Assembly: GCA_046563655.1 (NCBI GenBank)
Contig: CM102287.1
Span: forward strand, 9,486,001 to 9,550,000
Length of the DNA: 64,000 nucleotides
Origin: Yuukianura sp. NJ FZ-2021
Taxonomy: Eukaryota
Direction of reading: 5' to 3'
Shown here: piece after piece, positions 1-64,000 of the stretch
How the letters are laid out: each line of letters opens with the position of its first letter
How positions within the stretch are numbered: position 1 is the first letter of the stretch
The notes under the pieces: model-generated
Databases searched by the model: none
What the model was told of the DNA's origin: nothing
The model's input: the letters and a program-made list of their open reading frames with translations, nothing else
Program-made: the position numbers and the translations under genes

Positions 1-879
1 ACACAATTACTCTTCCCACTTCCTTGCATTTCCCTACTTGAACCAACCTAACAAAAGTTAAAACCAACAACTAACAACTACTTTGGCACTTTGTCTCCAA
101 AAGAAATTAGCAGGAAAATGAAGTTAGGCATGCTAAAGGCTTTTTTATTCTCCCACCGCCCACGGTTTTCAGACTCCTCAAACACTCTGTACAACCAACC
201 TAAAATTCTCGGTTGAAAATGAAACACTGGTGTTTTTTTTCGGTGTTTTTTGCTGGGTGTTTTTTTGGTAAAACTGAGGTAACACAGGAACACTGAAAGT
301 GAAAGTCTGGAATGGAGAGAAAGTAACTGAATTTAAAATTCTACTGTTGTCTTTATCTTGGATCAAACCTTGGATAGAGAAGGAAGACTTGAAAAAATAT
401 GAAATCTTGAAAAAATGATTTTTTTTTTTTGGAAGAGAAAGCATTTGGGGTGGAAAATATGTCAAATGCATTCGGATAGAATGCGGATCGTCTCTCGTGA
501 TACAATCAATCAGGTTCTAAAGTAGGGACAAAGATGGATAAGGGTACTTACGATTAGAATTTAAACTAATTCTATTTGAAAAAAAAACAAACTAGTTTTT
601 CAAAATTTATGCTCAAGGGACTAGTTAGTGTTCGGCCAATTTCAAAAAACAAGGAAGAAAAAGTTATGCAATTTTAATTTTGAATTGAAAATTAGGAAGC
701 GCCGATTCAAATTTACGAGAAAATGCTTTCAATTGTTTACATTAGTACAAGTTATATTGTTTGAATGTAAGTACACGGGATCAGTGTGTTGAAATTGAGA
801 ATTTCAAAAAATGAAATTCCGAAAATTTAATTTTGAAAGTTTGATTTTTTAGGTCAAGGTCAAAGGTCACGTGAATTAC

Positions 880-1000
880 CTTGTGCCAAACTTGTGAGAG
901 CGAGCACCAGCAGTCCAATGGCAAGTACAGCCTTTGACCAAGAAATTGTCGAGGTCATCAAGGTCCCCGCTGAGGTCAAACTTGCCTGTGGCTTCTTCAT
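880..1000 (-). CDS. First coding exon (signal peptide) of a secreted or membrane protein whose remaining exons were not identified (probably left of the window)
   Basis: ATG at 1000 gives MKKPQASLTSAGTLMTSTISWSKAVLAIGLLVLALTSLAQ followed by a G|GTAATT donor; the hydrophobic core is signal-peptide-like. Confidence 0.5.
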
Positions 1001-1518
1001 TTTTTTTTTTTTTGAAAAGTTGAAACTGTTCAGTTCAAAACCCGCTAAAACCAAAAACAAAACTCAAGTTTCAAAATTTTGAACTTTTTAGAAAAAAAAA
1101 CTCCAAAAAAATCACCCCTCGAAAACTTTCCCTTCCGCTTCTACTTTCACTTCCGTCGCCTTTCGGCTTGGACGTCAAAGATTGAAATGAATTCTTCAAA
1201 ATTTCGAGAAATTCTGACCGTTATGTTGAAGGCAGAATTTGGAAAATGGAACTAACTCAATTTTGAAATTCGGGGCTGAAAATGACGATGTTTTTAGGAG
1301 GCGAGGGAGATGACATTGGAGATTAGCATTAGTGTCTCTGCTCATGCAAAGTCCTGACACACTAATTTCCGCCTTGTCCATCTCCTGTCCAATTATCCCC
1401 CCATTAACAAATCTACAACTACATTAAGAAACTAGGCTATTAGGTTAGGTTAGTTAGGCTAACTTATTAAGTTAGGTTAACATCTTAAGTTAGGTTATGG
1501 TTAGGTTATTAGCCTTAC

Positions 1519-1626
1519 GATACAGCAACAGTTGAAGTCCAAGTGGCCACTGGAAGACTCCGGGTGATGTTAAAGAAAAAGGAAATGACTGTGGGCGAGA
1601 ATCGTGCCTCCGACCGCTCTTTTATA
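1519..1626 (-). promoter_or_regulatory. Candidate TATA promoter and non-coding first exon of the left-edge gene
   Basis: Minus-strand TATAAAAG at 1626-1619, Inr-like CAGTC about 36 nt downstream, and a GTAAG donor at 1518. Confidence 0.35.
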
Positions 1627-3958
1627 GTCCGCGTCAAACGCCGCACCCCCTCCATCCCTTTGTGCCATTTTGATTTTCAAAACCAAAGTGCCTACTCTCT
1701 TCTTCGTGACACTTGAGCCAATCACAAGCTTCCGTTCCCCCCTCAAATATTCCACCCCCGAAAAAGTGTTACTTTCACCCGCTAAATCCACATCATAAAC
1801 TCAAAATATCCATTAAACCCAAAAACAACTTTCAAATGTAATTCAAGAACCAAAATCATCTTTCACCAAAACCTCTGCGCCCACGACAGTTTTCAAAATT
1901 ATGCTTTTGTTATACCACAATCATCAAATTTTGAAGAGTACAAAAATAGGTAGGCGTACCAAGAATCCTGTTTGTTGGTACTCAAGTTTTTAGTTTTGGG
2001 TAAAAATTTTCAAAAAAGACGATTAAAAATTTTCATGCATATTCCCAACTCCTGTCTCCGGAAAATCTGGTTTTATATCTGATTTTATCACACAAAAATT
2101 AGAAGAAGTTTTGAGTGGCATTGACGCGATGCATACTTTCGACAAATTGTGGAGTTCGAAATTTCAAATTTTTTGAGGAAATCTTCAAATGTTAGTCCTC
2201 CAAACATGAATTTGAGTACAAACTGGCGGGAATTTCTAACAATAATCCAGAAGAAATGCTAAGCTTTAATGACGCTTTTGACCTAAGTCACTTTAAAGCA
2301 TCATCTCCTCCTGATGACTCTATCAAAAGCTACAATAAATTTAAAGAAATCCTCAAATGTTAGGCTAGGTAACCTAATGTTAGGCTACTAAACTAACTAG
2401 CCTAAGGTAAACCTAACTTAAAAGAAGAGAAAGTAAAAGGAAATGGTCATAATCCAGTATTCTGGACTCTAAATTTCCTGCATGAGTCTCTCTCAAGTAC
2501 ATTTTTGTTGCCTGGAGAAAGTCCTCAAGGAAGTGCCTCAATCACGTCAATTTAAAGCCATTTCCTCTCCATTTTTTAAAATTTTGAAAATTTGCGGGAA
2601 AATGGCAGCAGTATAGTAGTTTTTTTTCTCTCTAAAAAGTCAAGACTTGTAAAAATTGTGTTATCGTGTGAAGATGATTTAGGGGGGAAGGATATTAAAT
2701 CTGGTTGTGGCTGGATTTAGCAGAGAGAGATGTGATTGGTTCCATTCATTTTGGACGTGTCACCCTTTGGCACTATGGAGTGTGTAAATCCCCTTTATCC
2801 ATAATGTTCCAGAATATTCCAATATCCTAACTTATGTCTCCAAAGTTAACAATATGTTGACTCTTTACCTTATGCATGACTCTCACCCTGGGAGAAAGTA
2901 AATGAAGAGTTATTCAGAAATAGAAAGATGAAACCACTCTCACCAGACTCAAAGTCCAATGTTAATACTTTTTCAAAATAATTTCATCCCGACGACATAA
3001 TACTTTATACGTTGTAAACATAGTGTTGTGCACTATGAACTTTATTTATGACGGCAAAGTGTCAAAGGAAAGTTTTGTAACTAAAATTGAAATAAGAAAT
3101 TGCACAAAATGGAGCATTTGATCTCCTTCTCTTGAAAACATAATCCTTGTCTGTCAATTTCAAGAATTTTGAAGCCTAGGAACGCCAAATCTTTCAATTT
3201 TATGAAATAGAAATTATTTTTACTTTAATTTTCTTTTCGTTTGGATAAGAAGCATCTCCTTAAAGCGTCACTTTCACACCATTAGTGAAAGTCTGACATC
3301 AAAAGAGAAAGTTCTAGTCACACTAAAAGCCACGCATCTCGCCCACCCTCCCACATCCCACTCCCGTCCAATTCCCAATCCTATGTGGTATGGTATTTTC
3401 GTGTACTATGATAAATAAAGGAACATTATAAAATATAATACAAAAATATTATTCATAAATTAATATATATTTTCACCACTTTTTATTTTGTTGTGACCTA
3501 TAACATGCTTTTCTTACAAAAACAAATATGTAGCCAGCAGAAGTAAGGAATAGGAAACATTTGTTCTCGTGATAATTGTAATTTCTGGTAATTTATGGCA
3601 CTTACTAAACTTAAGTAAAATAGTTCAATTATTGTTGTTTCTTCTGTATCATTAGAGTGTGCTTAAGTTTTTAATTCAACTTGCAATTAAATTTTGTCAC
3701 CCTTTCGTTCTCATAATTGCAAGTAAAATTTGTTATTATTTATTTTTTAGCATGGGTACAAGCCTATAACTTGCTTCACTTCAACCGCATGTTTGAAGAT
3801 GCTTTTGGATGTGTGTGTGGGACGCGGGAAAGACAAAGGAAGAGGCAAGAGAGAAATTGAGGTCATCCGTAAAAGTTCACTGCAAGATTGGGATTTTCAT
3901 CTTCTAATTTGTTACAGTGTGTCGATTAATAATCAAGGTATCTAAAGGTCATTGAACC

Positions 3959-5663
3959 ATGGGGGACAAAGAAGATACGGAGCATACCATCGCCAGTGAT
4001 TTGGTTGTTACCAAATACAAAATGGCTGCAGAAATTACAAACAGTAAGGAACGGAATCAATTCTGCAGCATATGGAAATTTTAAAAATGAATCATGATCT
4101 GATCCCATGTTGTTTTTTTAGAGACACTGAAATGCATAATTGCTAAATGCATTCCTGGAGCCTCTGTACGTGAGATTTGTAAATTCGGAGATCAAATGCT
4201 GCGAGAGGAGACTGGCAAACAGTTCAAGAAAGAGAAAGACCTTAAGAAAGGTCAGCAACTTACGTTTGGAATGAAATCTAAGCAACCTGATGTAAACTGA
4301 ACTCTTTAATTCATGTAATGATTGATTCTGATTCTGTAGGTATTGCTTTTCCAACCTGTATCTCTGTGAATAACTGCATTTGCCACTTTTCTCCACTCAA
4401 TTCGGAGCCAGATTATATTTTGAATGATGGAGACCTAGCCAAAATGTATGATTCTTCAGATTTCTTAATCTTCATCATCATTAAAGTAATTGATTTTTCT
4501 AATTCAGTGACCTAGGAGCCCATATCGATGGATACATAACAGTCGTAGCACATACGGTTGTTGTAGGATTTGACCCAGCGTCGGGGTCAAAAGTTACAGG
4601 ACGAAAGGCAGATGTACTTTTAGCAGCTTACCATGCTTCAGAAGCTGCTCTCCGACTAGTAAAACCAGGAAATGAGGTCAGTCATCATACGTTTTTTGAA
4701 CGATTTTAAGAAACAGTTCACTGATTTCTATGCATTTTCAATAATTTCAGTCCGACAAAGTGACCTCGACGGTGTTGAAGATCGCAGAAACGTTCAAATG
4801 CAAGCCAATTGAGGGAATGCTCAGCCACGAGCTGCGTCAAAATGAAATTGACGGTGAGAAGACGATCATTCAAAATCCCAATGAAGCTCAGAGGAAGGAG
4901 CATGATAAAGTGACATTCGAGGTCAACGAAGTATACGGTGTTGACGTACTCATTTCTACCGGTGAAGGACAGGTCAGAGGTCACTTTCAAATCTTAATTC
5001 AAAAAATAGAATCAAAAATCAAAATGAACAGGGTCGTGAAATGGATACTCGTGTAAGTGTGTACAAGAGAACTCTGGACCAGTACATGCTCAAGTTGAAG
5101 ACATCAAGAGCCTTCTTCTCAGAAGTCCAAAATAAGCATGGTCTGATGGCTTTCAACTTGAGGGACTTTGAGGACGAGAAGAGGGCTAAAATGGGGGTCA
5201 ACGAATGTATTTCACACAAAATCGTCGAACCTTACACCGTTCTCTACGACAAATCAAGTAAAGTGACAACATTCTCTTAGTCAAACTAATCATGATTAAT
5301 CATGATTAACCAATTACTTTTCTTTGTAGGTGAGGTAGTGGCACAGTTTAAGTTTACTGTTCTCCTCATGCCGTCAGGGTCTCATAAAATTACCGGACTT
5401 CCATTTGATCATCTCCAGTGTGACTCGGAGCACAAGATAGAGGACGAGGACATCAAAGTACAAACTTCAAAATTTCAAAATCTCAGTTTCGAAATTTTGA
5501 CACTCATTTTTGGTAAAAATTTGTCTTCTTTTTTCAGAAACTGTTAGCATCCGGTGTGAATCCAGGCAAGAAGAAGAAGAAGCCTGCTGCCAAGTCCGCC
5601 ACTGGCGCTGGAGGTGACAAGAAATTGGAACTGGATGCTGCCAATGGAGAAACCACTTGCTAA
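3959..5663 (+). CDS. PA2G4: Proliferation-associated protein 2G4 (EBP1), multi-exon
   Basis: [77 protein letters not shown] and a Lys-rich C-terminus; canonical introns. Confidence 0.95.
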
Positions 5664-6152
5664 ACAATTCCTTCCTTTAATATTAACCTTCCTTCCTACA
5701 CCTCGAACAGTCTTATTGTGACTATAAGGTTGTAAGTTAGGTTAATCTATTGGATTAACCTAATAGGTTAGTTCCAGCCTAACCAACCTAATTGATGTGA
5801 CAACTCCTCATGTGGACGCTTTTAAGACTCAACTCGAGAAAATAAAACTTTCCCAATGTGACTCAATCAATTACTGAAGTTTAATTATTGATTTATTAAT
5901 TAACAAACTAAAACAACTTTTCTACTTTATTATAAAAATGTAACAAGGTTAAGGAGAGCCTGTCTAAAAATTTAACTGATTTGGCATTGTTTGTTCTAAA
6001 TTCTAAAAACTTAAAAAACTAGAGGCAGTTGATTAGCTATATTCATTTTGTCACTGGGAATAATTTAAAAAGGCTTGGTTTGTGTGATTGTGCTCGTTTT
6101 GTTGCATCATGTGCTTAATTAGCTTAAAGTGTCAATTAGTAATTGAGATTCC

Positions 6153-9100
6153 TTAGATGAACCATTCTCGCTTGACCTGAACAGAGTGCCCTGTGACCCC
6201 GTGCACAGCAGCTTCGTTCGGGTCAGCAGCATCAGCAGCCCCTTCATCCTCTTGTGTCAAGTACTCCCCCTTGTGCTGACTGTAGTAGCGACCAATCAGA
6301 ATGCACATGATGATGATTCCAAGGAAAATCAAAGCCAAAATTCCTGAAAACAAAAAATCATCTTCATTTTTAAAAAGTACTCAAAAAAAAATTTCAGTTT
6401 TCAAAAAGGTCTCAAAAAACTTTGAGTTTTCAAAATTTTCCTTACCTCCCAATACAGCACTCTCAATGACAGTATTGAGGTAGTATTGATCGATTTTACT
6501 TTCGTCAAGGTCAAAGGGCGGTCGGATTTCAGTTATTTCTGGAGGGTGAGTCACGGGTTCAACGCCACAAAAATCTTCTTGCAGTGCAGCTACATGAAAA
6601 AAAAAAAAACATTTTAAAAGGTCTCATGTTGAATCGTATCACAGAAGAGATATGGGCTTGCCAGGGCATGCTTTTTTCATTGGAATCGTATGATCAAAAA
6701 CAATTTAGCCTAAAAGTGAAAAGGTCAAAAAATGAAAAGATCAAAAATTGAGAAGATCACCAACAAAACACAGCTTGGCCAAACCCAACCTACTATTCGT
6801 CAGGATTGACATTTTCACTTTTTGACCTTTTCCCCTTTTGATCGTTTCACTTTTTGATCAAATTATGTCCACCCGAACAAGTTGTGGAGTTGATACCTCG
6901 TCGATTCAAGTTTTTTTTGGAACTAAACTTTTTCTTTTTGAAAAAGCATTTTGGCAGAACTTTTTGAAAAGGCGTTGCTTGCTTACGTGGATAAGATCGG
7001 ATGTTGGCAGGTGGATTATCCTGGAAGAGATACTTGAGTGGGAACTGATCATCAAATTGGACTCTGGAGATGCATCCAATGAATCCCTCCCGCATAGATT
7101 CGTTTCTTCCGATGTACAAATGCTCAATGTTGTTGAACTGTGCGTCAGCAGAGGCTTTCACATTGAACACAACTTCATACGGCTCCAGATTATCTGCATT
7201 GATAATCAACTTTGTTCCGGAATTTGCTCTCGTGATGGTCACATCGTGGTACTAAAACACAAAACCAAAGTAATTAAACCAAAACTGAGTAGTTAATTGA
7301 CGAATTGTTGCTAATTACTTGTCCAGTTGCAAAGTTATGGTCTGGATAAATGATTTCTTGACGTTCAAATCCAAAGTCAAACACCAGTCTCAAGTGACCT
7401 GAATTTGACACGAGCAGGGTCAAGTACTCTTGAGTGACATTCGAAAACAAGCCAACTAGGAAGCCTTTCGGCTCCGTAGTTGTGAAACCCACTCGTAACT
7501 TTTCGGCTATCGTCGATTTGTAACTTCCGTTAAAGTCAAATCTGACCATCGAGTGACTCTGCATGTTCACACCAATTTCTGAAAACAAAAAAATTATTTC
7601 AAAATTTTTGTTTTCAAATTTTTTTCTAAAATCTCACCGTCGGCACAAATCGGGCCCTTGAACGACGTGTATCTGCAGTCGCATGTGTAACTGTTGTACC
7701 CCTCTGTACAAGTTCCTTCGTTCAAACAAGGATTGGAGTCACATCGTCCAGTACATCCCATCCCAACTCCTAAAATTTCAAAACAACATTTCAAATTTTG
7801 TAACTTCAAAATTTTGAAACTTTCAATTTTTTTGAAAATCACCATATTCCTGTCGTTCCACTGCCGTTTTCAAGTCGAGAAAAACTCCATTTAGAGTAAC
7901 AGCTCTCATGCATCCAACGTATCCTTCCCTGTACTCTGTCGTGGCTCCCAAGAAGAACTCTGATGTCAACTCCATTGTCCTGACATGACCATGGGCCTGT
8001 GGCCTCGTGTCACTCGCCGATCCATCTACAACCACCTTAGCCTGTTTCCGATTCTGCTCAATCAAAATAGAATGCCACTCGTCATCGTTCAAGCGATTGG
8101 AAGTTTTGACGTTCAGCGTCCAGGATTCCACTTGGGAAGACAAGTATGGCTCGAATTGAACTTGCTGTCCATCTATCAACACAAATCACGAATTACTTTC
8201 ATGAAATTGCGAATTACTTTCATGAAATTACGAATTACTTTCATGAAATTACGAGTTACTTGATCATGAAATACTTTACTTACTAATTAGTGAAACTTTG
8301 ATGTAATCTTGGGGTCCTTTGACATGCAAAAACACAGCGTTGAGTGCAGTCGTTTTGAATTCGAAATAAATATCCCAGGAGTGACCCAGTTCAGGCGTGG
8401 GGAAAGTCAGCACAGCATCAGTTAGACGAAACGTCACGACATTGTCATACAACACTAAAAAATATTATTATTATATAATATTCTAATATAAAATTAAGTT
8501 TTTATATTATTAATTTACCATTTCCTTCACAAATTAAATCTCCTAGACTAAATTTCCCCCGCTTGTCATCCAGCAGCGTTCCAGTGTCACCAAACCGAAG
8601 TTGCCGAACTGGCAAGTATTCTTTTTCTATCAACCAACCGCTGTCCGAAACTTCGGCATCCAAACCTACAACGAGTGAATCAAAATTTTTCAAAATCTTC
8701 AACATTTACAAAATTTTAGAACAATTTCGAAAATTCACACAATTCCTCCATACCTCCATCGCAGTTGCACCAAGTATTTTCTATGACACACTGGTTGAGT
8801 ACTCCACATTCACATTTCCGACTCCCCTGCGGAGCATTTCCCCAGTAGTCCATTTGTTGGTTCTGTCTACTCACCCACCATCCACTCGGACGAAATATCT
8901 GCGTCTCATCATCTACAATTCAAAAAACGCTCAAACATGCTCAAAATTCTTCAAAAAACAAAATTTTGAAAAAATTACAAGGTGAGTTGAACAATCTCGA
9001 CTGGCGACATCTATACTCAACGCGCTGTTTGCATGAAGAACTCCGATTGACCACAGCTTCAATCTGAGCTAGCGATCCATCATACACAATGTCCTAAAAA

Positions 9101-12100
9101 CAACAAAAATCAGGTTAAATGTTTGAAAAGTCGTTTTGGATTTTTGGAATTTGGAATTATGTTATTTAAAAAGAGTGATTTTCCTACTAAACGTTTAACT
9201 TTTTGGAATTTGGAAATATGCCATTTAGAAAGAGTGATTTTCCTACTAAACTTTTAACTTTTTGGAATTTGGAATTATGTTATTTGAAAAGAGTGATTTT
9301 CCTACTAAACTTTTAACTTTTTGGAATTTGGAATTAAGTTGTTTAAAAAGAGTGATTTTCCTACTAAACTTTTAACTTTTTGGAATTTGGAATTATGTTA
9401 TTTAAAAAGAGTGATTTTCCTACTAAACTTTTAACTTTTTGGAATTTGGAATTAAGTTGTTTAAAAAGAGTGATTTTCCTACTAAACTTTTAGCGTTTTG
9501 GAATTTGGAATTAAGTTGTTTAAAAAGAGTGATTTTCCTACTAAACTTTTAGCGTTTTGGAATTTGGAATTATGTTGTTTAAAAAGAGTGATTTTCCTAC
9601 TAAACTTTTAACTTTTTGGAATTATGTTATTTAAAAAGAGTGATTCGGAAATCTGAATGATGGAGATTTGCGGAATTCGGAGTGATTCGTTACCTCTGAG
9701 AAGGAACCAGGATCTTGGTATCCATCTACTTCAGTAAGTTCAGCGGAATTGTGTCGAATGTGTGTTTCAGTTGGTCCACCAGTGAAATACTGACAGATTA
9801 CGCTAAAGGGATCCAGTGGCCCACTTCCATCTGGATCAATCGTCACTTCTGTCCGCCGATTTCCTGGATTTGTGTTTCTATAGGCTTCGCAACTCGTTGA
9901 GTGAAGAGCTACACAAAAGAGATCAAAAAAGTTAGAATTTTAGAAATTCTTTTTCTTTAAATTTCGAAATTTTTAAATTTTCTCGTTTTTACATGAATAG
10001 CAAGTGGCTCCAGTGTATCCAGTTCCGGTACAGTCGCATTCAAACTCAGAACTGGTTTGTCTACAAATTCCACCTACAAAACCAAAACCAGAAACAAAAT
10101 TCAAAATTCTAAAGTTAAAAATTCATCTTTCAAAATTATGAAAAAGCGATTTCAGTGTTATTACCGTGTTCGCATGGATTTGGTGAGCAGCGATCCATCA
10201 TTTGACAAGCATCGATTACAACAGCGTCATCACAACAGTAGTGCTACAAAAAAAAAACGTCATTTCAGAAATTTTTCCAGAAATTCAAAAAAGTTGAGAC
10301 TTTTTCTGAAAAATCGTTTTGTTTAGACTTTTTTTCCTAACCTCTCTCACTTTGAAGTCTTTCGGATTCCGAAAAGCTCCATCAACCGAAATTTGACGCA
10401 GACAACCCACGAATCCTCTCATGTTGTTCAGTTGTAAGGAATTGAACGTTAGGAATACCGGGTCAACTCCGCCCATAAAGTACACATCTCCAGTGACAAT
10501 GTCCATGAGTCTCGTTGTCACCACCATGCGCTCATCCACACTCAACGTCACCCGGTTCTTCCGAACTGTCACTTCCAGATTATGCCAAAGTCCATCATCA
10601 AAAGTCTCTGCAAAGTTTTCCAGTGTCAATCTTGGAGAGTTTTCCACTTCCAAGTCCACAAGAAGTTTTCCTTTGTCCATGTACACCTAAAGTCATAAAA
10701 ATCGTTAAAATTCAATCAATTAACACTTAACATTAATTAAAATTTCAATTAACCTTGATGTATCCAGGTGAAGAGAACTTGTGAAACAAAAGAGTCACGG
10801 ACGGTTCGAAAGTTCGAAAATCAAAAGACACATTGAGATGAAGTAGCCCAAAAAATCCAGTCAGTTTCAAAAATCCTTTGGGTTTTGTGAATGTCACTGG
10901 AACTATATTTGAATCTGGACAGTGATGGAGCGTATGATGAGAATAAAATCGCTCTGTATCGTAGTACGAAGGTTCTCTCAAATTCGAAATGACGTTAGTT
11001 TCATTCAAATAAAGATTCTCGAGACATCCAGTAAAATTTTTCGTTGTGCGAAGTCCTTCGTCGATGTTCGGAACACCACCAATGTACAACTGTTGACAAA
11101 AATCATCCATTTTTTAAAAATTCGTCCAATTCTTTTAAAATTTTGAACTCTTGTTCTAAAAAACTTACAACTTTGTCCAAATCCAGAACTTGGAAATCTC
11201 CTTTGACAATTGCTTTGAGTTCAACACGATCAATTGTAAAGGAAACACGGTTCAGCCACCGGTCAATTCTCACATCATGCCAAAGTCCGTCGTCCAGAAG
11301 AGATCCAGATGATATCGATGTCATTTCTCCAGAACCTAAAGAAAAAATTTTGAAGTTAAGTCTAAGTTAATTAATTAAGTTAGTTAATTAATGTTTTTAA
11401 TGTTTTTTACCTAAATTGAGATTAAGTACCATCCTGTTCTTGTGGAGTTGCAGAGCCAAGAAATCTCCTTGAGTTCCATGCCCATAAATTATGACTCCGT
11501 CGGCCTCGGTTGTGCGCAGACGAAACTGAATAATGTCCCGTTGTGACTGAATCCGATTTTCAGTCAAGTTCTTGTACACCAAGGCACTTCCATTAAAAGA
11601 CAGCGTTTCACTGACTATAAAACAATTAATATAAAATAATACATTATTATTCAATTAATATTTATAATAAATATTTCCTATACTTACCGTAATCACACCC
11701 ATAGAGTTCAATTCTCATTGAAATCCTTTCACCCCATCGTGTCGGATTGATTCTTATGAATTGTGCGATAATTGGCGTGTCAAATCGATTGACCTTTGGA
11801 GAATCTCCGTTTTTGTTTCCTTCGAATAACTGCAAATCAAAATCAAAATTTCAAAATGAAAATTTCATTTCAACCTAAATATTTTAAGGATTCCTCTTTT
11901 TTTGTCCAAATAGTTCTAAACTACAAGCTTCACCAGATAGTACCAAAACCCAGGAGGTCAAAGGTCAAAACCAGTTTTTAGAAAAGTTTAAGCAGTTTTT
12001 TAAAGTTACCTCTCTGACATTTTTCCAACTACTGCCGTCGAAAGAGTGCTGAAGCTGAAATTGGCGTACAAATTCCTTGCCACCACAACCCCGCAACACC

Positions 12101-14117
12101 ACTTTCCACACACGAACTGTTCGCTTCAAGTCCACGAACAGCGATTGGTAGAAATTGTTTACTTTTGGAGACCAGCAAGTAGGAGCTTTTGAAATTAGAA
12201 ACAGAAAATACCAAAACCACAAGTCAAAATTTTGAAAAAATGAGAATTTCGAAAAACGACCAAAACTACACCAGAAGGTAAAGATTAAGTGAAAGTGTGA
12301 GAAGAAACTAACTACTAAAAGAAAAATGTACCAAAGCAAAAGAAGCGTTTTTTCTTGAAAAATTTTCAAAAAAGTTGGTTTTTTAAAAAAACTTAAAACA
12401 AACCTTGGCATTTCCATCGTTCTCTTTGAACACAGCATAGTCGAGGCCATTGAATCCAAATGAAATTGTGAATTCCTTGACAAAATCCTGAGAGTGCGAA
12501 CGACCTTTGACCTGGATTTGTGTTACGTTCTTGACTTCATGAAAGTCAATGATGAGCCCTTCACGGAAGTCATTGTTCGCTGGAGCCCAGGCAGTACCCG
12601 CTGTCAAAATAAAGGTCAAAAGGTCATGGACAAACAAGGTCAAAAGGTCATGGGTAAAAAGAGGTCAAAAGGTCATAGGTTAATGTTAGGAAGGTCAAAG
12701 GTTAATAAAGTTCAAAAAGCAAAATAAAAATAACGTGGCTTTCTCCATTTCTGTTCCCAAATTTCCCTTAAGCCAGTTTTTATTGAAATTGTAATTTTTA
12801 AGAAAAAATTTTGAGCAAGATGCTGGATGCTGATACTTGAGCAGCATTTTTTCATTTTCTGAGTCTTGCACCAGGTTTTTCGTCTTTTTGAAAATAGGCA
12901 CCGAGGAATCGTTCAATTTCGTCGTCATTTTGAGCCAAAAAACTTGAGCTGTCAATCAATTCATCAAAAGTCAACATCCGAAAGTTTCCGAGCGAGGTTT
13001 CGGCCGTTTCCGGAGGTATTTCTCGAGCGATAGCCGCAACATGCTCGTTGTCCAGAATGTGTTCTTCGAATGTCCAGTTTTTCAATACTTGGCAATCTAG
13101 TTTTCCAATTGTGCTTGTCAAAGGTTGACCTTGACCTTGAACTAGGTCACCTCTAGTTTCAAATTCAATTCGTTCCAGATCCAGATTCAATCCAAGGCCG
13201 ACTGCTTTGACATAACTTTCTTTAAGTGTCCAATGCCGCATGAACGCCTTGACTTGTTCTTGTTCTCCCGTCGGTTTTCGGATTAACTTCCATTCGTTTT
13301 CCGAAAATTGCCGAGTCATCAATCGGAAGAATTCGTTGACATCTTTTCCACCGGAGTACTCCAATTTCATGACATCCACTCCAATAAGTGCCTTGGGATC
13401 CATATGAGCAGCCAGTACGACATAGTCACCTTGGTGACTCACGTTGAGACTCAAGTCGCTATTGGCCGGTTGTGTCAGAATAGGCTTGTTGTATGAATCT
13501 CGTTGAAACTGGATTAGATCATTGGCAGTTCCCAGTGCTTCCCGAACACATTTCCTCAGTAGAAGTCGACCAATCAGGGACGAGTGAGCATCGCGACGAA
13601 ATACGAACTTGCCAATCCTGGTGACCTCTTCAGGCTGAATGAGTTGAATGGCATGACGAAGTTGAGATGGACTTGGTTTGTTTGACGGAGTATGGACAGC
13701 CCAGCGGATTGGAAATGACAAAGTATTGGGCATTTTGGGAACAGAAATGGAGACAAATCTTAGTAGTAGCAGCCTGGATCCTCCACTTGTTTAGAAAGTG
13801 TGATTGCAAAACGTTTTTATAAAGTGCTTTAGAAAGGAAACTGAGCTGGAAGCAATTTAGCACTCACAGTCTATCCTGGCGTCTTCAGCTGATCGTCCAG
13901 GAAGTTGAGATGTGGCTGACAGAGATGCTCGGTATAGCAGAGGTTCGGCACAGTAGTCTGTAACATTGAAAATCAATTAATCATTACTTGAATTACATCT
14001 TCCTAAGGTCACAGCTCAGTGACCAATGCATTGAAGTAACTTTTTGTCTAAAAACTTACCGTAACTTTGAACGTTAATCACAAGCAGTGTAGAGACAACT
14101 AGCAGAACAGTTTTCAT
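6153..14117 (-). CDS. Nrx-IV: Neurexin IV (Caspr family): signal peptide, discoidin, LamG, EGF, fibrinogen-like, TM, 4.1m and PDZ-binding tail
   Basis: MKTVLLVVSTLLVINVQSY exon 1; FIRINPTRWGERISMRIELYGC; IDPDGSGPLDPF; CDSNPCLNEGTC; HKGEYLTQED; C-terminal REWFI. Confidence 0.95.
8187..8270. repeat. 21-bp tandem repeat (about 3.5-4 copies) in a Nrx-IV intron
   Basis: Unit CGAATTACTTTCATGAAATT(A/G). Confidence 0.85.
9141..9645. repeat. 59-bp minisatellite, about 8.5 copies, in a Nrx-IV intron
   Basis: Unit TTTTTGGAATTTGGAATTATGTTATTTAAAAAGAGTGATTTTCCTACTAAACTTTTAAC repeated head to tail. Confidence 0.95.
12010..12185 (-). CDS. Nrx-IV: Alternative (mutually exclusive) discoidin-domain exon of Nrx-IV
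   Basis: AG acceptor and GTAAC donor; same phase 1-to-0 as exon 12404-12600; encodes PTCWSPKVNNFYQSLFVDL...EFVRQFQLQHSFDG, paralogous to GTAWAPANNDFREGLIIDF...DFVKEFTISFGFNG. Confidence 0.8.
12852..13733 (-). CDS. AASDHPPT: Sfp-type 4'-phosphopantetheinyl transferase, intronless, nested in Nrx-IV intron 2
   Basis: 293-aa ORF with NVSHQGDYVVLA, IGVDVM, F.RHWTLKESYVKAVGLGL; lies inside intron 12601-13867. Confidence 0.93.
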   Translation of the reverse strand: MPNTLSFPIRWAVHTPSNKPSPSQLRHAIQLIQPEEVTRIGKFVFRRDAHSSLIGRLLLRKCVREALGTANDLIQFQRDSYNKPILTQPANSDLSLNVSHQGDYVVLAAHMDPKALIGVDVMKLEYSGGKDVNEFFRLMTRQFSENEWKLIRKPTGEQEQVKAFMRHWTLKESYVKAVGLGLNLDLERIEFETRGDLVQGQGQPLTSTIGKLDCQVLKNWTFEEHILDNEHVAAIAREIPPETAETSLGNFRMLTFDELIDSSSFLAQNDDEIERFLGAYFQKDEKPGARLRK

Positions 14118-14941
14118 TGTAAACACAAACGGTGCTGTTGAATCATCTACGATTAGGGTATGTCGCCAAATTTAATTTCGTTGATGTTTTATCACTTCGT
14201 TGCTCAAAGATGTGCTCCTCTATGTGACCTCGTGACCTAAAATATAAACAAATGACACAATACATGAGTGAGTATGACAAATCAGGCTTAACATAAACAA
14301 ACAAGAGTTCAATTCCTTGGAAGACTATTAATAGTTAATCGTTCCGACTCGTCAATTAATCTAATCTACCCCTCACGTTCGCAGAATCCCAGCTTAACAA
14401 ATTCGCCACCCCCTTCTATGATCTAATTTCCTGGAACAACTCCGATCCCGTTAAAAACCAGTACACTTCGATTTCCTTCAGTCTAATTAACTTTGTTAAT
14501 TAGTGAAACAGTGTACAACTAACAATCAATCAATCGTTGAGTTACTCAAGTAAGTTACTGTCAACATTTTTTGTTTTGATATTTCAAATGGGAGGGGTGA
14601 CGGATAAAAATATTTCAGGAATTACTCACTACTTATCAGAGGTGGGCTTTTTTTTTCAATGTGCAAAAAGATGCGACAAAGTCAAAGGTGTGAAAAGTTA
14701 ACACCAAATTATCAATTACAATGAGTAACCCATTTGCCAATTTGAAGAATCTAAACCGAACTAAACGAAGCACAGAAATTTGCACAGAATGCATACGAGG
14801 TGCTTGTGCGCATAAGAATCATTAGGGTTTCAGAAGTGGTAGAACGGCAGAGGTCAAAGAGGTCAAATTTAGATTGAGTGTTTCTAATAACATTAGTACT
14901 GACAAATGACTTTTAATATTTTCACACATTAGCAGCTTAAA

Positions 14942-15864
14942 ATGTCTTCGCAACCTGTTTCATGGACACCTTTCCGGTTGACCTCTGACCCCTATGCGGT
15001 TATTCTCCTCAATCAGCCAATACATCTTCCAGTTTTAACTTTCATCAAACTTTGGAATGAAGGTATGTCAACACAAAACTAACTTCTTTTTTTCTCTAGT
15101 AGTGGTTTCAAAGTTTGGTTTCATTCATTTCTTGAATTTTTTAATTTTCAGCAACGTTCCGTATTTGTGTTGACGGTGGAACCAATCAATTCTATGATTT
15201 TGTTCAGAAAAATGGACGTGGCCTTGACCTGTTGACCCCGCAGCTCATCACTGGAGACTTTGACTCCATTCGACCCCAGGTCAAATCCCACTATGACTCC
15301 TTGGGAGTAAAGATTGTTGAAACAGAAGATCAAAATTACACAGACTTTACGAAAGCACTCAAAGAACTCTTCGCTGGAATTGAACGTCACGATTATCCAT
15401 CAGTAAGAAACGTTTCTGCAACGAATTTTTGTAAAATCTTATTCATTTTCGAAATGTGACCTTGGCTTGCTTCTTTAAAGGTCAAATCGGTGCTGGTCAT
15501 CAACGAACCATCGGGAAGACATGATCAGTTTTTTGCAAACATTTCAACACTTTGTAAGTTCCGGACAAGTGACATTCCAGTGTTCATTGTCAGTGAGGAG
15601 TCCATTTGCTGGATACTTGTGCAAGGGTCACATCGTGTTGAGGTCACGAAGGACTATGTGGGTCAAAGGCCTTTTTGTGGCCTTATTCCTCTCCATGGCA
15701 AGACTTTTATGACAACGGAGGGACTTCGATGGAACCTGGATGACAAGATGGCATGTTCTTTTGAGCCTGATGGAATGGTGAGCACCAGCAATGAAATCGC
15801 TGCCCAAACGCTGAAAATTGAAACTGACCGAGATATTCTCTGGACCATGAAATCATTCTATTAG
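14942..15864 (+). CDS. TPK1: Thiamine pyrophosphokinase
   Basis: AVILLNQPI, CVDGGTN, ITGDFDSI, EDQNYTDFTKAL, GRHDQ, CGLIP, TEGLRWNL, VSTSN; 3 exons. Confidence 0.93.
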
Positions 15865-16006
15865 ATCCATTTGTTAATAAATTTGACTCACTTGAGCTTT
15901 TTTCCATGTGAAGGCTGAAGAATTTAGGAGTTTTTTATTCGACTAAGCTTGACTGACGACACTGCGAAGACATTACAGAAGTTCCGACGTTCCGTTCATG
16001 CTGGTG

Positions 16007-16679
16007 TTACTGTTTTACCGATGATGAATTCGAGTCTTTCGTAGATTCGGAATTTTCTAAAGTCGAGGACGACGAAACGGTGGTAGTTGTGTGGGATAGG
16101 GCTGGACTGTTCATGTAATCTGATGCTTTGGTATAGCCAGCCACTGTGACCTCTTTCAATGTCTGTGGTGAGTGGGCCATGAAATCACATGTGACGGCTA
16201 CAGCCTTGTTCCAGGCGGGTTTCACGATACCATCTTTGTTACGAGTCCAGGACCAATCAAAGCTGAGCCAGTCTCGGTAAAAGTTAGATACAGCCTGAAA
16301 TGAAGGAGGCGATTTAAAAAACACTTCGAAGTTGACACCCGAGAATGTCGTTTTTCCGTACGGTGGTAGCAGGTGAAATGACGCTTGACCCGTAGTTGGT
16401 GACATCCGAAATTAAGTCACGGACGACTGGAGCCGAGTTGACAAATCCGTCTACTTCTCTTTTGATGCCTTCGTAATTCTGAATCGTTTCATCAGCGTTT
16501 TTCCAGAGTCCGGATTGGTAGAACATCGTCACTGCTCCAGCTCCGAGGCCCCATCGCACAGTGGTTCTAAAAATCGTAAACAAAACGTTTAGTATACGTC
16601 TTGTTTTGCAATATTCTCGCCAAAGTCAACGGTAATCTTATCCCCTTATGCCTTACCGAAGAATTGATCCAAGTCCCAT
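16007..16679 (-). CDS. MICOS13: MICOS subunit MIC13/QIL1-like
   Basis: MGLGSILR|TTVRWGLGAGAVTMFYQSGLW and a later WN motif (KPAWNKAV); 3 exons. Confidence 0.7.
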
Positions 16680-17512
16680 GATGGAGCAGACGTAGAATTG
16701 GGTTGAATAACGTTTACGGAAACTAAATAGTTAATTTAATTACCGGTAAAAGTTAATTTACCTTAGTTTCTAACCGAATTACAATTAAGTAACCAATTAA
16801 CACAGATTTCAATCCATCACCAGCTGAATTTTGATTTGCAAATTGAAGTCAGGTGTTTCTGTGAGAAACCCGGGTTGTTCTAAAAGACACACACAGCCTA
16901 GAAAGGATTATTCACCCCTTTCAGAAACACATACACAAATTAAGTAAACTTATAGTTACAATTGTGCATTACATTATTTCGTGAAATAATAGCATAGTTT
17001 AATTAATTTCAATTGAAAACTGTGCCGATATTGTAATATACAACACTGAATTAATTAAAAGAATGGTAATTGTCCATGTTGAGGTGAGGGTGCCAGGTAT
17101 GCAGTTCAAGAGAACGATTTGTCAGATTCGAAAACTTGAAATTTCAAATTCAAATTTTCTAAAATTGCTGAGTTTTATTTTGGACGGCATCGGCATCGTG
17201 CATGTGGAGGGAGAACGGACGAGCCAAAGTCACGCAAAGAAGACCAAAACAAAGGAATTTTTTTAGTTTTGGAACGATTGATTTTCTAAAGAGCTCCATT
17301 ATTTAGAAGTGTGTTTGTTCAATTCAGTTGATAAATAGTAACACAGAAGGACACGTTCAGAAACCGGCAGCGGAATTTGGCAAGTCACTGTTGAAATTTG
17401 AATACCTTTTTTCGTAAGTTGCAAAGTGGCATAACTTGCTTTGCTCAAATGTTAATGATTTGTAAATCTCTGTTCTTGAATAGGTCAGCTGAACCTACAA
17501 CAATTGGAATCC

Positions 17513-20500
17513 ATGGATCCCGACAACGAAGAAGATGAAGAATCGTACTACCGACGAGATTTGGGAGACGAAGGCAGAGATCGCGATAGAAGACGAAACT
17601 CCCAGGGAGGGCACAGTTCCGGCAGCGGTCGCAGCTCATACCAGGGAGGAAGGCAAGAAGCACACAGCAGTAGAGACTATGGCCGCGGAGGAGGCGGTAG
17701 CTACGATTCCAGTAGACGTGGTGACCGAAGAGACGACAGTTACCGCTCCAGTCGTGACTCTCCAACTCGTGAACGTGATGCCGCCTCTTGGCGAAGCAAA
17801 GATAGAAAACGAGACCGAGATGACGATTATGACATGGATGACTTTGGCAGGCAGCGGAGAGGCAGAGAGCACGATGATCCTTATAGAGAGTCTGACCGTT
17901 TTTCTGGAGACAGTCGATCCAGAGGTAATACCATATTGCCATTACATGCTTAATCTTAAGTTGAACGTGTTTAATAACGTTGCAATTTTCACTTTCCAGG
18001 AATTTCTCCAGCAAAACGTTTTCGGAATACTTCGCCCAGCGATGAAGGTCGTCCTCGAGCTTCTGATTACGTTCCAAGCAGCAGAGCTATTCTAGGAGAC
18101 GAGCGAGAACTAAAACACGGCAGTCCATCATCGTCACCCGGCAGCGAGAGAGGACGGAGACCAACCCGATTAGAAGACATTGGAAGGCTAGGACCGAGGG
18201 TGCGAAATGTTGGCGATAAGAGAATGGTTGGAGCGGAAGGTCGTGCTGGAGCAGCAACCTCAAGGGCATTTGAACGAGCCAGGGACAGATTCGATAACGT
18301 TAGATCACGCGCGATTGATTTGAATAGCAAATTGGGTACCTCGGGCTGTCCAGTCGATCTTATAGCCAACTTCTTCCCGATGCTGACGAAACCCACTTGG
18401 TGTCTCTATAATTACCATGTCAGTTATTCTCCAGATGAAGACAGCACGCCGATCAAGAAACGTTTACTCAGAACTCACAATGCACTGATAGGAGCCAACA
18501 TTTTTGATGGATCAAATATGTATACAATTCGACGTCTGGAGCCCGAGGTAAGCTTAAAGATTGACAAAGTGACATTATTAATCGATTAATCTAAGTTTCT
18601 AACACTTAATCATTCTTGTTTAGCCTATGATCCTAACTTCCAAGAGGGAATCTGATCAAGAAAACGTTCAGCTGACGATTACCTTAGTGTCTCAAATTCC
18701 CCCTGGAGATGTCCAGTATCTCCAATTCTACAATATCATCATTCGAGCCTGCATGAGTGCCCTTAAATTTGAAGAGTTAGGACGACACTTTTACGACAGA
18801 AACTCTTCAATCAAGATGCCTCAACATCACCTCGAACTCTGGCCAGGGTACATCACAACCCTGAGAAACTACGAAGACACTTTGATGTTATGTGTCGAAG
18901 TGACACACAAAGTACTGCGACAAGATACTTGTCTCAGTATAATCTATGCTCATCAAAGGGAACGTGACAGTCGTGAAAAAGCTGCAGAAGTACTTGTTGG
19001 AAGTATCGTCATGACCCATTATAATCGGAAGACTTACTGCGTAGACGATATCGACTGGACCAGAAATCCTCTATGTTCGTTTGACCTCAAAGGAAAAACG
19101 ATTTCTCTAGCAGATTACTACCGAGCCAAGTATGACATTAAGATTAAAGATTTGAACCAACCCCTACTTGTGTCAAGACCGAAGAAACATGCTATTCACC
19201 GTGGTGAAACGGCACCCATTCTACTAATTCCAGAACTGTGTCATATGACTGGCCTATCCGAAGACCTGAGAAGAAATTACAAAATTATGAAAGAGTTGTC
19301 GACTCATCTGCAGCAAGCTCCAGAACGACGGGTCGAAAATATTCAAAACTTCATGCGTCGTCTGCGGTGCTGCACAGACGTAAGTCAATTTTTCAACATC
19401 TTAATTCACTTTCTTAATTTATCGTTGATTAATTAACTACGATTACTCTTAGGTCCGCGAAATGATTTCCAAATGGGGCCTGGAATTTGAAGGGAGGTTG
19501 GTTCCAGTTCGTGGACGAATTGTGCCATCAGAGCAAGTGATATTTCGAACTGAATCGGATGCAGAAAGTGTCAAAGTGGGGCCAAGTGCTGATTGGACAT
19601 TTGCTTTCAAAAGTGAGTAAAGTTTCAAAAAAGTACAAAAAGAATTGAAAAAATAAAATTTTTAAGTTAAAGTCTATAATTTCAATTTGTGAATTTTTCC
19701 AGGTAAGAACATGTACGCCAGTATGAGGATGACAAGATGGGCACTGATTGTAACTCAAAGGGATTCGCGTGGTGTTGACCTCCTTCTGGACACGATGCGA
19801 ACTGTGGGAAGGACGTTGGATTTTGAAGTTTCACAGCCACAAGCACTGTAAGTTTACAAAAAAAAATATGGTGGACATGTAAACATGTTGAGTGATGCTA
19901 AACTTGATTTTTAGACTGAAACTTCCGGATAACAAGGTCCAAACTTTCGTTAACGCCGTGAACGACGTCATGTCTTCTCATAAGTATGTGGATATTATTC
20001 TCATTATACTGCCAACTATGCAACTGGAATTGTACTCTGCTGTTAAAAAACGGTGCAGTGTGGATTATGGAGGTGAGAAATCGTTCGATTCTACTTTGAC
20101 TTCTAACGTGTAAGTAACATTAATTTGATTGATTCATTGAATCATTTGTGTTGTAGTCGTTTCACAGTGTTTTCTATCCAAGCATCTTCAACCGAATTCC
20201 AAAGGTGAGTTTGGATATTTTGTTTTCTATAAGTGGACTTGTAATGCGTGTTTTGCTGCCTGAATTTTGGAGCTAATCGTAATTGTTTGTTTTGTGTTAG
20301 GTTTGATGTCAATTATAACGAAGGTCATTGTCCAAATAAATGCTAAGTTAGGTGGCGAACCTTGGGCTACTCACAATCCACTGAAAGCATCCGTAAGATC
20401 ATTGATTTTTTGGTGATTTACTTAAGTAGTACGTTGATTTTTGATTGGTTTTGAATTACTTTCCTCAGCATACCATGATACTTGGATACGATGTGTACCA

Positions 20501-21486
20501 CTGTGGGAAGAGGAAGGGAGCCAGTGTTGGAGCGTTGGTGGCCACGACAAATCGGGATTTGTCCCGTTACTATTCAACGGTTTCGTTCCATTCGTCCAGA
20601 GAAGAGCTTTCTGAAACACTATCTGCTGACATTATAAGCAAGACTTTGATAGATTATGGAAACTTAGGAATCGTTTTCCTAAGGTTTTAGATTGATTAAC
20701 GTTGGAATTTGTCTTTGTTTTGTTATTTTTAGAATGCATTTACGCTTTCAAGAGTAAAAATCAAGAGGAGGTGCCGGATAGGATAATCATGTACCGTGAT
20801 GGTGTCTGCGAAGGTCAACTGTCCTATGTCTACAATACTGAACTAGTTCAAATTAGGGTAAGAAAAACAACTCAATTAATTTCAAATTAATTAGATTAGT
20901 TGATTCTGATCCTTTTCAATTAATTTAACCTGGAAATATAAGTATGTCCTGATATCTTTAAAATTTTATTTTGTAGACAGCGCTAAGTTCCTTCTACAAA
21001 GGAGTAGGACGCCCTCCGCCAAAATTTACGTTGATAATTTGTACAAAGAGAGGAAATGTACGAGTTTTTCATAAAAGTGGGGCTGGAATTCGAAATCCTG
21101 ATGCTGGAACAGTGGTGGATAACACAATTACTTTACCTGAAAGGTAAGTTAACTTGTACTCTTAAGTTTTTTTGCACTTACGAAATGCATAGCCTAACTT
21201 CATGAATTTTGTTTGTTCCAGATACGACTTCTTTTTGATTGCTCAAGCTTCCAGACAAGGGACAGTTAGTCCCACTGCGTACAACGTAATTTTCGATGAG
21301 CAAGGTCTTGACCCAGACAAAATTCAGCGTCTGACGTTCAAACTCTGTCACTTGTACTACAACTGGAGTGGAACAGTTGCCGTTCCAGCGGTGTGTCAAT
21401 ATGCTCATAAACTGGCGTACTTGACTGGCTTATCCCTTGGACATCAAGCGCATGAGAGACTGGCACACTACCTTTACTTTCTGTGA
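17513..21486 (+). CDS. PIWI-clade Argonaute (Piwi/Aubergine-like)
   Basis: [76 protein letters not shown] and C-terminal LYFL. Confidence 0.96.
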
Positions 21487-22278
21487 ACGGAGATCTTGTG
21501 CCTTTAACATCACGTTGATTCCTCTCAACATTATCAATCAGAAAGAAACGCTGAAAGACAGGAAAATATTGCTGGTTACATTTTTTAGATCAAAAGTTTT
21601 TTTTTGCCTGAAAGGTTCATGTCACTATACCTAGAAATATGGAATTGTAATTAGTAGCAACTTGCTGCTGTTTAACCTAATTGTTAATTAGGATTATGAG
21701 CAAGCAGCAAAATCCTTCCAGAGACAAACCTAGATTATACTCTTAAACGTTTTCGCAACGTAAAATTATTGTTTTTTCTAATATAAATTCTATAAAGTAT
21801 TTTGCAACTAATTATTACTAGTATCGGCATTAAAATAACTACCTCAAGTTATACACGAGTGCGTTTTAATTGGAAGTTAGTTAAGGTGTCAATTAAAATT
21901 TTCCCAACACTAAGAGCTGAGAAGTGGGTGCATGTGTGTGTGCAAATGCGTATGCTGTTTACTACACAGTACGAGACTCATAAGTATAGTACGAGAGGTG
22001 CGAAAATGGAAAGTTATTAGTTATTCAGCAATTACTAATTAATTACTACGAGTTTTAAGTAGACTGATTAATCGGATTAACAGAATTGACCCATGGATCT
22101 CCTTCTTGTAAGTCTATCCTTTCAATTTTCAAGGAATAATATAGCAAGTAGGAATTTTTCCAATAGTATTTCATAATCCAACAGGTGACATATTGATCGT
22201 ACAATTAAATTCTTACAATGCTGGCCCGGGCCGCTCGCTCATGTTTTTTTTTTGTGTGCAGATAAAGCAGTAACAAAA

Positions 22279-24315
22279 ATGAAGATGACCTCCAGATACA
22301 CAGCATATCGATCCCAAGGCCAAGGTCAAGGACCGACCACAAATCTCAAAAATATGGCCCATGGTCAGCCATCTTCAGTTTCAAATGATGACGACGAGTT
22401 TTCGGACTTTAAATCAGGACTCCCCGTATCTGGACCGTCATCAATTTCTACCGGAAATCGAAGTACTCATGTACCGCTACTGAGCAGTAACTTACTTCAG
22501 TACACTTCGAGTCCAACACATTACGTTCCTCCTGCAAATAGAACGAAACCTTCAGTAGTAGTACCATTTCCAGATGGAATTGGAAATCGATTGGCCAACT
22601 ATACATTGGAACTAGGGAGTAATCAAGACAAAACGGAGTCTTTGTTGGGTGATGAAGACAAGTACTCCCCATTGAGGGCCTTTCTTCAAAACGAATTCCA
22701 AAGTACTTCTACTAATCAAGAATCTCAAAGTGAACAAGCTGAAAAGACCAAAACGTTTGATGACGAGGATGGAGATTTTGGAGATTTTCAAAGTTTTACA
22801 CAATGGACTCCGAAGGAAGACCATTTGACTGTCGTTCCTGTTCCTACCCAGCACATTCCAGTATCAAATCAAGTCACTACTTTTAACTCTCACGTTAACC
22901 AAGTTAACCTCCCGATAACAACAGAATCTCAATCTCAACCCAATTCTACATTTGACGATTTCGGTGACTTTGTAAGTTTTAGCAAAGGACCAACAACGTC
23001 AAGATTTCCAGCTCCTCCTGGCCCTGTACTCAAAACTGAAAAATCTACACCCTCAATTGACCTCTTCAGCCTCGATGTTTCAGTGACGAACAAAAGCGCA
23101 GTAGCAGCAGCAGCACATCCTGGAAGAACTGATTCTTTCCTTTCTGGATTGAATGCTGATGCTGAATCGTCATCTTGTCGTCCTAGTTTTCATCCCGATG
23201 GACTGGCTCCTCTCAAAACTACACTTATTTCTGGACCATCTCCTACTGAATTGGATCCATTCGGTGACTTCTTGACAAGTCCGACGATTACCAGACGAAA
23301 TGATCCAGAACCACAAATTCAACCAAAGTCAAAGAAGGGAACTCCAGAGACAATGTCTGTGTGTAGTTTGGATTTGGGAAATTATGGTGCTCCTAGCTGG
23401 GAACTGCCGGATGCTGCTGTGGGATCAAAAGTACTTGTCAATACTCCCAAGGAAGTTCAAAGATCATCTCCACTTTTGAACAATGAGGACAAGTACGGTG
23501 CTTTCAAGGAGGAGCAAGATAGGGTAAACTCATCAATTAATAATTAGCAGTAGCAGTAACTCAATTATCCAATCAATCCAATGTAACTAATTTTTCCCGT
23601 TTTGTTTAGGAAATGGACAAATGTGTTACTGACTGGCGCCGAGTACTGGAAACTTGTTTGAAATTAATTGAAGAGGGCGAACGAGTTTTTCAATCCGTCT
23701 CTTCAAGTGATATCTTACGCCAAGTTATTCAAACTGATAAAGGTCGAAACTATGTACTTGGTGAGTACTTTTCAAAAAGAACTTAAAAAAATTTTTAAAA
23801 AGTTAGTTCAAACTTTCAAAATTTTAAAAAACGTTTGCTGATTGATAGGTCTCCGCCAAGTGTACTTGGTTTCGTCCCGAGTGTATCAGTCCTGGATGCG
23901 ACTCGGAGGGAATGAAATTGTGAGTGAACTGCATCAGAAATTAGCCTTGGCTTGGGATTCCATAGCTCCTTTCCTTCTTGGAACCAATTTAGAGGTAAAT
24001 CAATTGATTGTTGTTCAAATTTTTGATTTCTTGGTCTGTCTTAACTTTTTTTTGTCCTTCCAGGAAGATTTTCGTAGACGAAGTCCAATGTCAGAAGAAG
24101 ATGCGGAGAACGTTTGTGGAATTTGTCTCGTTGGAACTGACTGGAGAGAGGGAGAAGAGGAAGAATCTTGGAGATTATCTCTGGACTTTGGTGGCACTCT
24201 GTACCATCTCCCCTGTGCTAATTTCTGGATCAATCAAATTGACTCGATGCTGCCTACACTCGGAGTTTCCAAAAACAGGAACATCGCAGGCCAACATTTT
24301 CAAACTCTCATTTAA
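22279..24315 (+). CDS. SYNRG: Synergin-gamma-like AP-1 accessory protein
   Basis: Repeated gamma-ear-binding motifs (DEFSDF, DFGDF, DDFGDF, PFGDF), DKY motifs and C-terminal CGICL...YHLPCANFWIN. Confidence 0.8.
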
Positions 24316-24577
24316 CTTTTAATTATTTCAAATTTTTAACGGAAAAACACGAAACTGTCGGCTTTTGTTTTAACATTTTAACCCACCGCAAGTAAAATGA
24401 GGCACGGAAGTATTAACTGCTGTTTGAAATTAGAGTGGCAGTTGTTGATTCGATGTTGAATTTTTTTTAGATTCGAAATAAAAAATATGTTTAATACTAA
24501 ACAAAAAAATCATATGAAACCTTACATGAACGTGGAGGTCAAAGGTCAACTTAACTAGAAAATAACTTGGTCAATTT

Positions 24578-25970
24578 CTAAGACTCTTCGATTTCACCCA
24601 AGTAAATCTGCTTATCCGCTCCAGCTGACAGAACTGAAAACAAAATATTTGGAATCTTTCATAATTTTGAAAAAAAAAATTATAAATTGAAAATTTTTGT
24701 TAATCTTACGAATTGGTTCGTGAGGGTGAAGGTCAACGGCAATGACTGTTCCTTCATGGCCGGGCAGTCTGTACTGAATCTGTCTAGTGTTCGTATCCCA
24801 AACGTAGACAAATCGATCCGACGATCCAGAAACGACACGCTGCCCGTCTTTCGACCAGCAGCATTTAATCAAGTACTTTTCAAAGCCATGGGAATGTCCA
24901 TTGAACACTTTGACGCATCGATGTGCAGGAGCAAAAGGGCGGATGTCCCAAACTCTAAGCAAAATGACTTTCATTAAGTACTAGAAAATTATCAATTAAT
25001 CTGTTCTAAATGAATTACCGTAAAGTGTTGTCCATAGAGTTCGTCAGGATATATCTGCAAAGGAAATTTTTTGTTAAAACCGCATAGTTCTGGAAGCGTT
25101 TAGCTTTTCACTCACGATCCATCAGGAGAAAGATCCATCGATGTCACGGTGTCCTTGTGACCATGAAGTGTCAGAGCGACATCGGCTTTGCGAAGATCCC
25201 AAACCTTGACTTCGTTGTCAATTCCAGCTGAAATGACTTGGTCTTCATTTTCTCCAAAACTGACAGCAGTTACTTGATAATAAGAGTTGAGTGTAACGAC
25301 AGAAGAGCGACGACGGATGTCCCAAACTTTAACTAAACAATCGTCACTTCCGCTGACAACTAATGGAGGACCCCTTTTCGTTTCTCCCACGGCATTGACG
25401 AAGTTAGTGTGACCCTTGAGCCGCTTAATCCTTGATCCTGTAGCAACATCCCAAACGCCCAATGTCTTGTCGATTGAGGCAGAGTAAATGAGCGTTCCGT
25501 CGTAATTGAAACGGAGGTCACAGATTGTTCCACCGTGGTTCGGTTGCATCATGGCATTTTCGCATTCTCCATAAGTCTTCCACACATCTGAAGAAAAACA
25601 ACTCACGTCAGTTAAAAACAATTCGTTGATGCTCATAGTTTTAGCATAACTTGCTTACAAATTGCTCTTTCAGCTCCAGCAGACGCCAAGATGTCCCCTT
25701 TTGGGCTGAACCGTGAACAAAGAATGTCTCCTTGGTGTCCCTGCAGTAACATAATGGGGGATAACAACGATGAGGTCCTTGCTGGCTTGCCCTGTTGATT
25801 ACAACAAAAAGTATAAACAATGCTATTATCCAGAAACGATTGATTGACGATTACGATTGATTACATTTTTTGAAACTTACATCATTTGCCGATACGAGAT
25901 CCGTCCGCTGTCGTTTTGCTGGCACCACGTCCATGCCGTTACTTCTCTTTCCAGTTGTAACGAGTTCCAT
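24578..25970 (-). CDS. SNRNP40: U5 snRNP 40 kDa WD40 protein
   Basis: RTSSLLSPIMLLQGHQG, LTNSMDNTLRVWDIRPFAP, HGFEKYLIKCCWS, YRLPGHEG, DKQIYLGEI. Confidence 0.95.
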
Positions 25971-26204
25971 TTCGCCGATAAATTATCAACACAGTTAAAC
26001 TTTTAATTAGCACTAACGAATTAATTAGAAAAAGAAACAACTGGCAATGGCACGCGTGCGATTGAAAAATCAAGTTGAAGTTTTCAAAATCAAAATCAAA
26101 AAATTCAAAGTTCGAATTCCCGCTTTTGCAATTCAAAAATTCTTTCGTCTCATTTCGCCCCGATTGAGCGAGGCAGACTAATCCTCGGAATTCTTCTGAC
26201 AGGT

Positions 26205-26264
26205 TTTAAAATCAATGTTATAATTTTAATTATAATTATTATTAATTATAACATTGATTTTAAA
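26205..26264. repeat. Perfect 21-bp inverted repeat with an 18-nt AT spacer
   Basis: TTTAAAATCAATGTTATAATT (26205-26225) and AATTATAACATTGATTTTAAA (26244-26264). Confidence 0.9.
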
Positions 26265-26537
26265 TTTTCAATAACAGTTCCATATTGAAATACACTTCCA
26301 AATGATAAATCCAAACTAATGTTTAATGCGAAGTGCAGAGTTAACGTTTTAATTGAATTTAGACAAGGTTAGTTAAGTGTAATATGGAATTTATACTGTT
26401 TTACAAGCTCACGGTTACAAGTGAGACGTTTTAAGGTTATGTTTGACCTTTGACCATCTAGAGTAGTAAAGTCATGCGTTAAGGAGGCAGGCGTGCAGAA
26501 CGGTGAGGCATTTGTCGTGAGTTGACGGTACTTAAGA

Positions 26538-27508
26538 CTAGGATGGGCGTAGATCTGATGAACTTTTGCGAGTGAAGAGTGATGTAAAGGAGTTGGTTGA
26601 CGTTGAGACTCCATTTTGATTCTGGGCAGTAGAATTTTGAGAGCTTGTAGATGACTTGTGATTATTGGCCACATTGTTTTCAGCCTCCAAGGCCGCGAGA
26701 GGCGTAAGCCACTCTTTTGGCAAAAATTTCTCAAGAAACGGAACGCAAGTACCAACGTAAGCAAGACTGAAAGAACAGAAACATATTAGTACTTACTATG
26801 GTTTAGTAGCTTAAAGAATTTGTGATTACCGATTGACCCAAAGGGGAATCTCCTTTCCAGTAAGCAGAAGGGAGAGTTCAGAAGCGAAGTGATTACAGTT
26901 CCTTTGCATTAGATGATAGTTGGATCCTTTGAAAGATGAACCAAGGTGGGCTATGGCCTGATCCAGTTCGTCCTTGGTGTATGTAGTATGTCCAAGGACC
27001 ACTGATTCCCTGTTGACAACAATCAAAAACGTTAAGCTTCATGTTTCCGTTCCGGAACAGAAACCGAAATGACGAATAGAAAAGGAATAGACTGATGATA
27101 AGTTATGCTCGTATGGTAACTCACTTGTACTTGTAGTTTTCACCAAGCTCGTCTGAATCCTTTGGCGTAATTTCAAAGATTCCTGAGAATTCGAATGGAT
27201 GACCTGAACAAGGACAAGGTCAAGGTTCAAATAAGCAACTTTAAAATGTTTTACTCTTTACTATTCTTTATGAGAACTCACCTCCATAGGAAAATTCACT
27301 TCCATAGATTTCTACTCCTGAGTGAAAGATGCCTAATCCAATGTTGGACGTATACTGATTGGTCCAGAACTAAAAAAAAAGGCAAAACGTTAAGTTCTTC
27401 AACTTCAAGTACAAATTAAATGAAAACGATAGACCAAAACAGAATGTCACTTACCAAATCATATACGTTGAGAATCACAGGGTGAGAAGGGAGGTTACGA
27501 TTATCCAT
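26538..27508 (-). CDS. DESI2: PPPDE peptidase, desumoylating/deubiquitinating isopeptidase 2
   Basis: [51 protein letters not shown]; 5 exons. Confidence 0.92.
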
Positions 27509-28222
27509 TCTGAAGATTCTTAATTACGTTTACTGACAAAAATTGGAAACTAATTGGAAGATGACTAAACAATGAATTCGAAAAAAAAATCCAGTAATCT
27601 TTTACAAAATCTAGTAAAAAGTTGGTTTCCTTCCTACGTTCTCTTTTCGATTCCTTCCAGAACTTTCGTTTAGTCTCCCATTAGGTGTAATCAACCAATT
27701 AAGTTTGAGTCTAACAAAAGTCTTCCCCTTCTGATTCAGAAGTGCGAAATACTTGGAATTTTAATTGAAGAGGAAATTGAGTTGAATGAATCGAATGACT
27801 AATTCACTTTCGCTCTCGTTTACGCGCATATGCAGAGTTGCACTAAAACATACTTCAGTATACTCCTTTTCTAGTAATTCACCTAATCAGCAAGTATGGG
27901 CACCCAAATTTACTCAACATATTTTTGAGTAAAGATTGTAAATTTGCAGTGCCAAGACATGTGTTAAAGGTCACATAAATTACAATTATTTAATGTTTGA
28001 ATATTTTACATAAATTTGTATATTTAATTAGTGGCAATGGATTATAATAGTTTTTAACTTATGCAATTATTTCCAATTGTACGCCCAACTCTGGGAGGTA
28101 AAACAGAAAAAAAATATTTTTGAGAGGAACCCTTAGTGAAACCAAAACATTGCAATTTTTGAGTAAGCAATTTGCAAAAATTTAGAATTCGCTGATTTGT
28201 AAGATATGAATTGACGTTGACG

Positions 28223-28599
28223 ATGGCCGGAAGACTGGCAAGAGTAAAGGGATTTCTGAGTGACAACATTGTTTTAGTGGTAGCAATTCCTTGTATTGCA
28301 GCTTACCATTGGTGCTGGGTGCAACTGCAGAAGATTGACAAATTAGTGCCACCTGAACAGCGAAACCTTGAGCAGCCGATTGTTAGGGTAAGAATTCATA
28401 TTACCTAGGTCAAGAGTTCAACTTGGAAAACTTCTAAAATAGCAGCATGTCACTAATCTTCACCATATTTTAATAGGGAGCAAGGACGTTAACGGAGATT
28501 GTAAAGCATAAGTTTGAGTCAAACAATGAACCGGACGTTATCGCCGACAGTAGTACTCATAAACCAGCTACACCAACATCGCCTGAAGCAAAACATTAA
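28223..28599 (+). CDS. 95-aa single-TM microprotein, 2 exons
   Basis: MAGRLARVKGFLSDNIVLVVAIPCIAAYHWCWVQLQ...; in-frame GTAAG...TAG intron at 28388-28476. Confidence 0.75.
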
Positions 28600-29013
28600 G
28601 ATGGATCCAGTACATAACATTGGACTCGAATCCTCAAGTTGATTCCCTAAAATTGTATGTCCAATGCCGTTTCTCCGCTCCGGAGTGACATGACCGTGAA
28701 GACGAACTTCGTCGGTAGAGTATAGAAATCGTGAGTCCTAAAAAGTTGTAATTGAAAATCAAAAAATCTAAATAAATCTTAAGTTTTCTCAGGAAACTAC
28801 TGGAAACAGGTTGTTGTTGGGACACTTTAAACATGTCGTTTCGTAAACAATAACTTCATAACTTCATGGTCACTATTCATTTGGGGAGCACTTAGAGCTC
28901 TCGCCCTTACATAGAGACATCAAAATCCAAAATTTTAGGTCAAAGGGTCACCAACCAGGAGGTCCTTTATGGACAGACTTTTGTCATACCGTGTCTTTCA
29001 AAATTTTTGAGGA

Positions 29014-30364
29014 ATGGAATTTCTAAGGCTCAGACTCAAAGGTGTCCAGAACAGTACATTTCGAGATCCAATTTTAGTTAACATTTATGACATTCATGGT
29101 ATAAGTCGATGGACGTCGGCCATTGGTCTTGGGTTGTACCACACGGGGGTGGTGGTGTTTCGTCAAGAAATTTCTTATGGAGGTCACGAGCATGACACGT
29201 CTGGAATTTACTTTACTCCACCAAAGGACTGTTCATCGCTTGGAGACAGCATGAAGTACAGGTGACAACTGCAAAATATCTGAAATTATCTGAAATATCT
29301 ATAAACTAATTCAACTCACAATTAATTGGAATCTTTTTTAAACAGGACCACAATTAAGTTCAAACCAACGACGAGGTCACCAATGGAGGTCAACGACTAT
29401 CTGAATCGGATTGGCAAAAAATTTAGAGGAAACGGCTACAATCTTCTGTGTCAAAACTGTAACCACTTTGCAGACGATTTCCTCTACGTAAGTCTGAATT
29501 AATCGATACGTGACGTAATTTTTGTAAACTTTAAACTTTTGTCTAATTTGTATTTGCAGTTCCTCATCAAAAAGAATTTACCATCATATATTAACCGGGT
29601 TGCTCGTCTCTTCAACTACACCTTCTCTCCGTTTATCCCAAAGGTTACAAACTAACTTTGTTCTGTGAACTACCATGATCAACTTCGGAAGTTGACCTTT
29701 TGACCTGTTGATCTTTTAATCTTTGACCTTTGACCTCTTCATTTTTCAGAGCTGGGTCCAGTACCCCTGCACAGCGTCCAATTCTTCAGCGTCATCCAAT
29801 TCTTCAGCATCTCCATCCGGATCGCAAGCGTCCGTCTCCTCCGTTGCCTCTTCCCACTCCAACTCCAGCAGAGACAAGCGAAAACACGCCGTTGCCAAGG
29901 CTCCAGCACAGCGTCAGCGTCCTAGAACCCATTTGAACGAAACGATCCGCCCGAAACTCCGACTTGCTCTTCCGGAAACCGAAAAAACCCAATCGGAGAT
30001 CATCGTTGGCCTGAACAGTTTCGATTCCGACTCAACCGAATCCACTTCCACTGAAATCACGATTTCCGCGACTTCATGTTCATCTTCAAAACAAAGGACT
30101 ATGTACAGCAGAAAGCGATTTTCCAGCGTTCAGCGTCCGCTTCAGCGCTACAATGTCTTGACCCTCCCACATCCACATCAACTCAAGAAATCCAAGAGCT
30201 GTATCCTGGTCACCCCACGTGACCCCCATGACTGTCAAGTTTCAATGTCAATGTCAAGTATGTTCGTCTTCCAGTTTGAACTTGGAGGCGGAGCTAAAGG
30301 CGGAACGGACCAGCTTGAAACTCATTTCAATTCGTCATCATGCTCGTTTCGACTCAAAATGTAA
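29014..30364 (+). CDS. Divergent PPPDE/DESI paralogue with a Ser-rich C-terminal tail
   Basis: PILVNIYDI, GLGLYHTGV, YGGHE, YNLLCQNCNHF, LPSYINR; 4 exons. Confidence 0.82.
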
Positions 30365-31819
30365 GAATTTTCCTGTTTCTCATTTCAGAATTTTGACATT
30401 AGTAATTGGCAAGTGGAAAAATTAAATGCGGCGTCAGCAGTTTTTGCAGTTGGATTGCAATTCTTTGTTTCGCCTCATTTATTTTTATGTTTATGTTTAT
30501 TTTTTAAGTTTTCAAGTGCTGGAGGCTGGATTCAACTCTTTGTAATACTTGGCAGTTGGAGTGACGTCAATTGAAGCCACTACTCTTTTGGTTCAATTGA
30601 ATCTTTGAATCTCACTTTGGTTATTATGGTGTGGTTCAGTTGACAAATTGACTTTGCGTTTAGTAGATTAATCCTGTTAGACTCGCCGTCTAACTCTGCG
30701 TCCTTATTGCGGTTGGATTTTACAAAATTTTAAGTTGAATTTATCTCTTCCTAGAGGTTTCTTTGGTTTAGCATTAGCGAAAAAACAGATTAGCAAGTCC
30801 TTCTGCCTCTTGCGAAAATGCCAACATCCAAATCCATGGTTGAAGTAAAGTTTAAAGACTGTCATTGTATCCGCACAGTGTTGCCACTTTTGGTGGCTTA
30901 CACCTTGTGGCAACCATTGTTGCCGCTTTAAGTGCAGTTGTTGATGCTAACTAAAACTAATCTAACCTAATTTAGTCGCCACCAGTGTTGTCGGAAGCAT
31001 AAAATATTTTCTCCGCCTTCATCAAATTAAGTGGAAGTATCCGGTCGCATCCGTTTCTATTTTATCCAGCCATTTTCTCCGGATAAAACCGGGTGAAATA
31101 TATAATCCAACAGATATCCACACTAGAAACGTCAAAAATATGGATATCTGGTAACCCTGTTGTAGCCACGCAACATGGCAACAGTGGTTACAATGACGTT
31201 AGTTAAAGTTTACTCCAACCAAGGCTGTGACACACTTTGAAAAAAGTGGTTGCCATTTCTCGGTATATTAAGTTAAGGGGGCGTGGAGAACATTATTTTT
31301 AATTGATTTTGCACACGGAGATAAGTTGAGAGTAACTAATTGCGCTATTAGTGTCTCCTTATGGTCGTGGGTGGGATTTATGAGCTAATTCTTAAGCCAT
31401 TTGAGCTTTCTGCAGACTAGAAGCGTGTGCTAAAACCTTGCATGTGATTTTCACATCGCTGGGAGCGCTGTTTTAGTGCATGATCATTTTCATTTCATTT
31501 CCATTTGAAATTGGACTATTTTGAGAGATCGCTTGTTAGCGCTGACTTTGTTACTAGAAAAGGGGAGGAGCTACGAGCAGCGAAAAACGCCCATAAACTT
31601 TCCTTTGCAAAAACTAAAGTTGAATCTCCGAATGAATTCTGCGGGACTCCACATGTGAAGAAGGCAGTCAACAAGTTGTTGTCTTCTAGAGAACTTGTGT
31701 CTAAAGCTTAATACAGAGCTTGTTTTGGTGAAATAGGAGTGTAGATTGACCCGAGAGAGAAGATTGACCTTTGACCTTGACCGGAGAGAGGTCGTTGACC
31801 TTTGACTTTAACTTGAGAC

Positions 31820-33645
31820 ATGGACAATGGAAACGATGCAGCGCCCGCGCGGAATCGAAGACACTGTTGGGCTGTAAGTTTAGTTCGCAAAGCCAGAAAA
31901 GTGAACGATACTTTTGGCGCCATTTTGCATTTGTACATGTAAATTTTTGAAAAAAAAATTGACAATTTTTTCAAATTTTTTTGAAAATAGACAAGTAAAT
32001 GGAGTGCGTATGTTGGAGACTTGAAAGCACTGGAGACGTTTTTGGATTCGAAACCAGGATTTCTATGGTTGTTTCCGAAGTTTATTGACAGTTTGTTACG
32101 AGGGATTGGACAGGTGAGAAATTTTTTGGAAAAATTTTGAATTTTAGTTTTTTTTGAAAAATTTTGAATTTGATTTGAAAATTTTTGTAACTAGGTGGTG
32201 TTTGCCAACAATCCGATCAGTGGATTGCTGATTCTCGCCGGACTATTTTGGGCTGGAGTTGAAATTGGATTGGCTACTGTTGTTGCTGCAAGTACAGCAA
32301 TCCTTACAGCGGTTGTAAGTTTTCAAAGATTCAAAATTTTGAAAAAATGTACAACTTTTTTGAAAAAACTTTTTTTTTAATTTTTAGATAATGAAAATGG
32401 ATAGTTCCAGCATTCGAGCAGGATTGACGACATTTAACGCTGTTTTGGTTGGATGTGTAACGGCGTCTCTCTGGACTCCGCTGTACAAAGAACCGCTTTC
32501 GCTCAAGATCTGTGCTTTCATTGTACTCGGATCCATGCTCAGGTATGGCTTTGACCTTTCACTTTTGACCTTTGACCTTTGACGTTTCAACTTTTTTCAG
32601 CGTTTTCGTGACCTCTGGCCTCGGCAACATCTTGGGGCGCTGGAACCTTCCAGGCTTGACGCTTCCTTTCAACGTCGTGACGCTGCTGCTGTTCGCCTGT
32701 CTCATGCCACCAGCAGTTCCAGCTACAAGCTCTGCTGTGACCAAAAATGAAACGAACTTGGACTGGGGAGAGGTAAGGAATATTGAAATTTTCAAAATTT
32801 TGAAAACTTTGTTTTAAATTTTGAAAATTTGTGACTAAGGTGTTCGTGGGCTCTGCTCTGTCGATGGGAGAAGTTTTTGCAGTGGATACTTTAGGTGGAA
32901 GTATTTTGATGTTCATTGGAATTGTGATTTACTCTCCGTTGATGGGACTCATGACTTGCATTGGAGCCATAGTTGGAACACTGTTTGGTAAAACTTTTTT
33001 TCAGTTTTTCAAAATTTCAGAATTTCTAAAATTTTCAACATGATCTTTGTTTCAGGACTTGTTTTTGTGAGTGGTGACGCTTTTTCGGCAATATACAAAG
33101 GAATCTGGGGCTACAATGGAATTTTGTCGTCTGCTGCCATTGGTGGATTTTTCTTTGCTCCAAACACGCATGCCTTCCTCAGCGCAATCGTCAACGTCAT
33201 TTTCACCACGCTAATCCAACATGCCATGGCACTTGCTTTTACTGCTGTAAGAATTCCAAAATTTCGAAATTTCAAAACTTTTCTTAAAAAAAATTTGATT
33301 TCGTTGAAACAGTTCCGGCTTCCAGTACTCACGATGCCTTTCGTTCTGAGTACACTGATGTTCCTAGCAGTTTCTACTTCTAAAAAGTACTTGCACCGCG
33401 TTACCAGCATCTCCTTTCCAGAAATGCATCGACACGACTACGTTGAGGAACTGCTGCGAGATGAAGCAGCACTTATACGACAACGTGAGTAAACAACGTT
33501 TTGCCAATTTGTAGAATTCGCGCTTATTGTTTTCGCTTTTATTGTTTTCGCATGTATTGTTTTCGCGGTAATGACCTGGAACCATTTTGAACTTTTAGAC
33601 ATGCAAGCCAAGGATCCAGGACATGCCGAGGCAGGAATTCCTTGA
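31820..33645 (+). CDS. Urea transporter (SLC14/UT family)
   Basis: LRGIGQVVFANNPISG, GLTTFNAVLVG, LPGLTLPFN, GIWGYNG, LPVLTMPF; the last exon is tentative (alternative stop at 33492). Confidence 0.9.
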
Positions 33646-33929
33646 ACCAAGCACAAAATCTAAGATGGCGACCGAATTCAAAGTTACCACTCAAATGTTC
33701 AAACCAAATGGACTTTAATTTAATTCTCAATTGTTAATTAACTTTCAGTTAACTTTAATGATACAACTGTATGCTACCTAAGCTAAAGAACAAAGATTAT
33801 TTAGTTATTCAGGTCGCAAGACTCCAAGTTACTTTCTAATTCTTTCTCAAAATCCAGTTTTCTAAATTCTAAAATTGTAATTCTAAAATTCAAATTGTAA
33901 AATCCGAATGTTAAGTTTCTGGAATTTTG

Positions 33930-34611
33930 TTAACGTAGAAGAAATTTGAGTGCTAGGAAGACTGTTCCGGTGAGAACTACTCCGTGGACGACCACCGTGG
34001 ACGCACCGTTGCAGACGTCAGTTTCACAGAGACACAAGTTACCAGCGTTGAGGTTTTCCCATCCCGTACCATTGTAGTACCGGGAGTCTTTGCCAAAGTT
34101 ACATTCTGGGTTCAGCTCTGCCTGAGTAGCTTCTGGATTTGGATCGGTGTAGTTTGGTTTGCTGTAGCAATTTCGCACGATAGTTTCTTTTCCTTCGATT
34201 AATCCCACCCACTTGGAACAGTAGTGGAAGTCCACATTGATTTCTAGTTGTGTTGTGCAATCGACTTTAAATTTATCATCTGCAGCATACTCCAGGCGAC
34301 ATGCTTCTTGGTTCGTATCGCCTTCAACGTAGCGACAATTGTAGCACTGCAGTCCTACAACAACATTTTCAAAAAAAGAAACCAAAATTTTAGCTAATTT
34401 GATAGAAAAACATCAATCTTTTCAAAAAGACTTGACTTTTTTTTGGAAAATGGTCGATTGCTCAAGGTCATGAAAGTGAAGCTTTATAAATTAGGAACAA
34501 TTTTTAGAAAATGTCTCAAAACACGAATTTTTTTGAAAATTGTTTTGGCTGACCTTGGCAAATGGTGAGTTGCGCTGCAGCAAAAATGGCGATGACCAAA
34601 ATTGTATTCAT
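33930..34611 (-). CDS. Ly6/three-finger (quiver/sleepless-like) GPI-anchored protein
   Basis: Signal exon MNTILVIAIFAAAQLTICQ, then LQCYNC...CLCETDVCN and a hydrophobic C-terminal tail. Confidence 0.88.
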
Positions 34612-35674
34612 TTTGGGCTATTTGTAAAAAAAAAATGTGAATTACTACTGCTGTTCTGTTCTTGTTCAAAATGGAAACTGAGGCTAAGTACTTCAATTTT
34701 TGGTTGAATTTGGAATTTTTCAAGTTAACATCTTATCAGTTTCTTTGCGTAATACTGATTTGTAGCAAAAATGTCCATTGCCACTGCTGAGTTGGTGCAA
34801 AAAATGACACACAAATTGTGGGAATATCATTTTTCATCGCTTTGATTTAAGTTGAAATCTAATCTGGAAAAGTTAAGGACTCGAAGCACTTGGAAGAACA
34901 ATATGATTGATTACAAGTAAACAGTTACGTCTGTCTATTGCAGTCAATTTAATTCAACCATTGCGTCACTTTTCACCTTGTTTTGCGTGACCACATTCTG
35001 TTCAAAGTACAAAATTTTTCAAAATTTTGAAACTTACCCGTGAACCTTTTCCAAAAACCTGACCTGTGTGTGACCTAAAGATTCAGATATGACTGAACTT
35101 TCGAAAATTCTGTACTACTTTTCTGTTTTTGAGTTTGTCAAAATGTAAATGTTTTTTCTATTGCATTATACATCTGTTGTCCTTGATGCATTCATCGGAA
35201 TTTGTGAAAAATTACAATAAATTAAATTTCAGTGGGTTTATCACACTTACGAAGTGGCACAACAAGAAGACGGACCAAAAAATGTTTTCGAAAAATTGCA
35301 AACTAGGGTTCGTGACTTGCCTTTTTTGATTGACTTTGGATTTACAAATTTTCTAAATTCAACACTTCCTTTTTCCAATTCATGTCAGAGCGTCAATTAT
35401 AAATTTTTAGAATAAAAAGTCTCCACTTTAGCTATTCATCCCAGTTTATTTGGTGAATGAAGAGGAAATGCAATTTTTGAATTTTTTGGAGGGAGGGAGT
35501 GACCTTTGACCTCTCTTTACTTTTCTCGTTTTCTCAAACTTTTTAATTTTTATTATCTTTACAACGAATTGAGTTTCAAATTTCAGTTTTTAGTTACTGA
35601 AGTTTGTTTATACAAAGAAAAGTAAATCAAAAGTTTGTTGTTGTTTTTGTGAAATTTTGAATTGAAAAAACACA

Positions 35675-37371
35675 ATGTCAGTTTCGAAAGATTTGAAAGA
35701 AATTTTGGTGGAGCATTTACCAAAACAAGAACTGGAGTTCGTTTGGAACATACTGTATGGTAGTGTTATAGATTCAGAAAAGGTGAGGTCAGAGGTCAAA
35801 TTTTTTTAATAGAGTAGTACTTAATACTACTTTAAAAAAAAGTTCAGATTTTTTTTCAAAAATGTGAAATCTTTAGGTTTTGGAGACTAGTTCATCAGGA
35901 TTGGTAGCAAAGTCATACTCTCTTGTTCAAAATGATGACCAAGGTCAAAGGTCAAGGTCAAGGTCACTCAAGCTCGGACTATGTCAAATGTCACTGCATG
36001 CTCCAACGACTGATCCAGTATCTGTCCAGAAAACAGCAAATATACAACAAGGCCTCGACTTTCTTCAACTTGCAGCAAAATCACAAGTCAAAATTTTTTG
36101 CTTCCAGGAACTTTGGAGTTGAGTTTTCGAAATTCAGCAAATATTGCAATTTTATGAATTTCAATTTTTGCAACTTGCATATTTTTTAGCAATGCCAATG
36201 GGATTCTGTACGGGAGAAAAACTTCCTTGGGTGGAATTTGCAGAAGACGCACTCGAAGGCCAAACTACAAAAACGCTTCAACCTCTGGCCAAACTCTACG
36301 ACATGGTCATTGTCCGTAACTTTTTTCAAAATGCCAAAAACTCAAAATTTTGAAAAAATGTGAAATTTTGATTTTTGTTGTTGTCAGATTTCGCCAATAC
36401 TTGAAGTGGATTCCAACGGAGAGTACTGGAACTCGGCTGTTGTGATTGATGCAACTGGAGAAGTACTTGGGGTGTACCGGAAAACGCACATTCCGATAGC
36501 CGGAAACGAATCCATTTATTTCCGACATTCGAACCGGCCCATTCCGGTTTTTCAGGTGACTCAAAAAATTGTGACTTTTTTTTCCGAAATTTCGATTTTC
36601 AACTTTTGCCACCTTTTTAACAGACGAAATTTGGTAAAGTCGGAGTAGCTATTTGCTACGATCGACACTTCGCCCAGTGCTGGTACGCACTGCGATTAGC
36701 TGGAGCCGAAGTAGTTTTCAATCCCTGCGCCTCAGTTGCAAGTTTCAGCGAACATTTATGGCGAGTCGAAGGTCGTGCAGCGGCAGTAGCCAACGGTTTT
36801 TTCGTGGCTTCTATAAACCGTGTCGGAACGGAAACTTTTGTCGTACCGGGAAACGGAACTGTACCGAACGAAAAACGACGCGAATTTTACGGATCGAGCT
36901 ACGTCGCGTCGCCTACAGGAAGTTGCACGCCGGTAACAAAAAAACTTGGTTTAAGTTTTGGCTCGCACTGTTTTGTTTAGATTATCTTACCAAGTGCTTT
37001 AGTTTTAGTGTTAATTATTAATTAATCACATATTAATGTATTTCATAGATAATTATTATATTGCATTTATTAAGTTAAACTTAATTTTACTTAACTTTTT
37101 TAGGGATCATCAACTGAGCAGAGCGAACTTCTAATAGTAGAAGTGGATTTACTAGACCAAGCATCGTATCAAACTGGCCATCGTTTATTTAAAGTAAAAT
37201 TTTAGGAAAAAGAAATTTTTTGAACACTGGTTATGTTATCAAATCTTTTTAAACTTTTTTTTTTTTGAAATTTTGTTTGAAATGTAGTTGTAAAAAGTGA
37301 CTTTTTTATGTTTTTAGGAAAGACTTGCAGTGCTAGAAGAAATTGGGAAGCAATTTGAAGCCAAAAGCTGA
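35675..37371 (+). CDS. Beta-ureidopropionase-like nitrilase-family amidase (divergent)
   Basis: [58 protein letters not shown] triad intact. Confidence 0.88.
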
Positions 37372-37717
37372 GCAGCAGTGAATTTAAAAAGACAAAAACT
37401 GCAAAAAAAATTTTGATGTCAATTTTTTGTGATATTTTGGAAATTGATGGAAATTGATTCACTTTTTAGTGTGAAAAGAAAAAAACAACGACAAAATCAA
37501 AATCGTTTGCAATTTGCCGCTGCTGCTGACACGGGCATGAAAAATTTCCAATTTAAATCCAACCACTTCCGCTGTCACTCACTTCAGAATTCAAAAAAAA
37601 AATTCTTCTATCAAAAAATTTCTAATTTTAAACAGTCTCTCAGTTGCTTGTGCATCACAGCAGTGGTTGGTCATCTTTAAAAATTCGTCTGCAGAGGTCA
37701 AAGGTCACGGCGCTGAG

Positions 37718-38480
37718 ATGACTTTTGAGTGCATTCTGCTGCTCTCCTTAACTTTGGCGGGAAATTTTGAAAAAGTTGAATCAGGAGTTTTGATATTTTT
37801 GATTATCGAAGAAACACCAAAGTTTAGAGCAATTTCTGCAGAGGAGGGTCAACTAGAAGTGAGGTCAAGGTCACCGAATGTAACAGAGGTCAGCGAGATA
37901 CCAAAAGTTCCAGAACCTGGCGAACCGTAAGTGTAGTTGCAAAAATTTTGCGGAATTTGCAAATTTGCAAATTTTGGAAACACAGGTTGACAATTGGTGG
38001 AGGGAGACGCGGATTTCAAATAGGAATTGCTTTGTGCATTGTTTGGGTAGTCGTTGGACTCAAAATTATTTTGTGTTGCACAATTGTACTACGGCATGAA
38101 CCCAGACGAGCTCCAATCATTCGGCACAATCTCAGGACGCAACAAGGTAAACAGTAAAACGTTCAACAAAATTGTTGTAAATTTCACAAAATGTTGAAAC
38201 AAGTTTCAATTGCATTTTAATTTGTATTTTTCCGATTCATTTCATGAAAATTCTAGTTGGACCATCCGGAAATGCGAGAATTCGTCGTGAGGAGTCGAAC
38301 TTAATGCATTTGCCAGAGGAAGAGGAAGAAGATGTGTCTGAGAGGTCAAAGGTCACGAGGTCAAAGGTCACAAGGTCAGAGGTCACCGGCCCAGCAGTGG
38401 CTGCTGGCCAGTGTGCGTTGAGTGGACAAGAATCAACGACCCCACCGCCCCCTTATTCCTCCCTTGGAATCAATCTCTAA
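37718..38480 (+). CDS. Small single-pass membrane protein with a cytoplasmic PPPY motif
   Basis: Three phase-compatible exons; TM segment IGIALCIVWVVVGLKIILCC; C-terminal TPPPPYSSL. Confidence 0.6.
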
Positions 38481-38735
38481 AATTATAACTACACATTAAA
38501 GTTGATAAAAAGATGCTAATAAATGTGAAATATAGTAATACATAATAATAATTAGTATTAGTATTAATATATATGTTTGGAAGAATATAAAAAATACTAT
38601 AAATATTGTCAAGATTTTACGCCATTCACAGAAATTAATATTTTGAGTTGCCCGAAGAACGCGAGTTTTCGGATAGTTCGGGATAAAAGGCTTCACATCA
38701 CTGGGATTTTAATTCAACATTTTCTGAGTTTTAAA

Positions 38736-40161
38736 ATGAACACAAATTGGCACATCCTACTGTCCGTCATCTTCGTGACCTTGGCAGGTCATTTCAACTT
38801 GACCTTTGGAGTTGACCTTCCAAACAAAAGTGGTAAACATGAGGATCGTGCTAAACGGTGGGTGGATCTGGCAAAAGTCACTGACGACGAAGATTCCCTC
38901 AAAAACGTACCAAAACCATGTGAGGAAATCGTAAATTTTGAAATTCTTGGCAAATGAATAATTTCCAAAAAAAAATCGAATTTTTATGAATTTCACTTTG
39001 CAGCAAAGCTGTTCTGTGGAAATGACACGAAAAGGCGCGTGACCTCTCCAGTGTCCCTTGGAGGTCCAATGGGGGTCAAAGGTCAAGGTCAACAGGGAAG
39101 TGGTGGCGGGACTAATCAAAAGTCAAAAAATCAAACACTTCGGTTCAACAAGCGCTATACAAAGATCCGTGACCTTTTGTTCTACCAAAACGATGGAGAA
39201 AAGTGTAAGGTCAAGGTCAATTTTTAGGTCAAATTGTGGTCAGCTTATTTCTGAAGATCAAGTTTTTTGAAAAAACAGTGACATTTCAGCTTTATGAAGA
39301 AGACAGTTCAGACGCCTCAGTTCGTGGAGAGAACTGGGATGACGAGTACGTTTTAGCCAAAGGTCAAGGTCAAATTTAAGTTTTAGAGGTCAAAGATATT
39401 AAAGTTTAAGATTGTTGACCTTTGACCTCTCAGGTCAGTTTCAGTGGTGCCACAGTGCCTGGTGTGGAGCTGGACATAAGATTCATGGAAGAATTTTTCC
39501 AGTTGAACTGGAACTGATTCACTACAGGAGGTCAGACGAGTCACTGGCTAAAGCTTGGAAGAAAGGCGGCGTGCTCATCATCTCTGTACTTCTGCGCGTA
39601 AATTCTGTACAGATTTTGTAATAGTTGACCTTTGACCTTTTCACCTTTGACTGACCTTTCAGCTTGTCTCTAGAGGCGTCCCGACCTTGACCCCGTTGCT
39701 TAGCAACATTCCGTACGTGGCTCAGCCTGGACCGCTCAAACTGCTTCACGCGCCGGTAAATTTTCGTCAACTGCTGCCGTCTGGTGATGGATTTTTTACG
39801 TACGAAGGATCCTATACCTTCAGCCCTTGTTACGACAGAGTCCAGCGTATTGTCTTCGAAACACCAATTGGAATTGATGATCAACAGGTAAGCAAGGTCA
39901 TTGACCCTTAAGTACCCCCGGGGTAACTTTGAATTGACCTTTGACCTTCCACAGATGAGCTACTTCCAATACCTGCTGTACGAAGACAAGACGCCAATGA
40001 AAAACAACTTTGCACCGTTACAGGAAGCCGGTGCACGCACTGTAACGTACTACGATCATGGATTTACAATCGTCACGCGCCAAAAGCTACTCAAAGTTGA
40101 AAAACGTTCGCATAAGCATGGCGAACTGAAACGCCGAAAATTTGTGCCATCGGGACAGTAA
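38736..40161 (+). CDS. Secreted alpha-carbonic anhydrase-related protein lacking zinc ligands
   Basis: Signal peptide; GQFQW...GAGHKIHGRIFPVELELIHY; FFTYEGSYTFSPC; NNFAPLQ. Confidence 0.85.
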
Positions 40162-40362
40162 ATCCACGCCTAAAATTTAAAAAATCCCGCCTTTTCTGAC
40201 GAGGATGTTGATGACCCCCGCATCTCTTGAATTAAAAGTTTGACGTCATGGGGTCATTGACCTTCCTGTTTCTTTGTCTAATCACTTTTTTTCTGAAACA
40301 CGGCTCTAAACAGTCTGTTTCTGTTTTACTTGTTGTTTTGTTGTTCAAACAGCGTTTAAAAC

Positions 40363-41447
40363 ATGTATTTCTTGTTGTTGGTGTACTTTTGCGTACTCGG
40401 GGTCAAAGGTCAAGAGGGTACTCCAGTCCCTACTCTGCCTCCCGAAAGTGACCCACCCACCCCAGCACCGATAGTCGTGTCACCACCGTTGGAAATTACT
40501 CATACGGTAAGTCATGGCCAACATAGTAACTGCCCAATGTTCATTTTAGGATTATCAACTACCAGAAACCGGAAGCCACTAGGCAATTGTGGACAGTACT
40601 GGACACTGCTGGCAGTAATTTTTGGAAAATAGCTAAATATATCGTAAAATAAATATTTTAGTAAATATTTCACTGATTTTTAGTACAACAACATATGTTT
40701 TGCCCCTCTAGTCATGAACCTCACACAATTCCAGGTGACCTTTGAAATTGAACTGGCTCCCAGCGGCAACTCACAGAAACAAAGTCTGGGGAATTTTACC
40801 GTTGGACTTTTCGGTAAAACCGTACCGAATACCGTTGCTAACTTTGTTAAATACGCCAAGAGTCGAACTAAAGGAAACCAGTATGAGGGCACTGCGTTTC
40901 ATCGGATCATCCGCGGATTCATTGTCCAAGGTGGTGAGCTCAATGGGACCGACGGTGAGAGTGGATTGTAAGGTCAAAGGTCAACTTTCTCTGAAACTCT
41001 TGTCACTTAATCCAACAATAACCGAAGTTTGAAATTTTAGCACCGAATCTGCCCTGTGGTTCCCTTCTGAGAACTTTGAGCTGAAGCATATCGGAGCCGG
41101 TTGGGTATCGATGGCAAACGGCGGGAAAAGCAACGGGTCTGACACAAACGGCTCACAGTTTTTTATTACCCTGGCTCCTCAGTCTCAATTGGACGGACTT
41201 AACGTTGTGTTCGGAAAGGTCATAGCTGGAATGGTAAGTTTTCTTAAAAATGTCAAGGTCAAGGTCACGAGGTCAACTGAATTTTTTCAATTTTTAACAG
41301 CCAGTCGTTCGTAAAATGGAAAAGGTCGAAATTGATCCAAAAAATGACAAGCCCGTGAGAAGTGTTGTCATCAAGAGTTGCAAAGCAGTCGACCTGCAGA
41401 ATCCTTATCCAACTACACTGAACGAAGCAGCTAACGAATTCATCTGA
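40363..41447 (+). CDS. Secreted cyclophilin (CypB-like), divergent
   Basis: Signal peptide; [61 protein letters not shown]. Confidence 0.9.
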
Positions 41448-41689
41448 GAGGTCACGAGGTCAAAGGTCAACTTCTAAACATATACATTGATTTACTTAAC
41501 ATTAGTTAACAGAATCGATCCGTAGTAGTAAATGCAATTATGAAATCTCGCGGTTAGCATGGATATTTTTGTGTTCTAGTTTTTAACTTTGTTGAATTTT
41601 TCGTTTTCAGTCATCTTTTTTTCCGAATTATATTTTTGGTTAGATTTTTTTTTGTTTTTGAGTACATTTTTTCGAGAAATCTATCTAGC

Positions 41690-43482
41690 ATGAATCGAAA
41701 TCGTCAATTGGTTCGTGGCAATAACCTGAAAAGTAATGCTAAGAATCCTCCACCTCCGCCGCCACCCACTCCAGCATTGATTCCAATAGAGGACACGCCC
41801 AGTTGTAAGGAATACTTACGCTCGGCGGGAGAACTCGGCTTGTCATGGAGCAAGGTAAAAATTCTGACCTTTGACCTTTGACCTCTGATCTTGACATCAA
41901 TTTACTTTGATCTGTAGGTTCTACATGTCATGATTCCAGGGACATTGGTCTACTCACCTTTTTTCGTTCGACCGCTCATGACCATGGCTAGTTTCGGTAC
42001 ACGCGGAAACACTGCTGACGAAATTTCAGAAGCCGTTCGGATTCCACGATCAGTTCCGGCTGAAGGCGCCGACTTTACTTTTCGCTCATTTTGTCAAACA
42101 CAGGAGAACATCAGATCGTACTTCACGGTATACTTTCAGAAAAAACGCCAGAATTTTAGAAAATTTTGAAATTCGTAAATGTTTTTTTTTTTAGAAATTT
42201 CATGACGAGAATGTCAAATGTCACTTCCTGGAATCACGGTCGTTTTGGATCAAAAAAGGATTTGAAATTAGCGCGCCATTTCTGGAACAGTTTACAGCCT
42301 TGTTCCCAACGGCTACATTCCAGGAACTGGAATTTTACGACTCTATTGCTGCTTCGGCTCGGATGAACTCTTGGCTTTCCAAAGAAACTGATCATCACAT
42401 TGGTCCAGTCATCAAAGAGCGTAAGTTTCCATGATTAACGCCATGACCTTTGACCTTTAGCCTTTGCTGTTTCATAAGGTGACCTCAACGAATTTACGCG
42501 GATTGTCTTATTACATGGAATTTACTTTTGTGGCAACTGGAAAACGCCTTTTGCTGTTCAAAATACGATGCCGGGAAAATTCAAACTCAATTTGAAACGG
42601 AGGATTGAAGTGCCCATGATGAATCGAACTGGAAAGTTCCTTTATGGAGAATTTCCAGCGATTGACGCCGTTGCAGTAGCGATTCCATTTCATGTAAGAT
42701 TTGACTTTAAAAAAAATCAAAATTTTAGTTTTGACTGAAATTTCAATTTTTGGGTTTTTAGAAAGAAGCTCTGTACTTGGTAATAATTTTACCAAAATCT
42801 GGAACGAATCTGGACAAACTACGCATGCGTGGAATTCCACATCCAGTTTTCAAGGTCATGAAAGAACGTCTTCTGAGCGTCTCAATCCCCCGCTTTACAA
42901 TCCAAACTCAGCTCCACCTCATTCCACTTCTGCATCACGTACCACGAATTTTCGAAATTTTGAAAAAAAAAATCCAAAATTTCAATTTTTTTTTGTTTAG
43001 ATTGGTGTGAAATCAATGTTTGACCCGATGTCAGCTGACTTCTCAGGCATAACTGGCTACATTCCAGGCGGAAGTGGTCTGTTCGTGTCAGAGGTCATTC
43101 AGGTCGTCAAAATCGAGGTCAACGAAGGTCAAAATATTGCCCCGCCGCCTGCTCCACCACAACAACCAGCAAAGACTGGTAAGCAAAAAAAGCGGGAAAA
43201 GTCAAAATCAAAACCAATTTTGACCTTGAGGCAAAATTTGCTTTTGCAGGTCAGAGGTCAAAGTCATTGGACAAAGGTGGACCACCAAAACGCCCCTCCC
43301 CCGCCCGTGGCCGTTCTCCGCGTCGTGACAAAAGTGGTCGCAGCCGAAGTGGGAGTGGGAGAGGTGGGGCCACCAAGCCGTTTGTGGTGGATCATCCCTT
43401 CATATTTCAAGTAATTGACAAGAAGACGAACACTCTGCTGATTGATGGGACTTGCATGGATCCTTCGGCAGTTCCACCCTGA
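41690..43482 (+). CDS. Serpin with no evident signal peptide and a greatly extended Pro/Arg/Ser-rich reactive centre loop
   Basis: LVYSPF, GTRGNTADEI, GIYFCGNWKTPF, VPMM, SIPRF, ADFSGITG, LFVSEVIQVVKIEVNE, FVVDHPFIF; start codon tentative. Confidence 0.85.
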
Positions 43483-43813
43483 CAAGGAAATTTACTCGGA
43501 GGGAGATTTCAAAAAACCAGAATTTTCTAAAAAGATTTTTTAAAAAAACCAGATTTTTCCAAAAAGAGTACATAAATCACATGTTATTTTGACAATTAAC
43601 TTGATTAACTCGTTAATTGATGCACAAACTCCCTCCTTCCGAAGTTGAATATCCTCAACTGAACTGCAATCTCAAAGAAAACTTGATTTTTTTTCCAAAA
43701 CCAAAAACTTGATTTTTTTTTCAGTTTGGCAAGTTCTTTGACTTCAAAATTCAAAGTTCAAATTGAGTTCATTTTTGCAACTGAATTCCTGTTTCAGTAG
43801 TGTCTAAGTAGCC

Positions 43814-46800
43814 ATGATGGATAAAGGTATGGCATAAACTCATTCAAATTCAAAATTTTGAAAAATCTGGTCTTGAATTTTCGTGTTTTTTTGCTGTAGG
43901 TCTTTTGGTTTTTGTGCTTTCGGTGCTCCAGCTGTGTGGACATGGAAATGGCGCAGACTTTATTGAGTCTGTGCATGCGCAGGGAGCAGACATTGCGAAA
44001 GAAATGGTCGTGGAGGGGTCACAGGTCGTGTGGAGTCCATTCTCTGTAGTCAATGTACTTCCACTCATCAACGGAGATGAGTCACTCAAAGTCGGATTCA
44101 AAACGGCCATAGATCACTTCAAGGTTGGTCGATTTTTTAAAAATTTTGGACAAATTTTGAAAAAAAAATTCAAGTTTCTTACAGCTTTTATCGATGTAGT
44201 TGCGTCGGAAGTGATCAAATGAATAGCGCTCGTTTCGTCGTTTCTGATTGGCTGATTTTTTGTTTTCAAATGTCGTATTTTGATTGGCTAAATTGTTGCG
44301 TATTTTTCTGATTGGTTGAAGGCTGAAATGTCGTAGTCTGATTGGTTGAAAGCTGGAATGTCGCAATCTGATTAGTTGAAAGTTAGGTGAATTGTCGCAA
44401 TCTGCTTGGTTAAAAGCTAATGATTGCGTGAAAGCGAAAATGTCGCAATCTGAGTGGTCGAAGCTGAAATGTCGTAATCTGATTGGCTGATAGCTAAAAT
44501 GTCGCATTCTGATTGGTTGACTTTTTCGTATGTAGGAAGATGGAGGTGTGAAAATTTCGAGGCTGACTACGGTATTTACGAAGGACAGGTCAAAGGTCGA
44601 ATCGCTTGGAAAAGAATATGGAGTGGAGGTTAACGAATTTCCGGCGTCAAATGTACAGGAAGTTGTCCAAGAAAAATATAAGGAGGAGTTTGGAATCGAA
44701 CCTCCGGCTGGACTTATTCCAGAAAGTACGCTAACCAACTTGCTAGTTTCTACTCTGAGATTTTTTTTTGAAAATTTCAAAAAAAATTGGTTTTTTATAC
44801 TTTCCAGAAGTTGACAATGTCACTCAACTTTTTCTGACGAGTTTGCTCGTGAAGGCTGAATGGGCTACACCGTTCAAATACGCTCCAAGAAATCGCTTTT
44901 TCCTCAACGCAACTCATGCAGTCAAAGCTCGCTACATGACGAACGTTGGATATTATATGCATGGACAAGTTCCAGGAGTGGATGCCGAAATTTTATCAAT
45001 TCCACTAAAAAATGTAAGTTCCAGGTTCAAAATTTCAAAAAATTCAAAATTTTGAAACTCTTTTTGTATTTTAGACTTCAACAACAAGTTTTGTCGTGGT
45101 GGTTCCAAATAAAAATTCAACACTTCCGGTCGTCAGTGCACAATTTGCAGAAGCTCAAGTGGGATCAATTTTACAAAAACTGGAAAAGAAACGCGTTCAT
45201 CTCACCATTCCAAAAATCAGCGTCGATTCTCAAGTAAGTTTCTTTAAAAAAAATGAAACACCTTCACATTATGGTTTGTAACAAAAATTTTTCAGCATCC
45301 ACACCGTTTTCCGAAATGATTAATCTAGGTCGCAATATTAGTTTTCTTTTTTGAAAAGTTGCTTGATCCTCCGTATTCTGTAATCCGAAAAAAAATCAAC
45401 CTGTTTATACCGATTTCTGCAATGAGAAAAAAAAAAGCATCGTGTTTTTACCGATTTCTGTAAAGAAAAAAAAAATCAACGTGTTTTTACCGATTTCTGC
45501 AAAAAAAAAATCAACGTGTTTTTACCGATTTCTGCAATCAGGAAAAAAATCAACATCTTTTTAGCGATTAACCGATTTTTTGTAGCTCCTCCTCCAACCA
45601 ATGCCGGACGTGAAAATCATCCAATCCGGTTCTCTCCGGTTTTCTTACGCCGGAATCGATAACCGCGTCGCGAAAATTCGTCGTTCAACTCACAAGTATG
45701 TCCGAACAAGGTTTAACAAGCGTGCATTCAGCGTCCCTGTCAACCGACCATTCATTTACATGATTTTTGACACTTCCGCTGGCGTTCTTAACTACGGTGA
45801 AGTTCTTTTGCCGCAAGAAGCTGCACCGCCGCACATGAATTTTCGGGCAGAAGAACCACCCCAGAAACTGTCCCAAAACGCACAAAATTTGGCCGCAGCG
45901 ACGTGCGACCGTGGAAATCAGCTGTTTCAAAGCATCAAGAACAATCAAGAGACGTTTGCCATTGGTCCTTTAGTATTGGCCAATCTGATGGCAAGTTATG
46001 CCACTGTAGCAAATGCGCAGACGCAAGAACTACTATTTTCGACGTTGAATTCGAAAGCAGGAATGGTCGAACTGTACCAATCAATTTGCTATCACAACTC
46101 CACTTCTAGTAATAGCACGCTCATTAGAGGTGGAAATGAAGCGTTGAAGGAAAAGGTCAATGACCTTGGGACTACAGTGACCTTGGATGACCCCGAGACG
46201 AGTGGATATGCAGAGTACAACTACGAGGTCAAGTTGAGGTCATCCAGGGGCTATGTGAGGTCATTTTATAAAAATGAACGGGATTCGGACAATGTCACTT
46301 TTTACGAACACATTGGGCATGTCAAGTACGTTGGACTTCACGTTTACGACGCCAAGGCTGTCTTACTATTTCCATCGGTAACGTCAAAAAAGTTCAAAAT
46401 TTTGTAACTTTTCGACAAATTTTGTTGCCTTTTGAAATTTTAGGCTGCCCAATCTCTTCTCCTGTTCGTTCCGAATGAAAGATCGGGATTGCATTTGGTT
46501 GAAGACGGACTGAAGGACTTTAGTGTGGCCAAATTGTTGTGTCAAATGCGTGATCGAAATGCACGCGTGCGTCTACCGAATTTTAAAATTCAGTCGTCAG
46601 TTGATGTGCTGCCAGCATTCAAAGAAGTTCTTAATGTCAATGACATTGAAATTGAAGGACTCGGTGGCAAGAAAATTCAAAGCCTGGTTCACAACGTCAC
46701 CATCAGTATAACTGGAGGACAAGGTAAATTTTTCCAAATCAAAAATTTTGTAGAAATGTGAAATGTGAAATTTTGAAACATATTTTGAAATTTGTATTAC

Positions 46801-47056
46801 AGATTCACTAAAAAGCAACAAATACAGAAAGTACAGTTCACCTCACCGACGCCGCCCTTCAACCCGCATCAACGTCGACAGGCCTTTCATTTTTTACGTG
46901 TTAGACAAATCTGGTGGGACACTGGCGGTGGGACGCATGACCCAAGTGGGACAGGAAGAAGACGAGCGTGTGGCCCCACCGAAATCCACTGAAGTAACTC
47001 CAGTAGGTACAGAAGTCACATCAGCAGTCACAGAGATCACGAAAACAACTGAATGA
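43814..47056 (+). CDS. Secreted protein with two tandem degenerate serpin domains
   Basis: Signal peptide; domain 1 VVWSPFSV, KAEWATPF, LTIPKI, VNRPFIYMI; domain 2 FAIGPL, LLLFVPN, VRLPNFKIQS, VDRPFIFYV; all junctions are phase-compatible. Confidence 0.75.
44243..44520. repeat. Degenerate ~30-bp tandem array with repeated CTGATTGG, intronic
   Basis: Unit approximately TCTGATTGGTTGAAAGCTGAAATGTCGCAA, about 8-9 copies. Confidence 0.85.
45387..45580. repeat. Degenerate 35-41 bp tandem repeat, about 5 copies, intronic
   Basis: Unit A(n)TCAACGTGTTTTTACCGATTTCTGC. Confidence 0.8.
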
Positions 47057-47255
47057 GTAGGTTGCACTTTGGAATTCGGTGCGTGAACACCTTTTAACTT
47101 CTAATTGTTATTTAACTTATTCGTGATTAATTAAAATACGGTCGGTCCATGCCATACTCCGAATCGCGTGAGCACGATTTCCTCCATTGCATCTACTTTA
47201 ATACTAAATAGAGTTGATGCTATTAAATTCAAAAGTGAATGTAATAACTCAGATG

Positions 47256-48982
47256 TCAGTTGTACCATTCTATTTCGTCACTTAGGAAATGAATTGTGTT
47301 AATTAATTCTACAACAGCCTCCTTCGTTTCTATGAGTTCTTTAGACGGCGGTCTAAGGAACTCCAACTCACAGAAACCCGTTGACGGGTTACGGCCGTTC
47401 GGATTACGTCGTTCCGCTTCGTCTACTATGCTCGACCACTTGTCCCTTATGTCCCAAGCCATTCGTTTCAATTTCTCCAATTTGAGTATCAGTGTCGCCC
47501 TGTCGTTGAATTTCTAGTTAACAAAACAGCAGGATTTAAATTAAAATTAAATAAATCTAAGTAATTAGACTAAATTTTATATGATACGTTAGAGAAATAA
47601 CTCACTTGGTTACGCATGATTGTAGTTTTTTGGTACAGGAGTTTTTTTTTGCCAGTGCAGCAAAACAGCAAGTAAGGGATAAAGTGTCTAAACACTTTTC
47701 AAATGTACAATTTCCTAAAAGTAGGGTTTTTTTTTTATTTTTTGAAATGCCTGGGGGCAATCTCTCCGGAAAGTGGCATAACTTATCGTTACCACCAGAT
47801 TATTCCGAAATATTTGGTACTGTATTGCCCACGGCAATTTGCCCCAATCCGCGGACAGACATATTCCTCTCAACTTTTTCCCATACGAGAATTTAAATGC
47901 CTTGTTTTATTTTCAAACTGAAAGAGAAACTGTTTGAATAATTTCAAAAAATTATGTAATTAACGCCAAAAAACTGTAATTTTTCAAGCCTTAAAAATAA
48001 AACTCGGATGAAACTTATAGACTAAAGGTAATAGAATTTAAACGTATTTTGTGTTCTAACATAATAGAAAGTAAATATCTATGATTGTAATGATCTTCTT
48101 GACCTGAGTGACCTGGAAAAATTTTAAAAATTGCTCAATAAAAGGTCTCCAACAGCATGAAAAACATTAATAATTTAAAAAAAAAGTTTTAATATTCCAT
48201 CCTCCGTGTCTCAAATCAAATACTACAAGTTAAATGAGAGTTTTCGCAAGAGAAATGGATCCATAACTTTTATTTTTACTAAAAATGAAGTAGTAGTATG
48301 CACAAGGAACAGCACGACTTTGGAAAGTCAAACAGAATTTTTGAAAAGTACAATTTTTGAAATATGAGTTTACGGAATCTGGAGAAGCGTTTGAAATGTA
48401 GGAGTTGTAAATACGAAGTTAGTGTGAACCATAGTATACATAATCAATACAGTGTGAAATGATTTTTGACGTCTCCTCGTGAGTTTAACTGGAATACTAG
48501 GATTGGAGAATGTTGAGGTGAAAAGTTAAGTCAATCATAGGAGTGACAATGACAATTTGATGACACCTTTGGGTCTGGGTCAGGCGTTCGGAGTTCCTTG
48601 ATCAAATCGGGAAGATGGTTCGTCATGAGAATAACAATTTCCGCAATAGCTTTTGCTTCTTCTGGCGACTTGATGGCCTTGCCCATGATCCGTCCTTGTG
48701 ACTCCACGAGTAAGTCCCATGAATGTGCCTTTTCCAAAGCAAGTACTTTTTCATACTCCTTCAATCCTTCGACCCGCTCTGCAAGAACTTTTGACCGCTA
48801 TTGACAAAAAATATGAATTTGTTAATATTTTAATTTCCAATTAACAGTAATTCTTAAACATAATTGCCTTCGAAAAATTAACTTACCAATTTCGGCATGA
48901 CTTGAGTGTTCAACGTCTGCATGTTGCAGTCTGAATACCAGCCCTCCTGGATTCTCTTTTCCAATATTGCCATTTGAGCCAT
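47256..48982 (-). CDS. Uncharacterised helical protein of about 195 aa, 3 exons
   Basis: MAQMAILEKRIQEGW...PKL|RSKVLAERVEGLKEY...DPK|KFNDRATLILKLEKL...WYN; phase-0 GT-AG junctions. Confidence 0.55.
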
Positions 48983-49598
48983 AAGAAAATAAGTTAGTAA
49001 CCAAGTATCGTTGAGTTAACAGAGTTTTGTGACGTGGTTTGGCACTGAAGTGTCGCCGAGACAGACAGAAAGTACTCTGGGCAAGGCAGGTGAAGGCGGA
49101 ATTGGTTTTTATAGGCAACCACGCCAATGCTTTTAACCTTTCAACTTGCCCAGGTAGCTCTAAATTTTGACTAAAAACCAATTTCCAGGGAGTAGAGGTC
49201 CATCTTTTTTCAAATTTTCTTAAAAAAAAGAAGTTTTTGAACAAATTTGCATAAGTAGTTTTACCTTTGTTGTAGGATTGAAGTAGTAAACTGACCAAAG
49301 GCCAATGAACAATGCACAATTACTAATAAGGCTTGAACAATGGCGGAGATAAGTTCTCAAGTTGGATTTTTCTATTTCCAACCAACGCTCAAAAGCTATA
49401 CTATAAGCTGAGGTGGAGCAAAGTATGGACAAAATTTCTAAAAAACTACTCACATTTTCCAAGAATTCAACAAGCCTAGGTGGTTATTTTCAAAATCCGA
49501 AAAGAGTAAGGCGGCAATTTCCAAAATCATAAAACTTTAAACACGTTTTATTCAGCAGCAACGAATAATGAATTGACCTCAACGGTAAATCTTAAGCG

Positions 49599-50526
49599 CT
49601 AAGGTAAAACGCAAGACCAAACAAAAGGACTTTGGAGGCAGAGCTGATGGACTCTACGGAGAAAATTGTAAAATGTCCTTGACCTCTCTCCATTTTCAAA
49701 TTTCCAACAAACGTCGCTTCTTCCAATATCTAAAACCAAAATTTCAAACTTGAAAGTTCAAAATTTTGAAATTTGACAAAATTATAATCACATCATAAGA
49801 TGAAATTGCACAAGATTCGTCCAGAATTGAACTGACTGTGAAATTGACTCCTTCCATCTCATTGGTCAAAAATAGTTTTCCAGTTTTTGAAGTCGAAATG
49901 GATCCAATGTTCATCTTGGGATTTGCAGTCGTGATTTTGCAACCCTGAAAAAATATAATTTTGATGTTTCAAATTTTTGAAAGTTTTCAAAATTTTGAAA
50001 TCGGACTTGGTTATGTTCTTGTGTGTTGATGGAACAAATGAAGACGGGGTCAGTATAGAGGTCAGTGTAGGCGGACACTACGACTGCGTAGTTTGAAAAA
50101 CAGTTGAACGGTTGCGTCTCTTTGATGGCCAGCAGAAGCGACTGTCGCCTGTCACCCACAATGTCGTACTTCCAAGATGTCTCCCAGTAGTCGTCGCCAC
50201 CTAAAAAAATTTTGAGTGAACTTTTCAAAAAATTTCAAAGTTTTTGAAAATTAGTTAGCACAACTTTTCCTTTCTCTTCTTTTAATTTCAAAGGAATTAA
50301 TTGACGAAAAAATTTCAAAGCCTGGCGTTGACTGCTCATCTTTTTCAAGAAGATCTGTGAGATGATTTAAAAAAGAAGGAATATAAAACTTCTTCAAAAT
50401 TTCAAAATTGAAAAAATTGGTTTTATTGAATTCTTCCAAAATACCATCAAAATCAGCAAACTCTGATCTCGTTCTTGAACACGGTTGTTTTTGTATAATT
50501 CCAAAAAATCTCTTTGCGGATTCCAT
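49599..50526 (-). CDS. Uncharacterised protein, tentative 4-exon model
   Basis: Open exons MESAKRFF..., GDDYWETSW..., GCKITTAN... and ILEEATF... joined by short phase-compatible introns; donors are weak. Confidence 0.4.
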
Positions 50527-51239
50527 TTTTTTTTGTAAAATCTCACCAGCAATCAGTTTTTACTTTGAACTTTTCTTTGAACTTTCACTTTTTTTTTGAA
50601 AATCGCAATTTCTTCCCCGCACAAAAGCACAACATTGTTAATTATTAATTAGGATTTGGTCACTGAAGATGAGAGCATGAGCGTTGCATGATGTGTTCCA
50701 CTTTATTATTGATTTTGTGTCTTGATCAAGCCGATATCTCCCCTCAAATTATGAAAAAAACCGAAAACAAAAAATCGAAACACTGAAAACATAAAAAAGC
50801 GAAACACCGAAAACATAAAAATACCGAAACACCGCCACCCCACTTGACCTCTCTTTGGTGGTGGCGTAATTCTTTGATGAAAAAATCACTCGAGCAATTA
50901 AGTTACTAATTAACTTTTAGTTTAAGTTAACTGTGATATTTTTCCTGTAGGATCGCTTTAACGTAGGTCTTTGAAGTGTCAAAACCACAAAGGAAACAAA
51001 ACCGACACAAAACGGAATCTTTTATCACATCTTAACAATCAAACCGTTTCTTTGTTAGTGTATCTTTTAATTAAAAGGTGTTAATTAATCCAGGTATAAA
51101 AGCACGATCAAAGTACAAAACTTTTACACAACAGATTTCAACATTTCTAGTTTTAACTAAAATTTAAGCTTAATTGTTCACAATTGTAATTGTAAAATCT
51201 AAATTGAGGGAGAAGTTTTAGAAAAAAAATTAAAAAACT

Positions 51240-51745
51240 ATGGCGGGAAATTTGCGACTTTTCACTTTGGCGGCCGCATTTGTTCTCTGCCATTTTATCC
51301 ATGGAGAAGCCAAAATTGTTTTCATGGTTAGTTTTTGCGAAAATTTATTGAATTATATTATTTATTTAAGTAAAATATTATTTATATAATTATAAATTAA
51401 TTATGCTTATAGACTCCCAATGAAAGGATGACGCCGAGTCCGATTCTGGAATCACATTTTGTGTGCTCTTGTCCTGGAGTTGATCGAGACGTGATGCTTT
51501 GTGCCAACAATGGAATCACTTACACTTCCTCGTGCAAGTTCGCTTGTGACCAGAAAGAAAATCCATGTAATTAATTAAATTAATTAATTTTTATAGTAAT
51601 TTAATGTAAGATACAAAATAAATTCACTTTGACCTTTGACCTTTCAGATTTGAAGATCACCAAGGAAGGAACTTGTGCCGGCGTGACTCTTTTGATGCAC
51701 CAAGAAGCATCTCGAAAGCGTCCACACTATCAATCCGGAAAATAA
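51240..51745 (+). CDS. Secreted single-domain Kazal-type protein (absent from the ORF track)
   Basis: Signal exon; CSCPGVDRDVMLCANNGITYTSSCKFAC...LKITKEGTC six-Cys Kazal pattern; 3 exons. Confidence 0.85.
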
Positions 51746-52218
51746 AACCTTTGTTCAAAAATTGATTGTTTTGCAACATTTTTGAAAAAATTCAATTTGT
51801 TTTTCCTTATTGTTAAAAAAACTCAATTTTTTCGTATTGCTTAAGAAAAATCGTCCGTGTTTGCCGTTGAGACGGTAAGAGCGCGAATCTGGCAGTTCAA
51901 ATATCAAAATGTGTAGACAGGAATGAATTTTTGATTTTTTCTGTAAACTAACTTTTTTTTTAATTAATTGAAGTTAATTTTAATTAATTGTTTTCTATCG
52001 GTAATCTACACAATTCGTTGGAACCGATTCTCGATTGACAAAGTGCCGTGATTGAATCCTAAGTTTCAGCAGTGCTTGCAATTTCAAGGCAAAGGTCAGT
52101 TTAACTTCTTTTAAAGTTGCATGTTTGAGTTTCAAACTTTGAATTTTGGATTAGTAATTGGATAGCGTAAGTGACACTTAATTGACAATTTCGTCGTTCT
52201 GGATTTCAGTATAGTGTG

Positions 52219-52942
52219 ATGTCGACTGGTGATGGAGTTGCTGGTGAGGATGGAGCTGGAAGTCCAGGGAACGTTATTGACTTGATGAAACTCCATCCTT
52301 CTCAACTGCAAGGACTCAAACAACAAGTGGAGCAGGAACTCAATTTCTACCAAGAAGCAGTCATGTCGCTCAAGGAAGTCCAGTTGAAGATGCAAGAGGC
52401 CGGGAATTGCGTCAAGAGCTTATCAGCTGACAAGAAGGACATCCTCGTTCCAGTCACAGGATCTGTAAACTGCTGAACATTCTTAAATCGGTTAACCTCT
52501 GTGTTCAAAAACTGTCATTTAACGTTCTTAATTTATAGATGTTCGTCCGAGGAGAGATTGAGGATACTGAAAACGTTCTAATCGATATAGGAACTGGCTA
52601 CTTCATTGAAAAGGTAACCAACATTTGGCACTTTAGGCTCTTGGTTGGGAAATTAACACAATTTTTGTCGTTTTTAGAATCTGGAAGATGCCAAGGACTA
52701 TTTCAAACGTAAAGTAGAATTTCTCACGACTCAGATAGAAAAAGTTCAAAGTGTAGGTCGTGAAAAATCTACTGTGAGAGCAGGTCAGTTTAAAAACAAA
52801 GAATCCGTTTCATTACGATCAAACTGTTGTCAAAACTTCCCAATTTTTTCATGTTATAGCCATTGTGGACATTCTGGAGAGTAAACTGCAACAAATAGCA
52901 GCTGCCCAACAACAACAGACAACAACAGTGGCCAAATCATGA
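52219..52942 (+). CDS. PFDN5: Prefoldin subunit 5
   Basis: QLQGLKQQVEQE, ILVPVTGSMFVRG, VLIDIGTGYFIEK, AKDYFKRKVEF. Confidence 0.95.
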
Positions 52943-55811
52943 TCTCTTTACAGTGCTTTGCTGAATGACCTGCGTCCCTTGTCCACTTCATCATCATCAT
53001 CACAAGAGTAACCACATACTGCTTTTTCTAAAAATCATGCCCATATGCTTTTCAAATTTTCAAAAAAATAAAGACTTAACATTCAAAACTGGATTAATTA
53101 CGAAATTCTTTGTTTAGAAGGGACCTCTTTTTAAAAAACGCAGATGATGAAATCAAAAACAAAAATCGGTGAGCAGAGAGAGGGAACTTTTGTTTAAAAA
53201 ATAAAAATTTGACCCCCTTCGGGAACTAGCGGAAGTTCCACTTCTCACCAAACAGAAGTGGAGGCGAGGCCAGCCGCTTTTTATGCAAATTTCAGTTTCG
53301 AAAAAATTGGACAATTTTTTTTAGAAAAAGTTCAAAAAAATTGGAACAGGAAAGCGGAGAGGGTGGTTTTGTTCAAAGAGTGGCATAAAGGGGAGACTCC
53401 CGTGGCCTGGATTTCCTTTGAGTTTACTCACTCCCTATTATTTTGTGAAGGGGATAAAGGGTGCGGAGTTTTTAAAAAAATGTTGAATTCATTTAAAAAA
53501 AAAAGTTTTAACATTTTTTTAAAAAGTTAAATTCTGAACAGATTGCGTAAAGTGGTGTGTTAAGGGTGCGTCACACAGGAAAGTGACGGGACCGAATTTT
53601 TTTTCAAAATCAACGCGGCGTCATTTTCTGACATGTCAAAAACACTGTTTTTCTTATATATTTAACTTTAACTTTAGCTTAACTTTACACGAAAATTTAA
53701 CTAAAGTTAAAAGTTTTAATCTTTGCAGTTAAGGTCAAAGGTCAACTTTCTTTTTAAAGACATTTGAATCCATTTGCATTTCAATTCGTTGAAGCTTTGA
53801 ATTCTGGCAGCAACTTTTTTTGCCGCCGAAATTGCTGAGAATTGTCTTGTGTAACTGTTATTTTTGTGAAAAGTGTTGCGTAATTTCAGGAAGTTTTAAG
53901 GGCCCATGAGCCCTTTGTTTAATTACTTTTACGTTGTGAGTTCACAGCTGGATGGAAGTGTCGAAAGAAGGAAGGACGTGTGGGGGGACTTTTTTTCGTC
54001 CATTTTTTGAAAAAAACGTGAGCTCAATTAATTTTTTTTTCAACTTTTAGAAAAAAATGTTTGAAATCCTGACATGATGTGAATAGAAAGTAGGGAGAAG
54101 GGTAGGGAGGACTTGGAATTTGAATAAGAACGAACTGGATCCCTTGATCATGATCATCTTTCCTTATTTGAATACTGGATGTGTCCAAGGGAGAGTCCTA
54201 GGGAGACTTCAAGGTGTAAGGATCCCTTAAGGGCTCCTTTCGTCCTTAACGTGTCTTCTTTCCTCTTTCCATCGTCAGATGAGCATCAAGTTTTAGCTCT
54301 CTGAAGTAATCACTTTTCAACAAGAAAAAATTCAGAGAGGCATAAAAAAGTCTTTACATTTTTTTATTTTCAAAAAAAAAGTTTTGTTTTATAAAACTAC
54401 TTTACGAACAACTCTCGTCCTTCATTTCAAGTCTCCCTCAGGGTCCAGCTAGGTCCACTTCCACAGTGTTGCAGTGAAAATCAAAATTTCAAAAGTTTTC
54501 AAAATTTCAGTGAAAAATTTGGTTTTCAAGTTTACATCTTAACTTTAGCAACAAACACAACAGTTCCAGCTTCAAAATTAGGTAAGATGAAAGTTTTTGA
54601 AAGTTTGTTTCTCCAAATCTCAGTTTCTGAAGAAAAATTATTTTTTGAAAGCGCTGTTACAATCTATTGGAATTTTTGAAAAACCGTTAAAGCCGCCTTT
54701 ACACTAATTCTAACGTGGAATGTGTGAAAATTTAAAAGGTCAAAATGGCGCCGTTTGTTAACAATTAGCAAGTTAATGTTTGTTTTCTTGTTTAATTGCG
54801 ATAGTAAACTATTAAACTGATTGCGTTTCGTTTGTTTCGTTGTAAATTGTAAACTGATCAAATTCCAGTAATTCAAAGTTTACTGTTTTATGGCTTTTTT
54901 GACTTATTGTTCTTATCGTTCTTGTGCATACTACAATCTCATCAAAGTATTAAAAAAAACTTGCTGATGCGACTTTTCTTGTTAAAGCCTTGAAGCAGCT
55001 TTTGAGACAAAAAAAATACTGAAAATTCATTTTCTTGGATCGTGTGTAGTAAATACTTATTGAGCGCCGTGTTACTACAAACTTTTCACGTACAATAATT
55101 ACTATGAAAAACGCTTTGAATTATTTTTATTAAGGTTTTGAACAGACGTGACTTCTCATTAAGTTTTTTGAAGTTACAAAAAATCAGCTTTTCCAGTTTT
55201 TGCGCCTCAACTTTCAACCCTCTTTTTCAAAACTCGTTTTTACCTTTTTCTTCTAAGTAAAAAATTACTTTTCCTGCGTCTTTTTCTTGACTTTCGGAAA
55301 AATTTTAAACTTTTGCCCCGCACAAAACGTCGCTTGTGTGTATCAGGCTTTAGTCAAATTTTTGGGGAGTAATTGACCTTTGCTTAATTGTTTAGAAAAA
55401 CAATTTTTTTAAAACACAAATTACTTTTAAAACGAGTTTATTCGTTGTAAAATCTCGTTTTTTGACTTCTGTAGGACTGGATTTATGAGCTTGTTCAAAG
55501 AGGTTATCCTTGTTATTACTCTTTTTTTCTGTGTAAATTCAACTCTGAAATGCAAAAAGTTAATGTTTCATAGTGTGCAATTTCTGTACTGAAAAACTAT
55601 GGACTCATTTTACAAACCACTTTATAGTAGAAACTAAAAAGTTCGAGTCCAGTTTGTGTTTATCCTTTGATAGGAACAGAACTTAATGGTAGAGCAATTA
55701 ATGTTAAAAGTGAGGTTAAGGCGGATGACCTGTCGCTGTTTGAGGTTAACCTGTGTTAAAACCCTAATCTGAAGGGTTAAAAAGTGAAAAGTTAAAAGTT
55801 AAAAGTGTTAA

Positions 55812-58800
55812 ATGTTTGAGGGAAAGTGGACAGAGAAGAAGATGGAGCACCGGAAGCTTCCTGGAAGTGATTTGGGGGCGGGGGGAAGTTACCCGGAAGG
55901 TGGTGGGGGTGGGGCCGTTGGCGGTGGGTTGGTTGACCGCAGTGCTTCTATTGCCTTAACAAAACTTATGAGTACAAAACGCGCTGGCGGTGACGGATCG
56001 CTGCTCAGTAGTGGCAGTAGTAGTTCAATTAGTTTGCAAAAGTCAAAAAATCTCATGTTTAATCACAAACATTTACAGTATATACCTCTGCACCATCAGG
56101 ATCGGCAGCATCGGCAGCGATCCGGAGTGGCCCCACCGTCGTCACATCAGCAACCCCCACCGTCACACATGACCTCTTTGATGGTCAATGGACGAACTAC
56201 TGCTGGTCACCCGTCGAGGTCACTCGACCTTCAAGGTCATCCGTCATCAGGATCGGCAGGGATAAACTACCACCGACAGGATCCACAGTTGATGTCGCCA
56301 GCACATCAGTCGTCAGCACACCAGTCGCCAGCACATCACCAATATTCCAGTAGTGACAGAGATCGGCAGCATCTGCGGTACCCACCACAGTCACATTCAC
56401 AACATACCAGAATTCATCCTGTGACGAAAAGTATTGGTGTTGGGGCGAACCTGAATTACCCCAGAACGGCTCCCCCTGGGTCAAGGCAAGGTCAAGGATT
56501 AGCACAAGAGGAAGAACAGTCAAGAGACTTCCGGATTGTGCCGTCGTCATACCAACAGCATCACGGCGGACATGGACTGACGCCAAGTCGGTATGACTCC
56601 AACCCACAACCACATCCGTCACCTGCCTCATCTTCCACCACCTCGACGGTGGCCCAACTAGCCCATGGAGGTGTCCTCAGTAAGTAAAAAATGTGACAAT
56701 AAAATCCTAACAAATCGGTTCATTTTGGACGTAACAATGACAGTAACAATGAAAAACACTTTGGGTGTGGATCAATTGATCCGGATTTAGGGATTTGTTG
56801 TGTAAAAAGAGGCGCACGAGATCCTTGTTGTTCTGTTGACATCTTCCTTTTGTGTCAGATTCAGGTAAAAACCTAACCTATTGATTAACAATTGGTTCCC
56901 CCTCGACAGCATTGTGGGCCCGGATCGTGTACTTGGACCTGTTGCGTCTTCGACATTGCACCCGAAGGACCACCGGAGCTATGTTGTTGGAACAATTTTT
57001 CAAAAAAAAAGTTGTTCAAAATAATCCCAAAATCGTTTTGAAAAAAAGAGTTTTGAGAAACGTCATTTTGAAAAAAGCCGCTCTGGAATTAAACGACTTT
57101 AAGTAAACGGTTAAGCTAATCTTATTTTTTTAAATGATGGACTGTTTATTGCAAAATGTTAATCTTGGCACTGATTCATTCACATTTTTTTTCTTGGTTT
57201 TGCAGATATTAGCCTGGGTCACGGCCTGGGTCATTCTGCAGACTCCATGTCCATTCATCATCAGCCCAGCCGAACTACAGTAGAACTCGGCAGTACTTCG
57301 CACAAAGAGTTACAACACGGAAGTAGTCAAGGTCGAAGGTCACCGTTGACCCAGCAGCATCTCCACCAGCATCACAGACCTTCCAGCCCTCCGCCTCTTC
57401 CCCAAGGGGGACTCATCAAACCGAAGTTCTCTGCCGGTCCACATCCAAGTACACTCTCATCTGCGCAACTCGAAATGTTCAACAGTCTCAAAGCAGCGAG
57501 TCAAAAAATTGTCAGCCAAAATGTCAACGGAACACGTAAGCCTAATTTCAAAAGTTCACGAGAATTTCAATTTCTCATAAAATTTCGGTTGAAAAATGCA
57601 AGGTTCATGGATCATGGGTGTCACTCTGTCTGAAAAAAAAAGACGTTTTGCGTCATGTTATTTTTTATCAATTCAAAAGTTGCGTCAATGTCTGTCGGAG
57701 TCCTTGACTCATCATAAATTATCCAGAGTCACTTAAGTTAACTAACTACGCATATAACAAAAAGTGATAACAGCGTGTGACCTGACATGACCTCTGACTT
57801 TTAAAACGAGGTCAAAGGTCAACTGAGCAATAACACAACACAGTCTGCATTTGGTTTGCAATAATCTTGAAAGAGGGCAAAAACCAAATGGGTGCGGTGA
57901 GTGATTAGAATTAATCATAGTTAGACTTTATATTAGAAAATACCGGCCCCACTTTTTTTTAACTCCTCCGTTAATTGAATTCGGTTAGATTTATGCACAC
58001 AACAAAAATTGCAATTAATTAGTAAGCAATTTGGCGCGTGTCTAAAGATTGCGGTAGTTCCAGGAGTCATATTGGTTTGGGATGACCTGATTTTGTGTAG
58101 TACTTTAACCTTACATTTTAAAAAACTTAAGCTGGGAATAGTTGCAGTTTTGAGTGATAGTTGTAGCCAATGCAAGTAATTTCCTGGACTTTAGAACCAC
58201 CGTTTGACTCTAATCAACCACAACTCAATTAACTTAACGCCAATTTCTTAAATAACTTCGTAGTAAAAACGGGATAAATTAATTAATGGATGATCAAAAG
58301 TGGGCAGGAGGAGATTTAAAAATAGGACATACTCAATTAGCAATTAACCACAACGTGATGTAACTCAAAGACTCAAAAAAAATCGTTTTTTTCGAAATGC
58401 TTTTTTGAAACTGCTGAAGTACCTAAGAAACTTGTTTCAATTTTTTCTACACGTATTTTTTTGTCAAATTTTTGAAGTCCAAAACGCCGAGTGTAATTTT
58501 TTACTAATTGAATGTGTATATAGCTACTTTATGGTAGCCATTTTCTGTCTGTCCGTCCGTCCATTTTTTTTGTCTGCATGTTCGTCCGTCCGTCCATATT
58601 TCTGTCTGCCTGTCTGTCTATCTGTCTGTCTGTCTATATGTCTATATCTCTATATGTCTGTCTGTCTGTCTGTCTGTCTGTCTTTCTGTCTGCATGCCTA
58701 ATGTGTTCGTCTTTCTTTAAATGAGCTTAATTTGTTGTGTCGTTTTTTTGTCCTAAAATTCGAAGTTTATTTTAATTGCAGTTTGTTTTTAATTTTTCGT

Positions 58801-61800
58801 AAATCAAATTGTGGTTAATTGTTTTTGATGAATTGAGTTGGCTTAAATGGGAATTAATTTGTTGGAAGATGTTGATTGACAGTTTTTTTTTTGTGCAAAG
58901 AAGCCCAAGTGTAAATAAAAATTTGAATTTTGGTTGAAGGAATGATGACAAATTGTTCCTTGAAGAACAAAACTTAAAAAAAATCTGTTCAGAATATTTT
59001 GAAATGCGGCTTAACTAAAAAAAAGTCTAAAGTGAAAGGGTTGAGAAGCTCTCCGAGAAAGGCGTAGAAAAAAGCGGTAACCGCAGGATCGGATTTCGTT
59101 TTTTGAATTTGGTTTGGAATGGAAAGTGATTAGGGATAATTTTCTGGTCTGTTTCCCTTGAGAGTCACTTCAAGTACCCATGGCCCTTAGAAGACCTTTT
59201 CCGATTCTTTTCTTACTGAAGTTGGGCTAAGGGCCCACTTTTTTTGAAATTTCAAAAGGGCCCCACGTAGGATTTTGAAACCTTTCACTCATCAAAACTG
59301 TAACAATAAAAACCGAGACGTGTGGAAAGCTGTGTTCACATTTTGTATAATAATTTGGCAAAAATTTTATTCAAATTCAAAATTTTGATACAGAAAATTT
59401 TCGTATGATTTTTACGTCACGTAAACATAATCGGTGTAAGGTAATGCTTTTTTTGGTTTTTAGGTTTTTATTGGGGAAAATTTGGATAAAAGTATTCCTA
59501 AAAATGAAAAATTGAACGAAATTTTTAATTTTTGATTAAAGATGTTTCATGACGCTGAGAGAAGTTGTAAATTTTGTCGAGTTTCATGTTTTCATGTTAT
59601 TTTTAATAAGTTATTTAAATTTTGTATATAAATTTATACAAAATTATGAAATGACGTAGTTTTTGTTGTACTGGTAATATTTATCCTTGTGTGATTTATT
59701 GTACAAAAAATGAAAGGAAAATGGGATTTTGATTTAAACTTAGTTTTTTGTGTATAAGTTTGAATGAATAACGTGAAGAAAGGGTGTGTATCAAAATCGC
59801 ATAACTGTTTCCCATCATTATTTATGGGTTTGTTCATACACAAAAAAAAAGTTCAATAACTTTCACAAAAGTCATGCTTTCTTTTCATCAACATCAAATA
59901 AAACACATAGTAAAATGCATTTTTAATGCTAAACTATTTGAAAAGAAAGCACTAAAAGACTATAAATAAGACTAAAGTTAAAAATTAAAAAAGTGTTAAA
60001 AAGTAAATGCTAAAATATTTAAAATTTAAAAACGTCAAATTTTTCAAATTATACTATCTACGTTTCTTCTAGCTCACAGTACTTTTTCTAGTCCAATTTT
60101 TTGTTTCTGGAGTTGAATAGAGTCAAAAAATCTTTCAAAATTTTGACCAACCTTGTTAAATTTGTGACTAATTTGAAAATTTTTCCACTGCATTTGCTCT
60201 ATTTAAGTCTAGAAAAAAGTTCAAAAGAGAAAGAACTTTAAAAATTGCACTTAATTTTTCACTTTTGGTGTGTCTGTCATCGCATGACGAAAATGAAGGT
60301 TACCGTAACCTTTAAAGGGTTACCGTAACCTTCAGTAACCCTTATGCTACAAAGTTAATTGAGAGTCTTGGCATCTTCCTAACGAGTGGGGTGATTGTGG
60401 AAGGGAGCTGCAATTCGACATGACCCATAGTCAATATTATGTGAAACTGAATCTCTAATAAGAAGAAAAGATTGAGACAATGATTAAGCTCTTGCGCATA
60501 TCTTATTTGAACAAAAGCAAAAACCATTTTTTAAAATTTCAAAAAAAGACAATTGAACAAGGGCATTTCGAAATAAAAAAAAAACTGATTAGTTATTCTG
60601 TTCACGTCAAAGTAAGAGAGCGATGATTATCCATCTTCTTACGATTCGGAGTTTTTTCTTTCCGTTCTGCCGGTTGGAAGCGTCTTTTGTCCAGTCTTTT
60701 CGGTTCTGTCTATTTACTCAAAGGATTCCCCTACTCTCTCCCACATTTTTTTACTTCTCAACTTTTTATAATGCAAATTTATCACATTTTATGGAACAGG
60801 AACAAAAGATGGTTTAAAATAAAGAAAAAAGTTACGTGCTAGTACGAAAATGTAGATTTTTAGAGAAGAGATTCTGTTCTCCTGTGACAAAGTCGAAACG
60901 AACAAGGATTAATCGACTTTTGAACTTGGGAAAAAATTTTAACCAAAATTTTGGTTACTCATGAAACAAAATTTTGAAAAAACATAATCTTACTCTGACT
61001 AAAGATTAGGCAAAATATGAGTTTGTATTTGTAAAATTCGGGCAATTCAAAATCTGGCGAGTTTTGCAAAATTTCAGAGTATTTGAAAACGACGCTAAAT
61101 TTGAATAGGCGCGCAAATTTTGCATAATTTTTGAAAAACGTAAGTTGTGAACTAAGGTTTTTAAAAATTAACATTCAGATTTTTTTTGGTCCAGGTTCAC
61201 AATTATTGTGCAACGTCGTGGGAATTTGCGAATTTGCGTACGTTTGCAATTTCTTTATTGTTTGTTATGTGCAAAAAAAATGCAAAGAGAGGGATCTTGC
61301 CTTTCATTAGACGCAGCGCGATCCTTTCAAATCGAAATTTCGCAACTGGAATTCAAATGGCGAATTTTATATTTCTCTTGGCTTTGCTTTTTATCAGAAG
61401 AAGAATTAAGAACGTAGTTGCACGTTTTGAAAAAAATGTTATATGAATATGGAGAATTTAAAAAATGGTTTTTGCATCACAAAGAGTTCCGTTTTTTTTT
61501 CTTTATGATTTTTTGTCTTGTAAGATTTGAGATCGTGAGAGTTTGTATTTGTAGGTTTGAGAAGGAGTTTTATTGAAGTTGTGTTATGAATAATACTTTT
61601 TAGGAGGGTTGAAGTGCCAAGATGACAAAGGGAATCTCAAGCACAATCATTCACAACCTCTGATTTATTAGGCTCCTCTCCAGGGTAAACAGACAGCAAA
61701 ACTACTCTCACACCTTTACCCCCACGGGGAAACAGACACAATGAAAAAAAAATCAAAATTTTGAATTTTCAAATTAAAATTTCTAAATTTTTGTCTTTTA

Positions 61801-64000
61801 AGTTGAGCTTCCGCCATAGAAAACCTAAGTAACAATCTGAACTAAAAATTCGGTGAAACCAAATTTTTAAAAAGTTGACAGTTTTTATTGTCCGCTTTTT
61901 GTTCTGTACAAAATTTTGGTTTGCGAAAAATGTCTCTGTCATTGTTAGTGGCTACAATGAGCGGCAACTTATGTTGCCACTTTATGTTAGAATATGTTAA
62001 AGTGGCGACTTACGGTGCCACTCAGGTGTAGCCACCCAATGTAGCCACTAAAAATGGCGAAGTGGATACAATGACGGTCGTTAATCCTTACCTCAACCGA
62101 TATTTTTTTTTCTCACAGTGAGGAGAAAGTTGAATTTTAAGTTTGAATTCTTTTGAATTGCTGCAAGATGCGTTTTTTAGACAAGTCTTTTTTAGATTTT
62201 AAAAAATTTGAATGATGAGCTCAGGGGGAGATCAGGAGAGGTTCTGAGATAGGTGAGTCTCACAATTAAAAAATGTGAACTTCTCATTAAAAGGGAGGGG
62301 ACTGTACTTTTTTTAAATTTCAAAAAAGATTCTAAAAAATTCACTTAAGTGAGTCCGTCTTTGTTCTTATTACTTTGCATAAATTTTGAATTCTGAGTTT
62401 GTCTCCAAAGGGGGGGACTTAAGTCTCTCTTCTGCTTCGTTTTTATTGTTTTCAGTCAAAGCGTAACGGGATGCTTCATCTTGCTTATGGATCTTTGCAT
62501 ATTCTTGATTCTTCAGAAGATTTACATAATTTGGAGACACTAATCTCCCCTCTCGCTCTCACCTTTTCACACCTTGGGAACACATTTCAAAAAAAAATTT
62601 CAAAAAATTTGGACAATTTTTTTAGACTCTGAAATTTAAAAAAAGAGATTTGTTTTTTGTTTTTGGGTTTCGTTTGTAAGACGCCAATTAAAGCATGAAC
62701 TTGGCCTTGACTTGAAGTTTGAGTGGGAAAAAATGGAAAAACTTGTTTTGTTTTTCAGAAAGAAAAAAAAAATGAAAAAAACGAGTTGTGGAGGTGGGAA
62801 AATTGGAGAGAAGAAAAAAAGTAGTTTTAAACTCAACATTTTTGGCACTTAATTTTTACAAAAGCGGAGCTTGTTTTTGGATGTTTGTGAGAATAATGGG
62901 AGCTCTTGTATGACTAGTTTTTTATTTCAGTTTTTGAATTTCTCGAATTTTTATCAAAAATGATTTAAAACTTTAATGCAAAGATAAACCAGAATTTTTT
63001 CCAAAAACTCGTTTTTGTTTTTCTGTCCAACTTTTCCTTTTCCGTTTTTCTTTAAAATTGACGTCAATTTTATTTTTGGACATCAAATGCGTCATTTCTC
63101 AAAACCAAAATTCAATTTTTGAAAAGAAATTGCTTTAAGAAAACTGTTTTATTGAAAACAAATGCTTCGGAACTTTTCATTTTGTTCAAAAAGAGACTGG
63201 GTTTAAACTTCAGAAAAATTTGAAATATGTTTACGAATGTAAAATCTAAGTTTTTTGAATCTTTAACTAATAAAATTTTGATTTTTTGTTGTTTTCAGTG
63301 TCAGTGACTGTGATGCCGTCAAATGACTCGGAATTGCAACTTTTTCGGGTTCTGCAGCGTGCAAATTTGCTCAATTACTTTGATGTGATGATTGAACTGG
63401 GAGGAGACGATGTTCAGCAGTTGTGTGATGCTGGAGAAGAAGAATTTTTAGAAATTATGGCACTCATAGGAATGGCTTCCAAACCACTTCATGTGCGAAG
63501 ACTTCAAAAATCCCTTCAGGAATTTTTAACACATCCAAGTAATTAACAATTTCACAATTTCAATAGAATTTTAAGTTTAGATTTTCAGAAATTCTCAGTT
63601 TTTTTTCTCATCTTTTTCAGATTTGTTTCCAAATCCAATTCTGGGGCCACCACTATCAGCCTTTACACAAGGATCGACCAACTCCGACACAACAACCACT
63701 GCGACATCTACTACGTCAGTTTCGACATCTTCCAAAACGCAGTTACCGATACGACCAATACCGTTTCATTCCGGAGCTACGACATCAAACCATTTTAGTT
63801 CCAGTATCGCTCCAAGCACTGAAACTTCTAGACCCTACAATCCAAAATTTCATGCTCTGAGGACAGAACAACCCGGTAGCGCTGTTTGTCCTACCGTTAG
63901 CAGCGCAATAGCTTTAGGAGCAAGAGAAAGAAGCGATAGTCCATCCAAACCGACATCAGTTCCGGCAGGTCGAACCACTCCGAATCAAACCGGTACTCCG
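55812..64000 (+). CDS. nab: NGFI-A-binding (NAB) co-repressor, 3' partial
   Basis: NCD1 [18 protein letters not shown]...[37 protein letters not shown] at 63299-63538; upstream exons 55812-56678 and 57206-57535 splice in frame (phase 1); the upstream exons are less certain than NCD1. Confidence 0.85.
58544..58692. repeat. Imperfect (TCTG)n/(TCCG)n microsatellite in a nab intron
   Basis: Runs of TCTGTCTG and TCCGTCCG. Confidence 0.9.

Follow-up and report, generated by a model that had tools for sequence, protein, structure and literature searches.

The 64-kb stretch of DNA analysed here (the window) contains on its minus strand a gene of the Nrx-IV/Caspr type, encoding a signal peptide followed by a discoidin domain and then by Laminin_G domains, and carrying a mutually exclusive exon 3/4 pair. 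The gene was identified by F5_F8_type_C and Laminin_G matches on successive exons. Exons 3 and 4 match F5/8 type C profile positions 24-86 (E = 1.3e-08) and 24-82 (E = 1.6e-08), respectively, and the lengths of both are 2 mod 3. In Drosophila Nrx-IV, a mutually exclusive exon 3/4 pair is also located in the discoidin domain (PMC11893892). The intron preceding exon 3 contains, on the same strand as the host, a second gene bracketed by the two arms of an inverted repeat. The features are as follows:

13868..13957, minus strand: host exon 2, whose protein is 97% identical to positions 1585-1683 of the orthologous contig L001
13867..12601, minus strand: host intron, GT..AG, 1267 nt, holding the nested gene and both arms; the exon reading frames join across it
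13728..13753, minus strand: arm 1, upstream on the transcript; its perfect 20 nt are 13734-13753
13736..13746, minus strand: arm 1 core, 11 nt, identical to L001 1769-1779
12852..13733, minus strand: nested intronless gene, 293 aa, an AASDHPPT-type 4'-phosphopantetheinyl transferase by its open reading frame, domains and homologues
12779..12784, minus strand: AATAAA of the nested gene, a candidate signal read from the sequence
12742..12767, minus strand: arm 2, downstream on the transcript; its perfect 20 nt are 12742-12761
12749..12759, minus strand: arm 2 core, 11 nt, identical to L001 2762-2772 and the reverse complement of the arm 1 core
12404..12600, minus strand: host exon 3, 197 nt, first of the mutually exclusive pair and part of the F5/8 type C (discoidin) domain
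12010..12185, minus strand: host exon 4, 176 nt, second of the pair, with the same part of the discoidin profile and the same phase

The nested gene was assigned to the AASDHPPT type from one intact open reading frame with an N-terminal AASDHPPT domain and an ACPS-type domain, the matches to PF22624 (9.4e-30) and PF01648 (4.2e-18) both being above the Pfam cut-offs. Alignment of the protein with six relatives showed that the conserved columns are kept. A protein-profile scan of viral contigs found no relatives of the enzyme among 55 pattern matches. The Drosophila orthologue of the nested gene may also lie in Nrx-IV; the name 'CG32099' was not found in the literature searched for it. The start codon of the nested gene (13733-13731) directly follows arm 1 and lies ~385 nt downstream of the host ATG. 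At the other end, the perfect 20 nt of arm 2 begin 18 nt past AATAAA, a hexamer with an established role in 3' end formation, and arm 2 is placed between this hexamer and a U-rich stretch. The initial annotation of the locus had described this arrangement, with one arm ending at the ATG and the other 18 nt beyond the hexamer, and its geometry proved correct. It had also cautioned that the 5' UTR of the nested gene probably contains the first arm, a caveat that holds in the window species: because arm 1 adjoins the ATG, at least part of it must belong to the 5' UTR.

Sequence comparison within the window showed that 12742-12761 is the exact reverse complement of 13734-13753, and the repeat can be extended to 24 of 26 complementary positions (92%) between 12742-12767 and 13728-13753, with 960 nt between the arms. 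The repeat coordinates had been reported in the initial annotation, and both the exact 20-bp arms and the extension were reproduced by sequence comparison and repeat search. Allowing up to three mismatches, the 20-mer has only two matches in the window (0.01 expected), and none of 100 dinucleotide shuffles gave two or more. Neither the 64 kb nor the 6.6-kb L001 contig has the 11-nt core at any other place. Most of the remaining long inverted repeats in the window consist of low-complexity sequence, either A/T-rich or of the AGGTCA type. No curated RNA family matched the window or L001 at gathering score (Rfam 15). One DNA-type contig of run X5 has a head-to-tail junction joining 12742 to 13746, with both ends in the arms, which speaks against a purely RNA-level reading in that DNA-level events occur there too.

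To compare the locus between species, one relative was available: L001, a metagenome contig of 6.6 kb and the single locus obtained from 82 pattern matches of a metagenome scan. L001 is orthologous to the window: host exons 1-15 have the same order, and the nested gene occupies the corresponding intron and strand. The nested proteins share 69-71% amino-acid identity; the second-closest protein, P0002, is 58% identical and is encoded on a contig of 1134 nt. Among named organisms, the nearest relatives were Folsomia candida, Orchesella cincta and O. dallaii. The same residue occurs in 202 of 285 aligned codons, and four-fold sites are identical at 28 of 83 positions (33.7%), indicating that they are saturated.

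Both arms are present in L001, with identical cores and with flanks that have changed between the species yet still pair. The initial annotation had tied its reading to the presence and covariation of the arms in relatives that keep the nested gene, and in L001 they are present and their flanks pair. The longest word shared in the 5' part of the intron is the arm 1 core, and the longest shared in the 3' part is the arm 2 core; a shared word of 11 nt was reached in 2 and 4 of 300 shuffles, respectively. Across introns 1-4, 40 7-mers are conserved in place, and only five reverse-complementary pairs exist among them, all within the two cores. The positions of the arms are also constrained: the core-to-core distance is 987 nt in the window and 993 nt in L001, and the first A of AATAAA is 25 and 26 nt, respectively, from the arm 2 core. 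Arm 1 lies 114 nt from the 5' splice site and arm 2 lies 141 nt from the 3' splice site in the window species; in L001 the corresponding distances are 90 and 90 nt, such that no arm in either species is as much as 150 nt away from its splice site. Arm 1 and the ATG are separated by 0 nt in the window and by 50 nt in L001, a spacing that is not conserved.

As MAFFT alignment of the whole introns misaligned the arms, separate flank alignments and a core-anchored table were used instead. In this table, both sides have changed from one Watson-Crick pair to another at -9, -6, -1, +12 and +14, and to G.U at -2. The comparison behind these six two-sided changes covers just two species, and the changes surround an invariant core where an arm rich in pyrimidines faces one rich in purines; they carry small weight, since by our own estimate about three quarters of random combinations would pair there. 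The invariant 11-bp core, for its part, would not distinguish pairing from conservation of sequence. Because the arms are kept in L001 though neutral sites are saturated, selected pairing of the arms is nevertheless supported, and it would act most simply at the RNA level.

The strength of the predicted helix was assessed by an ungapped-helix score. Among ungapped helices joining the non-coding 5' part of the intron to its non-coding 3' part, the arm pair scores highest in both species (51 in the window, 47 in L001), and these scores were reached by none of 300 mononucleotide shuffles in either. When the 5' part of the intron was scored against the whole 64-kb transcribed strand, arm 2 was the best partner (51 vs 34 for the next). 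In L001 the next long-range partner scores 39, and a local palindrome (1738-1767) pairs better with the pyrimidine tract of arm 1 than arm 2 does (56 vs 47). Partition-function folding of the whole intron gave the cores a pairing probability of 0.99-1.00 in both species and, in the window, a probability of 0.60 for the outermost of the 20 perfect pairs and of 0.84-1.00 for the other 19. Duplex energies are -40.2 kcal/mol in the window and -44.7 kcal/mol in L001, where the corresponding antisense duplex is weaker (-38.4 kcal/mol). RNAduplex on whole flanks did not separate the window (-48.0 kcal/mol) from its dinucleotide shuffles, 48 of 500 of which were as low or lower, compared with 7 of 500 for L001; this calculation allows huge interior loops and does not discriminate, and the ungapped score was used in its place. 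The helix comprises 20-26 bp in the window. In L001 the core and one additional C-G pair make up a Watson-Crick run of 12 bp; across the repeat 15 of 16 positions pair, and the pairing continues beyond it as a pyrimidine:purine stretch. The arms have several features of a box pair/PCCR, being complementary segments of one intron on the transcribed strand, with conservation seen in one relative, L001, and stability given by in silico folding.

The DNA thus encodes a helix that is conserved although neutral sites are saturated, that dominates thermodynamically in silico, and whose position is fixed with respect to the splice sites and AATAAA. We consider it somewhat probable that in the host pre-mRNA this helix forms as a conserved long-range RNA stem, which would loop out the nested gene, shorten the intron to ~255 effective nucleotides and bury the cleavage region. 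The arms would pair in the Nrx-IV/Caspr-like pre-mRNA and close a loop of ~960-990 nt around the whole transferase gene, bringing the donor of exon 2 within this effective length of the acceptor of exon 3 (~180 nt in L001), compared with 45-220 nt for most other host introns. The cleavage region of the nested gene would then lie in double-stranded RNA, and transcripts from the host promoter might be left uncut there. Because the exon that follows this intron is the first of the mutually exclusive pair, the helix may also bias the choice between exons 3 and 4; the initial annotation had mentioned exon choice in passing, and the pair just downstream of the intron would give this mention a concrete form. 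Of the loop-out reading in that annotation, which also had the stem solve premature termination at the nested poly(A) site and possibly switch between the outputs of the two genes, only certain parts are supported: selected pairing, an intron of ~250 effective nucleotides, and the placement of arm 2 on the cleavage region. Two points weigh on the masking function in particular. The inclusion of arm 1 in the nested 5' UTR cuts against simple masking of the poly(A) site: because arm 1 abuts the ATG in the window species, the same helix could form in the nested transcript and hinder its own 3' end formation. In addition, a dedicated mask may be unnecessary, because intronic poly(A) signals in Drosophila are reported to be generally silenced while an upstream 5' splice site is present (PMC3890989).

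The possibility of pairing in the nested transcript suggests another role, namely that the helix acts there, either tuning the 3' end of the gene between read-through and cleavage or, in a mature mRNA that keeps the 5' half of arm 2, pairing the two ends. We regard this as rather unlikely. The position of arm 1 in the window, ending at -1 of the ATG with at least part of it in the 5' UTR, is in keeping with such a role, and the fixed distance of 25/26 nt between AATAAA and the arm 2 core ties arm 2 to the nested 3' end and not to the host acceptor. However, the change from 0 to 50 nt between arm 1 and the ATG shows no fixed relation to the start codon. L001 also has, just downstream of arm 1, a motif resembling the start-site consensus, and a start there would leave arm 1 outside the nested mRNA. 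A helix that blocked the only AATAAA-linked cleavage site of its own gene would, moreover, be self-defeating.

It is quite unlikely, in our judgement, that the arms are a DNA-level element, either two inverted binding sites for a protein that sets a boundary or forms a loop around the nested gene, or an inverted repeat whose fragility causes rearrangements. The invariant 11-bp core does resemble a protein site, and the head-to-tail copy on the X5 contig has its break points in both arms. A protein site, however, does not predict that species-specific flanks stay complementary, as they do beyond the core with nine more perfect pairs in the window and four of five Watson-Crick pairs in L001. A spacer of 960 nt rules out cruciform extrusion, neither the 64 kb nor L001 has further copies of the core, and the two species agree in gene order and orientation.

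A further alternative, which appears decidedly improbable, is that the nested gene is an alternative terminal exon used from the host promoter, with arm 1 over its acceptor and arm 2 over its cleavage site, such that the helix switches between enzyme and Nrx-IV mRNA as in the Nmnat arrangement. In L001, arm 1 forms the end of a pyrimidine tract of ~25 nt followed twice by CAG, which is acceptor-like, and the short distance between the host and nested start codons leaves little space for a separate promoter. The validated Nmnat stem surrounds the proximal acceptor of a terminal exon with its own poly(A) site (PMC2724269). The window species, however, has no AG between arm 1 and the ATG, so that the acceptor is not conserved, and the reading would in addition call for a donor upstream of the host ATG.

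Finally, it is highly improbable that the repeat is a neutral leftover of the arrival of the gene (transposon terminal inverted repeats or a retro-insertion footprint) or a chance match, as, although the gene lacks introns and has an inverted repeat at its borders, the arms and gene occupy the orthologous place in L001, and a neutral 20-nt match would have decayed because synonymous sites are saturated between the species. A DNA transposon or MITE was rejected in view of the lack of a target-site duplication beside the arms, the presence of only two arm matches in the 64 kb, and the orthologous placement in L001. A processed retrogene footprint was rejected because AATAAA is not followed by an A-tract and the repeat on either side of the gene runs in inverted orientation instead of being direct; the lack of introns would by itself fit a retro-origin long ago. 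A chance match was excluded by the shuffles (0 of 100 for the 20-mer, 0 of 300 for the ungapped helix). The 117 viral stretches that match the AATAAA-gap-arm 2 core pattern were likewise discarded as chance, as none encodes the enzyme and none has both cores.

Returning to the stem in host pre-mRNA, it might in addition serve as a decision point for each transcript, an extension to which we assign a low probability. When the helix formed, the host would splice to the proximal exclusive exon, ignoring the inner acceptor-like tract and the cleavage site; when pairing failed, whether because transcription began at or within arm 1 or because a protein or small RNA stood in the way, that cleavage site would become active and the enzyme mRNA would result. 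If this were true, use of the poly(A) site would depend on where the transcript began, and would be coupled to the cell-type-specific choice between Nrx-IV exons 3 and 4.

Nesting of a gene on the strand of its host requires the host polymerase to pass a working poly(A) site and, at this locus, the spliceosome to remove an intron several-fold longer than the others in the gene. The general answers proposed so far are suppression by an upstream 5' splice site and structure-assisted rescue. Our literature search found no paper in which a conserved helix encloses an entire nested gene and has one of its arms placed on that gene's cleavage site. Should the helix function as we infer, the locus would offer a compact test case of ~1.3 kb, with two mutable elements, for the coexistence of host and nested genes, and could reveal interplay among RNA structure, intronic polyadenylation and mutually exclusive splicing. 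Annotation-free scans can detect such elements from sequence, and one metagenome contig can suffice to test their conservation.

Several known systems resemble this locus in part. Self-splicing introns also carry protein-coding sequence in a large loop closed by a short helix that keeps the intron ends close, but their open reading frame serves the intron, whereas here a spliceosomal intron holds an unrelated housekeeping-type gene. In Dscam-type clusters, which are also mentioned in PMC2724269, competing docking/selector helices operate with one selector for each alternative exon. The likeness to such systems consists of long-range intronic helices beside a mutually exclusive exon pair in an arthropod gene. 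A docking/selector system was rejected for this locus, as arm 1 has a single strong partner (51, next 34) and intron 3 contains no conserved complementary word; neither scoring of the window strand nor the conserved 7-mers revealed a second selector-like partner of arm 1 before exon 4.

Obstruction of splicing stems by microRNAs (MIMOSAS) indicates that box helices, some of them linked to putative poly(A) sites, can be regulated (PMC13092977). The helix described here resembles them as a structure of a kind that can act as a switch, and differs in having no known regulator. Human PCCRs (Kalmykova et al. 2021, PMC8052449) likewise pair over long distances within introns and have poly(A) sites in the loop, and they are connected with the hypothesis that RNA structure counteracts intronic polyadenylation, with structure and splicing together rescuing the host transcript. 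They differ from the present case in that the association is statistical and genome-wide, is not tied to nested genes and does not place an arm on the cleavage site.

The closest likeness is to the conserved complementary intronic boxes of Drosophila, which number 202 pairs in Raker et al. 2009 (PMC2724269) and are enriched in long introns and in introns that hold poly(A) sites. As in Nmnat, a single intron contains two conserved complementary segments, both no more than ~150 nt away from a splice site; the intron is far longer than the others in the gene and contains a poly(A) site; and the proposed action joins distant splice sites and sidelines an internal processing site (PMC2724269). The Nmnat stem is backed by disrupting and compensatory mutants, while the helix described here is known from sequence alone. 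The two also differ in what the stem encloses: in the Nmnat intron (PMC2724269), a loop of ~350 nt with an alternative acceptor and terminal exon of Nmnat itself, and at the present locus a loop of ~970 nt with a complete, separately conserved gene and one arm of the stem on its cleavage region.

The 20-bp perfect inverted repeat reported in the initial annotation was recovered as described, with 12742–12761 being the exact reverse complement of 13734–13753. It extends to 26 nt with two mismatches, giving an arm upstream on the transcript (arm 1, 13728–13753) and a downstream arm (arm 2, 12742–12767) separated by a spacer of 960 nt. A 20-mer search of the 64-kb window allowing up to three mismatches returned only two matches, the arms themselves (0.01 expected; at least two matches in 0 of 100 dinucleotide shuffles), and the remaining long inverted repeats of the window are mostly A/T-rich or AGGTCA-type low complexity. 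One other widely spaced inverted repeat, likewise not of low complexity, lies at 60517–60540 / 61452–61475 (24 nt, 92% complementary, spacer 911 nt), and a hairpin of 21 perfect base pairs with an 18-nt loop at 26205–26264.

The arms flank an intact open reading frame with an AASDHPPT N-terminal domain (E-value 9.4e-30) and an ACPS-type phosphopantetheinyl transferase domain (E-value 4.2e-18). The 1267-nt host intron proposed around this nested gene was found with GT..AG ends. Exons of the host gene further downstream encode a discoidin (F5/8 type C) domain followed by laminin G domains, an order that identifies the Nrx-IV/Caspr layout. The two exons after the intron share the same phase, cover one and the same stretch of the discoidin profile and both have lengths of 2 mod 3, and are therefore assigned as a mutually exclusive pair.

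Features of the locus (window coordinates, except for the last line)
13733–12852, minus strand: nested open reading frame, intact, 293 aa, between the arms
12784–12779, minus strand: AATAAA of the nested gene
near 14118, minus strand: ATG of the host gene
minus strand: host intron 1, 102 nt
13957–13868, minus strand: host exon 2, 90 nt
13867–12601, minus strand: host intron containing the nested gene and both arms, GT..AG, 1267 nt
12600–12404, minus strand: first mutually exclusive exon, 197 nt, discoidin profile positions 24–86
12185–12010, minus strand: second mutually exclusive exon, 176 nt, discoidin profile positions 24–82
2864–3060 (197 nt) and 3265–3446 (182 nt) of L001, a contig of a related species: mutually exclusive exon pair

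Elsewhere in the window, Piwi/Aubergine-like exons are present at about 17978–19436 on the plus strand; the nearest named relatives of this Piwi-like open reading frame are the springtails Folsomia and Orchesella (49–53% identity), which points to a collembolan, or another hexapod of similar placement, as the probable source.

The sole relative compared was L001, a 6580-nt contig from a metagenome scan. It has the same upstream neighbour as the window, followed by host exons 2–15 in unchanged order (exon 1 by reading), and the locus is thus orthologous. The corresponding host intron, there 1186 nt long, again contains a same-strand transferase gene (286 aa), which shares 69% identity with the window protein (tblastn), with the same residue at 202 of 285 aligned codons; the mutually exclusive exon pair is kept in both species. 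An inverted repeat occurs at matching places (1768–1783 / 2758–2773), complementary at 15 of 16 positions, so that the check suggested in the initial annotation, run on this one relative, found both arms together with the nested gene. The host intron also begins alike in the two species, with 11 of its first 12 nt identical (window 13856–13867, minus strand; L001 1679–1690). This similarity reaches past the standard donor consensus to take in a CTAAA word, which may be a binding site of a splicing regulator of the STAR type, such as HOW.

At four-fold degenerate sites in codons for identical residues, only 33.7% (28/83) of positions agree between the two species, and neutral positions are therefore saturated. 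The longest words common to the 5′ and to the 3′ parts of the two introns are 11-nt cores lying in arm 1 (13736–13746) and arm 2 (12749–12759), a length reached by 2 and 4 of 300 shuffles, respectively. The cores are reverse complements of each other, and their sequences are confined to the two arms in the window and in L001. Over introns 1–4 taken together, 40 7-mers are conserved within the same segment, among which the five reverse-complementary pairs all fall inside the cores. Beyond the core the species differ yet still pair: the window has nine more perfect pairs, and in L001 four of five are Watson–Crick, with a G.U-rich extension in addition. A table anchored on the core shows changes on both sides with a standard pair kept at −9, −6, −1, +12 and +14, and also at −2 (to G.U); L001 has lost the pairs at −5 and +11 and those from +16 to +18. 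These compensatory changes carry limited weight, since pyrimidines dominate in arm 1 and purines in arm 2, and most random combinations would pair.

Between the non-coding 5′ and 3′ parts of the intron, the best ungapped helix is the arm pair in both species (scores 51 in the window and 47 in L001; 0/300 shuffles in each). Arm 2 is also the best partner of the intron 5′ part in the whole 64 kb (51; next 34), while in L001 it ranks second (47) to a local palindrome within the 5′ part itself (56), the next long-range candidate scoring 39. That palindrome (1738–1767) pairs a purine tract with the pyrimidine tract that immediately precedes the arm 1 core, and in L001 could compete with the long-range helix over its outer portion. 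When the complete introns were folded by partition function, core pairing probabilities were 0.99–1.00 in both species. RNAduplex over the whole flanks, a cruder statistic in which interior loops can become very large, gave no separation between the window and dinucleotide shuffles (48/500 as low or lower; 7/500 for L001). The sense duplex had an energy of −40.2 kcal/mol in the window and −44.7 kcal/mol in L001, against −39.6 and −38.4 kcal/mol, respectively, for the antisense duplex, a slight hint from modelling that the transcribed strand may be favoured.

Arm 1 lies 114 nt downstream of the 5′ splice site and arm 2 lies 141 nt upstream of the 3′ splice site (90 nt each in L001), so with the helix formed the intron would have an effective length of about 255 nt (L001, about 180 nt), close to the 250 nt originally estimated. 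Neighbouring introns are short, at 102, 218 and 174 nt in the window and about 80, 204 and 201 nt in L001; further downstream, gaps between exon matches are mostly 40–110 nt, with one of about 580 nt in the window. The core-to-core distance is 987 nt versus 993 nt, and the first A of AATAAA lies 25 and 26 nt upstream of the arm 2 core, respectively; by reading, a U-rich stretch follows arm 2 in both species. Given how animal poly(A) sites are usually organised, arm 2 therefore covers the predicted cleavage region. The distance from arm 1 to the ATG is not fixed (0 nt versus 50 nt).

Between arm 2 and the host acceptor, at 12611–12680, lie 2.9 repeats of a 24-nt unit built from AAAGGTCA, which is absent from L001. 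Similar AGGTCA arrays are dispersed in the window, for example at 6712–6838, 38345–38370, 39409–39443, 39623–39651, 40956–40990 and 41449–41472, and host intron 4 of the two species has kept, in place, a 10-nt word with the array half-site. The motif resembles nuclear-receptor half-sites.

The host intron contains a long-range pairing that is conserved, thermodynamically dominant in silico, and fixed relative to the splice sites and the nested AATAAA. In the host pre-mRNA, the helix would loop out the nested gene, bring the exon 2 donor near the exon 3 acceptor, and keep the nested gene's cleavage region in double-stranded RNA. Two points speak against simple masking: intronic poly(A) signals in Drosophila are reportedly ignored in general while an upstream 5′ splice site is present (PMC3890989), and, as the initial annotation had cautioned, arm 1 of the window must lie at least partly in the nested 5′ UTR. 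Given these points, we lean only modestly towards a helix that, in the host transcript, brings the splice sites together and occludes the poly(A) site, the two roles being taken jointly.

Because of the position of arm 1, the helix could also form in the nested gene's own transcript, and a role within that mRNA is conceivable but unlikely. Somewhat less likely still is a DNA-level element comprising two inverted copies of a protein site, which would account for the invariant core but leaves the complementarity of the diverged flanks within each species unexplained. We give the least credence to an alternative-terminal-exon switch of the Nmnat kind. A cruciform is excluded by the 960-nt spacer, a docking/selector system by the single strong partner of arm 1, and a transposon, retro-insertion scar or chance match by the presence of the element at the orthologous place in L001 with neutral sites saturated. 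No target-site duplication or A-tract was read at the arms or nested gene ends, no further copies of the arm sequence were found in the 64-kb window, and neither the window nor L001 matched a curated RNA family.

Among the DNA-type contigs of sequencing run X5 (organism B), one of 748 nt follows 13129 to 12742 and continues from 13746 to 13387, placing the gene 3′ end and whole arm 2 directly before the arm 1 core part and the gene 5′ end. This head-to-tail junction (12742 joined to 13746) defines a 1005-bp unit with break points at the outer end of arm 2 and the outer edge of the arm 1 core, and would give a 13-bp hairpin with a 7-nt loop. The depth of this contig is 11.2, versus 2.6–4.6 for flank contigs, although contig depth is not copy number. 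This one contig from one run suggests that organism B has tandem copies of the unit, each break point falling within an arm. In other runs, downstream-flank contigs end at 12761 (X2) and 12760 (X4), the inner edge of the perfect arm, and one contig begins at 13726 (X1); these ends may reflect variants or rearrangements at the arms in the sample, or just fragmented assembly.

Conserved long-range intronic helices are a known kind. The conserved box pairs of Drosophila introns (PMC2724269) have each box within 150 nt of a splice site, show enrichment in introns that are long or have internal poly(A) signals, and include the Nmnat stem, validated by compensatory mutants. The logic we infer for the present helix was proposed and tested there, and appears as a hypothesis for human conserved complementary regions (PMC8052449). 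The host's mutually exclusive pair likewise resembles exons 3 and 4 of Drosophila Nrx-IV, described as mutually exclusive in a passage of PMC11893892 citing Rodrigues et al. 2012. In the literature searched, no helix was found that combines a bracketed complete, independently conserved protein-coding gene with an arm on the cleavage site of that gene and a conserved mutually exclusive exon pair immediately downstream, although the supplementary list of Drosophila box pairs may hold a comparable case. What appears to be new is this combination of a bracketed gene, an arm on the predicted cleavage site, and the exon pair.
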